Origin: Pelomyxa schiedti
Lineage: Eukaryota; Protista; Evosea
Reading direction: 5' to 3'
Assembly: GCA_020536535.1 (NCBI GenBank)
Contig: JAHLWZ010000832.1
Span: 26,954 to 90,953, forward strand
Length of the DNA: 64,000 bases
Of the stretch, positions 1 to 64,000 are shown one piece after another. The notes under the pieces are model-generated. The model was not told the origin of the DNA. It did no database searches and saw only the letters and a program-made list of their open reading frames with translations. The position numbers and the translations under genes are program-made. Every line of letters begins with the position of its first letter. Position 1 is the first letter of the stretch.

Positions 1-543
1 AAGCCAAATGCCATCATAACCTTCATACAGAATCACCAATAGCATCGATATTTGTGACACTTACTGCTGCAACGGCGATAACAACTATGCCAATGTCACG
101 GGTTGATAGAAGTATGCACTTTGTTGTTGGCCAACACATGTTTTTACTTTTGTGCTTTAATCTGTTGATTTTTCAGGCAAAGGTTGCGTTGGTGGTTAAT
201 CTGAGAAGCAATAGCTAAATGCATACTTGTATTTAAATTTACAGACGTCACAGAAGTGCATACTCAGAGGGTTGCTGCTCACAGTACGCCACATGTCCAA
301 ACACTCACGGTGCACCCACTATCAAAAACAAAATTAGAGCATTGTATAACATAAAAACAGTGGCTCCAAAGCGTGAAAAAGAAGCCAACAAAAAGGGGAG
401 GAAAAAACCAAAAAAAAAAAGGAGTAAACCTTAATGGAGCCCGAACAATGACATGGGGCAATGAGATCTCCGCCTGGCTCGTGGCAATTGCGACACACTG
501 GCTCCTCACTGTCGTTGATGATCGATGTCATAACAGCTTCCAT
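1..543 (-). CDS. RING-CH (RINGv/MARCH-type) E3 ubiquitin ligase, 3' end runs off the window
   Basis: Spliced reading gives CRNCHEPGGDLIAPCHCSGSIK|WVHRECLDMWR...HFCDVCKFKY, the C4HC3 RING-CH signature, followed by hydrophobic segments. Confidence 0.85.
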
Positions 544-849
544 TCCGCCTTACTGTCAATAACTTGTGATTGTTTATAAAATTGGACTTCTTTTAGGCCC
601 TGTCACTTTAACGGCACCCCAGGCCCCCATCACAAACCTAAAAACGAACGGACACAGAAGGCGAGAGGAAAGATCCTCTCCCCAGAGGAAGATGTTCCAT
701 AAGATCCCACAGTAAATCTAAATCAAGTTGGGAGCAGAAAAGCCTGAGAAGTAGATCCCCGGCCCATTTCGTTTTGCCGTATGCGATCAAAACAGTAAAA
801 ATAGTAAGACAACCAAGCTGCGAAGCACGACACAGTACCGGTATCTCGT

Positions 850-2461
850 ATGACCATCGCAAAAGGTGCAGGTCCCGCCTAATTTCTCCCGCCGTCGCGG
901 GCCGACACGCCCGCCGACGCGCCAATCTGATTTGTTGCATTCATTTCTAATTGTGCTTAACACCTCACCCTTTTGTTGTTACCAGCAACCGCGCCACCTC
1001 CGCAATCGTCGGGCCCGGATTCCTCTTCCTCGTCAGAATCTTCGTCCTCTTCATCGTCCGAGAGCGAGAGCGAGAGCGAGACCGAGACCGAGACCGCCGA
1101 TACTCCGAGTGCCCGCCTCGATGCGGCGCACGGAAGCACGCCAGCAGTAGCAGATTCGATCGTGCCGCGAAACCACGCGGAGCCGTACGCGTGCCCAGGG
1201 TGCAAACAATACTCGGCGGCGCAGGGCTGGTCCGAGTTCGCGAGCAGGGTTTCCGCCGTCGCCAGTCTCAAACACCACCTCAAAGTGTGCCCCGATTGGC
1301 GTAAACTGACCGGGCTGCGCAGCGAACCTTCCAAGCCCAAACGGCAGAGTCTGAGACTGAAGAAGGAACTGTTGGCCACCCAAACAAACCAGACTGGAAC
1401 CGTTACTACGGAGGGGAGGCCGAAACGGACGAGGATTGCAAGAGCTGCTGCCTCGCCAAAGTATGGCGATGATACAGTTACTCTGGACGATACGGTGATA
1501 CTGGAGGATCCTAATCCTAGTGAGTTTGTGGAAAACAAGTTCAAACTGGCGGAAGATATTGTCCCCAAAGGCCCTGCTACCCCCTATTCGTGCCCGCTAT
1601 GCACTAACTATGTGAGGAGTTCTGGTTGGTCATGCTATAAAAAAAGGAACAGCGCTGTTGGCAGCCTCAAGCAACACATGGCTAGGTGCTATGCAAAGAT
1701 GTACAAGGAGCCGGGGCAACCACCATCAAAAAATGTAAATGTAAACAGTGGAAGGGAACGACCGCAACCAGAACTTACACCATCCAAAACTGTGACATGG
1801 GCCAAAGCCAGTCTTCTTGTCCCTCTTGAATCGCACATTCCGTTTCAGTGCCCCGACTGTGAAAGCTACAAATCAACAGGATGGGCTGAATATGTATACA
1901 GGCGTTGGGCTGTGAGCTATCTGCAACAGCACTTAAATAGAGAGTGCCCCAAGACCCACAATGAAACTACCTTAAAATCAGACAAAAGTACACCTACCAA
2001 ACAGGTAACTACAAAGCCCGAAACTTCAACAAAACCGGTCCAGCCAACACAGCCTTCTCCAGAAAAACCAGGCTCTCAGAGAACAGAACCTGAAGCTCCG
2101 AAACAAGTAACTTCCCCAAAGCAGCCGGAAACTCCAACAGAACCGAATACTTCCAAATCCCCTGCACAGCCCAAAGCCATAGAACTAGCAAAACCAACAG
2201 AAGCCACAACAAAACCGGCTGCACCAGGAACTGCCCCAGCACAACCAGATAGTTCAAAAACACCTTCAAATCCACCATCCTGTGCCACTCCAACTGACCA
2301 GTGCGTATCCGAGGAGAATCCCAGTTCACTTCCCACTGTGTGTTTTTCTCATGGATCACTTGTTCTGGCTTTCGATTTACCCTTTTGATAAGGTTCGACC
2401 CCACGGCAATGTGTCTGCAGAAGTCTCACGTCCGGCTCACAAGCGTCAAAGGGCACTTTGA
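850..2461 (+). CDS. Protein with three C2HC zinc-finger-like repeats and Ser/Pro/Thr-rich regions
   Basis: ATG at 850, phase-1 intron 866-986 joins into the 471-aa ORF, and a short last exon ends at TGA 2459-2461. Three copies of PYxCPxC-x6/7-GW-x5-R-x2-AV-x2-L-x2-H-x3/4-C. Confidence 0.7.
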
Positions 2462-2626
2462 ACAGGAAAAATTGGGATTTGTAGATACAGACAAAGAACA
2501 CAATAGAAATTTTTTTGTTTTATTGCCTTTTTACCCAAAGGTTCCTTCCTCACTTTGGAAAAGTTTTTAGCCTTTACATTTGTTGTGTGCTGTTTGTTGT
2601 GGTGGCTGTGGCTCTGATTCGTGGGA

Positions 2627-4889
2627 TCAAAATCTTGGTGCTCTCCAGAGGCACAGTGCGTTGTCAGTGTTGCCTGCCAAAAAAGCAGGTGCATCACGCC
2701 AGTAGAAGGAAACCAGAGTCTTGATGCCCCTAGAGGCAAGCTTGGGAAGCCTTAGTTCAGATAGGGGGCTGGGGCTGCTTGTGGTTGGAGATGCTATTGT
2801 TGCTGTTGCTGTTGCTGTTGCTGTAGCTGTAGCTGTCGCTGTTGCTGTTGTTGTTGGGACAAGAAGCTCGCCACTGGTGGATATTGTCAAAGCAGCCGGA
2901 CCGCAGCCGGAGTTTGATCTCATTGACCGCGGGGTGGTGGGGTTGTATTGAGTGGATTGGGCAGAACCCGAACCGCTGACGGCGAGGGTGCTGATTCCGC
3001 TCTGCGAGAGGAAGGAACTCCCGCTAAAACTTCCGGAACCGGCCCCTGGTGAGCCACTTGCACCACCGTCGGATTGAGGAAGGGGAGGACTTGGCATTGG
3101 GAAGTTGAATTCGTGTATTTTGTTGAAGTGATTGGCTGGATCCCAGCATATCACTGCCCCACTCAAATCAGATGACAATACTAAATTCTGAAACATGCAT
3201 AAGCGAGTGACTTCTTTTTGATGAACAAGTTTCTTGATTTCCTGGGGAAAGTAAAAACCAATATCATGAATGATGTTCTGACTCCAACCTTCCCATCAGA
3301 GTTCATTACAAACATGGTGTTCCCACAAGCAACAAGCATGAGGAACCCAACTGGCTGCAAAGCACCCACTCGCCAACTTGTGTGGAGGGGAATCTCAGTG
3401 ACGGGGGCACTGTCAGAACTAGCAGAATTGGAAGGTAGGCTGGTAGAAATAATACGAATGAGATCAAAGCAGCCCAACCAGACGTGATTTCCCAAGAAAG
3501 CTATACTGTTTATCACCTGATTAACAGTAAGACGTCCTTTGACTTTACCACTCTTTTGACAGTGAGTACAAGAATGCTGTAATTGTAAACCAGACCTCTG
3601 TGATAATGACTATTTGACTGTTATTACTCGCTGGCGCACAGCTCCAAATTTCGGGATCAACCCCTGGGGATTCATTCACTACTAAGCATCGTACAAAACT
3701 ATGCTCTGCGTCATGGACCAGGTACTTCTTGCACTTAAATGTCTGGTGCAGCCATTAGTTTCAACACCTTGAGGTGGGATTAAGACCTTTGAGTTCACAG
3801 ACCAAACAGTGGATTGCTCACTGCTCACGAAAACGTTGTTTTTTACATGTACCATTGCGTAAATCCTTGATTTGTGGACTTGAATGGTATTTATAAGATC
3901 CAGATTTTGGGAATTCCACAAGGAAATAGCGCCCTCGGTTCCTCCAACCTGTAGAACATGAGAAAGAAATATCAATATTCACTTGGACAGACCCATATAG
4001 TACCGTCCACCACAAGAACACTACAGACCCGTCCACCAGGGACAGGGGGCAATGTCGTAGGCTCCAAATTAAACACAAGATGTGGCTAGATGTTAATCTC
4101 TTTCAGAAGAATTTAATTGAAGAACAAATGATACTTTTAGAGCTGCTCCCACAGCAGGTGTTACAGTGATCTAAGTGCGATTAGTGGTCACTTAATAGCA
4201 TATAATTTGACAACCTGATTAAGAAGGGAGGAAGATGAATTGGACATTGTCGAAGTGGCAGATATTGCGATAGGACGTAAAGCAGTACTAATTGGCTCAG
4301 GAGGAGGAGGGAGCGTATAAGGTGGGGTGCTAGTGTTACTGTGATGTTGTCCGTGCTCGGATTCGATGCTAGATTGAGCGCGGTGGTGGTGGTGATGGTG
4401 CTCGTGCTGCTCGCCTTCCGGATTCCTGGGACTTTTGAGGAGTCGTGCACTTCGCGGGGTAGTAGATACAGAACTTTTTTGTTGTTTTTGTTAGAATGAC
4501 AGCTACTAAAGTTGCACTTACGGGTCTGAACTCTGTGAGTCCTGGCCGATCGTTAGAGAAGGTAATTTAGGAATGTTTATCGTCAGTGTCCTAGCTGTCG
4601 AAAGAACAGTTGACTGTGAATTTTCTTCGGGTTCGTCGTCTTTCCCATGTTTGCTGTGTTTCGATTGCCTTTTGCTGTTGGAAGTATCACTGTCGTCTGT
4701 GGCAGTGGTCGTCGTATTAATAGTGTTTTCATTCGGGAGGGTGTGATGGCGCTGGGACTTCAAAACCAGCGGTTCGTCTTCAGTCGCGTCGGGGTGCTCT
4801 GGGTCTTCGTCTTTGTTGCTTGTATCAGCAGTGTTGTCTTTGTCTTGTTTGCGCCCTTGTTGTTCGTCCCCGATCGCGGCTTTGTCCAT
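2627..4889 (-). CDS. WD40/beta-propeller-like protein with low-complexity N-terminus (multi-exon)
   Basis: Exons encode blade-like segments (VGGTEGAISLWNSQNL, INSIAFLGNHVWLGC, LSSDLSGAVICWD, LAGNTDNALCLW). Confidence 0.65.
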
Positions 4890-5055
4890 TCAAGATCTTG
4901 AAACAAAAATGCAAAAAAAATGAAAAGAAAGAGCACAGAAAAGATCGTATGCACGGAAATCTGGTTTCGGCGCGTGATGTGCGCGCACACCCAAGAGAAA
5001 AAGCCAGATCCGGGGGATTTTGATTGACTTGACTTTTTGACGTGCTGCTCTTGGC

Positions 5056-7259
5056 CTAAGTTTTGCCAGCCAGTTGCTTGAAATAGTCGAGATTCCGGGC
5101 CACGGCGCCAGTAACGTTGTGGGGATCTACGACGGTTGCAGTGTCGGCGGCGAACGAGATCCACACGTGGTTGGAGAATGAAGTGACCGCAAATGTGCTG
5201 CTCACGTAGCCCACGGTGGGGTTGAGTCCAATAACGGCTCTCACTGGGTTGCCAAGGACGTACATCTGTTGATTGGGGTGAGTGCCCGCTTTTTTTTTTA
5301 GTATAATAAACACATGTTTATGATTAAAATTTATGATATGACAAATGGCGGATTTCGGTTGTGTTGGAGGGATGTCACTACACTTTATTTATTTACTTTT
5401 TGGCGTTACTTACCTGCTTTGCAGGACCAGGAATGCTGGCGTAGGCCAAGCTTGCCTAGAAAGGATCACAAGTAAAAGTAAATTGAAAGATGTAGATTTA
5501 GTGCTGAATGATGTACCTTGGTTGAGATTGTCTTGTGAAGGCTTGGGAGGACACATCGAGGGAGAAACCCAACAATTTTCCAAATTACAGTCCCAGATAT
5601 CAACTCTGACATTACCTTTTTGTGATCAAAGTTTCTATTGATAGTATTGGTTCTGCCCAAGTTAGGAGGTCATCTTACCTGTGGACTGTCTTTAGAACTT
5701 CCTCTGCGGAACCACTCCCTAAAGGAAGCTTCAAAGCAACTGTTCCAAACTGGTTTCCCACGATGAGAGAATTTGCAGTTGGAAGTCGCATATTTGGGGA
5801 CACTGCCATATGGATGGAAGGCGGCATTGCTGTTTTATTTGGATATTGCTCTTGCAAGGCGCAACAAATACAAGAAAGAATCTATGTCACATTGTAAGTC
5901 ATAGGGCAGGCTGGAATAGGGAACATACTAGACTGTTGAAGGAAGCATTTAAAGCGTGAGCAGTAGCTTTGTAGTCATCCAGAGTGCCCAAGTCACACCA
6001 AGCAACCCGGCACTCCCCTGTTCTCCATTACTTTTCACTTGATATTTTCAAGGATTTTGACCTGTTATATTTGGCAAGGCGGGGCGGAAGATCCCGTCAG
6101 GGTCTGCAGGTGTCATTCCTTGTCTCCAGAATGCAAAAAAGGATGCAAGAAACAGTTTGAGTGCATTTCCGCTTGAAATTTTATTGGCAATTCTATTTGC
6201 CATTTCTGTTGCCCAATGGGCGGCTTCCTTGACCCTACGGTGATGTGAATAGTCATTCTACTCCAACAGTACCTTACTCTAATCCTGTATCTGGCTTATC
6301 TGTCATCATGGATACCAAAATACTTGCAAACGCTATTCCATCAGCCACACAGTGATGGCATCTAAGAGAAAATGCCCAGCCCGAAACAGGAGGTGAGCCT
6401 CTACTGGAAGAAAAGCCACACTCAACCAAGTTAATATTCTCTATGACGTGGATCTAGTGAAGTATTTTTTTCTAAGCCTAGAAGGAGCTTATAGACCTCC
6501 CACAGTGGCTTCGAGAAATCTGTTGGCTTTGAACGAATTCTGGACAGAAGAGCCTCAAGTTCCGATTTCGATCCTAATGTCTCCAATTTAGTGGAGACTT
6601 TGAAAAAGGCAGGTCGTACGACCTGAACTTAATCGAGACACAGAGATGTGCTGGTCTAGATGCACAACACACCTTTCCCAAAAAAAACTCTAAGTACTTT
6701 CAGTGGGACAAATAATTGGAGGAAGGAAGTTACACACTTCTCTGTGTTTCCGTAAAGTTTGGTTCATTCTGGGTTTGTAAGTATAGTCGAAGCAAAAAAA
6801 AAAAGAGTTAATAGTACCTTTTTATAGCTCCAACTCGACTTTTGACAAGAGCAAAAAACTTGTTTCTCTCAAACATGCCCTCAATGACACAAAGGGCCTA
6901 CCAGGGGTATGAGAACACACCAAATAAATATTCCTTACCATTGGCATTACAGGACCTTTAGGTAAATCTGCCCTGGCCATGGCCAAGTCAAGAAACTCCA
7001 AATGGTCAGCACTCTCCGGAATTCTAAAAAAAACCTGATTTAGACCTGGAGACAGAAAAACATGTGGAAGCTACTCCAACACACCGTGGCCAACAGAACT
7101 GTGCACAGCAATATAATATTACTACTGCCCACCAAGGTAATATCAAGCAAGCCACCAACCAGTTACTCCCATACAACCTAACATTCTCCAATTAAAAAAG
7201 AAAGTTTGAGCACAGAAGGGGAACAGAGCGGCGAAAACAAAACCGGCCATAATTGGCAT
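5056..7259 (-). CDS. Wax ester synthase/diacylglycerol acyltransferase (WS/DGAT family)
   Basis: Catalytic HHxxxDG in WAFSLRCHHCVADGIAFASIL (~6325-6380). C-terminal domain motifs GNQFGTVALKLP and VTSFSNHVWISFAAD. Hydrophobic N-terminus. Confidence 0.85.
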
Positions 7260-7434
7260 GCTTGTATTTCCTTTTTGCTGCCACCCACAATAGCACACCC
7301 AACGTAAGCGAAAAGGCCCACTGCCAGTTTGTCATTTATTTGAAAGCACCGCTGTGTAAGTGTTCTGAAATTGAGGTGAGTGCGTGGTACGATGGACTTG
7401 ATGAGGGTGCAGCACTGACCTAAGCACCTAACCT

Positions 7435-8949
7435 ATGAAGAACCCGTTGGTCGTGGGACAGATTTGGCTTGCAATTCGTCCCTTGACCAATCAAGAGGTC
7501 AAATCAGAGGGAATCTGTGCTGCGAAAACTTTCTTTTTGTTGTTGATGGACGCATGCGGCCGATTCTGTGGGCTTGTGACCCAGTACGCCGACCGATTCC
7601 GGTTCCCAACTCCCAGCTTCGAGACCGCATCTGAAAACAAGCCAGATAAGGACGACGGGGGTGATAACGACAACGAGGACGAGAACGACGACGCCGACGA
7701 CGAGGAGCCTAAACGTGACGTGTCGAGAATTCCCAACTTGGCGTACTTGTGCTCCAGGCAAATTGCCTCGCGAATTGCATCCAACGCCAGGCACCGCAAG
7801 GCGACGCCTCGGGGCACCCAAAGTCCCAGCAGCCGCAGTTGCAATTCGACTGGAGATGAAAGGAATAAGGAGGGCGCGGGGCGAGTTCCGGAACCTGGTG
7901 GGGTTTCTTGTGGGAGCGCGGGCAATTGTGGGAGGAGCCAGGACGCCGTAGTCGGTGGGGATTTGGTTGCACTGCCGATTCCGTGCCAGGAGGGCATTTT
8001 GAACGCATCAAATGTGGTCAGTGAGTGGCTGGCCTGCAGGGACGCAATCCTACACGGCCCGGCGAGGCCAGAAGAATGCAATTGTGGGACCGCCTGCACC
8101 TGCGCCGGCAAGTCCTCTCGCTCCTCCCCTTCTTCTTCTTCTTCTTCTTCTTCTTCTTCTTCTTCTTCTTCTTCTTCTTCTTCGCGGAATGGCCTGGAGG
8201 ACATTTGCGGCGCCGTTGTGGATTCTAGTGCGGAAAATATTCTCAGTCGTGCGCAGAGGGCTGGGGTGCTTGTTCTGCCTCCGGGACACGAGATTTGCAA
8301 GTGCAGCCTCATGTCACAGGAGAGGCTGCTGTGGACGGCTTATTTCAACTCTGTGTGCTCGACCGAGGTGTGCTCGAACAAGGAGCGCCGCGCCGTGGTC
8401 GCGTGCAAGAGGGCCGTTGGGGGGATGTCCTACAACCTAGGGGAGACCGTGGACAAGATTATGGGAGGCGTTGTGGCCGCCGGCCTGCATCCCATTGGAG
8501 TAGGAGTTACTTGCCTGGCACTTCTTCTTGGTGCCAGAGTTCTATCCGCTCATCTCCGGAGAGTTGCTGCCAATGTTCTGAGGTTCGTTGGCCGGTGGGT
8601 GTTCACAAGGGGGATGCACCACATTGCCTGGAATTTGGAATCCTCGATCCCGGGCACCAGACTTAGCAGGAAAAGTGCACTATACCAGAACTGGTGGCCG
8701 CGTACCCCTGAATGGGTGACCAAGATTGTTGACTCTGTACACTGGCAGCTCACAGACCCCGGTCTATCATTTGACAACGCCGTGGCTGTAAGAAGTGCCG
8801 CCGTTGGTGTCACTGTTGTGTACATAGGATTGGTAGCTGTGAGGAAGTGGCTGGAAATACGTTCCAAGCGCAGACAAGCATGTGAATTGGCTGAGGCCTT
8901 CATGCTCTGGAAGCGTGGTGTATTGGGACCAACTACTAAAAAAGGCTGA
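7435..8949 (+). CDS. Intronless hypothetical protein with acidic and poly-Ser tracts and C-terminal hydrophobic segments
   Basis: 504-aa uninterrupted ORF (true start may be ATG 7546). Two putative TM helices near the C-terminus. No recognisable family. Confidence 0.65.
   Translation: MKNPLVVGQIWLAIRPLTNQEVKSEGICAAKTFFLLLMDACGRFCGLVTQYADRFRFPTPSFETASENKPDKDDGGDNDNEDENDDADDEEPKRDVSRIPNLAYLCSRQIASRIASNARHRKATPRGTQSPSSRSCNSTGDERNKEGAGRVPEPGGVSCGSAGNCGRSQDAVVGGDLVALPIPCQEGILNASNVVSEWLACRDAILHGPARPEECNCGTACTCAGKSSRSSPSSSSSSSSSSSSSSSSSSRNGLEDICGAVVDSSAENILSRAQRAGVLVLPPGHEICKCSLMSQERLLWTAYFNSVCSTEVCSNKERRAVVACKRAVGGMSYNLGETVDKIMGGVVAAGLHPIGVGVTCLALLLGARVLSAHLRRVAANVLRFVGRWVFTRGMHHIAWNLESSIPGTRLSRKSALYQNWWPRTPEWVTKIVDSVHWQLTDPGLSFDNAVAVRSAAVGVTVVYIGLVAVRKWLEIRSKRRQACELAEAFMLWKRGVLGPTTKKG
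8129..8183 (+). repeat. (TCT)n microsatellite encoding poly-Ser
   Basis: About 18 perfect TCT units inside the 7435-8949 ORF. Confidence 0.95.
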
Positions 8950-9032
8950 AGGGAACACACTGTGCAAGTCCAATTTAAATAGAAAACTTTTATGGTTTTT
9001 TTCTTGCTTTTTTCACTCAACAAAGAAAAGTG

Positions 9033-11067
9033 TCAACTTCTGTAAGGCACAAGACCTGGCAGTGATGAGGTGTGTATCTGTTCCAGGAACTCCACTGGAC
9101 GGGTAATAGCACCGGCAAATGTTGATGTGCTAACAACTACAAGGAAGTGCTCGTTGGCAGCCACTGCAATGTGGTCACCGCGATTATCAGAGGAGAATGT
9201 TGCACTGTGTGAGGAAACTTTTGTTGGGTGGTACATCAGCAGTCCAACTCCGACGTTGAGTGCTGGAGAGGGGGCATTCTTGCTGTTGCTGTTGGCAAAG
9301 AATGCTTTGAATTGTTGCACATAATTCTCAGTTATTAAAGGTAGGTTGGACTCTGCACATAGTCTGGAAAATATCTGGCGGCATATAAATAATAGAAGGG
9401 AAGTAACCAATATACCTGCTGCTCGTGGGAGATGAAGAATTCATTCCATGTTTTAGATACAAGACGCACTGACAGGAGTGATTTCACATCTAGGTTTCCC
9501 ATAATGTGTAGAGTCAATGCATTCCCAATAGCAGCGAATAAATGTGCCTCGGGTGATGTCACCTGTGGGTAGTGTAACCTAGAAGAGGAAAGTGGGTGTA
9601 AACCTTGTTGGGAGGCGTCATCCGTACGAACTTGCTGAAAGATTGTAAAGCTTCAAGGGAAGGAAACGAAATATTGTGGTGTGGACCATCTGAGAATTGT
9701 TTATCCCCAAGAAGCTTCCCATCAAGAGTGGAAACCAGCTTTATTCGAAATTAGAATGGAAGACAGCCAGTAAGTATCTTACAATGTAATTAATATCTTG
9801 CATGCTCTTCTGAGCCACATATCCAGAAAGAAGTGCATTCAACTGTTCATGTAATTCAATAGGTCCTCCACAAACACAACTTGTATCCAAAGCCATTGGA
9901 TGGTGAAGAAGCTGATGCATGCTTGGGATCATGGTGTGGTCGAGGGCGAAGTGCATTATCTGGGTTTTTTTTACTAAAGGCGCCGCCCAATAGAATTTTC
10001 CTTACTTGTGTTCGTGTTCGTGCAGAGAGGAAAGTAGCCAAATCTGGAACTCTTCTCAGGAATGCTTCCAATCCCTCAGCGTATCCTACAACAAATTATT
10101 TCTTTCTCCTTCACTTGAAACGGAAACCTGGAGCTTGCCGAATATGGAGAATAACTGATTCTGCACACTGTCCGATTGTCTCAGGAGAAGCAAACGGAAG
10201 CAGTTGATCAAGAGAAGGACCTTTGGAAAGGTTCATCAAAATCCTAAGACCAGATAAGAGTTTCTTGACATTTTGGTTGCTACTGTCTGATATCATCTTG
10301 TGTGTACGTCTGAGATTGCAGGACTTGAACAACAAAGTCAGTATCTTCATTATGCAGCTGGCTCTTTATCAAGGATTCGAGGATCTCTTTGTTGTACTTT
10401 GCTTTCATTTCGGGGGAGAACTTTGGGTAAACTAACTTCATTATCTTGCCACTTTTCGCAAAGATTCTAATTTAGGTGAAAGGAAGTCCCAAAATTATAT
10501 ATAGATACTACTTTGTGTACGCCTCCAAGACACCAGGCAGAGAAAGGTCCGGGTGCATAGAAGAAGCAAGGTCTGTCTGGAAAATTCAAAAGGAAGTTCT
10601 AGGTTGAAAGTACATACTATTTGAGTCGGAGATAGTGTGGGGCAATTAGCAATTGTGAGAAATAAATCAGAGTCCTCACTAGATTCAGTGACAATTTTCT
10701 TCAGTGCAGCACAATGTGGTGCATATTTAAGCATCAATAAAACCCAAGAATTTCTTTCCAAAGCGGAAGCTTCACCAATCAAGTCACCCTGAGACAATCC
10801 TTACAATTACAATAAATAAAATAAAATAAAATAAAAAAAGGAAAAAAAAACCATAGGGCTCCAATGTGGCCAATTATTGTTGTTTGCCCTGACCACGGCG
10901 GCTGCCCACGCGTCCCATAACTGTGCATCTGCGGCGGGAGATAACAATATCTCCCGACACACCTTTACGCCGCCCTCAGTTCCGGCGAATCTTATCAGCC
11001 TCGATACCGTTGCAGATCTCCCCTTGTTGTTTGCTGGTGCCGGTGCTGGGGGTGGCGGGGCTGACAT
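9033..11067 (-). CDS. Multi-exon protein with an F-box-like motif in its C-terminal third
   Basis: IGNALTLHIMGNLDVKSLLSVRLVSKTWNEF (~9445-9530) fits the F-box consensus. A chain of exons with GT-AG introns runs from ATG 11067. Confidence 0.6.
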
Positions 11068-11456
11068 TTCCTTCTATCAAGTCCGCCAACGCTGCGCTGG
11101 AAAAAAAACTTGGTGTTGTGGGGAAATTTCCCGGATCGTGTTCTTCGTGTTGCAGGACGTGATCATTGTGTCGTTTGGTTGGGTTTACCTGGAAGACATG
11201 ATTGAACATTCTTTGGTCAACGAGGTGCTTGGCAGTCCGGGGTATTAATTATGCCAAATTTCGGGACACGGGCTTAGGTAGGAGTGATACTCAGAGATCT
11301 CCATCCCATCAAAAGTCAACTTTGAGGGTGCAACTGTTTTTATTTTCGTTTCTTTTTTATTTTCGCGAAGACCTTTGGTGACAGGGAGGCACCACCCGTT
11401 ACGCAACAATAACGATAGATCCTTCACTATAAATTCATAACAGAGTAGAGAGTGAG

Positions 11457-13894
11457 ATGCGGTTTGCAGTTCTGTTGGTTGCTCTTGCATCGTTGTTGTC
11501 GGTGTCACTTTGCGCGCCGCCCCGCACATTGCGTCATATTGGACCTACTCTTAAAGATGTGATTTACGCCGCCGGACAACCCAAATCGTCACGTGACTTT
11601 TACGAACGCATGACCGCTCTTGCTGCTCTGGGCTATCTCCCTAGGGAACACGAGCAATCTGTCTGCGAAAACGCCGTCTCTCACCTCCAGCAAATTGTAC
11701 AACGGCTCACCAGTGAAACCAAGTCCGCAGACATTGTTATCGATCTGGATTCTCTCTTGGGAATCTCCGTCACCTTCGGGTGTGAGCTCCAAATCGCTGA
11801 AGATACCATCATGGCGATAGCCGACACCGAGGCGTACTCCACTCTCGATGAACTGTTTTACGCTGTTAAAACGCTCGAATTCGCTGCCGTGAAGGGTATC
11901 CACCTAGCTGATGACGTCACACTCGCGGAGTTCGTGGAAAAGGTGATTGACTTGTTAGGTCATTTGCCACTCATTGTGTTCAGATAATGGAGTTGGAGTC
12001 TGACGGCTACTTCCTGACTGAAGCCGCGTCCCAATCGGTTCTTGCTCATAATTACCCAAGCAAAAATTTAAACATCTTTCTCATTCCAGACGACCTTGTT
12101 CAACACTGGGTTGGCACTTTCAGCTTTGGGGAAACTTCATAAGCTTGGTGCCAATATCGAGGATGTGGAGAAGCTTCAAACAATGCTGGATGTCATTTTT
12201 GACCAACTGCAATACAAAAACAAAGTATTGGGATTCTGGTCTGATGGTGAGGAGGAAGACCGTGTGCGAGTAACTTCTGCACTGTTCTCTGGGTTGGTAG
12301 CCTTCTCAGAAGTTGTCAAGTTCGATGTACCTGAGGTATAGCATCCCGGTGCCCAACTTTACACCAAAATAACTTCTTTATCCTCCAGGCTAAGATTTCT
12401 GACATCCAACGGTTCTTGTTGAGGTACAAACCCTCATCTCCATCTGAAGCATACTGGCAAGTGATGGGGTTGATTTCACTGCACCGAAATCCGTTTGCCA
12501 AAATCATTGCCTCAGTTGAGCCTTTGGAAACCTCCTTTTTAACTGGAGAGACTGCCAACCTTGTGGTATGGAAGCATGTATGAAGGGTCAACATGTTCAT
12601 ACAGTTTTAGGTTGGTGTTTTTGATCTTATGGGAGTTTTGATTCAAGATCATTTCCTTGTATTACTAACTGGGAAGACATCTCACGAAGTGCCCAGGGCT
12701 TTCATTGAATCCACACCTGGAGTTTATTCTCTCGCAGTTCCAATGTATGATATATCGATCTTATACATGTAGTGATTGCATTCAGGGTGGAGCCAGGTTA
12801 CTATGAGACTTCTGTTACCGCCTCGGCTTCCAACCCTGAGGATAAATATATTGCATTGGAGTCTCTCAAAATTTCCTTTACTGTGAGTGATCGTCACTTC
12901 ACCAACTTCTAAATCGCCTATCTAGGCTCTTGGAGTTATTGATGTTCCCTCTGTGGAGACCAACCAAACTAACGGGTTTGATAGTTCGATCTGAGGGAAA
13001 TACTAACAAATAACAGAAAACTCATCTATCCCGCGAAGTACACCGACGATTTGGTTATTTCTCCATCTTCACCAATTTCTTTCACCTTCTCGGTTTTGTA
13101 CGCAACTCAAAAGAAAACAATTTTCTTATCTGTCTCAGGGACAAGATGTCTGGCAAACCAATGTCTGTTCAGCAGGCAGCACTTCTCTTTACATCAGGGG
13201 ATTCTGTTATACAACCCCCTGCAACTCTTACAGCTCCAGGGGTATACTCTGTTGTGATGGTGTGTTTATATTGGCTTATAAACACTAACGACCAACTACA
13301 GAATCCAATCAAATTTTCTGCCGAGTCTGGGAAATATAAAATTTCTCTTGTTGCTGGTGACATCGCAGCCAAAAAGGTCAATAAAATAGCGCGTAACTTA
13401 AGTGTAAAAAATTCACACACTTTGTCATGTCAGCCAGTGGAATGGGAACTCGGCACAGCTGCCATAACTTTCACCACATCCGTGCCTACAGGAGTCCGAG
13501 ATGCTGTACTTTCTCCTAAGCCGGCAATAGAACACAAGTTCTCTGTCCCAGCACGGAGACCCGGTATTATTGTTTGGAGCACTTTCACTGGTTTAGTTTG
13601 CTTACCTTTTGTTGTCCTTGTCTTCTTCGTATGCTTCTTTTTCTGTGACTCTGTCATAACACTCTTCACCAGTTGTTGCACATCGGAGTGTCTCTGGTTC
13701 AACCAGCCAACTTCTTGGCAACAGCAGCTTTCGCGGCCTGCATATGCAGCTATGCCGCCCTTCTTGTGGCTTACTGGCTGTGGCTTAACATGCTGCAGAC
13801 ACTCTTCATTATGGCACTTTTAGCAGTTCCCACTATGCTTTCTGCAAGAGCAGCGTTGTTGGGACGATCAGGAATTAAAGTTAAACAGCCTTAA
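11457..13894 (+). CDS. RPN2: Oligosaccharyltransferase subunit ribophorin II (RPN2/SWP1)
   Basis: Signal peptide. C-terminal PKPAIEHKFSVPARRP motif followed by three TM helices including YWLWLNMLQTL, typical of ribophorin II. Confidence 0.85.
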
Positions 13895-16800
13895 ACGGAG
13901 GTGTTTTTATTGAATTCCGTTTGTTCAGTATTCTTTCCCTGTAGTCCGTCACATGAAGAAGTGACCTTGACATAGTGAAAATCCCCATTAGTGCCAGAGA
14001 AACTAACAGCAGAGGTTCCAGTGACTAGAGTCTGCCCATCACGAAGAGTCACTTTGATTGAGGAGGGTAAAACAGTGCCAGTGAATGAAATTGAAGTAGT
14101 CATGATAGAGGAGCCTTGTTGTGTGTCAAATGTGATGGTGAACTGGAGGCACTTGAATTTGAGGTTCGTGACTGTGAAGTGCCCGGTGGATTTGGGAGTG
14201 TGGAGATAGGACATGGGAAGTGTTGGTGCGAGGATGAAAGTGTCGGGGCTGGGTCCAGAACTGGTTACATACTCGCGGAATCCAATTATGGTTCTTATCT
14301 GAAGAGCGGTAAGATAGGTATTGTCTGGGCTGTAGTAATAATCAAATATAATGTATATTATATTATGTTATTAATAATTTCAGCGAAGTACAATCATGGA
14401 AAAGAGCGTGCCACCCCAGCCGTATCTGTAATGAGTTAGGGTAAGGGGGTAGTTGAATGAGTGTCAACGCTTCAGCTCCTCCAGGATTAGAAGGATCGAA
14501 GGTCACTGGCCAATATTCATTTGCCACTCCTGGAATTCGGAAGTTGTATTCATCCGGGAGCCTGCAAGAAACTAAGAGCTCACCTGTAGTGAAGGAAACT
14601 ACCCAACATCGATAGTTCCAACTGAACGAGTGACGTTTGCATCCCACCGAGAGTAAATACGGTGGGCAATGGAAGATACAGAATCAGAGGCCAAGGAAGT
14701 GTAATTTGCTATGATACAACCTTCATTGTATGGATACAGATACCTGATTGAAGTAAAGGAAAAATAATTTGTACACAGATTTTCAATGAGGATACGATCT
14801 ATACTAATGTAAGCAAATTTATAAGTAATGCATGAACATACGGCCACTCAAGCCAGGGACTGGAGGCAATCAAGAAATATTTCAATTTTGGACCCAGAAT
14901 TTCAATTTGTTCCTGAGATGCCATTCCACAAGCTGTTTGGACATGAATGTGGTTCACAGATACCCTTTACTATGACCTATGGGAGTTGTTTGCATCATAA
15001 TGTCGAAGTAGTCCGGTATGATAATTGGTTGTCCTGTATTGGAATCCCAGTCTCGGAACTCTCCTTCATAAAACATGGACTGTGTTCTCTCCTGCCCTCG
15101 TGATGCATAGTTGAATTCAATTAAGGAAGCTCTTTGTGCTCTTTGTGCCAGTATGAAAAATTAAAGGGTGGATATGTTTGCCAGTATTCTACATCTTCTC
15201 CTTTTCCCGCCATTGGAGCCAATATGGCCAAAATCGCACAAGCTTCAGCAGCAGCAGCTTCGACGTCCACCTGGCACACCATAAGGAAAAAGATGCCTTC
15301 AGGAAGAAAAAGGAAAATACAGTACGAATGTGAGAGGCAGCACCACCTGGATTTGAGCTGTTGAATCTGATTGAACCATCTTGACCACTTTCCCAGGAGC
15401 AATGACAGTGATACCATCCATCTGTGTCAGTCCGATGCTCCTGCCACCATCTGAATGTTGTTGTTAACTTCGCCTAGTCTTTTCCAGTACCTCATATAGG
15501 AATTCAGATAAGGGTATATCTGTGTCAACCAGGTGACGTCTTGGTCACGAGCATATATTGCCATAACAGTGTGGAGTGGTAAACACCAATTTGGAGCTGT
15601 CCCACATTCCGCGCCATCATCACATATCTTTAGGTGGATTAGCGAGTAATGAATGCCTTGTAAGTACCATGTTGAATGAACCATCTTCCCGAGAACATGG
15701 CACATGGGGTTCAGGGGTAAACATGAAGGTGGAAAGAAGAAGTTCTTTTGCAAGTGATATATTTGTATAACTGAGCAACAGTGCGTCTATGGAAGTCTCT
15801 GCCAGTACCTGGTAAACATTAATAGCCGAAATTGAGGGGAAAAACGTACCTGTCTTGGGCTGAACGGTTGCATAGAGTCCCATACTCCATGATAAATTCC
15901 AACTGCATTTCTCACAGTGAACCTAACAGTTTCGAGGTCATAATTCACGCCGTGTATCCACTCTTTTGGCCAGTCTCCTGTTAATTGTGGCGCCTTGTCC
16001 CAAAACTGGTCATCTTCTTGGATACGGGAATTGAGAGCAGTGACCGCTCCTATTGGAGGTTAATAATACCTACAGATTAGTTTAGGTTTACCTTGCTGAG
16101 CAATTGGATGAGAACCAAGTACAATTTTTTCAGACATTCCTCGGGTAAGGGTGAAAGTGATACTCTGCTTACCAGCAGCTGGAACCTGCACAAAGTGAAA
16201 ATTGAAAAAAAAAGTAAAATGAATGGTACATTAAGGGAGTATGTGAGCATATTGTAAATAGATGAGCTTATCCCTCCCTCCCACGGGAAGGGTGTTGAGC
16301 ACTGAGTCTCATTTGTCACCAGTGATGCACTTTCAATCCACTGATCCCACTGCGACTTAAATAGAGTACATTTGTGAGCAATACTACTGGATGAAGCTCC
16401 AATGCCGAAGACCGGACCACCTGCCCAGATTTTTGCTGAATCTGGATTACTCAAAGAAATTTTTGTTACATTTCACACACCCAAAAGTACATCATAGGTC
16501 TGGTTGTAAAGCCCTCCAACAGCTCCATCACCTCCCCACCTTCACTTGTTAGAGTATTGGTGATTGCTCTATCTAGGTACCAAGTTTTCCAAGGGTAGCC
16601 ATAAATATTGGAGAAATGGGCGAGAACGGTAGAAGCAGTGGTTTTATGGTTAGAAAAAGTAAGTACGCATGTCAGTGCTTGGGAATTTTCTAAAATCTAC
16701 TGGTGCGTGAAAGGTGCAATTGACCCGATGAGATACCTGATAAACCCACTGAGCAGTAACATCCATATTGTCGTATGTAAAGTCATACGTCATTAATCTC

Positions 16801-17330
16801 AAGTTCTTTTAGTACAGCAACTAAAATTGTAGTATCTTACCTAGTGGTGTGGTGCTTAGATACAACTTCGATTCCATTTTGCAGGAAATCCTCTGTTTCG
16901 TGCAGCACCACACCATCAAGTTCTGTGATACAGTTACAATCTCATGACATAAAGAAAGAATACCAAGAGAAATGTCTGCCACAGATAAATAGTTTGGTGG
17001 AAACATTGTGGCACCACTCCCATAACTGAATGGCAATGACCTTCCCCACAGTGCGAAACCCAAAGGAGGCTGACTGCGCAGAATACCTTCAGAAACATTG
17101 ACACAATCTTTCGAGTAAAGCTTTTTTTTTTCCCCTCGTTTCACACTCCTGCCCTATGAACATAAAGCACCACATTTAACAGCCAATAAATGCAAACCTG
17201 TTGGTGCAATGGCTGTGTGGGTTGGGTTGTCCAAGTACCCAAATGGCGTATAGTCCAAAGCAGGGTATGTTCCCCCTGACAATGCAACCAACAATGCAAA
17301 CAACGAAATGAACTGACAAACAAGCAGCAT
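13891..17330 (-). CDS. Secreted six-hairpin glycosidase-like protein (bacterial-like family)
   Basis: Signal peptide MLLVCQFISLFALLVALSGG, then YTPFGYLDNPTH, FWDKAPQLTGDWP, VLAETSID, PHVPCSREDGSFNM, DGAECGT, WLEWP and IPGVANEYWP. Many short introns. The fold call is by motif resemblance only. Confidence 0.6.
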
Positions 17331-17473
17331 TCAAAGGCACTGAGGAATTTCGGATTATTTCGTTTTCTTTTTTGTGGTGGAAAGTGTAAACAACAAAAAA
17401 GGAAGTGATAGACTGGCCAGTGGAGTGGTTGAATGATTGTTTTATTTGGGTTTCCTTTGTCTGTTACAGTGGA

Positions 17474-18197
17474 TTAAAGAACGGAACCAGCGGTTGCAGC
17501 AACTCGGGGCCACAAATCAGCACACTCCTTACCAACTGGACCAGTGATTGCAGAGCCCTTCATTTCTCCTTTGGGGTTTACAATGACACCGGCATTGTCT
17601 TTGGTTTTAGAAATGTCAGTAAGTAGGCCAAATAGGTGGCAATCCCATCCCGCAAGGAAAGTGGCACACCTTCAAAGTAAATGAAGACACCATCGCGTCT
17701 GCGCCAAGGCTTCCTCTGCCTCACAATAATGGCAGAGTGGACTTAAGAGCAGGTTATGAAAGGAAGGTGAAATTATTACATTAATGTGGAGCGAGCTTCT
17801 TGCTCTTTGGGTTTTTTTGTGTGGGCTGATAATGCATACCCTTTTTCCTCAATTCGGGCTTGCCCTTCTTTACAGTAGCAAGGACAATATCACCCACAGA
17901 TGCTGAGGGCAATCTGTTGAGCCTGCCGTGAATTCCCTTGACGGCAATGACGTAGAGGTTCTTTGCGCCAGTGTTGTCGGCGCAGTTGATTACAGCGCCC
18001 ACTGGAAGACCACACGTCATCCTGAATTTGTTTCCAGTAGCACCGGCTCTTCCTGTACATTAACAACAAGCGTAAATACAACGCCGATACCCCGTGTACA
18101 AAGTGGCGGGGCGACGAGAGGGGAAAAAAAAAAAAAAAACGGAGACAGTACGATACAGTAACCACTACAACAACACTGTACCTCTCTTTGAAGCCAT
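17474..18197 (-). CDS. RPL23: 60S ribosomal protein L23 (uL14)
   Basis: Four exons splice to [38 protein letters not shown]...[36 protein letters not shown]. Confidence 0.98.
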
Positions 18198-18442
18198 TGT
18201 GAACGATAGGACCACAAGCGGGCGAGATCTACGACCACGAATAAAATGAACGAAATGCTACGAACCTCAATAAATGATGTCAGGCTAAGCCACCAATTGA
18301 TGGCTTTCTTTCTATCCGTCTATTCTATTTCCAAGTTTGACAGTTGTCACAGTGAATTAAAAACCCGGACATCTGTCTTTCCTGGTTGTATCTGACTTGC
18401 CTTTCATTTTTGCCAAAAAACTCGACAGCCACACAAGGCGTC

Positions 18443-21400
18443 ATGTACTACCCTGCTCAATCTGCCGCAGCCCCGCAACAACAGGGCCGCGCGCCTGCGC
18501 CGATGTTTGGACACCCTAATTCATTGTGGTTTCCACCAAACCAGGAGCACCTCAGGCAACAGTACGCCATGCAGTATTGTTCGTACCATGGAATACCGTA
18601 CACTCCTTCTGCCTTTCCTGGATTTCAGCTGCCGCCACAAGCACAACACGCCAATAGTTCACAAATACAACAACAAATAAAGGCAGCCAAGCACACTCAG
18701 AATACCCATTCTAGCACCACACCTCCAGTCACTGCATCTAGGCCAAAGACCCCTCCCACCGTTGTTGTGACAACACGTCCTGTCACTCCACCCACAGTTA
18801 CAGTGCTCCACCACGCTGACCCACAAACCCAACCAAATGCCCCCCCTACTTCGGTTTCTGGTACCCTAACTGCTGCAGTTCTACCCCCGGACACCACCGC
18901 AACAGTAAATTCTGAACCATCTGTGACGACACACACTTCCTCTCAAACCTCCGTCACACCCGTGAAAACGCCACCAACTTCTCCTGTCTTATCATCAACA
19001 CAGGCACCACTATGCAGCGCTCCCTCTTTAGCTACTGCAACTTCCTCGTCAACTTCTTGTGCCAACTCTTCAAATAGAAATAATTCAAGCACAGCCACAC
19101 CAGGGTCTCTCACTGCAGACCACCCAACTATCACAATAATTACCACTTCAATAAACAATAGCGTTACCACCACTACAACAACAACTGTACCAACGGGCTC
19201 TTCTGCAGCACGTACAACAGAGTGTGTCGAACAAAGTACCCTTTGTGCTCAAATGACAAAGAAGATTGAAACTAATTCTTATGAGTGCATGATCTGCTTT
19301 GAAGTTATTCCTGTATGCAGGAATATCTCCAATAGAGCATATGATTTATATTTTTTTTAGAGAACTGCAGATATCTGGTCATGTGGGAAGTGTTGGGGAC
19401 TTTTTCATATTCAGTGTATAAAGAAGTGGAAAGAGACCTCTAATCGTATTTCTTCTACACTGATCTATCTTATTTTGATCGTGTACTTTAGAACAGGCCC
19501 CTACTCCTCACACAATTGATGCAATTTTACACCCCCCACCAAAAGGTATTGTAGCTTTCCTATGTATGGCGCTTTGACTTCAGTAGTTGATACACGTAAT
19601 TGGCGTTGTCCAACTTGCCGATATGAGTTCTTAACTCCCCCAAAGTCCTCTTGCTATTGTGGAAAAGTGGAGAATGCCTCAAGCCACAACCTTTATGCCT
19701 TACCGCACTCGTGTGGTGCGAGATGCGGTAGAAGCCGAGTGGGCACTCCTTGTCCACATGAATGTACACTTGTGTGCCACCCTGGTCCATGCCCACCGTG
19801 TGTGGTTTTCTGAGTTTCTTTTTGTGTGACTCGGTCCAACTAGATGTCCCGCATTAGGACCCGTTCGCAATTGCTTTTGTGGGAGGACCAAGTACGCAAC
19901 TCGCTGTTCAGATATTGATAACGGGCAATCCTGTGGTGCGATATGCGGGCAATCTCTCAACTGTCTCAAGCATACATGTGCGTCTCCATGCCACCCAGGT
20001 ACTGGTTTTTCAATTTTTCGAAGTACATGTGTTCATTCTTACTTTCAGGAAAGTGTAAGCCTTGCCCAGAGGCTGTCGAACAAAAGTGTTACTGTGGGAG
20101 AGTTACAGAGTCTCGTGCTTGTGGCACTGGGAGTCTGGATCAGTCACAAGGAGAAGATAGATACTTCTGTTGTAATCAAGTTTGTGACAAGTGTGTTCAT
20201 CCCAAATTTACTAGATTAGTGTAACAATTATTTCAGGCAACTTGACTGTAAGAATCACAACTGTAAAAAGTTGTGTCATGCAGGACCTTGCGGAGACTGC
20301 GAACTTCTCCCATCACAGGTCACAACTTGCCCCTGTAAATCGGTCAGTTCCACCTCAGCTTGCTTATTTCCCTGTCTAATCTGACCCAACAGGTTCCACT
20401 TTATAGGTTACTGAAAGAAGAAAGAAAGAGCTGCCTGGATGAGATACCAACTTGTGGTCGGCCCTGTAACAAGAAATTAGAATGTGGGCACAACTGCCTT
20501 GCGTGTTGCCATACTGGTCCCTGTCCACCCTGTACAACAGAGGTTGTCTATTTTTTATTATTTATTTACTGTGTCTGAATGTCTATTAATGTACTATGAA
20601 GGTTCATGTATATTGTAGATGCAAATCAACCACCGCGTTGCGTCCCTGCACCTCCAAGAATATTCCTGTCTGCAATAAAGTACAATTCTAGCTATTCTGG
20701 AAAACTCCTAATACCAGGATAGCCGTGTGAAGTTATGAAATCATGTGGACGTCATCTCTGCCGCACTGTGTGTTGTCCGTCTAGATGTGCGGAGGATATC
20801 CCTGGCAATCACGTTTGCAGAATTGTGTGTAACAAACAGCTGGAATGCCGGAAACACAAGTGTGAGGTAACAACTCCCCTATTTATGTGCTGCACATTCA
20901 TATTTTTACAGATACTATGTCACCTGGGACCCTGTCCATCTTGCTTCAAGGTTAAGATGGAAGAAGTGAGTTGCCGATGTGGAAAAACCGTGCTACACCC
21001 TCCAATTCCATGTGGAACGAAACTGCCACCAGTAAATAAACGTCTCCTTTTCCCTTTGTTCATTTTTCTAGTGCCCATTTCCTTGCTCTATTCCTCGAAA
21101 ATGTGGTCACAAGGATGTACCAGTGTATGGGGACATGCATTCATGCCATCAAGGGGCATGCCCGCCCTGTACAGTATGTTTGAGAATTAACGTAGAATTA
21201 CTAAAATTCACTGTAGATGTTGGTATCTAAAATGTGTATGGGAGGTCACGAGCTGAGGAAAAATGTTCAATGTTATCTCGAGTCAGTGTCATGTGGTAAG
21301 GTATGCGGGAAACAACTTCCCTGTGGCCTACATCTTTGCCAAAAACTGTGTCACCTTGGGCCTTGCTTTGAGCCACCTCCTCCAGCAAAGCCAGCAGCTG

Positions 21401-22980
21401 ACAAGCAATCCCGCAAAAAAAATAAGAAGAAAAAGAAGTCTGCACACACATCTTCTACCACCCTCTCCACTGAAGCAACTCCTTCCAATCAACCAACCGA
21501 GACAACACAAACAAGTGTCGTGAAGCCTCTCACCGAACAGCCCACTAATGGGCAACCCTCGGAGCAATCAGCATCTAGTGCACAGCAGAGCAAACCAAAT
21601 ACCAGCACCAGTAGTAGTGCGGTGACTTTATCTCAGACGAGCCAACTAACCCCCTCAGTTCCTCCAAAGTAGTAAGTCATTTCCCACTCACCTTCTGACT
21701 TTGTATCAGAATCTCTTGTGGGCAAGTCTGTGGAGCCAAAAGAACTACATGCCAACATTTGTGTAAGGCGACATGCCATCCAGGAACCCCGTGCCCTTCC
21801 ATACTATGCACAGATTATGTAGCGTTTGTCTTCTCAACCTATTTTTTCTCACTTAAGATCAAGATTAACATTTTCTGCCCCTGCAAGCGGAGGTGCGCCC
21901 AAGTTGAATGTCTTCATGGTGGAAAGCCAAATGAAGGCTTTGCTGGTCCTGAACAAAGGGAATTGGAATGTGATGAGGAGTGTGCTGTATTGTCAAGAAA
22001 CAAGCGCCTGGCTGATGCTTTGGGGATTATGCCGTATTTTATCCCTTCGATCCCTGCATCTACTTATTTCTTCTCAGGGAAGTTGGGGCTCCAAGTTACC
22101 CAAAGGTTTTGGTGGTTCTTGGAAAATCACAAATGCCTTTCTTACTTCATGTGGAAGAGATTTTGGGTCAGTTTGTATCCTCAACCAAGTAGGTCACAAA
22201 CAATTCCAACAACTGGTGTTAATCTCCATCCCAGCCCAACTGTGGTGCTGTCAGCTGTCGATAAAGGCCGTAGACAACTTCTTGTTCAACTTTTGCGATA
22301 TTATGGTCTCTATACAACAGCTTTCACAAATCCCTCTCCAGGACAAACACAAGAAATGATTTTAACAAAAACCCCCCAGACCAGAGTGTACTACACGTAT
22401 TATGAGTTTAATAGTGGAACTAACTCCTAAACAGACCTTCCGTACTTCTTTCACAAGTTGCAATCTCATCATCCAATGCATCGCAAGACCCGACTGTCAC
22501 AATTCTCAGTTATGGTGAGGATGAAGCGCCGCAATTCCTAATGTCCCTTGGGAACCTTGATTCCGGAGCTGTAAACTTGAAATATTTATTGGGGAAAGAC
22601 TCCTGCATCCAGTGGCTTGACAAGCGCACTTGCTTGGTTCTTTTCAAAAGACCGGAGCAGATGAATGCCGCGATAAAGAATTTGAGTTGCACGTTTGTAG
22701 TGGAAACCCCACCTTCACACTGTGACCCAAGTATGATCCCTCAACTCCCTTGCGCATGTAGTCTAACTCAAAACAACAAATAAAATCAGCTAAAGGACCC
22801 AAGCCACCCAGACCTTACAAACCCGCAACACCAGCACCAACAACCAATGTGTGGGTGCAGAGGCAGCAGAGCCGCAACCCTGCCGCAGCCGCGGCCGCCT
22901 TACACCCGCCTACGGAGGAGCCCACATGGAGACAAAACAACAACTACTACGCCCACCTTCAAACTGACGAGACCGAGTAG
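18443..22980 (+). CDS. NFX1: NF-X1-type zinc finger protein (RING/PHD + NFX1 repeats + R3H-like)
   Basis: YECMIC...WSC..C...FHIQCIKKW, WRCPTC, repeated CxHxCxxxCHxGPCPPC units, ELECDEECAVLSRNKRLADAL and an R3H-like segment. Confidence 0.92.
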
Positions 22981-23220
22981 GCTCTCGTCATTCAATTCCA
23001 TTAAAACAACTATTTTGTTTTTTGTTTTTCGTTTTTCGTTTTTCTTTTGGTTTTTGGCACTAGGGGTTTTAATTTTTGTGAAGAGTGAACGTTCCAGCCC
23101 ACAGCTAATAGTCTTGGGTACTGGCTCCAAACCATTCTAAATCACATAATAAAGAAAGAGGAAAAAACTCCGTTTACTTTTTTTGAATGTGGCTCGCGGC
23201 TCAGACCAGCGTAGAAAATG

Positions 23221-23226
23221 AAAAAA
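23221..23226 (-). terminator. Pol III T-run terminator of the tRNA-Gln gene
   Basis: TTTTTT on the minus strand 4 nt after the discriminator base. Confidence 0.75.
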
Positions 23227-23230
23227 TTAA

Positions 23231-23302
23231 TGGCCCCGCTCAGAATCGAACTGAGATCAAGAGAGCCAAAATCTCCCATACTAACCATTATACTACGGAG
23301 GT
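23231..23302 (-). tRNA. trnQ-TTG: tRNA-Gln(TTG), rebuilt downstream of a retroelement insertion; positions 1-2 are mismatched
   Basis: Minus strand ac-CTCCG TA GTAT AATGGTTA GTAT G GGAGA TTTTGGC TCTCT TGAT CTCAG TTCGATT CTGAG CGGGGCC A folds as a cloverleaf with A and B boxes. The first two nt (AC) come from the element instead of the original GG. Confidence 0.9.
23281..23300. repeat. Target-site duplication, copy 1 (20 bp)
   Basis: ctaaccattatactacggag, identical to 24471-24490. Flanking bases differ on both sides. Confidence 0.97.
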
Positions 23303-23511
23303 TAAGCCCACACAAACGGCAGGCGTGTGTTGAAATTATTACTGAAAAACAGTGAAGCGGGGGGGCTTCTAGTGTACTGTGGATGGCGTGGATGTTTGTG
23401 CGGTGTGCTTGACTGCTACGCGGTGGTTGTGTGGTTATGGTGAGGCTGCTACATTATGTGTGTTACTGATCAAAGGCGGTTATGCGATGGTCCGGGTCTT
23501 CTCCCCGGTGT

Positions 23512-24237
23512 TTATGGAGGGTGGTAGATGTGATTGGGAGGGATCACAGCTTCCAAGTCAATCTTCGATTGAGTTGGAAGACCAACGTTCCTCCTTAATT
23601 CGAGCAGGGCCAAATTTTGGGGCAGGGTTGACACGTGGTAGTTGTATAAGCCTACCAGATTCCTAGCGGCGGATTTAGCGGAGTTCGGGGTGTTAGGTGT
23701 GACATTCAGAGTCTTCAGGGAGTTTAACCGGAGCTCCTTGCGGATTGCAGCGTTATGGCGGCATGTGTTGAGGATGTGCTTGACCGATTCCGGGGAATTG
23801 CAGCCGTGCCGGCATGTTGAGGCGATGTGGAGGATGTGGGACATGCGGTTATTCAGGGGCTTCATGCCGGTTGCAATTTGGAGAGCGTGGTTCCGCAGGG
23901 TTGGAGGGATTCCCTTGGTGTTGAGGTTCTTGACCAGGTTGATCCAGTGAGCCGCTGTTGGTTTCTCTGTCATTGTGGTCCGAAGCTTGTGATGCAGGGA
24001 TTTTCCCGGGCGTTCGTCCAGGATTGCCCTGTAAATGTCAGTGGGGTTCCTGAGAGTCGGTGGAATCTTCTCATTGAACGTGTGGATTAACTGCAGTGGG
24101 GAGGTAGGTAAGACCTTCTTCGGGTCTGTGCGGTTTGGATGCCTGAGGGCCGACACGGCGGTGGCAACATTCCACCAAGCCATGTCCAGCAGGGGGGTGG
24201 CAAAGCCACCCCCAGGGAGGGAATGGAATGACGACAT
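23512..24237 (-). CDS. C-terminal part of a LINE ORF2 (post-RT region with zinc knuckle)
   Basis: 241-aa ORF with LPGGGFATPLL and CRHGCNSPESVKHILNTC. An upstream, frameshifted segment (WETT...NNNSILSSTLYSILST) resembles the L1/Tx1 RT thumb. Confidence 0.8.
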   Translation of the reverse strand: MSSFHSLPGGGFATPLLDMAWWNVATAVSALRHPNRTDPKKVLPTSPLQLIHTFNEKIPPTLRNPTDIYRAILDERPGKSLHHKLRTTMTEKPTAAHWINLVKNLNTKGIPPTLRNHALQIATGMKPLNNRMSHILHIASTCRHGCNSPESVKHILNTCRHNAAIRKELRLNSLKTLNVTPNTPNSAKSAARNLVGLYNYHVSTLPQNLALLELRRNVGLPTQSKIDLEAVIPPNHIYHPP

Positions 24238-24382
24238 TTGTAGATAAGATAGAGTAGAGGGTTGAGGATAGAATAGAATTGTTGTTTGTCAAGTTTTTAA
24301 TGCTTGGTAAACTGGTTGTTGGTTTGTCTTTGGCTGTTTTAAGGCTGTCGGACATTGTTGTTTCCCAGGTCGATTTGGGGAA

Positions 24383-24457
24383 GGTGGTCACGCCCGGGAT
24401 CGATCCCACAACCTCTCAGTTTTCGCGATTTCAGACGAACGCCTTAAACCGCTAAAC
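24383..24457 (-). other. tRNA-derived mosaic at the 5' junction of the retroelement
   Basis: GTTT-AGCGGTTTA-AGGC (D arm), TTCGT-CTGAAATC-GCGAA (anticodon-like arm), AA-CTGAG-AGGTT-GTGGG-ATCGATC-CC (tRNA nt ~37-62) and CCGGG-CGTGACC-A-CC (3' T-stem and acceptor strand). Confidence 0.65.
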
Positions 24458-24470
24458 AAAAAGGTCTCCC

Positions 24471-24492
24471 CTAACCATTATACTACGGAGCC
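24471..24492 (-). pseudogene. Original 5' end (nt 1-22) of the interrupted tRNA-Gln; includes TSD copy 2 (24471-24490)
   Basis: GGCTCCGTAGTATAATGGTTAG. Its GGCTCCG pairs fully with the CGGGGCC acceptor strand at 23232-23238. Confidence 0.92.
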
Positions 24493-24795
24493 TTCGTATT
24501 TCGGTGTGAAGTGAACAGAGTTCTTGCTGCTGCTGCCAGGCTTTTTTCCAGGAAAGAAAAAAGAGGGTCCTGACCTTTATGTAGTTGTGCCGGGGGCGGG
24601 GTGTGTTGGTGTGTCATTCCGAGGCCATTCCAGTGTTCCGCTTCGCCCCGAACGGTGGCTGTTTTCTCTCAAATGTCAATTGTACGTATTTGCGAATATT
24701 AGAATAAAAAAAAAAAGAAAAAGGAAGAAGAAGACGAAGAAGAGCAGGTGCGTAAACTTACCTCGTAATCGTCGATACGCACGCAGGCAAACAAA

Positions 24796-26884
24796 ATGAG
24801 CAGCCACCTCTCCGCCACGCACCAGTCTCCCTCATGCGAAGCCGACATGGAGCGCGAGTTGTCGGGTCTCCCCCAAGACATACGGGCTATACTCATGGCC
24901 GCACCATACGGCCGAGACGCCTGAGGTGCTCCCCTCACCACCCAGCCAAACAGAGCCAGGAGAGGCAAGCGCGCGCACAAATCATCATCATCAGCAACCA
25001 CCGCTGCAGCGACAACGACTATGATCTCCGCCTCGGGTTCGTCAGCATCACCAAACACTCCTAACCACGCCAGTATCCTCACAATTGCTTCATCCACCAA
25101 CACCCGCTCCTCTTCCTCTTCCTCTTCCTCTTCCTCTTCCTCGTCCTCGTCCTCGTCCTCGTCCTCATCCACAGTCACCTCTTCCACCCCAAGTGCAGTG
25201 ACAGAGAGCCAGCGCAAGCCCACCGTGAAGCAGCCCAATCCCCCAAAACCCAAAAGGGGGAAGGTATCTGCAGAGGTGGAGCCACGCAAACCACTCGTTG
25301 TTGTTGGTGGTCTCACTCCAACCGCTGAAGGCGGACAAGTAGCAGAAACAGAAACAAATGTGCCGAGCATCACATCCTCTTCTTCAACACAGTCAGAGGA
25401 TCCTCAATTGAAGAAAGCCTCACCAACAATGCCTCCGAAAATAAATCTGGGGTTGTGTCCGACACCACAATAGCAACCTCAGCCAATAATAACAGTGCCG
25501 AGACAAGAATGACTTCCACTTCCACAGGAGTGACGACTCTGGTGGGACACGTAACCACCGCCACCAAGGCTCCTTCTGGAAACTTCCAAGTGACAAAGTC
25601 CGTGCAGCCGCACATTGAAGGAATTTACTTGAGAGAGCAGATGCTGAGCCTCCTCGCGGGAACTCTTCCCAGGAAGTGCATCTGCCCTGCGAGTTCTTAC
25701 GCCGGCCTCCGAGAAGAGGCTGGTCATCGTGCTCCGCACCGGAACCAGGCAAGGAAGAGTAGAGGAGCGAGCCCTGAAGCTCGGACTCTGGCAGGATGCC
25801 AGGTGTCATATCCTCGGAATTGGAAGTCAAGCCTGTTTTGCATCTCATTGAAGAGTCCTGGTTGGTAACCTGGGCAGGAGAGGATCACTATGTCGTTCAC
25901 GAGAAGAAGGGTCGAGGGTTCCCTTCCATTTTCAAGCTTCGCGACGTTCAAAGCACAGGAGATTCAAGGGTCTTGCTGGAGTGCAGCAAGCCTCCCCCTC
26001 GAGTATTTCACTGCAGGACAAACAGCCACTGGCACCTTTATTACTGCGGGGGTGAACCAGAATTTTACATTGAGCCTGCCCTGCTTCCCACACCGCCACA
26101 AATCGGAAGTTCCTCCTTGTCCTCTTCCTCCTCCCTGTTGAAAGTTCAACAAGAAGACCTGGGCCTGCTGGAAGGGCACGTAATTTCTTTGGTCGCTCTG
26201 AGCAATCGGGAGCAAAACGTGGCGCTCCTCGTTTCCCGGAAGCTGAAGCCGACAATCTCACCGACAGAGCACCAAATAATATTCTGGAACGTAAAGGAGT
26301 CCACGGAGAGCAGGCGATTCCACGAGATCGAGAGGTGGCTGGTGACCGGGATAGAGGCCCTGGAAGGTGAGACCATTTTGAGGGTGTTTGTGATAAGGTC
26401 TGGCTACTATGATGACAAGCTGGACGACGACGCAGTCGTCGTTGCACTGTCATCTACGGGCAGAGTATACGTCATCAAGAGGAAGAATCCAGCAGCACCT
26501 CACCTCGTCCAAAGTGCTGGGTGTGAAGTCAGGAACTTGTTCGCAATTGGGAATGGAACAAAGTTCTGCATCACATATGACGGAAGATATGAAACACGAG
26601 ACGTGAACACGCCAGAGGACGTGCTGATGACCGTCGACATCACGGGGTTCAAGTCGGTGGAATGGGAGACAATCACTGGCCTCATGCTGGCCATGTCAGA
26701 AAAGAAGGTGGACAACACAGAGAGTGACAACAGCAACAAGAAGTCTACCACAATCCAATACATTGACGTGAGGAACGTGGAGGACAACAGATCGCTGTTC
26801 AGAGTTCCTTTGAGAACACATAGGGGCACAGTTACCTCCCTCGTCAAGAGTTTCTCGTTCAGTACACACCATCACGCCCCGTAA
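24796..26884 (+). pseudogene. Apparently disrupted intronless gene; the 3' 362-aa ORF (25796-26884, beta-rich) is intact
   Basis: The frame from ATG 24796 is broken by TGA 24922-24924. Protein-like reading then hops frames near 25405, ~25665 and ~25800 with no GT-AG intron explaining the shifts. Confidence 0.5.
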
Positions 26885-26949
26885 CGTAAAATTTTTCTTC
26901 TTTGAAAAAAACCTTTACCCATAAGTGGCTGAATAAAAAACACCAGACC

Positions 26950-27009
26950 GCCGATCCTGAGCGACGAGAACGAAAATGACAGCGTTCCGGTCTGTTGATT
27001 ATTTTATTC
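26950..27009. repeat. 60-bp direct repeat, copy 1
   Basis: 57/60 identical to 27437-27496. Confidence 0.93.
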
Positions 27010-27436
27010 CGCCAAGTCTTCTCGGCCGGAAATTTACCTTCTAAAAAACAGGGGTCAAATGACTGTCAATCGGCTTCAATTTGTATAAAATTTATCAGGC
27101 AGGGGCGAAAGTTGCTCTCCTTGCACCTAACACCACCAACCAAGGGAAAGAATAACCAAAGGATACCTGTGCGATGGAATAGGCGACGGGATTCGATGCG
27201 CTCATAGCTCTGATGTTGAGCGATGCTAAGGGGGCGGAAAAGACACCAACCTGGCGGAGGTCAACATCGGCCTGAGTAACCCTTGGAGGAACCTTGTCAT
27301 GATCTCCCAAAGGGGGTGAACTAAAAGAGAAATTTTTTTTATTCTTGTGGGTAACAACGAATTTAGTTCAAACTTGTAATACAAAGAATTTTGGCGTCTT
27401 GTGGAATCTGTGACACTATTCCCGTTGTGCGCAAAG

Positions 27437-27496
27437 GCCGATCCTGAGCGACGAGAACGGAAATGACGGCGTTCCGGTCTATTGATTATTTTATTC
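27437..27496. repeat. 60-bp direct repeat, copy 2
   Basis: 57/60 identical to 26950-27009. Confidence 0.93.
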
Positions 27497-27653
27497 TTTT
27501 CATTGGAAAGTTACAGGGCCACGAGGAAATGTTAGTGTGGGTTTGGGTGTATCAAGCAGCAAATCAATCAGTGAAAACAAAAAGGAGTTTTGGTTCCTTT
27601 ATCTATGGAGGCCTTTCATTGCTTTCCCGAAAGAAGGAAGTAAAACGTTAGGG

Positions 27654-30251
27654 TTATGTGTGGTGTCTCCAACAAATACATAAGATGAATAAGAGGCAAC
27701 AAAGGGCATATATGTAGCACTTGAGAAGCAAGTTCTGGTTCCACTTGAAGAGTGACACAAGCGATGGAGCAAGATACAGCACTTGTGGGTGTTTGGTCAT
27801 TGCGTTGTGCACACACAACTTTGCTCCCATTTCCAGCATTGCGTGTATTGTATCTGTGCAGTGAAGGATCAGTTGTGGACTTATCTTGATGGAACTAGAA
27901 ATGTGTTACCGGTGGAATAGGCTAGGTTCAGCAACGCTCCACAGGCGTTGTACTGTACTTTCATTGCCTCGGGATTACACCGCATTGCTTGAAGAATGCA
28001 CGGAATTCCACCTTCTTCTACGACCCGTTTCTTGTTTTCTTGGAGAAGGTATCAGTGTAGTAGGAGCTTAAATAGTTAGGGCACTACTTGTGTTGTCTGT
28101 GGTTATATTCCACAAGAATCCACATGCGTTTTGCTGAATCTTAGCATGGAGAGGGGTGTTACTCATGGCCTCTAACACACAGGTTATGGCCCCCTGACTG
28201 GCCAGTGGGATTTGGAAGTCTTAATTACTTGAGAATTGATTCTGTAAAAAGTGAAAAAATAAGCACGGAAGAATACCTCGGTGTGATGCCAACTCCATAA
28301 GAACGCCACAGGAATGCTGTTGAACCAGGGGTGTGTGTGGTAAAGCTTTCATGGCCTTCAGAACGCATTCAACACCTCCCTCACGGAAAATGAAGGTCCG
28401 GTATTCTTGAAGAATTGGCAAGAAGTAAAGGGCGGGAAACCTATATTTTGGTAAAACTACCTATGTTTCGAGACAAACTATGCAGAATGGCACAACCATT
28501 TTGTTGGACAAGGGTGTTGCTATGTGCTCTGATTGCACTAACAATGGCCAACACTCCATCTTTGCCAATTTGCAGGTCGTTTCCTGAGATAGAGTGAGGA
28601 GTATGTTAAATGTACATACAGTAAGGTACCAATACTATTTGAAAAATTTATCAATGTGGCACAGGCAGCTGCCTGTAAAATTCCAACGGAAGCGTGGTAT
28701 TTCATTGTTTCTAGAATACAGCTTACTCCTCCTTCTTTGGCAAGGGATCTTGCAATCACTTTCCGAGTGGTTCTCATTAGAGAGGTCATGGAGAGATTCT
28801 CTCTGTTGTTTTGTTTTGTTGGTACCTGGACTTAGGGCAAGGTTGTTCAAAATACCGCATGCGTTTTCTTGTAGGACAGAATTCTCAAGGTGATTTTTCA
28901 TAGTTCCGATTATATGTCTGGAACCTGTTTGGGCTATTTGCACCTGGTTCTCTGTAACCGGTGATTATTGTATGTCAAGCAAAGTTCAGTTGTTCAGACC
29001 TGAATGGTTGACTGATACATTCCATAAGGCTCCACACGCTGATACCTGCACTGCAGCATTTGTAGGGTACGTTTGTAATGCTACAATAAGAGAGTTTATC
29101 CCTCCCTTGACACCAATTTTATTTTTTAAATCTGTTAGACATTTAGACATAAAGGTTGGGATTAACGATTTCTACCCCAGTCAAACGCCAAGTTCAGGAG
29201 AAGTTCACAAGACATTCCCTGGATATTTGGATTTTGAATGTGCATTCTCATTGCCTGTAAGACTAGGCTAATTCCACTATCCAAGAATATGTCTCGACAA
29301 TTATCTGTACAAATATATTAGGGAAACGGTGCTGTGATCACAGAAAATACCAAGATTTCCATTAACCAAGCATAACAGAGTTAGAAAGGCTGATTTTACA
29401 ATCGGGACATTAGTGTGGTTAAGTGTCATTGCAAGTAGAATGCATTCGATCCCACCACACAGTGCAATTTCTTGTTTATTCTCTACAAGCAATGAAAAAA
29501 AGGGTGATTTCGAAAGAGTGCCTAATTACCCGGGTTGTCAAGGGACAAGTGTGATAAAACTAAACATGCAGTTTGTTGAATAATAGAATTGCAGGAAAGT
29601 GCTTTCATTCCAGCCAATAAAGTACTAAATGAGGTTCTATCAACAGTGTGTTTAATTCCTTTTTGAAGTTCACGATGAAATTAAACAGTTCCAAAAAAAT
29701 ACCGGAACCCTCTGTTAAATGGAACAGTAAAGTCCAACATTGCTCCTGCAGACTTTCCACAAAGGGAAAGGAACGGACCACATAGAGTACACAAGCCATA
29801 CATTGGCAAAACAATGCAGCCCTATTCTCATCTAAAGGACGTGAACTATTTTCGACCTATGAAATGGAACCTGAATTGAGGCGTAACCCCATTCTAGCAA
29901 GTACCTGTCGTGCAGCTTTCTGTTCAATAAGTTATTTCAAAGAAGAAACATTGCTATTAGTAATATAATTATAGTATAACTGGAGTTGTTTCTTTATGAA
30001 ATATGTACCACGGCACTGCACCCTGTCAATTGGAACTCGCAATTGGTGCACACCAAAGAACTGCCCGCAGTGACAACCTGCCATCATCATTATGGGAGAG
30101 TGCCCTTCCAAGGGAAGGAGAACAGACAAAGCACGGCACTGGTGCCCCGCCCAACACAACAAAGCAAAGCTGTCGGTCGTACCGCAGATAATGGGAGCGA
30201 AGTGCCACACAAAGGGCACTCCACATGGCCCTCATCCCTCAGTTCCGTCAT
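27654..30251 (-). CDS. Armadillo (ARM)-repeat protein
   Basis: Repeated GG[IV]xx[IV]LxAMxxH...[LV]QxxAC..L.NL units (GGIECILLAM, GGVSCILETMKYH, GGVECVLKAM). N-terminal CPLC. Termini approximate. Confidence 0.8.
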
Positions 30252-30560
30252 AGTCCCCCACCCACTGAGGCACTTTGTCGTATCCGTTTGTGCCTCTGCC
30301 CCTACAATAAAGGCGAAATGATGGGTGCAGATCTGATGTCTCAGACCGGAGTGTGACTTGGGTTTTTTCTGGAGCTCTGCCGCACCAATTGAGTAAAGAT
30401 GATGCGCTCCTTTCTTAGGAGTTTGACACACCAGTCTCTCTGGAGAGCCTACAACATTTTCACGAAAATGATGAAATTCTAACTGAAATTGCGCTGTGAA
30501 CGGGAGGGCGCCGGTCCACAACGAGGAGGAACCAAAACTCAACCCATAATCTACATCATC

Positions 30561-33465
30561 ATGGCCGCGTCGTGTTCATCGGCGTCACGTGACCCTGTGT
30601 TTGTCGAAGTGCATTGCACCTTCTCGAAACTGCACCACGAATACGATATCGGGGGTGCGTGACCCACCATTGTTCGTTTGTATTCCGTTGTCCCATAATG
30701 GCGTTCGTCCGTTTGCTTTTGCGTGGTGCCGTGCAGTGCTGATTTATATACGCCACTGCGCTATTGTTTGTATTATTAATTAACATTGGGGTGAAAATGC
30801 AAACACATAGAAGAGTGCGAGGTTACTTTCGTGCATCCAGACGGACCAGACGAACCTGCAACTCTGCAGTGTGGAAGCAATCTCTACGCGGTTTCTTGCC
30901 ACTTAGCGTCTTTTCCTTTCCCTAACTTACCTTTTTCCCTTCCTTCCACTGTATTAAGTTGAACAAGGGGACCTTTCGTATTCAAGACACAAAGCGAGGC
31001 TGCATTCTGCACGTCGACAGAAAAAAACTCGAACTTACAGAGTTTGGAAGAGATGACAAAGAATTACTGGTAGAGAACATTGACAAGTGGCTTTACGGGC
31101 ATCGTGGTGGCACTGTCACTGTCATACCAAAACCAAAACCAAGAACACACACACCCCCTACTCTATCAAATAGCCCCACGCGTTCCAACTATCCACAATC
31201 CAAAATGACAACCATCGTGAGTGTAGCAGCAAAAGATTCAACCGGCACAAAGTGTTTTAGTCACAAAAATCCTGGTTAGTTGTACCAACAAACTTTTCCT
31301 TCATGAACAACGCAGCTCAATTCTTCTTTCTAAGGACCACAGACATCAACAAGGGAAGGTTATGGAATCCGTGCTGGTAAGCAACATAATAGACGCACCA
31401 CAGTACTAGCTCCCAAGCGTAAAGGATTATTATGGTTTAAACAAAGCAACTTGTGTTGCCCTCTTACCGTTTATTCTGTGTAGTTACCCTGAATGCTTTT
31501 TTTCCAAGTCGACCAGCAAAGACCACCAAGATAGCAATTGGATTCCTGAAGGGTCTGTAACACTTTTACCTTTCTACTCAAATCCATATTGTTGACTTCG
31601 GGGCTATAGTTTTAAAAATCTTGGAAATACCTGCTACCTGAGTGCTGCACTACAGTGCTTGTCTTCTTTGCCTTGCTTCACCCATGACCTTCTTTCAGCC
31701 CATCTATTCGAGATAGTTGAAACTGCAACAGAAACTCAAATCCAACGTGAGAAAATCTATGGGTTTTATGAAGCTTTCTATGAACTTTTCCAGAAAAAGG
31801 TCTTTCCAGTTGAAGGATTTTTTCCCCTTCTCATCATTGACACATGAAGGCTCGAGAAGGACATCAAGTACTGAATCCACAACCCCTCAAAGAGTCACTT
31901 AGCAAGCACGTTCCTGAATTTTCGGGTTACAACCAACAAGTATACTTTACATGGTGATGCGCTGCCTCTTTCTCTCAGCTCCTTTGTTTCATAGGACGCC
32001 CATGAATTTCTTAGTTTCTGCTTCGATGCTCTTGAGGCGGAAATCTCTTCCTATTTACAACCAGGTATTTATTTGTGTTATTGAGTTATACTGATCTGAC
32101 CCCAAATTCTAAGCCAAACGGAATAGTACCGAAAGTCTGATGTTGTGTCCCATTGAATTGAACTTCAGTTGTGAGGTAGCACCTTTTTTGAGTTCTTATT
32201 CAAAATTTAACTGCCCGTTCAACTAGTTGGAGAATTTGTTTACTTGCAGTCAGTGCCAGTACACATCATCAAAAAAAGAACTTTACAGAATCCTCTCTCT
32301 TGAAGCACCCTCTCCAATGTCACCTGAACCGGCATCACTTCAAACTCTTTTGCACAACTTTCTAAAGGTACAACTATAAAAATGCGTACTTGCTACACAA
32401 CGGAACAAAAATTCAGGAAGAACATATTGAAAAAGATTGTACTGAGTGCCCCTGCCTGAGGGCCGACGTGCAGCATAAGTTTTGTGCCCTACCGGTATGA
32501 CAGCCAGTATTCTTTTCATTTTAATTAAAAAAAAAACAAACAGCGGGTTCTAGTCTTGCATTTGAATAGATTCTTGCAGGGAGCCAATGGCAAAATCTCC
32601 AAGAATACTTCCCCTGTTTCTGTACCTCTTGTGATTAATATTGGTAACCCAAGTGCCTCCCCTAACATGTAGCCATCACTAACAACAACGCAGACGAACT
32701 AGTTTCCGAGGGTGTCACTCCGCCGTTTCCGATTTCGGCCACCACTTCCACCCGTTCCCCGCCTGGGGCGCCGCCTGTCGGGCCAGCACCCAAAAGGCCT
32801 CGTGTAACTAGCACAAGTGGCCAATGCGGCAACATCACTGTAGATAGTATCCCCACATCACCCTCAACAACCACAAACGCACCCCCCCCACCAACAACCA
32901 CAGCCACAGCCACAACATCAACATCAACATCAACATCAGCATCCACAGCAACAACGTCAACATCGTCAACCACCACTTCCGCTAGAACAACAACTACGGC
33001 GCACTCAGCATCATCAAACGAAACACCAACGCCGTCTCCGTCCCCTCCCTCGTCCTCCGCGTCGTCGTCGTCAACAACAGCACACGCGAGGAGCCGCCGC
33101 TACCACAACCCGCACGGCCACAGCCCGCACCCGGCCGCGCCGCCGCCTTCGTCTTCGTTGCACCGAGGGGGGGCCCTCCCCTCCCCGCACTCGTACTCGC
33201 TCGCGTCGATCATACAGCACAACGGGGCCAGCACTTCCACGGGGCACTACATCGCCATTGTCCGCGGCCCAGTCAACACGAACAGGTGGAGTGTGCACAA
33301 CGACGCACTTGGGAGAAGCATCACGGAGCAGGAGGCCTTGGGTATGTTGTGTGATAATTTTCTGGACAGTCCTAATTTACACAAATTAAAACAGATGACG
33401 AAGTGACAAGAAATGGGTACTTGTTTTTCTACCTTGCTTCATCCTTCACCAACACTGAAGGATGA
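30561..33465 (+). CDS. Ubiquitin-specific protease (peptidase C19), USP37-like architecture
   Basis: Cys box FKNLGNTCYLSAALQCL, NQQ|DAHEFL, His box HNGASTSTGHYIA, HND. Possible N-terminal PH-like domain and a long S/T/P insertion. Confidence 0.9.
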
Positions 33466-33625
33466 TAAGCCAACAAGAAAATAGGGGAATAAAATTTTGT
33501 GCCACATCGTTCCAAACACTTACTGTTGTGTCTCAGTTTGGGCAAATAACGCCAATGCACAATTTTTCTATTTGTTCTTCTGGAATTCAGTAATACCCAA
33601 TTCATTTGAAGTGGGGGTTTTTTAT

Positions 33626-34970
33626 TTATCCCCACAAGGCCGGAGAGCAGGGCTGAACTAGGGTACTGCCCTCATAAACAACGCCAGGGTTGCGGTCAGT
33701 GTGGAGAAGCAATGGTCCATCAAGGTCAACAAACTCAGCATCAAAGGCAGAGGCCAACCAGGCGGCGGGAGCAATGGCGAGGGAGGTGCAGACCATGCAG
33801 CCCACCATTATCTTAAGTCCTAGACGGCGGGCTGTGGCCGCCTGCTCCAAGGCGTGGGTGAGCCCGCCTGACTTGTCCAGCTTGATATTGACGTGTGTGT
33901 AGCAGGCTGCAAGCTCCGGCATGAGCGCAATGTCACGTAGTGACTCGTCGGCACACACGGAGATGGCGTACCTGCGGCCAGTCAAAGCGGAAATATCTTG
34001 GGGAGTGCTGTAAGGAAAAAGGGTATTTTTCTCGTAATGCAATCGCGTACCTTTTGTAGCAGGGAGAGGTTGTTCCACCAGCTCCACATTCAATGCTGCA
34101 AGTTTTGGAGCAAGTCTTTCTAAGACTTCAGGAGTCCAGCCCTCGTTGGCATCTACAATAAGTCTGCTGTGTGGAGCATTTGCACGAATTGCTTCAACCT
34201 GCAACAAGCACAATCACAAGAGTTACGGAAGAGGGAAGATGCGAACCTTGTACAGGTCATCCTCAGTGGCGAGTTTGAGTTTAAGTAGTGGCCTGTGAGC
34301 ATTTTTTGCTGCGGCTGCTGCCATCTTCTCTACAGTGTCCAAGCTTAGGGTGTAGGCTGTTGTGAGACTCTTTGGGGCTGGGAATTCTGGATGCAGCTCC
34401 CAAGGGCGCTTGCCTGCGAGCTTACATTCGAAGTCCCACATGGCACAATCAACAGCATTTCCTTACAGACAGTCAGCGAGGATACTTTCAACATCAATCA
34501 TAATATGGCATATGTAATACTGTTTTCTTGTTTCTGGATTGAGGTAACATACTGGCAGCTCCATTTGGCAAAATAGAGAGTAGCTGCTGTCTAAGATGGC
34601 ATAACATTAGGGGCGATAAAGTACTTCCACTAAAAGGAAACCTGAATGACTCCACAGGTAAATTAGACAAAGCAGGCACTACGGCTTGTATGGACGCCAC
34701 AGAGCCCTCGATAGTCTCGTTGTAGTGCCTGTAGGGCACGCCCTCGCCGCGTCCAACAATCGCGGTTGCGGGGTCGATTGCTTCCTGGGCAGCGTCCCTT
34801 ATCTCCACCACAATGACCTCGGCAATGGTCTTTGACCCACGAGAGATGGTGAACACTCCCTCGATTGGCCTATTGTCCACCAATTAGTTCGTTCAAGATC
34901 CACCCTCTACACGGGGACCACAACAAGGGCCTCACCACTGCTCAGTCTTTACTCGTATACTCAAGGGCAT
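33626..34970 (-). CDS. Enolase-superfamily dipeptide epimerase / N-acetyl-D-Glu racemase (YcjG/DgcA-like)
   Basis: WPIEGVFTISRGSKT, AARNAVDCAMWD, KLK, IVDANEGW, VEQP, ADES, NIKLDKSGG, MVGCM, DLDGP. Five short introns. Confidence 0.93.
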
Positions 34971-35293
34971 GCCGTGCGTGCAAAGGGTTTTTTTTTCCTT
35001 TTGTGAGGCAGCAGATCTACACCGGAAACAAATGACATGCAGGGGAACTAAGATGCCAAATGGAGGGAACACAAGGAAGAGAGCTCAAATGTGCTTCCCC
35101 GGGAGGGGTCCTGAGGATCACTTCCTCAAAGACGTCAGGAAATGGAATTCGCGGCTGTCAATTGCAAATTAATTTGTTACGGGTCTGGAATACGCATAGA
35201 TCTCGCTTCATTTTTTTTGTTTAAAATCGTTCGTTCGGTGCCGTACACGTAACACCCTCCGCGTCGTCACTCCCTTGTTGTCGTATAAAAAAA

Positions 35294-35905
35294 ATGAGAC
35301 ACCTTGCCGCATACTTGCTCCTCGCACTCGGCGGAAACACAAATATCACCTCGGCTGACATTCAGCGAGTCCTCACCGCCGCCGGCGCATCTGCCGACGA
35401 GGCTAAAATCGAACTCCTCCTTCAAGAACTCGCCGGTACACATCATTTCTTACTCTCTTAACAACGCGTTGGGTTTTTTTTTACTTGTGTGTGTTTTTTT
35501 TTCCCCCTCGCTCCCCCCTTCTACGGTGTTTGGAGCTCAAAATGACTCGCAGGAAAGGACATTAACACACTCATCACTGAGGGCAGAGCTAAGATGGGAA
35601 CCATGGTTTGTGCTGCTTCATCTGCACCCGCACACATCGAGGAGGCCGCACCAGTCGAAGGTATACTTAAATATTTCTATTACAAAACTCCAAAGAATGT
35701 GTAGAACTATAAAATAATGTTCGCGTGTCATAAAATGTACAAGTTTCCGCCTATCTCACCTCTTTCTATAGCAGAGGCACCAGCCAAGGGCAAGGGTAAA
35801 GGAAAAGGAAAGGACAAGGAACCAGAGCCCGAGAAGCCAGTAGAGGACGAAAAACCCGCCGAGGAAGAGGGAGTTGATCTTGGTGGATTTGGTCTCTTTG
35901 ACTAA
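35294..35905 (+). CDS. RPLP2: 60S acidic ribosomal protein P2
   Basis: MRHLAAYLLLALGGN...ELAG|KDINTLITEG...EEEGVDLGGFGLFD. Two introns. Confidence 0.96.
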
Positions 35906-36085
35906 AAAACAACCTTCTCGCGCCCCTGAATCCTTCTTCTTCTTTTTAACACGGATGTGGGCTGGATTAATAGTTCACCCACATCTCCTCGTGTTAAAAA
36001 TGTGCCAACAACCACTTCATTAATTCACTGCTGGAGTCTCTATTTCTATTTTTTTTTTCCGTTCATTTCGCTCTGTGGCCACCCA

Positions 36086-37748
36086 TTAGGGTGTTTCTTC
36101 GCTCTTTGTAGTAGTCGGAGTGCCAGGAGGAACAGTGGTGCTGTTAGAAGTTGAATGTGGTGTGGGGGTCACAGCTTCAGAGGGAAGAACATCAGTCAGG
36201 TACATGTCAACCTCGTGGTCTATTCCAACCACTGGCTTCTGGTGAACCCTGAGAGTCAAGGGTCCTTCTTTGAGTAGAGCCTCGTCATGGCCCCAGTCAA
36301 AGAGTGCCGCACCGGTAGTGTCCCTGTACGGATTCAACTCAATCACACAGAGTTCCGGTTCTGGTTCGAACCTTGTTGACCATGTCAGTTGAAGGAATGA
36401 TTTGTTGGGTAGTAGAGAAATGCAAAAGGATATGTACGTACTTCAGGAATCCAAGGTCAACTATATAATTGGGAAGGTCCTTTGTTACAGGCTCCACTTG
36501 GGCGGTCCTTTGGATGGGTTAATTTCGTCCTAAAAGGGACGATGGGTGGGGAGGACCAATAGGCAATCAGGGCTTCGAGGATTCTGTCGTGATGCGCAAC
36601 CAGGAGCGGAATGTACACGTAGTGATTGTACTGTGATATGGCGGTGAGCTTTCCGTTGTAAACAAATGCTCTAGAGAAGAAAAGGTGAATAAATTCTTCG
36701 CATGAAAGTGAAACAGGTTTGGAACCTGAACTCCATATCGGCAATTAACTTGGGTTCCCATTTTCGGACAACTACATACTAAGGAAATAAGACCCAGTAC
36801 GCACATTTTAGTTGAGGGGACAAGGTACCTGGTCCCACAATTCCTCAGTTTCTATAGCTTCCATTAAATCCATGAAAACTCGTTCACTGTTAAGAATCAT
36901 TTCCATTGCTTCTTTTCCACTAGTGCAGCGCAAAGCCTTCCTAGGAATTACTACTCCTTATTTAAGGATGTAAAGTACTTCCCAGCGTGCTTTTCCAATA
37001 GCAAGCATTTTTGCATTAGCTACAAAAAGGGGGTTGCTTCTCTGTTCTTCTGACAATTCCGCTTCCTGAATTGGTGTCAATGAGAAGACACATTAGCTCT
37101 GAATATATATATATACTCGCTCGGCAATGTAGCGTCTGAGGTTCTCTGCATTCACCCGGCCTGCATCCTTGGGACTTCTGGCACTGAGACGCACAAAGGC
37201 TCCATGTGGGAGTCCCTTTATGGCATTGTTCATGTTCTGTTCCATCTCTTCTAAAAGCTGGAGTTGTTGACTTGCATCCAAGGTAAATACAGGGGTAAAA
37301 AGATATGCAATAGGGCAAAGACCAAGCAAGCCTTACTTCGAAGGAGCAGGTTCAGAATAGAACCTATGACGATAAGTCTGTACTATAGCCCTGCCCACAT
37401 CAATTCTCAAAGGAATCAGCTCGGTAGGAAAAGTCAAACCAGACACACGAGGATACCAGCTCTAATAATGGTTTGTGGCATGATCAGTAGAAAATGAAAC
37501 TTTTTGAAATGCATTCAATAATTAAATGTCAACCCCCATCACTGTTTGAATTATCATTCACAACCTGCACATCGAAAGGTATGTGGCCTGTCCTCTTCTT
37601 CACCTTCCTGAGTGAAATACAAGTACCGTTAACCACTCCATCAAACAAGAAAAGGAACCCACCAGTCATGATAGGCCTTGTCGGAATCTGCCTTTTCTTT
37701 CGCCTCTGAGTGGTTCACTGTCGACGCACCAGAAAACGACAGCCCCAT
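36086..37748 (-). CDS. Cdc123/R2K-family ATP-grasp protein
   Basis: SWYPRVSGLTFPTELIPL, AFVRLSARSPKDA, NSERVFMDL, MEFR|AFVYNGKLTAISQY, IELNPY..TGAALFDW. N-terminus MGLSFS. Confidence 0.85.
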
Positions 37749-37908
37749 TGTCTCTCGAACACCTTCCCCCTTGGGTAATTGCTTTTCTAAACTACTATTC
37801 GAAAATTGCAGAAAAACAACAAAAAAAAAGATTTGGAAAAAAAGACATTCAAAGAGGTGTTGGTGCAGTAGTTAAGCTAGTGTGTCTAGACAATAGGACA
37901 GGCAGCAT

Positions 37909-38749
37909 TTACTTCTCGTCCAACCATGGATTTGCCTTCCTGACTTCCTCCTCCTCCTCGGGGGTTGGGGTCAGAATGTCTAGAGTGAAAAAGTAAGACT
38001 ACAAGGATTGAAAGACGGATAAAGGGGGACACACTGAAAGTCTTGCGGATCTCTGCTGGGGTCTTGCCTTTCATCATGAGGGCGACAGTCTTGCAAGTCA
38101 AATCCAAGAGCGGCTTGATGTCCAAGTAGTTGGCAGCCTGATACAAGGTAGGTACGAGGCGAAGTTTTTCTCTCCGGCCAAGCGGCCATTTATTTGGGAG
38201 CGGAAGGGCATACCAAGATGAGTTGGAACAGAGTTTCTTGATCGACCTTGGTATACTCAAGATCCCAAGGAGCAATGTCGTCAAGTCTGCGCTCCTTCTC
38301 GTCTCTCTTGTCATCGGGTGAAGGGTTCTTGTGGTGGTAACTGCAAGATTGAATTAATACAAAGGAAATTACAAAGATCTACACTTACTCGCAGTACTGA
38401 ATGACCTTGTTGAGGATTTTCACGGTAACGTTTGGAAGTGGAATAGGGGCATTGGTCTCGCCCAGATCTAAGCGCAGTTAACATCGGAAGACAGAATTGA
38501 AAGGGGGGAGGAAAAAGTACCGTCGAGCATGTTCTTGATTGTTACGGACATCTTCGCGATTTCAACAGGAACTTCGATTACTTGCGACTCGCTGCTCTCA
38601 AGCTTGACCATCTTAGTATCAGCGGGAGTTGCGCTAGCGGAAGTTGTGGCCGTGGATGTAGTAGCGGGGTCGGTTGTTGCGGCTGCTGTAGCGGGCGTAG
38701 TAGCGGGCTCGGTCGTGGCCGGAGTCTCCGTTGGTGTTGTAGTGGCCAT
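37909..38749 (-). CDS. SKP1: SKP1 (SCF complex subunit)
   Basis: VKLESSE...[73 protein letters not shown]. Confidence 0.96.
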
Positions 38750-39140
38750 AGTTGCTTCACAACCAACACAAGATCCTTTTTGTTTGTTTTGTTGTTTTTT
38801 TTTTTTTTACTTTTTTGACAAGAAAATGCCTAAGAAGGGTGTCAAAAACAGACCTTCGAGTAATCAAAAATAATTGCCTGCCCCTTGTTTTTTTTTGACA
38901 TCCTACTTAGTTTGTTCTACACTAATTCCCGGCCAGAAATTTTCCAGCAGATCGGCGCCAACCGCTCCACACGTCATACTGGCTTCCTGAGCCATCTTCA
39001 GCTCCCGTTCTGTGCCACCCGTACCCCATCCCTTCTTGCATTCCACCAGAGTCTTTCCCTCCTGGATCTCTATAACAACCTTTTCCATCAAATCTGTTAC
39101 AGAAAATTGCCCATATTTTTTCGTCTGAGGAACCACGAAC

Positions 39141-42100
39141 ATGCAGCTCCCGGACGAAGTCACCACCGCGCAAGAAACGGGACCTCAGCACGCACTGCAG
39201 CAACCCGACGACTCAGCACCGCAGCCAACACTCCCACAAGTAGAATCCCGCGAGCCAACTGGCACCGCATCACCGGCACCAGTTGTCGCAGACCCAAACA
39301 CTTCGTTGGTCGCAGTTACTCACCCAATGACCGTCGACTCGCCCGCCCAGGATCAGGACGATATCCAACAACGCCACGACGACGATGACGACGCCACTGC
39401 GGGGCAACAAACCATGCAGCAGGACGAACCTCAGGCCCAGCATCGAGAGGGTGACGATGTGACACCGGTGTCCCACGAAGCTGAAACTGAGCACCAGGAA
39501 CAGCTTCCACAAGACCCTGGGCCGCCTCAGCCTGAAATTGTGACTGAGACTGAGGCCCAGCAGCCACAGCCACAATCTCCCCAAACAATCCCACAAGTGC
39601 CACAGCAGGCACCGGCCACCGGCAAGCTCTCCACAGAGCCACCGCTGGAACGACAAGAACAGGAGCAACTCCGAGAAACGCCTGTGCGGCCGGAGCAGCA
39701 GGAGGAACCCATAATTGCCAAGCAGCAGACAATTGAGCAGAACCAGGAGCCCAAAGGACAACAACGGGCGGTGCAGACACCGAGCCGGAGGGACGCTCTT
39801 GTGACGATGAAAAAGTCAATTGAGGAGCTTTATGCCAAAGTGGCAACGAGAGAACAAATGTTGGCTGCATCAGACAAGGTGTTACACTTGTTAAGTGGGT
39901 TCCTTGGCACCTGACCATTTGTGGTGTGTGTGTGTTTTTAAAGGTGAATGGGGAGCTGAAAAAGGAACTGGAAAGGAAACAGGTGGCACTTAAAAATGCT
40001 TCAAGTAGCCATGGCATTCTTAAATTGTAATTTAATTGGCTGTCAGCTTCCAACCATAGGCTAAAGGACCAAGTCCACGACCTAGTTGCTGCTAATGCTC
40101 AGTTGACTGCCAAATTATCTGAACTGGAAGCTGCAAACCAGCACCTTCAAGTACTTATCCACTGCTGCCGTTCGAAATTTACATTTTGACTAGCAAGAGA
40201 AACTTACCCTGGAGGAAAGTGAACGGCTGACAACAAGGAAACAGCTCCAGCAGCAGCAATTACTCACTGAGCGGACTGGCGATCTAAATAAGCTCAGAGA
40301 AGACTCTGTACTCCCCTCCCAAAGAAACTTCTGTACATTCTGAGTATTTCAACAACAGAATGTCAAGTTGTCTGCCTTAGAAACTGAGAATCTCGCACAT
40401 ATCACTCATATTTCTCAAGTGGAAAGTGAATTTGAGAACACAAAAGTATTGAACAGCAATTGTATACCAGGTTGCTAACTCATTGTTAGGATAAACTTGT
40501 TGCGTGTGAGAAAGAAAATCAAGCACTGGCTACAAGAATAGATATTCTGACTTCAGATTTGGACACGAACAATCGAGCCGCGAAACGGTCCCAAGAGGCG
40601 TTCACCAGCCTGGAGGAGCAACTACATAAACTTGAGAACGAAATTTCGAAAATGGATTCGCAATCTGAAATCTATCAGACTGCTTATGAGAAATCTAAAA
40701 GGGACCACCTTGAAGCTGTGTCTGTCTCAAATGCTATGATAGAGGATATTCTTGGTGAGAATCGTACACTGAAAGACCAAATTGAACACATAACATTAAG
40801 TGTTGGGGATCGTATAAAGGAAGCTGTTGCCCAGGTGATTTTTTTCTACTAGTTTATCCACCCAACTCAATTTTCAGATATCTAAAAGTTCTTCTGATAG
40901 CAACATTGTGGAAATAATGGGAGGCATAGTGCGTCAAGCTCGCCACACTACTTTTTTACATGTTCACACTGTAAAAACTAGATATCACAAAGTGAAAGAT
41001 ATTCGGCAGAGCTTCAAGTTGAAAGGCAGAAGAGGCTGGATCTTGAGACCCACTACCACTATGTCTGTCAGGTTGCACCCAAATTTTTCCCCTTTGAGTA
41101 AAAAGTCAACTCACCTTCAGCACAGCAACTCAGTGAAGTGGAACCACAGATTCAACAAAAATTTCAGGAGTTCACAGAACTACAAGTATCTTTCTTCGTT
41201 TGAATAATAGCAAGGCATAATGTATTCAGGCGAGGATGACATTGCTAACAGCATCAGAAGAGAAGTCTCATGCTGATAGTCATGTGTTAGCCCTTGAAAA
41301 GGATATTCTTCAACAAGAATTATCCCAACAAAAATCAGGTTAGAAAGTCCTAGATTCCTTGGAGCTAAGTCTTAAACCCATACAGAGAACCTCCATTTAA
41401 AAACCTTCATTTCCTCACTTACGGACTCAAAAGAAAGCAATACACTCCCGCAACTAATTGAAGTGCTTCCATCTTCTTTATACCAATTTCATAACTTTCC
41501 TTCTTAAAATAGCAACTCTCGATTTTGAAAACAGAACTTGAGCTGGCGGTTACCTCTCCTGTGCCTAAGATCAATCAGGTAGAACCCCTGTATCTCAGTA
41601 CTGTGCTTTAACTTCCGTAGGGGCTTTTGGAGCAAATAAACTACTACCGTGAGTTGCAACAGAGAACGGAACAAGCTTCTGTTACAGCGGACAGAGAGCT
41701 GCAAGAATATAAAAAACTGTATGCTATCACCTCTGAGCAGTTGCGCAAGTGTGGAAAGGTAAGACTGTCATTGTTAATTTTTAGTTTTTATTGGATTCAA
41801 GGTTCCCCCTCATCCGACTGCCGAACCTGACTGGTCTGCTCTATATCACAGACTTCAGTTGGATTTCGAGCAATACAAGAAAAAGACCTCTGAAACTGAG
41901 GCCCTAGCCGCATCTGAGCATGCTAATATTGTTGCTAACACGGAAAATATGCAGAAGACTTTAGAAAGTGCTCTGTTGGAGTTGACAGTAACGAGAGGTC
42001 TTTTCTCCTAGCAATGAACATTGGGCTCAAGTTCTTTAACAGAGAAATACAAGTCAGTAGTACTGCAATGCGAACAACTACAAGAGAAAGTTGTCAACTG

Positions 42101-45100
42101 CAATAACAACATTCTTTCTCTTGAAACAACTATTTGTCATTTGACTCACCTGTATCTACACTCTATTTCTCTATTTCAAGTGACCAAATCTAGTAATCGA
42201 AAGCAAATGACAGATCTACAAATTGCTAGAAACGAGCTTCAAAGTTCACATGTTCTCATTGAAGAAATTACGGAATCCAATTCCTTGACGAAGGTAATCA
42301 AAGTGAAGGCCTGTAAAGAATGATTCCTCTTTAGAGATATATCTTGGAACATGCCAAGGCTGAACTAGACTTAATGTCTCAAGTTCGGATGTTCTCTCAA
42401 AAGTACAATGGACTTTGGGCAATTCACCAAGCTTTCAAGCGGGGATGGGCTTCAGAAAAAGAGGCTCTTCAGGCACAGTGTACCCTCGCAGAACTTAACA
42501 GGTAAGTGGCTTGATAAAAAGCAAGTGGGAACGTTGAACTGTACTAGGAAAATCCTCCCACGAGAAGTGGCTGACCTTATTTCCAAAACTGAAGAAGCTC
42601 TCTTTGCACAGATTGCTAAGCCTGATTCGCCAGGTTACAATGTCTGCTTGTATTTGTATCTCACTTTATTTCCTAAGTGGAACTTCAAGATTGCATTCAA
42701 CGAATAAAGCAACTTGAAGCAGAAAACACAGTGGTTAGTGGTCTGTTGGTATTAGTATTGGTTCATTGTTTCTCAGATTCGTGAGCAAGTATCCCAAGTC
42801 ACGTCTACCTACCCATCTATTATCAATAATCTGAACACCAAAATAACATCCCTCGAACAAGAACTTGAGGTAATTAGGACGTTTAGATTCTTTTAACTAA
42901 GAGAAAAACCAGTTGAGCAAGCAAGCCTTACCTGATGTCCGACCTCTCACCCTGTGTTGTCGTGTTTGTTGCTTTTTTGCCCTAACTTTTTCCAGGCCCG
43001 GTTGACCGTGTTTCATGGGAAGAGTACTTGAAGAAGCCACTTGTACCTCATTTGACGCCTCCTGTTAAAGTGGTGATCCAACAATTTAAGGTAGAGTCCA
43101 TTTACTTGTTTCCATTAAGTGGCACCTCAGTGCAACTGTTTAAGAGATGAATCGTTGAAGCCTGTGTGTAGGCATATGGAATCGGATTTAGCAAAGAAAC
43201 TCTCAGAAACAGTCAAAGAGTGCATCCCATACTTTAGGAGCTTCATTTACTGAAACAACTCAGATACCAAAAGTTACAGGCGGAGAATGATCAGATCAAG
43301 CAGCAACTGTATCTGAACTCCACAGCTACTACAATTGACACAAGGCTCCAGGTCTGCGACACGGAGCTTTTTTTTTTTTATCTCTTATCAAAGAAAAGGA
43401 GTTCTTCCATTCACACACCGATTTCTCTTCTGAAAGGCATCTCATGGTTGTCTCTTTCTCCCTGGACAACAAATTTACTTTCATAGGCGGATTTAGTGAA
43501 ACTTTACAAAAGTTTATATGATAGTCAGCTCTGTGCTCTTTTTTCTGAAGCATGCAAGTACCATGACTCAACTTAAAAATAGTTTCACTGAGTGGATTAG
43601 GCTAAGGAAAAAATATCTTCATGAGGCTATGGCAGTAGCAATGAGAACTCTAACATGCTCTCCACTTCCTGTGTGTGACTGCTCAAAAAATCTCTCAACT
43701 TTTGAAACGATGAAAAATAAGATGAAGGAATTGAGGTTGATCACTCCTTTTTTTCCGAAAATGATCACCAACCCTGCAGTGAAGAAACATGCTCTTTGAA
43801 GTCTGAAAAAGAAGAGTACAGGGAACAAGCAGAACGTGCTCAGCAGCATATACGCCTCCTAGATGGTAATATTTAAAAGAGGCCTTTTCTGACGCACATG
43901 AAGATACAATAGCCCGACTCCAATCTGAATTGAGTGGCGTGAGAGGGGAAAGAGATGTTTTTGCATCCAATTCAAAGCAACTAGACCAAATAGGGGAAAT
44001 TGTACTTTTGAAACCTCCTTTCACATAGCTAAGTCATTCATAGCTTGTACATGGGGAGAATGGACCATATAAACAGCTACAAGGAATGGTTACTGCTCTC
44101 AAAGACGAACTTTTGCTATCCGTCCAAGAAACAGCCGATAAACAAAAAAGAGTTGATGAAATAGAGCACACATTGCAGCAAACAATAGAGGTTGTTAACA
44201 AGAAACATAAAAACAATCTCAAGCTACCTTAGGAAAATAGTACTCTCAAAGACAGTTATGAAATGATCATAGGTATCTTGATGAGTACGCAGCACTGCAT
44301 TTACTTTTCCCCAGAGTCTTTGAAGCGTGAAAGAGATTCTCTTGCAGCTGAAAAGCCGCGTCGGGTCTCCATTGTGAAGGTTTGTGTTATTTTTCTTTCA
44401 CAGATTCTTACTGTTAAACAGGTACCACATGACGCAAGCAAAGACCTGTGTGCTTCTCTCCTTTCTTTTTTTTTCCCTTCACTGTGTTTTTACTTCATTT
44501 AGCCCACCAGCAGCTCCGATCCAGCCTTCTGGCCTAGAGGGTAGTGTATCGTCTAGGTTTTTAAATTCTAACTCTCAATAGCAACAACACTTGGCGACTT
44601 ATCTCCCCCTGCCCAAATTACTGCATCAGTTCCTTCCAGTGATCACCCACAACATACTAAATTGCTAAATTTAAATACTAATAATTCATCTCCATCCGTT
44701 CTTATTCCATTAAAAATAGAGCGAGGAACAACACCACCTGATACCTCACAACCGGTGAGAAGTGGAAATTCGTACCTAATCAATTACTAATCTTCGTCTA
44801 AAAAACAGGCAGCAAACAAGCGATTAAGAACAAGCACCTCACCACACCAAGGTGAGGTAGTTCCATTTCTCATAAGCTTCATTGACTTGGATGTTTAGAA
44901 TCCCCCCAGTTGCCTGGCCCACCCCAAGTAGAAGGCAGTACCACCACAGAACACCCCACACAACCAAACCCAGAACAATCCAAGCCAGAGGCACAATCAG
45001 AGGTACCGGTATCAGTACCAGTACCAGTACCAGCACCAGCACCGGTACCACAACATGTAGAACATTCAAGCACTGGGGACAGTGAGCAGACACCTTCCCA

Positions 45101-45502
45101 CGACTCCGAACTTCAGCCGGTGGAAATAGAACAGCAACAACCCCAACAATCCCACCCCCAACAACAACAACCACCTCGTCCACATCCTCAGCCACAACAG
45201 CGGCAGCAAATACCTGGAAAAATACGCCGGCCGGGAGCTCCTCCCTCAACTCAACAGCCTCAGACTTCTACCCAAGCACAAACTGGAACTGCCCCAAGAA
45301 CCGTGTGTTTTTTCCGCTCCTCAAAACTCAGTTATTGATTCTCGTTAAAACAGGCAATCTTGACTCGCCGTGGCGGCGCTCGTGGCCGTGGTTCTGGTGT
45401 GTTTTTTTTTTCCCTTGATCCCCTTTTCCTTCTCTTACACCTATCTCGAAACTATTCTGTGGGAATATTGCAGTCAGACAATTGCCAACTGGACAACCTT
45501 GA
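39141..45502 (+). CDS. Large coiled-coil protein with Q/P/E-rich termini (many exons)
   Basis: A long chain of short GT-AG-bounded exons encoding heptad-rich E/K/Q/L sequence. Ends RRGGARGRGS|VRQLPTGQP-TGA. Could be more than one gene. Confidence 0.65.
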
Positions 45503-45647
45503 ATAAAATTCCAAAAAAAAAAAAAAAAAAGAAGGACAGGCCCATTTCGCACTCAAAACTTTTTTTGTTTTGTTTCTTTTGGTCCATTTATCAAGTACAT
45601 GATTCTAGGCAAACAACAAAAACAAATAAACCTGGGTCTGTGCCACG

Positions 45648-47164
45648 TCAAATTATAGTCTGCGGTGGATATTTTTGCCTTCCACAACAACAGCATAGCA
45701 TAATTACACTGACAATAACCACAACTGCCGCACCAATAGAAGATAGTATGATAAGCTTCTCCCAGAGTTCCAAAGCTGGGCAGTATTCCTCTTGTATCTT
45801 AATTGGTATGCATGTCCTCCTCACAAGCATTTCATAGTTGCACAGAGTGCACTTATTACTGAATAATTAGATGGATAATACAAAGGGAGAGAAATACAAT
45901 TTGTCTTGAGCTTCTTCGCACTGTGAATTTTGGCAGGATCCTTGTGCTTCAGAAAAGTACACTGCTGGGCAATTTGAAGCTAAGCACGTATACATTTCCT
46001 TTTCCTCAGCTTGGCATATCCAGTGAGGGTCAATGTCACAGTAGCTGTAGCCTGTGTAATCAGAGCACCGACAGTATGAGTCCGCAGAGCAGTCTGACGA
46101 GGCGGAGCATTTCTGAGGAAATTTATAAAGTGTTTTCTTTTGAAGAGCAAAAGCAGGCTCACGTGAAGGGAATTAGGTTTATCTTTGGTGCAGGTACTGT
46201 TAATGCACTGCAATGGAGGATCACAAATGTACTCCCCCTTTTTATGTTAGAACAGAGAAGTGATTGGAACGTGTGCGCGAAATGGGAAGGTTTGTATGGT
46301 GTAAGGGGGGTGGAGCTAAACAGAGCACGATTCATTTTCTTGCTTCGAGTATAACTCTGTGCACAGTCCCAAATCGCAAATGAGATTTGGCCCACAAGGT
46401 GCAGTGCTTTGAGAACAAGCATCCCCCTCTATCAAAGTGCTGACACATGTACCAGTCACAGCTCCATAACTGTCAGGTACACACAAATCCCCTTGACTGC
46501 AAGAAACTCCAGGTGATCGCCATGGTAGCAAAGAATCAATATCTGGGGAGGGGACACAAGTCGACCCGACAGGCAATGAAGTGCACGTGGCATTAACACA
46601 CTCTGAAGGAGGATAGCAAGGTAATGTGACAGAATCACAAGAGTCCCCAGCATTAGCATAAAGCCTACACACGCCCCCAACACAGCCAGCAACCCTCGAC
46701 CCAAGACTAGTCGGATAGCACACTCCAGTGCTGTTGCAAGGCAATCCCTTCAGTAGTCAATAAATTCAAAGGAACAACAAGAAGAAGAAGCAAAAATAAT
46801 AATAACAATAACAATAAAAAACCTATTTTTAAACATCTAAACATTACCCAAAATAAGATAACCCCTCCCTTTTGATAAAAAAAAAAAAAAAAAAACAAGG
46901 GCACACGTTGGAGTTCAGTTTGCACTTCCCGGATATGCAAAAGTGGCCATCGAGGCAACACGAGGTGGCATTTATGGGACACGTTCCGCCCTCGTATCTG
47001 CACTTCGCGTTGTCTTCCACGCACGCCACGCTGACCTCGCACCCCTCCAGCAAACATTCGCAGCTGCGAAACGTCGCCATCGCGATTACGAGAACGGCGG
47101 CAAACGACGGAATCGCGAAACGCCGCCGCGCGTGCGTCGCTCTCCCATAACAGTCGCTCGGCAT
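45648..47164 (-). CDS. Cysteine-rich type I membrane protein
   Basis: Signal-like segment FAAVLVIAMA, repeated GxxC...C...C modules, TM IILSSIGAAVVVIVSVIML followed by CCCC and a short tail. Confidence 0.7.
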
Positions 47165-47578
47165 CACACTCCCCGTGACTACGTAGACCCGCGGTTCGTC
47201 GACCAATCAAGGAATTTCGCTGGTAACCGAAGATTCCGAAAACTCAAAGAGCTGGCTCTGTCTTCAAATCCGCGGAAAAGGTTTCCACATACCAAACCAG
47301 CCGAATGAAGAGTGTTAGATGCGTGCCCAAGTGCATGAGTCCTGCACGAGTTTAGCAGCAGATTTCGTCATGGGCGCGAAACTATTCATAGGCCCTGGAG
47401 CGCAGTTGGATATGGGGACCCCACATTAATTCGCACAGGGGAAATCTGTTAGGCCTTTCTAAAAACATAAAAAATTAAAAAAAAACAAAAGGGGGCGAGG
47501 GGATCTGCTAGCCTTCGTTACTTAGTATAAACGCAAAAACAACAACCTTTTATAAATCTACTAAGTGAACCTCCATCA

Positions 47579-50500
47579 ATGATGAGGGGTTTGCATGTAA
47601 AGATGGCGAGAATCGCCTTGTTATTATGCCTTGTTTCCTCAAGTGTGTCGCCAGCCACTCTTTTTTTCTCCCCTTCCCCCGTTTTTTTGCGGTGTCATTG
47701 TAGTTGTTGTATCGGTGCTAATGAGATCTGCGTGTTTCACGCGAGTACAGTTGCGGAAGCATCGCTCGTCTCCACGTTGTATTCTGCGTTGATTCCCGGC
47801 GGCGCACAAATTCTGCGAAACTTGGGACCAATTGTGCGGGAAAGCAGTTTGGCAGGAAGGAATTTGCCAATTTCGCAGAGTGACGCCATTTGTGACCTTA
47901 GTGCTTTGTTGCCATCTTCTTGGCCAAAGAACGTTTGTGAAATTCTGTCCAGGGAGGGCTCTGACTATGCGTGCGCCCTGGAGGGAATCACCTGCAATGT
48001 TGTTGATATGACTATCTCAAAAATGTACACTCGTTATCCACACTGTTGCACACTCATTTTGTAGAGATTTGCATTCTCAAAAAATGACTGGTGAATTGCC
48101 GGCATCCCTTGGGAATTTATCCTCCCTGATTTCACTGTGTGTAAATCAAACCTTTTAACTGTGCGACTGGACTAATGCTTTTAAGTGACTTGTCAGACAA
48201 CTATCTTACTGGAAAATTTGATAACCCTCTTTCTGGCATTTCCTTTTGGTTTTCCCCCATTTAAACCAACATTGGCGGTTAACTTTACCTTCAAGTGATC
48301 TCAGTGACAATTGTGTTAATTGCAGTCATTCCATTTGTAACTGCAGTTCACATAGAGCGAATTGCAACGAAATTACTGGATGCTCTGGCTGCTTTATTGG
48401 CCAGGAAGGGGCCTGTTTCCTGGAAGGACAAATTAAGAATGCAACCTGCAAGGTTCCCCCCTTTTTATTCTTGTTGTTTTCCAATCTGCCTCCAAGGTGT
48501 GCAATGCATCTGCAAGCAGGCACTCCTGGTCTTTCCAACCTTTTAAGTCTACATGCGATGATAATTTATGGTGCACTTCTGATGATAAATGCACGGCTGA
48601 TGGACAATGCACCGGAAGTCCCTCTTACTGTGGTGCAGACTGTCTTGGTAGATAGTTTTAAATTTTTTTTCTTTACTTATTAATGCCAAAAGAGCCCAGT
48701 CTTTTCTTTTCCACGGCCACCAATACTGACGGTAATCTGTACACCCAAATTTATGGCATGAATTTTGGACCTCTTGGGGGCAACCCTACAGTGGAAATTG
48801 AGGGTGTAGAGTGCACACATGAGGAAATAACAATAGGAAATTTTCAAATTTCTTGCCTGGTCCCCCCAGGCGCTGGTACAAACAACAATGTAACGGTGTG
48901 GATTCCAAATAAGGGATCTGTTTTGTCTAGAAAGACTTCTGCTGCTATTTTTTCATACAATCGTAAGTAACATCTTGGATTTCCTTGTTTAATACACTGT
49001 AAAGCTCCCCAAATTCTTTCCGTCACAAGTTCTGAGACCCAAGGCTCTGTTATTCAGGTGACTGGTGTAAACTTTGGGCCACTCCGTACACCAGTTGCTG
49101 TTAGTATCAACAACCAAGCGTGCACGAATGCTACAGTTACAATCGCTCACAAGCAGATCTCCTGCAAGGCTCCTGTCGGGCAAGGTACAGGAAAGAACAT
49201 TTCTGTGGTTGTTCCAGTCTCTGCTATCGGGAAATCACAGTCGGACTTGGCTACATTCTTTTCTTATAAAAGTATATGTCTTCCCATTTGTGCTTTGACT
49301 CATTGTGGCCTTTGTAGTTCCAGAAATATTAAGTTGCTCCTCTGTTGATACTACTGGAGGAAAGATAACAATTAGTGGGCGAAATTTTGGCATAGGAAGC
49401 GTCAAAGTCAATTTAACTTTGGATGGTCGGGAGGTGATCTGCGCCAACGCAACTCTCAAGGTGGACCATACCCAAATAACTTGCTATGCCCCTGCTGGAG
49501 TTGGACAGAACAACTTAATCAAGGTCACAGCAGAATCTCAATCAAACCAGGAATACTTATTTTCTTATAACCGTGTGTCCAACTTCCAGTATCGCTTTTA
49601 GTTGTTATTTACTTGTGAAAAGCGCCTGTCATTTATAGTGCCAGCAGTACTAACACTCCTGGTGGACTTACAACAATAACTGGTAAGAATTTTGGACCTG
49701 CTGGGACTTCTGTACTTGTTCTGATCGGGAAGACTGTTTGCGAGCACGCAAATGTTACTGTAAATCACACAACAATACAATGCATTGCTCCTTCTGGGAG
49801 TGGTCGCAACCTGGAAGTATTAGTCTTTGTTCCTTCAGGGTCTCTAAACCAGGGCAATTCCAGTGCCTTTTCCTATGCTGGTATATGACCACCTGCTTCC
49901 ATAAATCTCACATCACCAAGCACCGGATATTATCAATATGACATCTGCTGGGAGTGGTGACCAAACATTAATTTCTGGAACGAATTTTGGGACGTATTCT
50001 TCTGAAATTCGCGTAACTATTGGTGGTGCCGATTGCACCAACTTGGACCTTGCCTTGGAACACTTCAAAATTTCGTGCATTGTCCCTGAAGGTTCCGCTG
50101 TGGTATGAACTTCCCAACCTCCCGTGAAGAAGAACTTCACATTTTCCCAGAACAACACTGTAACCGTATACGTCTCGGGGAATTCCGTCTCCAGAGACAT
50201 GTTCTCTTATCCCCGTTTGATCCTTTCCTCTTCCTTTGAGTGTCTTACAGCATGAAACAGAGCCTTTACTTCTTTCTATTGATAAGACTCCGACTGGCGG
50301 AAGTTCCATGCTAACTTCAATTACCGGTTCCAATTTCGGACTGGATGGCACCAAGGCTACTGTCCGGATAGACGGAAACAGTTGCACTAACGCAACGGTG
50401 AGAGACGGGAAAATCTGGTGCTTGGTTCCTGAAGGCGTTGGTGCTGATTTAACTGTGGAAGTGTGGGTTCCTGATTTAAGTGACCCTAAAGCACAGGGGG

Positions 50501-53500
50501 CATCCTCTACTATTTCTTTCTCGTACAAAGGTGCCACGTATACTTTTTTTTTCTTGGTCTCACTCTACTTCAAGCCCCCGTTATCCAGCTGGGCCTCACC
50601 AGCAAGGCAGATCCCACTGGGAACGATTTGTTGGTTATAAGGGGTGCCAATTTTGGACCCAGTACGGAGATTTCTGAACCATATGTTTCCATCAACAATT
50701 TGGAGTGCACACAAGCTAATATTACGGTTCCTCATACTGAAATTACTTGCCTTCCCCCTCAAGGAGTTGGAACAAGTAATACGCTTCAAGTGCGAGTACC
50801 AAACAGCAAACACTCCCAAGTGTTTACAGTTCTTGGACTTACATACGAAGGTACTCCGGTTCTCCCGTTCTATCTTTTAACTGTGCTTGAAAAAGCCCCT
50901 ATTCTCCTCGACGTTCCCACTCCTGTCGTTGAAGGTGGAATGGAAATTGTCACTGTGTGTACCAAAACACATGGGTGCATTCTTACGAACTTAGGGAGAG
51001 AACTTCGGACCTGGAGGAAGTTGGTACTCGATTACCTATTCCATCGACGGTAAATTCTCAGCTTCCGCCACTTGGGTTAGCCAGACTGCTTTGAGAGTAC
51101 ACTTTCCCTCAGGTGTAGGCTGCTGTCATAACTTCCAGGTTTGCGTCAAAGACCAGTATGCATACGCGAATCTTAACTATTCAGGTGCTTTTTCCTTTTC
51201 TTAGCCTTTTACTTATTTGTTCAGCACCCTCCATATCTAATGCCAGTCGAGCTGACACTGATGGGAGTACTCCAGTTGTACTAGAAATTACAAACCTGGG
51301 TGAAAATGGCACTTTCACAGTTTATATCGGCGGACAAAACTGCACAAACGGACTATACATTGACTCTACTCACGTATCTTGCTATCCACCAGTTGGTACC
51401 GGAACAAACATTGCAGTTGAATTGTGGGTACCAGATATCAGTAACAAACACTCCCAGCGTGCTCAAGAACTCTCTTACTTTAGCTACAACGGTAACATCT
51501 TTTGCCTCTCACTCCTGCTGTTTTAAGGCTATCCAGGACCTACCATTTTTTCTGTTGACCCACCTCCAACTGACGGCGGTTTTGTGCAAGTTACAGGGAC
51601 AAATTTCGGGCAGGCATGTTATTTTTTAAACAAAGAACCACTAAGTCCCTGTAGGAAAGTTCTGATGTTATGGTTTATGTGAATGGGATCCCAACCACAC
51701 TTTACACTTTGTCGGTTCCTCACAAAGTGATATCCCTGGACATCCCTCCTGGTTGTGGAAGTGACAGTAGCGTAACAGTAACGGTTGGAGGACAGTCTTC
51801 AAGCACAACCTTCACCTATGCGGGTTTGTTTTATTCCATGTTCAATAAAAATCTCATGGTGGTTCCACTTCAGCCCCAACAGTGGGAAACGCAACACCTG
51901 TACTCTCTGGCCATGGGATAACTTCACTGACAGGTTTTTTTTTTACATTTATCTTTCCTTGAACTCAGACAAACCCTGTAGGGTCCAATTTTGGTGTCAA
52001 TGCAAGTATTATTTCTGTGAATATTGTTGGTGTTGGCCCTTGCACTAATGTCACTGTTGCTGTACCTCATAAATCAATCACCTGTGTGGCACCCCTTAGT
52101 GACGCAAGCGGTACCTTTCCCTTGCAAGTTTGTGTAGACCATGTTTGCGCCACCTCAGCAAATGTTCTTGAGTTCACGGACATCATTCCACCATCGTGCT
52201 TCCTTTCACTTGAAAGCAGTAAAACTTCGGGTTTTGCTGAAGTTATTCTCACTTGCAATGAAACGGTGTGGGGGATTTCTGCTGAGGACTTTGCTACCCA
52301 GGGACATTGCACTGTGGATACTGTTTCATCTTCTTTGTATGAACTGGATTTCTCCCAGCGGCAGAATTCCTTCACAATTAAAGTAAAACACACCAAAATG
52401 AAACATGCCAACTGTTCCCTTGTATTACTTGCTGGGCACGCGAAGGATTACCATAATAACACAGCTCCTGCTTCAAACAAAATTTGGATGGATTTTGGTG
52501 TGTTGATTTTATTTCTATCTACCACTCAAATGTCTAGCACAAAACGAGAATACAAAGATCATCATAGGTGGGTCTGTAGGTGGCTTTGCATTCCTCGCTG
52601 GTGCTATTGTGGTAGCTGCTGTGGTCCTTAAAAAACTCTCGTAACTTCCTGCACCCTTTTTTTTATTTTTATTGAGAGAGCTGCGCAGGAAACAACCACC
52701 CCCTATCACGCTTGATGTTGAAGAGGATGTGGTCTTCTTTGACGAAGGCTCTGGGACTGTACCTCTACCGCCATCTTCAAGGTTTCCTACTATTTTTCCC
52801 TTATATAATTTTCATTTTCCCGCAGTGAAGTTAGCCAGGACACATTCCCCTTACAAGTACTTTTTTTTTAAATCGGTCAACAAAACCTGAATGCTGTAGG
52901 TTTCTGCACTAAGTTTGACTTTTGGTCTTGAAGGCCACAGGGCTAAAGTCTCTCAGGAACTGAGTGAAACACTAACCCTCTTGAATGACACAAAACATAC
53001 TTGGAGTTTCAAATTCTTCGAGCCCAAATCATATAAGTTTAGGCTCTCTTTCAGTCCTGACCAGGGACTGCTTCGTCCTGTTCGTTTTTCTCATCTGTTT
53101 TTTTCTTTCATCACTTTGACTCAGAAATCCTCACTTCCTGTAAATGTGAAAGCCATGATAAACTGCACCACCCACATTGACTGTACTGTAGCTCTGGCAG
53201 TTTCTGTGGGTAGGACAAGCTTTTATTTTGAAGGTGCCTTTTAAACTACAAACAGGGAAGGAGTTTGGAAAGAAAAAGATACAGCACCTTCTAATACGTT
53301 GGGCTTCAGAATCCAAGCTTTCAACTAAGATAGATCCCACTGAAATTGAACTGGAAACTCCAGCCATCGGTAAGGCTTTCATTTATCACTATGCTGTGCT
53401 AACAGTGGTTAGGTGAAGGTAACAGCTATTGCTCTCACTTGAACATTCCTACCCTGGGTAATAGGTACATTTGGTTCGGTTTTCAGAGGCGCCTGGAGAG

Positions 53501-54812
53501 GGCAACAAGTTGCCGTCAAGGTTTGTAATGGCTCTGAAGTGAGTTCACACTTTATTAACAAGTTTTCAGATAATGAAAGATCAAAATAATTTGACTCCCG
53601 AAAGAAAGGAAGCGTTTCTCCACGAGGTTTTCCACTTTTTTATACCTATCCGTTTAACTTTGTAACAAGGTTCAAGTGATGGAGTCTATTCATTGTCCCT
53701 ATGTAAATAAATTTCTCTGTCATCCACTGCTGAAACTTTTTTTAGATAGTCAACTTTATTGGTGCTGTGTACGTGAAAGGCAAACTAGCCATCATGAGTG
53801 TACCAACCTTTTGCCGTTGTGCTTTTTTGGTAAAAAAATTTGTAGGAATTTGTGGAACTAGGAAGTTTGGGTTCCGTAATGCGGCAGTACAAATTGACCC
53901 CGGCCCAGAAGCTTCGAATTCTTCTTGATGCAGCCAAGGGAATGAATTTCCTCCATAAGGTAAGAGGATGTTCCTTAAGTCTTCGTTTCACTGAAGGTTG
54001 CTCTGAATAGAGTGGAATAGTTCACAGGTTGTTGCACGACACTTTGACAAGTGACTTAACTACAACAGAGATCTGAAGATTGATAACGTCCTTGTCTCGT
54101 CCATTGATGAAACAAGTACTGTGTGTTCTAAGATATCCGATTTCGGAACCACAAGGGATATTCAAACTTCAAAAGACGCTATGCAAATGACCAAGGCTAT
54201 TGGGTACCCTGCTCTATGCAATCCACATCCTTTATTTATCCCTTTTCAGAACCCCCACATATATGGCCCCTGAAGTTCTTCAGAACAATACTTACGGCCC
54301 CCCTTCTGATGTGTACAGGTATGTCTAACTGTACTTTCTGGCCGTGCTCATTCCTCCTAGCTATGGTGTTCTGGCTTATTCCCTGTTTATTGAAGGAGGT
54401 ACTTCCTTCTTCCCCCCCCCCCCCCTTTTTTTTTTTTTTACCTTGACCTCGCCCCAGATCCTTACAGTGGTCCTGAGTTCAGTTCCAGTTGGAGTATGTT
54501 TCCTTTTGTTCTCAGCAAACGTTATAGTAAAATAACACAGGAATGTGTGAATTTGTACTGTCGGGAAAGGTTAGATTTCCTCCTGTCTTCCTTTATCAAT
54601 CACCGCTCACACCAAAACAGAGGTTACCGCTGCCTAAAAATCTTCCCGAAGTGATGGTTACCCTGATCCCGCTATGTTGGGCCCAAACTCCAGAGGAGAG
54701 ACCCAGTATGCCTCCACGCCCTCTTTTTAGTATCACACTATGCCGGTTTATTGACTTATCCCAAACAGCCTTCAAGGACATCGTGGCTACCATTGAAGGT
54801 ACTCACGAGTGA
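47579..54812 (+). CDS. Transmembrane receptor protein kinase: LRR + Cys-rich + ~11 IPT/TIG repeats + TM + TKL kinase (Entamoeba TMK-like)
   Basis: Repeated GxNFG...CT...H..I.C..P.G.G...FSY IPT units. TM IIIGGSVGGFAFLAGAIVVAAVVL. ESKLSTKIDPTEI, GEGTFG, VAVK, HRDLKIDN, SDFG, GTPTYMAPE, DVYSYG, CWAQTPEERPTF. Confidence 0.92.
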
Positions 54813-55117
54813 GGTTGAGGTGTTGTGTTTAGTTGTGTATGAAAAAGGCAGGGGCACAGTAAAACCCAAAAAGAAAAAACAATTTTGCATCAAAGTTTCA
54901 TCTCCTTCCTCTGCCTCGCCTCCAAAGAGATCACCGAACTTCTTGCTGGGCGAAATCTCACACGTCGCTTCCCTTTGTGGAAGATCAACGTACACTGAGG
55001 TAACTTTCAGCGAACCATTTTTCATCAACGATTTTCCGGTCGGAAGAATGAAACAAAGATCCGAAGGAAAATAAATAACAAAATTAAAACAGAACACAAC
55101 CCCACTCAAAGATCGCG

Positions 55118-58100
55118 ATGAGACTTTGTACCGGCGTTTGTGGCGGCGGCACAGCGGAGAAGCGACAAAGCAGATCTTCTAAGATCCTTGGAGCGAGGGG
55201 TGTTTCTGCTTGGGTGGGAAGACACACTAGGCTGTCGTTGGTGGTACTGTCACTGGGATTGACTTTGCTCTCTGCTGGTGCAGTTTGGTTGGTTTGGTTT
55301 CTCATGACACGAACTATGATCCACTGGGTGACTGGCAGCGCCATTGATGCAGCATCAGAAAGTGCGTTTTTTTGTACTGTTCTACCCGATTGGCCGACTT
55401 GGTACTAACACCTGTTCAGTGGTCATTGATGAAGCTCTGGAGAGCCTCTATGTATCCTCTTCTTTATATTTCTTTGTAGTCGTTGAAATTCAGCAGGTAA
55501 TGGAAAACCAAGTGGACTACCTTTCTTTGGAGATGACATTCCGGTCTGCACATAACGCTTCCGATCTCTGGCCAAGCCAAGCCAGTGCCATTGCTAGAGT
55601 AGTTTCCCTATAGTGTGTTAACTAATGGGAAACTAATTTTAATGTAGGACTTGAACCAACTGTCTATGATAATTCTCCCAGCACACCCTGAAACATTTAA
55701 TGCCTCTAATATTTCCAAGTGCAAGGCCTCGCTTGTTGACGTGGTTAGTTTCCCTTTTTCGGGATGTACTTTTAATGTTTATTGGGAGTACAGACACTTG
55801 TCTTGGTTTCACCCGTTGAAAGCAATATTTTTGTTGTAATTAAGGAGCCGTTTGGACCACTATGTGGCTATACTACTTCCTCGAGCAGTCCCGAGCTAAC
55901 TGGCCCGCTATTGTGTGATGACCGAGTTGTGCCCTGGCCAGTTCTCCTTCAGGGAGCCTTAAAAACTGGCTCTGGGTTCAGTGAACCTATGGAATTCGAT
56001 TTATTGTAGCCTCATGCCTTGCTTTTAATGTCTAACATTGCTCAGAGGGACAGAGCGATTATTGATTAACGTGGAAAAGGTAACCTTTCCAATTTACAGT
56101 ATTTCAATCAGTCTAATCATGCAAAGATTCTTTACTCCAACTCCGGCTTTCCCATTGCCTGGGTTATCAGTGGTCTTCAAATAACCTTGGTAATAGCTTC
56201 CATAACCAATCTATGTTTCTTAGGAACCTAATTAGATCACAAACCTCCTCTCCACGATAGAGTTTGAGGGAGATGGCTTTGGATACTTCGTTGACAAATC
56301 TGGTGCGTTGGCAGCTGTCTTAGGGCAGACGGATATTAAAGAAGTAGAGCTAGGGTATAGAGATCCCTGGAATTGTCAATTTATTTTCACTAGCCTTGTG
56401 GATCCCGCAAATTGTTCTGATCCCAGAATTTCCTCCACTATGAAATTCATAACAAACAAAGTGAACCTTGCGACACTATATAACTCCACCCGCTTTTCTT
56501 ATTCTGACAATACGGGCCACTTCTTTCTGTATCCTCTATCCATCTCATTCCTCTGCTCTAATTTATTTCTTCTTCCCAGTGAAGGTACGAATAAAAAAAG
56601 CTTCCAGGATTTTGAATTAACCAAAGCTCAGTAACCTACGTAGAACCATTTCCAGAAACAAAATGGCTTCTTGTTCTGGCTTTATCTTCAGAGTAAGAAA
56701 TGATAATAGGAATAAGAATCTACATACAAAACCTTGCACAGAGAGTACACACGGAATGGCACCCGGAGTACTACCATCTCACTCAGTATCACAGCTGTTG
56801 TTGTGACGCTTTTAATTTTCGTCGGGTAAGCCTGAACAAATGCCAATTTACTAAAGCTTTTTAGTGTGTTTTCGTCCGTTTCACTGAGTAAAAGAACATC
56901 AGCGATCAGCCCAGAAGGAAAAATTGATCTGGATACTGGGATCACCAAAGTTTTCCAGCGTTTGTGTAGGCATTTACTAAGTCTTTGCCAAAAAGATATT
57001 AGAAAAACTCAAGACGATTCGATCGAATCTCGATACTGGCGCTCAACATGCAATAGACGATGTAATATCCAATATAACGCAAACAAGTGCACTATTTGTG
57101 CCAGATTTCCGCAACCAAGCCCAGTTGCTCGATTCGGATGTTAAGGAGTGGTATGTATATTTTTCTGTGGATAAATCTAAAGGAATTCAAAGGTTACACC
57201 AGGAAGTTGTCCAGCTCAAAGGATACTCTCCAGAGGCTACTCCACATATTCCGGATTCTTTGTTCAATCAGGACGGAGATATCGAAATAGGTTTCTCCAA
57301 TGAGAGCATTGCCTGTCTTCCCGCCTTGGGATCGTTTGATTACCCAGTATGTCCTCAGTTAGCGGAAGACGTTTTCATATGATTTCACAGATTTTCGAGC
57401 AGTCTTCTGCTAATATTCTACAGAGAGTGGCTATGCAAGTGAGTCCTGAATGAAAAGTTTTTTGGGTCTAAAATACATAAGGTTCTTGAGGCACTAGATG
57501 TGCTTTTTCGGCTGAATATATCCCCTTCTTCAGTTCAGTTATTCATGCAAGAAGTTGAAGACCTGTACCAAGTAAATCCCTTCGTACAAACCAGTTAGAG
57601 TGATAACGTTAATTTCAGTCCAACTTCTACCATAACAAAGTTCATGCGGCTGATGTAGTACAGTGTCTATTCTATCTTTTGACACACGGATTAATGGAGA
57701 AAATTTGTAGCCCTACCCACAGCAGAGCGGATTGCCTCACTGTATTTTGTCTTATTATTGCTGGCGTTGTACATGATGTTGGTCACCCAGGCGTAAATAA
57801 TGTAATAACTACTATCAAGTCTGCTTCCATTTCACCATTTCTGCAGGCATTTTTAATTGCCTCAAGTGATGACCTTGCGCTCAGATACAATGGTGTGCTG
57901 TATTCCTCAAGATAATATACACTAAAACCATCGAGATAAGAGTGTTTTGGAAAATTTTCATTGTAGCACGGCAATGCAAATGATTGTGAGGAAGTACGCA
58001 AAGGAATGGAATATTTCTGTGGGAGAGCTGAAATATCGTACAACTGCTTTTCCTCCACTTTAGAACCTGATGTTAATAAGTTAGAACAAGCATTGTGAGT

Positions 58101-58676
58101 TTGATCCTCTCCACCGACATGTCTGTTCACTTTGAGATTATTTCAAAATTCAAGGTTTGGGTCTTCCCGATGTACGCAACTCAATTTGTTGCTGGACAGG
58201 CATTAACACAAGACCCCAAATGTAATTTTATTGACAACGCAGAACATAGAATCCAACTTATGTCAGTAGCAATGAAAACCGCCGACATCTCCAACGTACC
58301 GTCTTCGTTCCTCCCACAAAATCGACCAACACTTTCTAACAAACTGCGCGCCTCTCACCAGGTGATGCGGCCGCACTCCAAAATGCTTCAGTGGGTGTCC
58401 AACCTCACACAAGAGTTCTTCAGCCAGGGAGACAAAGAGCAGCACCTAGGGCTGCCCCTTTCTCCTTTCACAGACCGTTCCGCCGGCCTCACCAAACTCC
58501 CAAAGCTACAAACCAACTTCATCACGATTCTGGCCGAACCACTCCTTCTTTCTTACCACCTGGTATGTCCTGTAACCGAATTGCTGGACAACCTGCACAC
58601 CAACTTCAAGTTCTGGGATTCAACAGACTCCAGTTTTGCTTCCAGTGAGACCTTCCACTGGGCCAACAGCCCATAA
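55118..58676 (+). CDS. Membrane-anchored class I 3',5'-cyclic nucleotide phosphodiesterase
   Basis: FYHNKVHAADV, HDVGHPGVNN, YN|DKSVLENFH, ILSTDM, KTADISN, EFFSQGDKE. Two TM helices flank a several-hundred-aa extracellular region. Confidence 0.92.
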
Positions 58677-59171
58677 GTCACAAGGCACCCACTGTATCAC
58701 ATTGTGGAGGATTGTAAAGAGTAACTTCGGGCTAGTGAGAAAAAAATGCCGGCGCACCGTTAGGTATTACCAGGTACTGGAGCCTTTTTTTTAGGGAGGC
58801 ACAGGAACCCATAAGTTCAGTTACGGGGAAATTTTTTGGTACAAAGGAGGGAAAAAGGGCTTTGCTAATGCCCTCCCCATCAGATGGCACTGATAACTCA
58901 TAACTTGTAGTAACTCGGATGATACTCCTCTCGGGGAGACACTGATACCACAAGTTGCGGAAAAGCCCAAAATTTCTTCTCTATCAGTGTTTGGGAGCGA
59001 CACCCTTGGGGGGCTGTATATTTTTTTTTGGCGCAGAAAGCTCCCCAGAACTGTTCGGGGGAACAGTGCGACTGTCCACTGAGTTCATCCTGGGCATGTA
59101 CAACACGCAGGGGGAGTCTCCCAATGAAGTGAGAATGAAACATAAGGGTCTGCTTCACAGGCTTAAAAAAA

Positions 59172-60890
59172 ATGAATCGAGGAGATGAGGAAATGACGCC
59201 GACGTCCGACGCGAGCGCGGCGTTTCCCTCGAGATCTGAGGTTGTTGGCTGTGGGGGGCTAATGGAGTGCCCCTTCGTGGACCTGCCGGCAGAGTTGAAT
59301 GACTTCATTTTCTCGTTTCTGACAGTCAACGAATTGGCCAAAGTGTGTCGCGTAAGCCGCTCGTGGCGCTGGTTTTCGATGGGAATGCCGACCTGGAACA
59401 CGACGTTCGTAAGGCTCTTGCCGGCGTCTGATGTGCTCCCTCCTCCACGGGTCTGCCACGCCGCCATGTTTCACAAGGGACAATTATGGGTTGTATCTGG
59501 TGACCAAGGTAAAAAAATCGCACCCTCCTTGCATCAACATAATTGTTCTGTTTCGTGCCTATTCTTGGCACTAAATGAGGTTATTTTCTCCGCACAGGGA
59601 ATCCTTATGTAGGCACAATCCAACATATACAAAACAATATGTGGCGTTTTGATTTTGGTATGAGGCTCCCCCGTTCTCCATGAACCACCCCACCAACTGC
59701 ATACAAAGCAACCTCCCATCACAGCAACCCGCTTGTGGACCCCTGTTCCCACTCTCGAGCTCCCATGCACTGAAGTATCAGTTGTACAGTACAATGGCTT
59801 TGGTTACATTTTCGGTGGCAACAGCAGCAGTGTATTCTCTAATACTATTTGGCAACTAGACTTCGGTTTTTTCCTTATAAAGATAGATTACCGTTAACTT
59901 CTGCTCAGAAACAGTAAAATTAACTCCAATTACGCCCGCTTCTGCTACACTTCCCCCTCCGAGGTCAGCTCATTGTGCTGTTCTTTACAAATCCAGAATG
60001 CAAGTACCCAGTACGGTCCTACAATTCTTACTCCTTTAGGTACGTTTTTGGGGGTTGGAACGCCTCTACCACTTATGATGACTTCTGGGAATTTGACTTT
60101 GGTACAAGCTCACTTTCAATGAATGATATAGAAATGTAACTTTTACAGAAACCCTCCTTTGGCGTCAAATTATTGCCCCAGGTTCCCCTCGAAAATGTAG
60201 AACTCAGAAGGCAGTTGTTTTCAAAGACTACATGTACATTTTACATTATTTGTTAACAAATTCAACAAATAATTTCCGACAGGTACATTATGGGAGGTTG
60301 GGACAGTCAAACACCACCTGAAGAATTTAATAAAATGTATAGATTTGATTTTAGTATGCGCATTCTTTGAATAAAGAATCCCACTAATTGGCTCCAGATA
60401 CTTCCTCCTGGGAACAGGTAATAACACAGGGCCCTCTTCCCACAGGTAGAGGGAGGCTGGCTCTCGTTCAACACCCAACCCGCCCTGTGGTACTTTTCCC
60501 AATATCAAGTGAAAGGAATCGAATCCACACTCAACCACCTAAAAACAGATCTATATGTTTGGTGGCTGGAATAGAAAAGACCATTATGGAGAGCTCAATG
60601 CTCTGGACTTGAGTACTTCCACTCCTTTTTTTTTCTTTGTTACCTCTGTCCGAACTAACTAGTTCAACAGATACCAATACCTGGTCAGTACTCGATTCGA
60701 ATCTATCTGTTATCACAGGTGGACTTGCACAGTGTGCGTGCAATACAATCTCATGGCTGGACAAGCAGTTCCTTCTGGTACGGGAGTGGAATATTACCCT
60801 ATTGCTTACACAAATTTGCCACAGGTTTCATTTGGGTATTGGAGAAAAGAAGACAGAGCAACCAGTAATTTATTGCTTCTGAAGTTCTGA
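59172..60890 (+). CDS. F-box/kelch-repeat protein
   Basis: F-box FVDLPAELNDFIFSFLTVNELAKVCRVSRSWR. Kelch motifs PPPRVCHAA, GYIFGGN, PPPRSAHCAV, YVFGGWN, IYMFGGWN. Confidence 0.9.
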
Positions 60891-61110
60891 GCTATACAAG
60901 ACAGCACTGAGCAGTGGGATAAGAACTTTTTTTTAAAAAAGTCATTGTGCTTCCCCCCACCTACACTTTCCAAACTTTGTTACGGGCAATGACACCTTAA
61001 CACCCCGGCTCACACTCCGGGATCTTGATGGATCTACAGCAACTGCCCTTTCTCCAAAACAAAGAAAAAAAACAAAAAACAAACCCAAAAGGCGGCCACA
61101 CGATCACAAG

Positions 61111-61923
61111 ATGGTGCTCACACTCGTTATCGGAGACATGCACATCCCAATGAGGGCGCATATGCTACCACCCCAGTTCCGCGCCATGTTCGTACCCGGC
61201 AAGATCCACTACGTAATAAGTACCGGCAACCTGTGCACAAAGGAGGTTGTTGACTACTTGCGACAAATTGCAAACGAAGTCCACATCGTAAAGGGCGATT
61301 TCGACGAGGTTTTTTTTTCCACCCCCACTTATTTGCGATTGTAGCGACTGTAACTTAAAGGGGAGCCCACGACGGCCTCTCGCAGTAACACTAACCTTTG
61401 TTTTATTGTTTTTGTGCAGCAACTTCAATACCCTGAAGTTAAAGTTGTGAGCATTGGGCAATTCAAAATTGGAATTTGCCACGGGCACCAAGTTGTGCCG
61501 TGGGGTGACCACGAGAGCTTGTCCATCCTCCAGCGTCAACTAGATGTAGACATTTTAGTAACAGGTATTACTACGCACTAACCGCAACACTTCTATTCAC
61601 ACCCAAACCTCCCAAAGGCCATACACACAAATTTGAGGCATTCGAGCACAATGGTAAATTCTTTGTGAATCCAGGGTCAGCCACTGGAGCGTACTCTGGA
61701 TACACTATGTAATTGCCTTCTTATCTAATGGGAGTTGTTAACTTGTTTCACTAGGGATGTTGTACCAAGCTTTGTCCTTATGGACATTGAAGGAAATCGA
61801 CTTACTACATATTTTTACCGATTGTTGGGGGAAGATGTATGCCTCCTTCAAACTCTGTACAAAACAAAATAACCGTTTGGTGCTTAGGTCAAGGTGGAGA
61901 AAATCGAATTCAACAAGCCTTGA
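61111..61923 (+). CDS. VPS29: Retromer subunit VPS29
   Basis: [60 protein letters not shown]. Confidence 0.97.
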
Positions 61924-62003
61924 GAGATTAGGTTGCTGTAGCCGGCAAAAGGAAAGAAAAATAATACAATTTTAAAATTTTTTTTATTTCCTCATTGAGC
62001 TTG

Positions 62004-62474
62004 ATGGGGTTCCTTTGGGCCATTCTGCACTCGGCAGAGCATTCGTTGGTGGTTTCATTTATTACGGGGGCGACCACGTTCCTCGTTTCCGTGTTTGTTG
62101 CCAGAGAGACGGTAAAAACAATGTGTGGGTTTTTGCACTAACAACACAGTGATACAGTTGGCGGCGTTGTTGCCGCGGCCTGCACGGTGGATAGTGCTAG
62201 GAGATGACCCACAGAAAACAGGCATTGACATGGCAATGTGGCAGAGAGTACTGATTGTGCTGTTCTTCAGTTGCTTGGACTTTATGATCACCTTTGTGTG
62301 TTTCCTTCCTTTTGAAATGATTCCTACTTCTCAATCCCGCGTAGCTCTACAGCTCGTCTGCGTGCCTTATTTACAGTTATTTGCCTCCCCACAAACAACA
62401 AACTCCTGTTATTAACTTGCTTCCAGGTGTTGATGCGTTTCAGCTGGGAGCCTTCGTACCCTCAGCAATCATAG
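62004..62474 (+). CDS. Possible small two-TM membrane protein
   Basis: A plausible 4-exon splice path (including a 9-nt exon) gives MGFLWAIL...VARET|LAALL...VLIVLFFSCLDFMITF|LVC|VLMRF...*. No homology recognised. Confidence 0.4.
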
Positions 62475-62596
62475 GAGTACTATCTATTGTGATTCTTGCG
62501 CGGCTGTCTTCACCGCGGTCCGTTCCTCATTACAATCACAACCGAGTGCTTCGCTTTTAGTTCCATCTTTCACCGAAACCAACAAAAACCAAAAAA

Positions 62597-64000
62597 ATGT
62601 CAGTACTTTTGGATAACGACCTTTTAACCGTCATATGCGCGTGAGTGCTCTCACACAGACATTTATAATTCCTTCGTTCTCGAACTCGAGAGTGTGGTCA
62701 ATTAACAATAAGAATAAAAACGGACAAAACAAAACAACCCCAGCTACTTGGATGTGAGGACCAAGTTGAAACTGGCGAAGGTAAACAAGGCCCTCAGGGA
62801 GGCTATTATAGGACCTCAGCAGTGGCGTCGCCTATTCAGGCGCCCAGAGTGTTGCCAAAACACTACCAACAAGCCAAAAGGCCAATCTCATTGCCTAGAA
62901 AGGGAATATGCGCCTTCTGAAAACGAAAGTACTGGAGAAACGTACAACAGCAACAAAAAATACACTGATGGTTCTGACTTTGGTAATAACAGGACTGACC
63001 CAGTTCCACCTAGAGCTGTGGTGAGAAATTGTATGTCAGAGGTCAGGGTTCTGAACCCAGCGTCACACGAATTCTTTGCTGTGGCACTGTTCCACAAAGT
63101 GAGGGCTGGCTATCTTCCTTTTTTCCCCCCACTGATCTTGAAAAATGTAGTGGGCTGAGGATTTCAGCAGTGTTATATTTTCCATTGAGGCAACTCATTC
63201 AAAGACGCAGACACAACGCAGATCTTTCCACACGGAAACACCCACTGAGAGGCCATTCCACGAGAAAATCTTATCAACTGTCTGGTGGTGCATAGAACCT
63301 GCTCTGGAGAGTCCCGCAGTTCGCTCTCTTCTATTCAACACCACAATTCTTCATCATAGCGCTGTACTCAAGTACAGTTACTTAGCCTCTTGGAGAACAC
63401 ACACCGCCTCCTTCAAAATATCTCCCGATGTGACTGGCAAAATTTCTTTCATGGATGCCACATGGAGGTGTGCTGTAATTCCCAAATTCCAAACACCACC
63501 AGCAACTTAGACTTTTCAGGCACTCTGGTGAAGAGAACAAGCCATTGACGCTTACACTCTCCAAGGGAGTTCAGACCGTGGAACTGACCGGCGACCACTG
63601 GATATTTTTCCGCGTGAGAATCCCCGTTTCACGATTCCAGCCAATTGCGGAACTGCTGGGCATTTCAGCCGAGGAGGCGAGGGTGTATTCCAATGCAATG
63701 TGCCAAGCCTGTGTTGGTCCCTGCTTCCTCTGTACCCGAGAGGGTTTCCACCCTGAGTCGGACGTGAGATGGATGAGTTGAACTCCAGTTTTCCGGACCG
63801 TATGTCGAGAAACCTTCGTTCCAGAAAACTTTCGTTGCCCAAATTTTTCGTCGCCCACCACACCTACGAAAGTTTTCGGACGGTCCAAGTAACAGCTTCT
63901 TGTTATCTGTTGTTAATTTCTTTTATCCACAACAATGTAGTACACCCATCAGTGGGGGTCGTCTGTTGACACAGTGAATTCACAGCCTCCTTGTTTCTCT
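62597..64000 (+). CDS. F-box protein, probably continuing past the window end
   Basis: Spliced N-terminus MSVLLDNDLLTVICA|YLDVRTKLKLAKVNKALREAI...WRRLF fits the F-box consensus. Confidence 0.65.

Follow-up and report, generated by a model that had tools for sequence, protein, structure and literature searches.

How a stretch of tRNA-like sequence comes to lie between the broken-off 5′ part of a tRNA-Gln gene and a fragment of a LINE retrotransposon is the question raised by a locus in the 64,000-nt stretch of Pelomyxa schiedti DNA analysed in this work (the window). A first, sequence-only reading of the 88 nt concerned had described them as a cap made of several tRNAs, put together by serial jumps of the LINE reverse transcriptase (RT) onto mature tRNAs in the course of this insertion, or as the head of a nascent tRNA-headed SINE. 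In kind, as a small-RNA/LINE chimera of the U6-L1 type, the locus was read rightly; the extent and the origin of the captured RNA are to be seen differently. With a probability of roughly 0.7, the element is a bipartite chimeric retrocopy which consists of a 5′-truncated LINE and a copy of a separate non-coding RNA of about 347 nt, found in front of LINE fragments elsewhere in the genome.

Structure of the insertion

The element occupies 24470-23301 of the minus strand and is set within a tRNA-Gln(TTG) gene, as can be read directly (Table 1). The same 20-bp sequence, CTCCGTAGTATAATGGTTAG, stands on both of its sides (minus strand 24490-24471 and 23300-23281), equals nt 3-22 of the tRNA-Gln(TTG) gene and is therefore a target-site duplication (TSD). 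The GGCTCCG of the 5′ tRNA fragment pairs with the 3′ acceptor strand CGGGGCC of the downstream tRNA copy. The latter begins with AC, not GG, as the LINE end replaces nt 1-2 (23301-23302); according to Rfam, two acceptor pairs are broken or unpaired, and the 'regenerated' gene is therefore not intact.

Table 1. Features of the window locus (positions of the window), flanks and LINE joints of the head copies (joints on a common LINE-A scale) and 3′ ends of the LINE subfamilies.
Feature	Position	Strand	Remark
Target tRNA-Gln(TTG), 5′ fragment, nt 1-22	24471..24492	-	Holds TSD copy 1 (24490-24471); direct reading
TSD copy 2	23281..23300	-	Direct reading
Head, nt 1-263 of the recurrent 347-nt non-coding unit	24208..24470	-	Equals family consensus
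tRNA-like 5′ part of head, 88 nt	24383..24470	-	Best host match tRNA-Val(CAC)
A-box-like TAGCGG	24449..24454	-	Same as host tRNA-Val(CAC)
B-box-like palindromic GGGATCGATCCC, A at tRNA position 54	24396..24407	-	
T5 run, head nt 9-13, would-be Pol III terminator in the host	24458..24462	-	Direct reading
Head/LINE joint, ~3 nt (GGT) assignable to either side	24208..24210	-	Overlapping BLAST ranges
5′-truncated LINE-A: C-terminal part of RT ORF (stop 23512) and 3′ UTR ending GTGTGGGCTTAAC	23301..24210	-	
Downstream tRNA-Gln(TTG) copy, from nt 3 on	23231..23302	-	ARAGORN; Rfam 46.8 bits
Upstream flank, C258			tRNA-Gln nt 1-22
Upstream flank, C4844			tRNA-Leu(CAA) nt 1-27
Upstream flank, C821			tRNA-Glu(TTC) nt 1-10
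Upstream flanks, C4458, C530, C819			Non-tRNA or unrecognised sequence
Joint, C711	LINE ~779		
Joint, C258	LINE 805		
Joint, C821	LINE ~1020		
Joint, window	LINE 1039		Head cut at nt ~263
Joint, C4458	LINE 1221		
Joint, C2312	LINE 1326		
Joint, C819	LINE ~1364		
Joint, C729	LINE ~1680		
LINE subfamily A			3′ end CCGTTTGTGTGGGCTTAA
LINE subfamily B			3′ end CCCCGACGTGTGGGCTTAA

The motifs that had been described for the 88 nt are all there. Directly after the TSD stands GGGAGA, equal to nt 26-31 of the target tRNA, followed by a D-arm-like segment (TAGCGGTTTAAGG), an anticodon-like arm with a stem of 4-5 bp and an 8-nt loop (CTGAAATC) and a T-loop of the A54 type, whose flanking strands GTGGG and CCGGG do not pair and after which CGTGACC-A-CC follows. 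LINE-like coding sequence had been placed immediately behind, from 24382 on, but homology to the LINE begins only at 24210 (element nt 261), and the preceding 175 nt are a non-LINE continuation of what is called the head below. At the joint the BLAST ranges of head (1-263) and LINE (261-1168) overlap, and in L036 LINE-A is read without interruption. From 24210 to 23303 the LINE part is 99.7-100% identical to copies on C1183, C659 and C806; the reading frame on C659 contains RVT_1, and LINE-A has in addition a weak match to zf-RVT.

The partner LINE

The LINE occurs as two subfamilies, A and B, both of which end in GTGTGGGCTTAA with 1-6 extra nt and lack a poly(A) tail. As read at the junctions of the window (23231-24492), L012 (C791), L020 (C597), L022 (C1380), L090 (C2312), L092 (C821) and L095 (C729), these LINEs adjoin tRNA genes at nt ~3-5, once at -6 (C821), always in the orientation of the tRNA, the targets being Gln, Pro(AGG), Ser(TGA), Glu(TTC) and others. 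In C791, tRNA-Gln nt 3-21 separate the end of a LINE-B from a 5′-truncated LINE-A that comes next, a tandem insertion of the sort that arises because the duplication re-creates the target site. Longer relatives on C900 and C644 show endonuclease matches beside RT matches, with more endonuclease matches on C966 and C2667, and, whereas the nearest proteins of all are those of Pelomyxa schiedti itself (97-99% identity), the nearest ones outside the species, a Tx1 element among them, have endonuclease, RT and zf-RVT domains. This suggests an L1/Tx1-like LINE. A literature search returned no paper connecting Pelomyxa schiedti with retrotransposons.

At L036:8909-8975, L038:2482-2550 and L039:2807-2910, LINE 3′ ends adjoin a T-arm-like GGTTCGATT or GTGGGATCAACTCCCAC with a T-run. 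ARAGORN calls no tRNA at these three places, where tRNA genes of unusual or permuted structure may lie; the L039:2807-2910 sequence has its 5′ part in common with the upstream flank of the head copy on C819.

Recurrence of the head

The sequence-only reading had proposed to count the genomic copies that carry the same head. A 126-nt query spanning the 5′ joint of the window, searched against the 52-Mb Pelomyxa schiedti assembly, finds the 5′ end of the head at six further loci (C530, C4458, C4844, C258, C819 and C821), which together with the window makes at least seven. Every 5′-complete copy opens with GG(G)GAGACC under flanks that are unlike each other, so that GGGAGA belongs to the inserted sequence; what had been taken for a copy of nt 26-31 of the target tRNA is the partner RNA's own 5′ end. 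The number of G residues at this start varies from 2 to 5 between copies, which would agree with additions made without a template or derived from a cap.

Four copies (window, C530, C4844 and C2312) are identical to the consensus; C4458 and C258 diverge from it by ~2%, C821 by ~5% and C819 by ~7%. A cap assembled by jumps during the insertion in the window would be unique to it, but the identical arrangement recurs in at least seven loci, copies diverged by 5-7% included, and is thus older than this insertion. In the oldest copy, C819 (L006:1500-1815), 7 of 23 CpG positions are changed, all as C>T or G>A, compared with 14 of 293 non-CpG positions, which suggests a CpG-specific decay, perhaps due to cytosine methylation, in Pelomyxa schiedti. 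The tRNA-like 5′ part is the CpG-rich part of the head and diverges faster than the 3′ half; functional constraint on the better-conserved 3′ half was considered and rejected, as CpG decay accounts for the quicker divergence of the tRNA-like part.

A search of the assembly recovered no stand-alone gene of the 347-nt unit, all copies with a visible 3′ end being chimeras. In the sole candidate for a source gene, C530, an assembly gap cuts the head after nt 120, and the sequence beyond it shows no relation to either LINE or head. Two 22-nt words of the head, looked for as exact matches in metagenome contigs, gave 0 matches.

Two side observations concern the edges of the head. A DNA contig of run X1 matches the flank of the C4458 copy (L003:1-121) up to the first base of the head and then continues with other sequence; it may be an empty-site allele, in which case the C4458 insertion could be polymorphic in the sequenced material. 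Further, head nt 1-14, GGGAGACCTTTTTG (window 24470-24457), resemble the head's own last 14 nt, GGAGGTTCCTTTTT (nt 334-347, L003:455-468), and also nt 26-38 of the tRNA-Gln anticodon arm, GGGAGATTTTGGC (window 23277-23265), a likeness that may be due to chance or be the trace of an older joint.

Joints between head and LINE

The full unit, nt 1-347, is seen in C4458, C258, C819, C821 and C2312, where it extends 84 nt beyond the point at which it is cut in the window. Its 3′ end is formed by a CCUCC/GGAGG hairpin followed by TTCCTTTTT with its T5, and LINE sequence in the same orientation follows directly upon this T5, from a start point that is different at each locus. Seven of the eight joints have the identical head end (...GGAGGTTCCTTTTT / ...TTCCTTTTT), the window with its internal joint at nt ~263 being the exception, while on one LINE-A scale (L039:861-2806) all eight differ in position. 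Microhomology amounts to 0-1 nt at the joints of the head 3′ end and to ~3 nt at the internal joint of the window. Two heads are 5′-truncated, C711 keeping the last 48 nt and C729 the last 44 nt, as is expected if the cDNA enters the head at its 3′ end and sometimes stops early.

Wherever head nt 179-347 occur, they are joined to the C-terminal half of the LINE frame or to the 3′ UTR. The LINE tails, ~270 nt to more than 1100 nt in length, come from two subfamilies which are ~67-71% alike, and the heads on both are 96-100% alike over nt 179-347. Whole chimeras are enclosed by duplications, of 20 bp for the window copy and of 16 bp for C821, and 5/14 of the LINE 3′ ends for which the locus was read, about a third, carry the head. 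Taken together, fixed head ends, occasional 5′ truncation, variable LINE ends and independence of the subfamily are the hallmark of a separate RNA to which copying proceeded from the LINE RNA.

Were the head instead the LINE's own 5′ UTR, the copies would be internal-deletion derivatives such as RIME from ingi or NARTc from L1Tc, a reading to which the missing separate source gene and the frequency of the head on LINE 3′ ends would lend themselves. Internal deletions do not, however, readily give a left breakpoint fixed at the end of T5 in 7/8 copies beside a right one that varies, nor one head on two subfamilies only about 70% alike. Among the copies found, none runs on into ORF1, endonuclease or other upstream LINE coding sequence, the endonuclease-bearing LINE contigs C900, C966, C2667 and C644 have no match to the head, which weakens the derivation further, and the RNA contig described below covers the head only. 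We regard this origin as improbable.

A conventional tRNA-derived SINE family, with head, body and LINE-derived tail amplified from master copies, appears more improbable still. It would account for the A-box-like and B-box-like motifs common to head and tRNA-Val(CAC), for a tail that provides the LINE 3′ recognition end and for a consensus-identical head in four loci; eight different joints, however, mean that no chimera has visibly been copied again, the tails vary over the range given above, and the 347-nt unit has no LINE-like 3′ end of its own. Since no two chimeras have a joint in common, a SINE family with one constant LINE tail has not arisen so far, and of the proposed nascent tRNA-headed SINE only a modified form, taken up in the Discussion, can be retained.

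Relationship to tRNAs

The likeness of the head to tRNAs was assessed with 63 distinct host tRNA sequences. The best local match scores 30, compared with a maximum of 27 in 200 shuffles, and the best local matches are to the V-loop and T-arm of tRNA-Ile(TAT) (18/20) and to the D-arm of tRNA-Leu(AAG) (13/14). The best end-free global match is tRNA-Val(CAC), with 49/72 identical positions (5′ half 22/27) and a score of 56, the maximum of 1000 shuffles being 55; this score reaches only the 5th percentile of cross-isoacceptor similarity among host tRNAs, and the alignment needs a 2-nt and a 7-nt insertion (~9 nt in the head). Head and tRNA-Val(CAC) both have the unusual T-loop GGGATCGA, and TAGCGG followed 30-60 nt on by GGGATCGANNCC is confined, genome-wide, to three tRNA-Val(CAC) genes and five head copies (control 0). 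The A and B boxes that the sequence-only reading had expected at the front of the element are present as tRNA-like motifs, GGGATCGATCCC agreeing at 10/11 positions with GGTTCGANNCC, which we take to be the B-box consensus. The tRNA likeness is modestly more than chance, real but weak.

A tRNA fold is no longer discernible. The Rfam tRNA model RF00005 does not match the head at E<=10, ARAGORN calls no tRNA in it at thresholds of 100% or 90%, and a call at 80% was discarded as a spurious composite of target tRNA and head. No cloverleaf is predicted; the minimum-energy fold of the first 107 nt is a long hairpin (z = -1.8), and folding of the whole head gives z = -0.7. Rfam searches with the window region and five full head copies recover the flanking true tRNAs only and no family that matches the head; an HDV-like ribozyme at the head 5′ end, considered as a candidate, found no Rfam support either.

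Serial jumps of the RT onto several mature tRNAs, giving a mosaic cap in this very insertion, would explain why the best host tRNA differs by segment, with Val-CAC for the 5′ half (22/27), Phe-GAA for the anticodon loop region (14/17, by eye) and Ile-TAT for V-loop and T-arm (18/20), and why Val-CAC genes lack the CC that here stands behind the discriminator base. One decayed tRNA would, however, give the same picture when the best of 63 tRNAs is chosen for each segment; the captured RNA has 347 nt and not ~88 nt, and a single decayed Val-CAC-like tRNA fits its front at least as well as three tRNAs. The third tRNA predicted for the mosaic, starting with GGTCACG, is missing: in the whole genome no host tRNA has a GGTCACG...CGTGACC acceptor, the matches being fewer than in the control and not tRNA-like. 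As to the trailing CC, which had been thought to be part of a CCA end, Val(CAC) genes are followed by ACTTTT and the CC is accordingly not genomic, but this says little, since the match is too distant. GGGAGA moreover opens all copies regardless of the target, and the recurrence of the head refutes a mosaic made in this event. The simplest origin would be from one Val-like tRNA that decayed but kept its box motifs; that the ancestor of the unit arose long ago as a mosaic is a different proposal, and a far weaker one.

In eukaryotes, an A at tRNA position 54 is usually a feature of initiator tRNAs. Both elongator tRNA-Val isoacceptors of the host, CAC (L040:988-1059) and TAC (L082:669-741), have A and not T at this position (GGGATCGA).

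The head in RNA libraries

Four public runs of one study contain the head, two of them DNA and two single-cell RNA libraries (X3 and X4). In X3 a single 323-nt contig covers head nt 1-321 at ~15x; mapped to C4458, the RNA depth is zero over the upstream flank and zero over the LINE part, and the DNA runs cover flank, head and LINE part, the LINE part most deeply. Contaminating DNA would favour the LINE part, and the head is therefore probably present as RNA alone, of which assembled contigs cannot prove ends or strand. X4 adds one adaptor-bounded 131-nt fragment within the head.

The box motifs and the hairpin-U5 end suggest an origin by Pol III, predicted from such signals, and this is contradicted by internal T runs, T5 at nt 9-13 and T4 at nt 264-267, which make Pol III transcription doubtful. 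Of 109 distinct host tRNA genes, 18 have a T4 and 30 a T5 as their first T-run downstream (48/109), these being the commonest terminators, and an internal T5 is found in only 1/109. This one gene, intron-containing and with a tRNA-Ile(TAT) body (L082:812-902 (-) as against L086:809-899 (-)), has the anticodon loop CTTTTTA and not CTTATAA, the pair differing almost only in this loop; ARAGORN reads it as Lys(TTT), and it could be an anticodon-shifted copy or a pseudogene.

Discussion

The observations can be ordered by the following mechanism. An endonuclease-type, tRNA-gene-specific LINE would nick the tRNA-Gln gene near nt 2/3, reverse transcription would be primed on the 3′ end of the LINE RNA and, after ~908 nt had been copied, the cDNA would go on to a second, separate RNA and reach its 5′ end; cleavage of the second strand 20 nt downstream would then give the 20-bp duplication. 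This second RNA would be a discrete non-coding molecule of ~347 nt which starts with GGG(G)AGACC and ends in a hairpin and UUCCUUUUU, its predicted ends as RNA being GGGGAGACC and CCUUUUU, and its first ~90 nt would probably be derived from one tRNA, closest to Val-CAC, with the boxes kept and the tRNA fold lost. We infer that the switch mostly takes place onto the exact 3′ end of the second RNA and that in the window copy it was internal, at nt ~263.

The two RNAs could also have been joined beforehand, an RNA ligase of the RtcB or tRNA-ligase type linking the 3′ end of the head RNA to the 5′ end of a broken LINE RNA and the chimera being copied in one pass. In human U6/L1 chimeras, such ligation has been demonstrated experimentally (PMC6789731); the head resembles U6 in ending with U5, and microhomology of 0-1 nt at the head 3′ end suits ligation as well as end-to-end jumping. 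The joint of the window, internal and with ~3 shared nt, would on the other hand require that the head RNA had been cut, and agrees slightly better with a switch guided by microhomology. Prior ligation seems rather unlikely to us on the whole, even if template jumping by the RT and joining of the RNAs both fit the joints and nothing discriminates between them.

Comparison with known systems places the chimeric retrocopies of Pelomyxa schiedti in familiar company. In the stringent SINE/LINE model, a head that resembles a tRNA and has promoter-box motifs must be linked to the 3′ end of a partner LINE, and a tRNA-like head with box motifs, joined to a LINE 3′ end, is what is found here; unlike in tRNA-derived SINEs, the chimeras have no fixed joint and form no family from one fusion, and the head has lost the cloverleaf and contains internal T5 and T4 runs. 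Mammalian U6/L1 chimeric retrocopies unite a small RNA of full length, with a U-run at its end, with a 5′-truncated LINE at variable positions and are flanked by a TSD (PMC4476161; PMC6789731), and the Pelomyxa chimeras likewise combine the same orientation, variable LINE positions and one TSD round the whole. Their partner, in contrast, is not a known snRNA (no Rfam family) and has no source gene found in the assembly, their LINE is specific for tRNA genes and without poly(A) tail, and they make up a large share of the insertions (5/14 LINE 3′ ends read).

WEIRD-MGL (MINE) of Magnaporthe grisea, with a non-coding RNA of unknown function in front of variable 3′ parts of a LINE and tens of independent bipartite copies, which have been explained by template switching of the RT (PMC2104539), corresponds to the Pelomyxa elements in the fusion of a non-coding RNA to variable lengths of the LINE 3′ part. 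It differs in its host, a fungus and not an archamoeba, in that the Pelomyxa partner has a tRNA-like 5′ part with A-box/B-box motifs and a hairpin-U5 end, and in that the Pelomyxa LINE is site-specific. TRE5 and TRE3 of Dictyostelium, on the other hand, are amoebozoan LINEs which also use tRNA genes as landing sites, but these lie ~50 bp upstream or ~100 bp downstream of the gene (PMC5006619; PMC6101501), whereas the Pelomyxa LINE inserts inside it at nt ~3 (once at -6); these two papers describe no captured head RNA for the TREs.

The finding thus adds a new lineage and a site-specific LINE to the chimeric retrocopies of a known kind; the partner RNA may be tRNA-derived. Chimeras made by LINE RTs have been documented in mammals and a few fungi (PMC2104539; PMC4476161), and the Pelomyxa elements would extend them to the Amoebozoa and to a stringent, site-specific LINE without poly(A) tail. 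For genome annotation, the 'tRNA-like cap' is to be treated as a repeat module and not as a damaged host tRNA gene. Since about a third of the LINE 3′ ends read bear the captured RNA, which has promoter motifs of the tRNA type and for which the search for a source gene was negative, the locus family is a usable natural system for the question of how tRNA-headed SINEs gain LINE tails.

More tentatively, the 347-nt unit may itself be a tail-less proto-SINE, derived from tRNA-Val, with its own internal promoter and terminator. Lacking a LINE recognition end, it would spread solely through being joined afresh, by template switch or ligation, to a piece of LINE RNA in each round. Every chimera could then serve in its turn as a source gene, which would explain both the absence of a dedicated gene and the joints that are all different. 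If true, this would display the birth of a SINE before fixation of its tail, on a LINE that targets the interior of tRNA genes.
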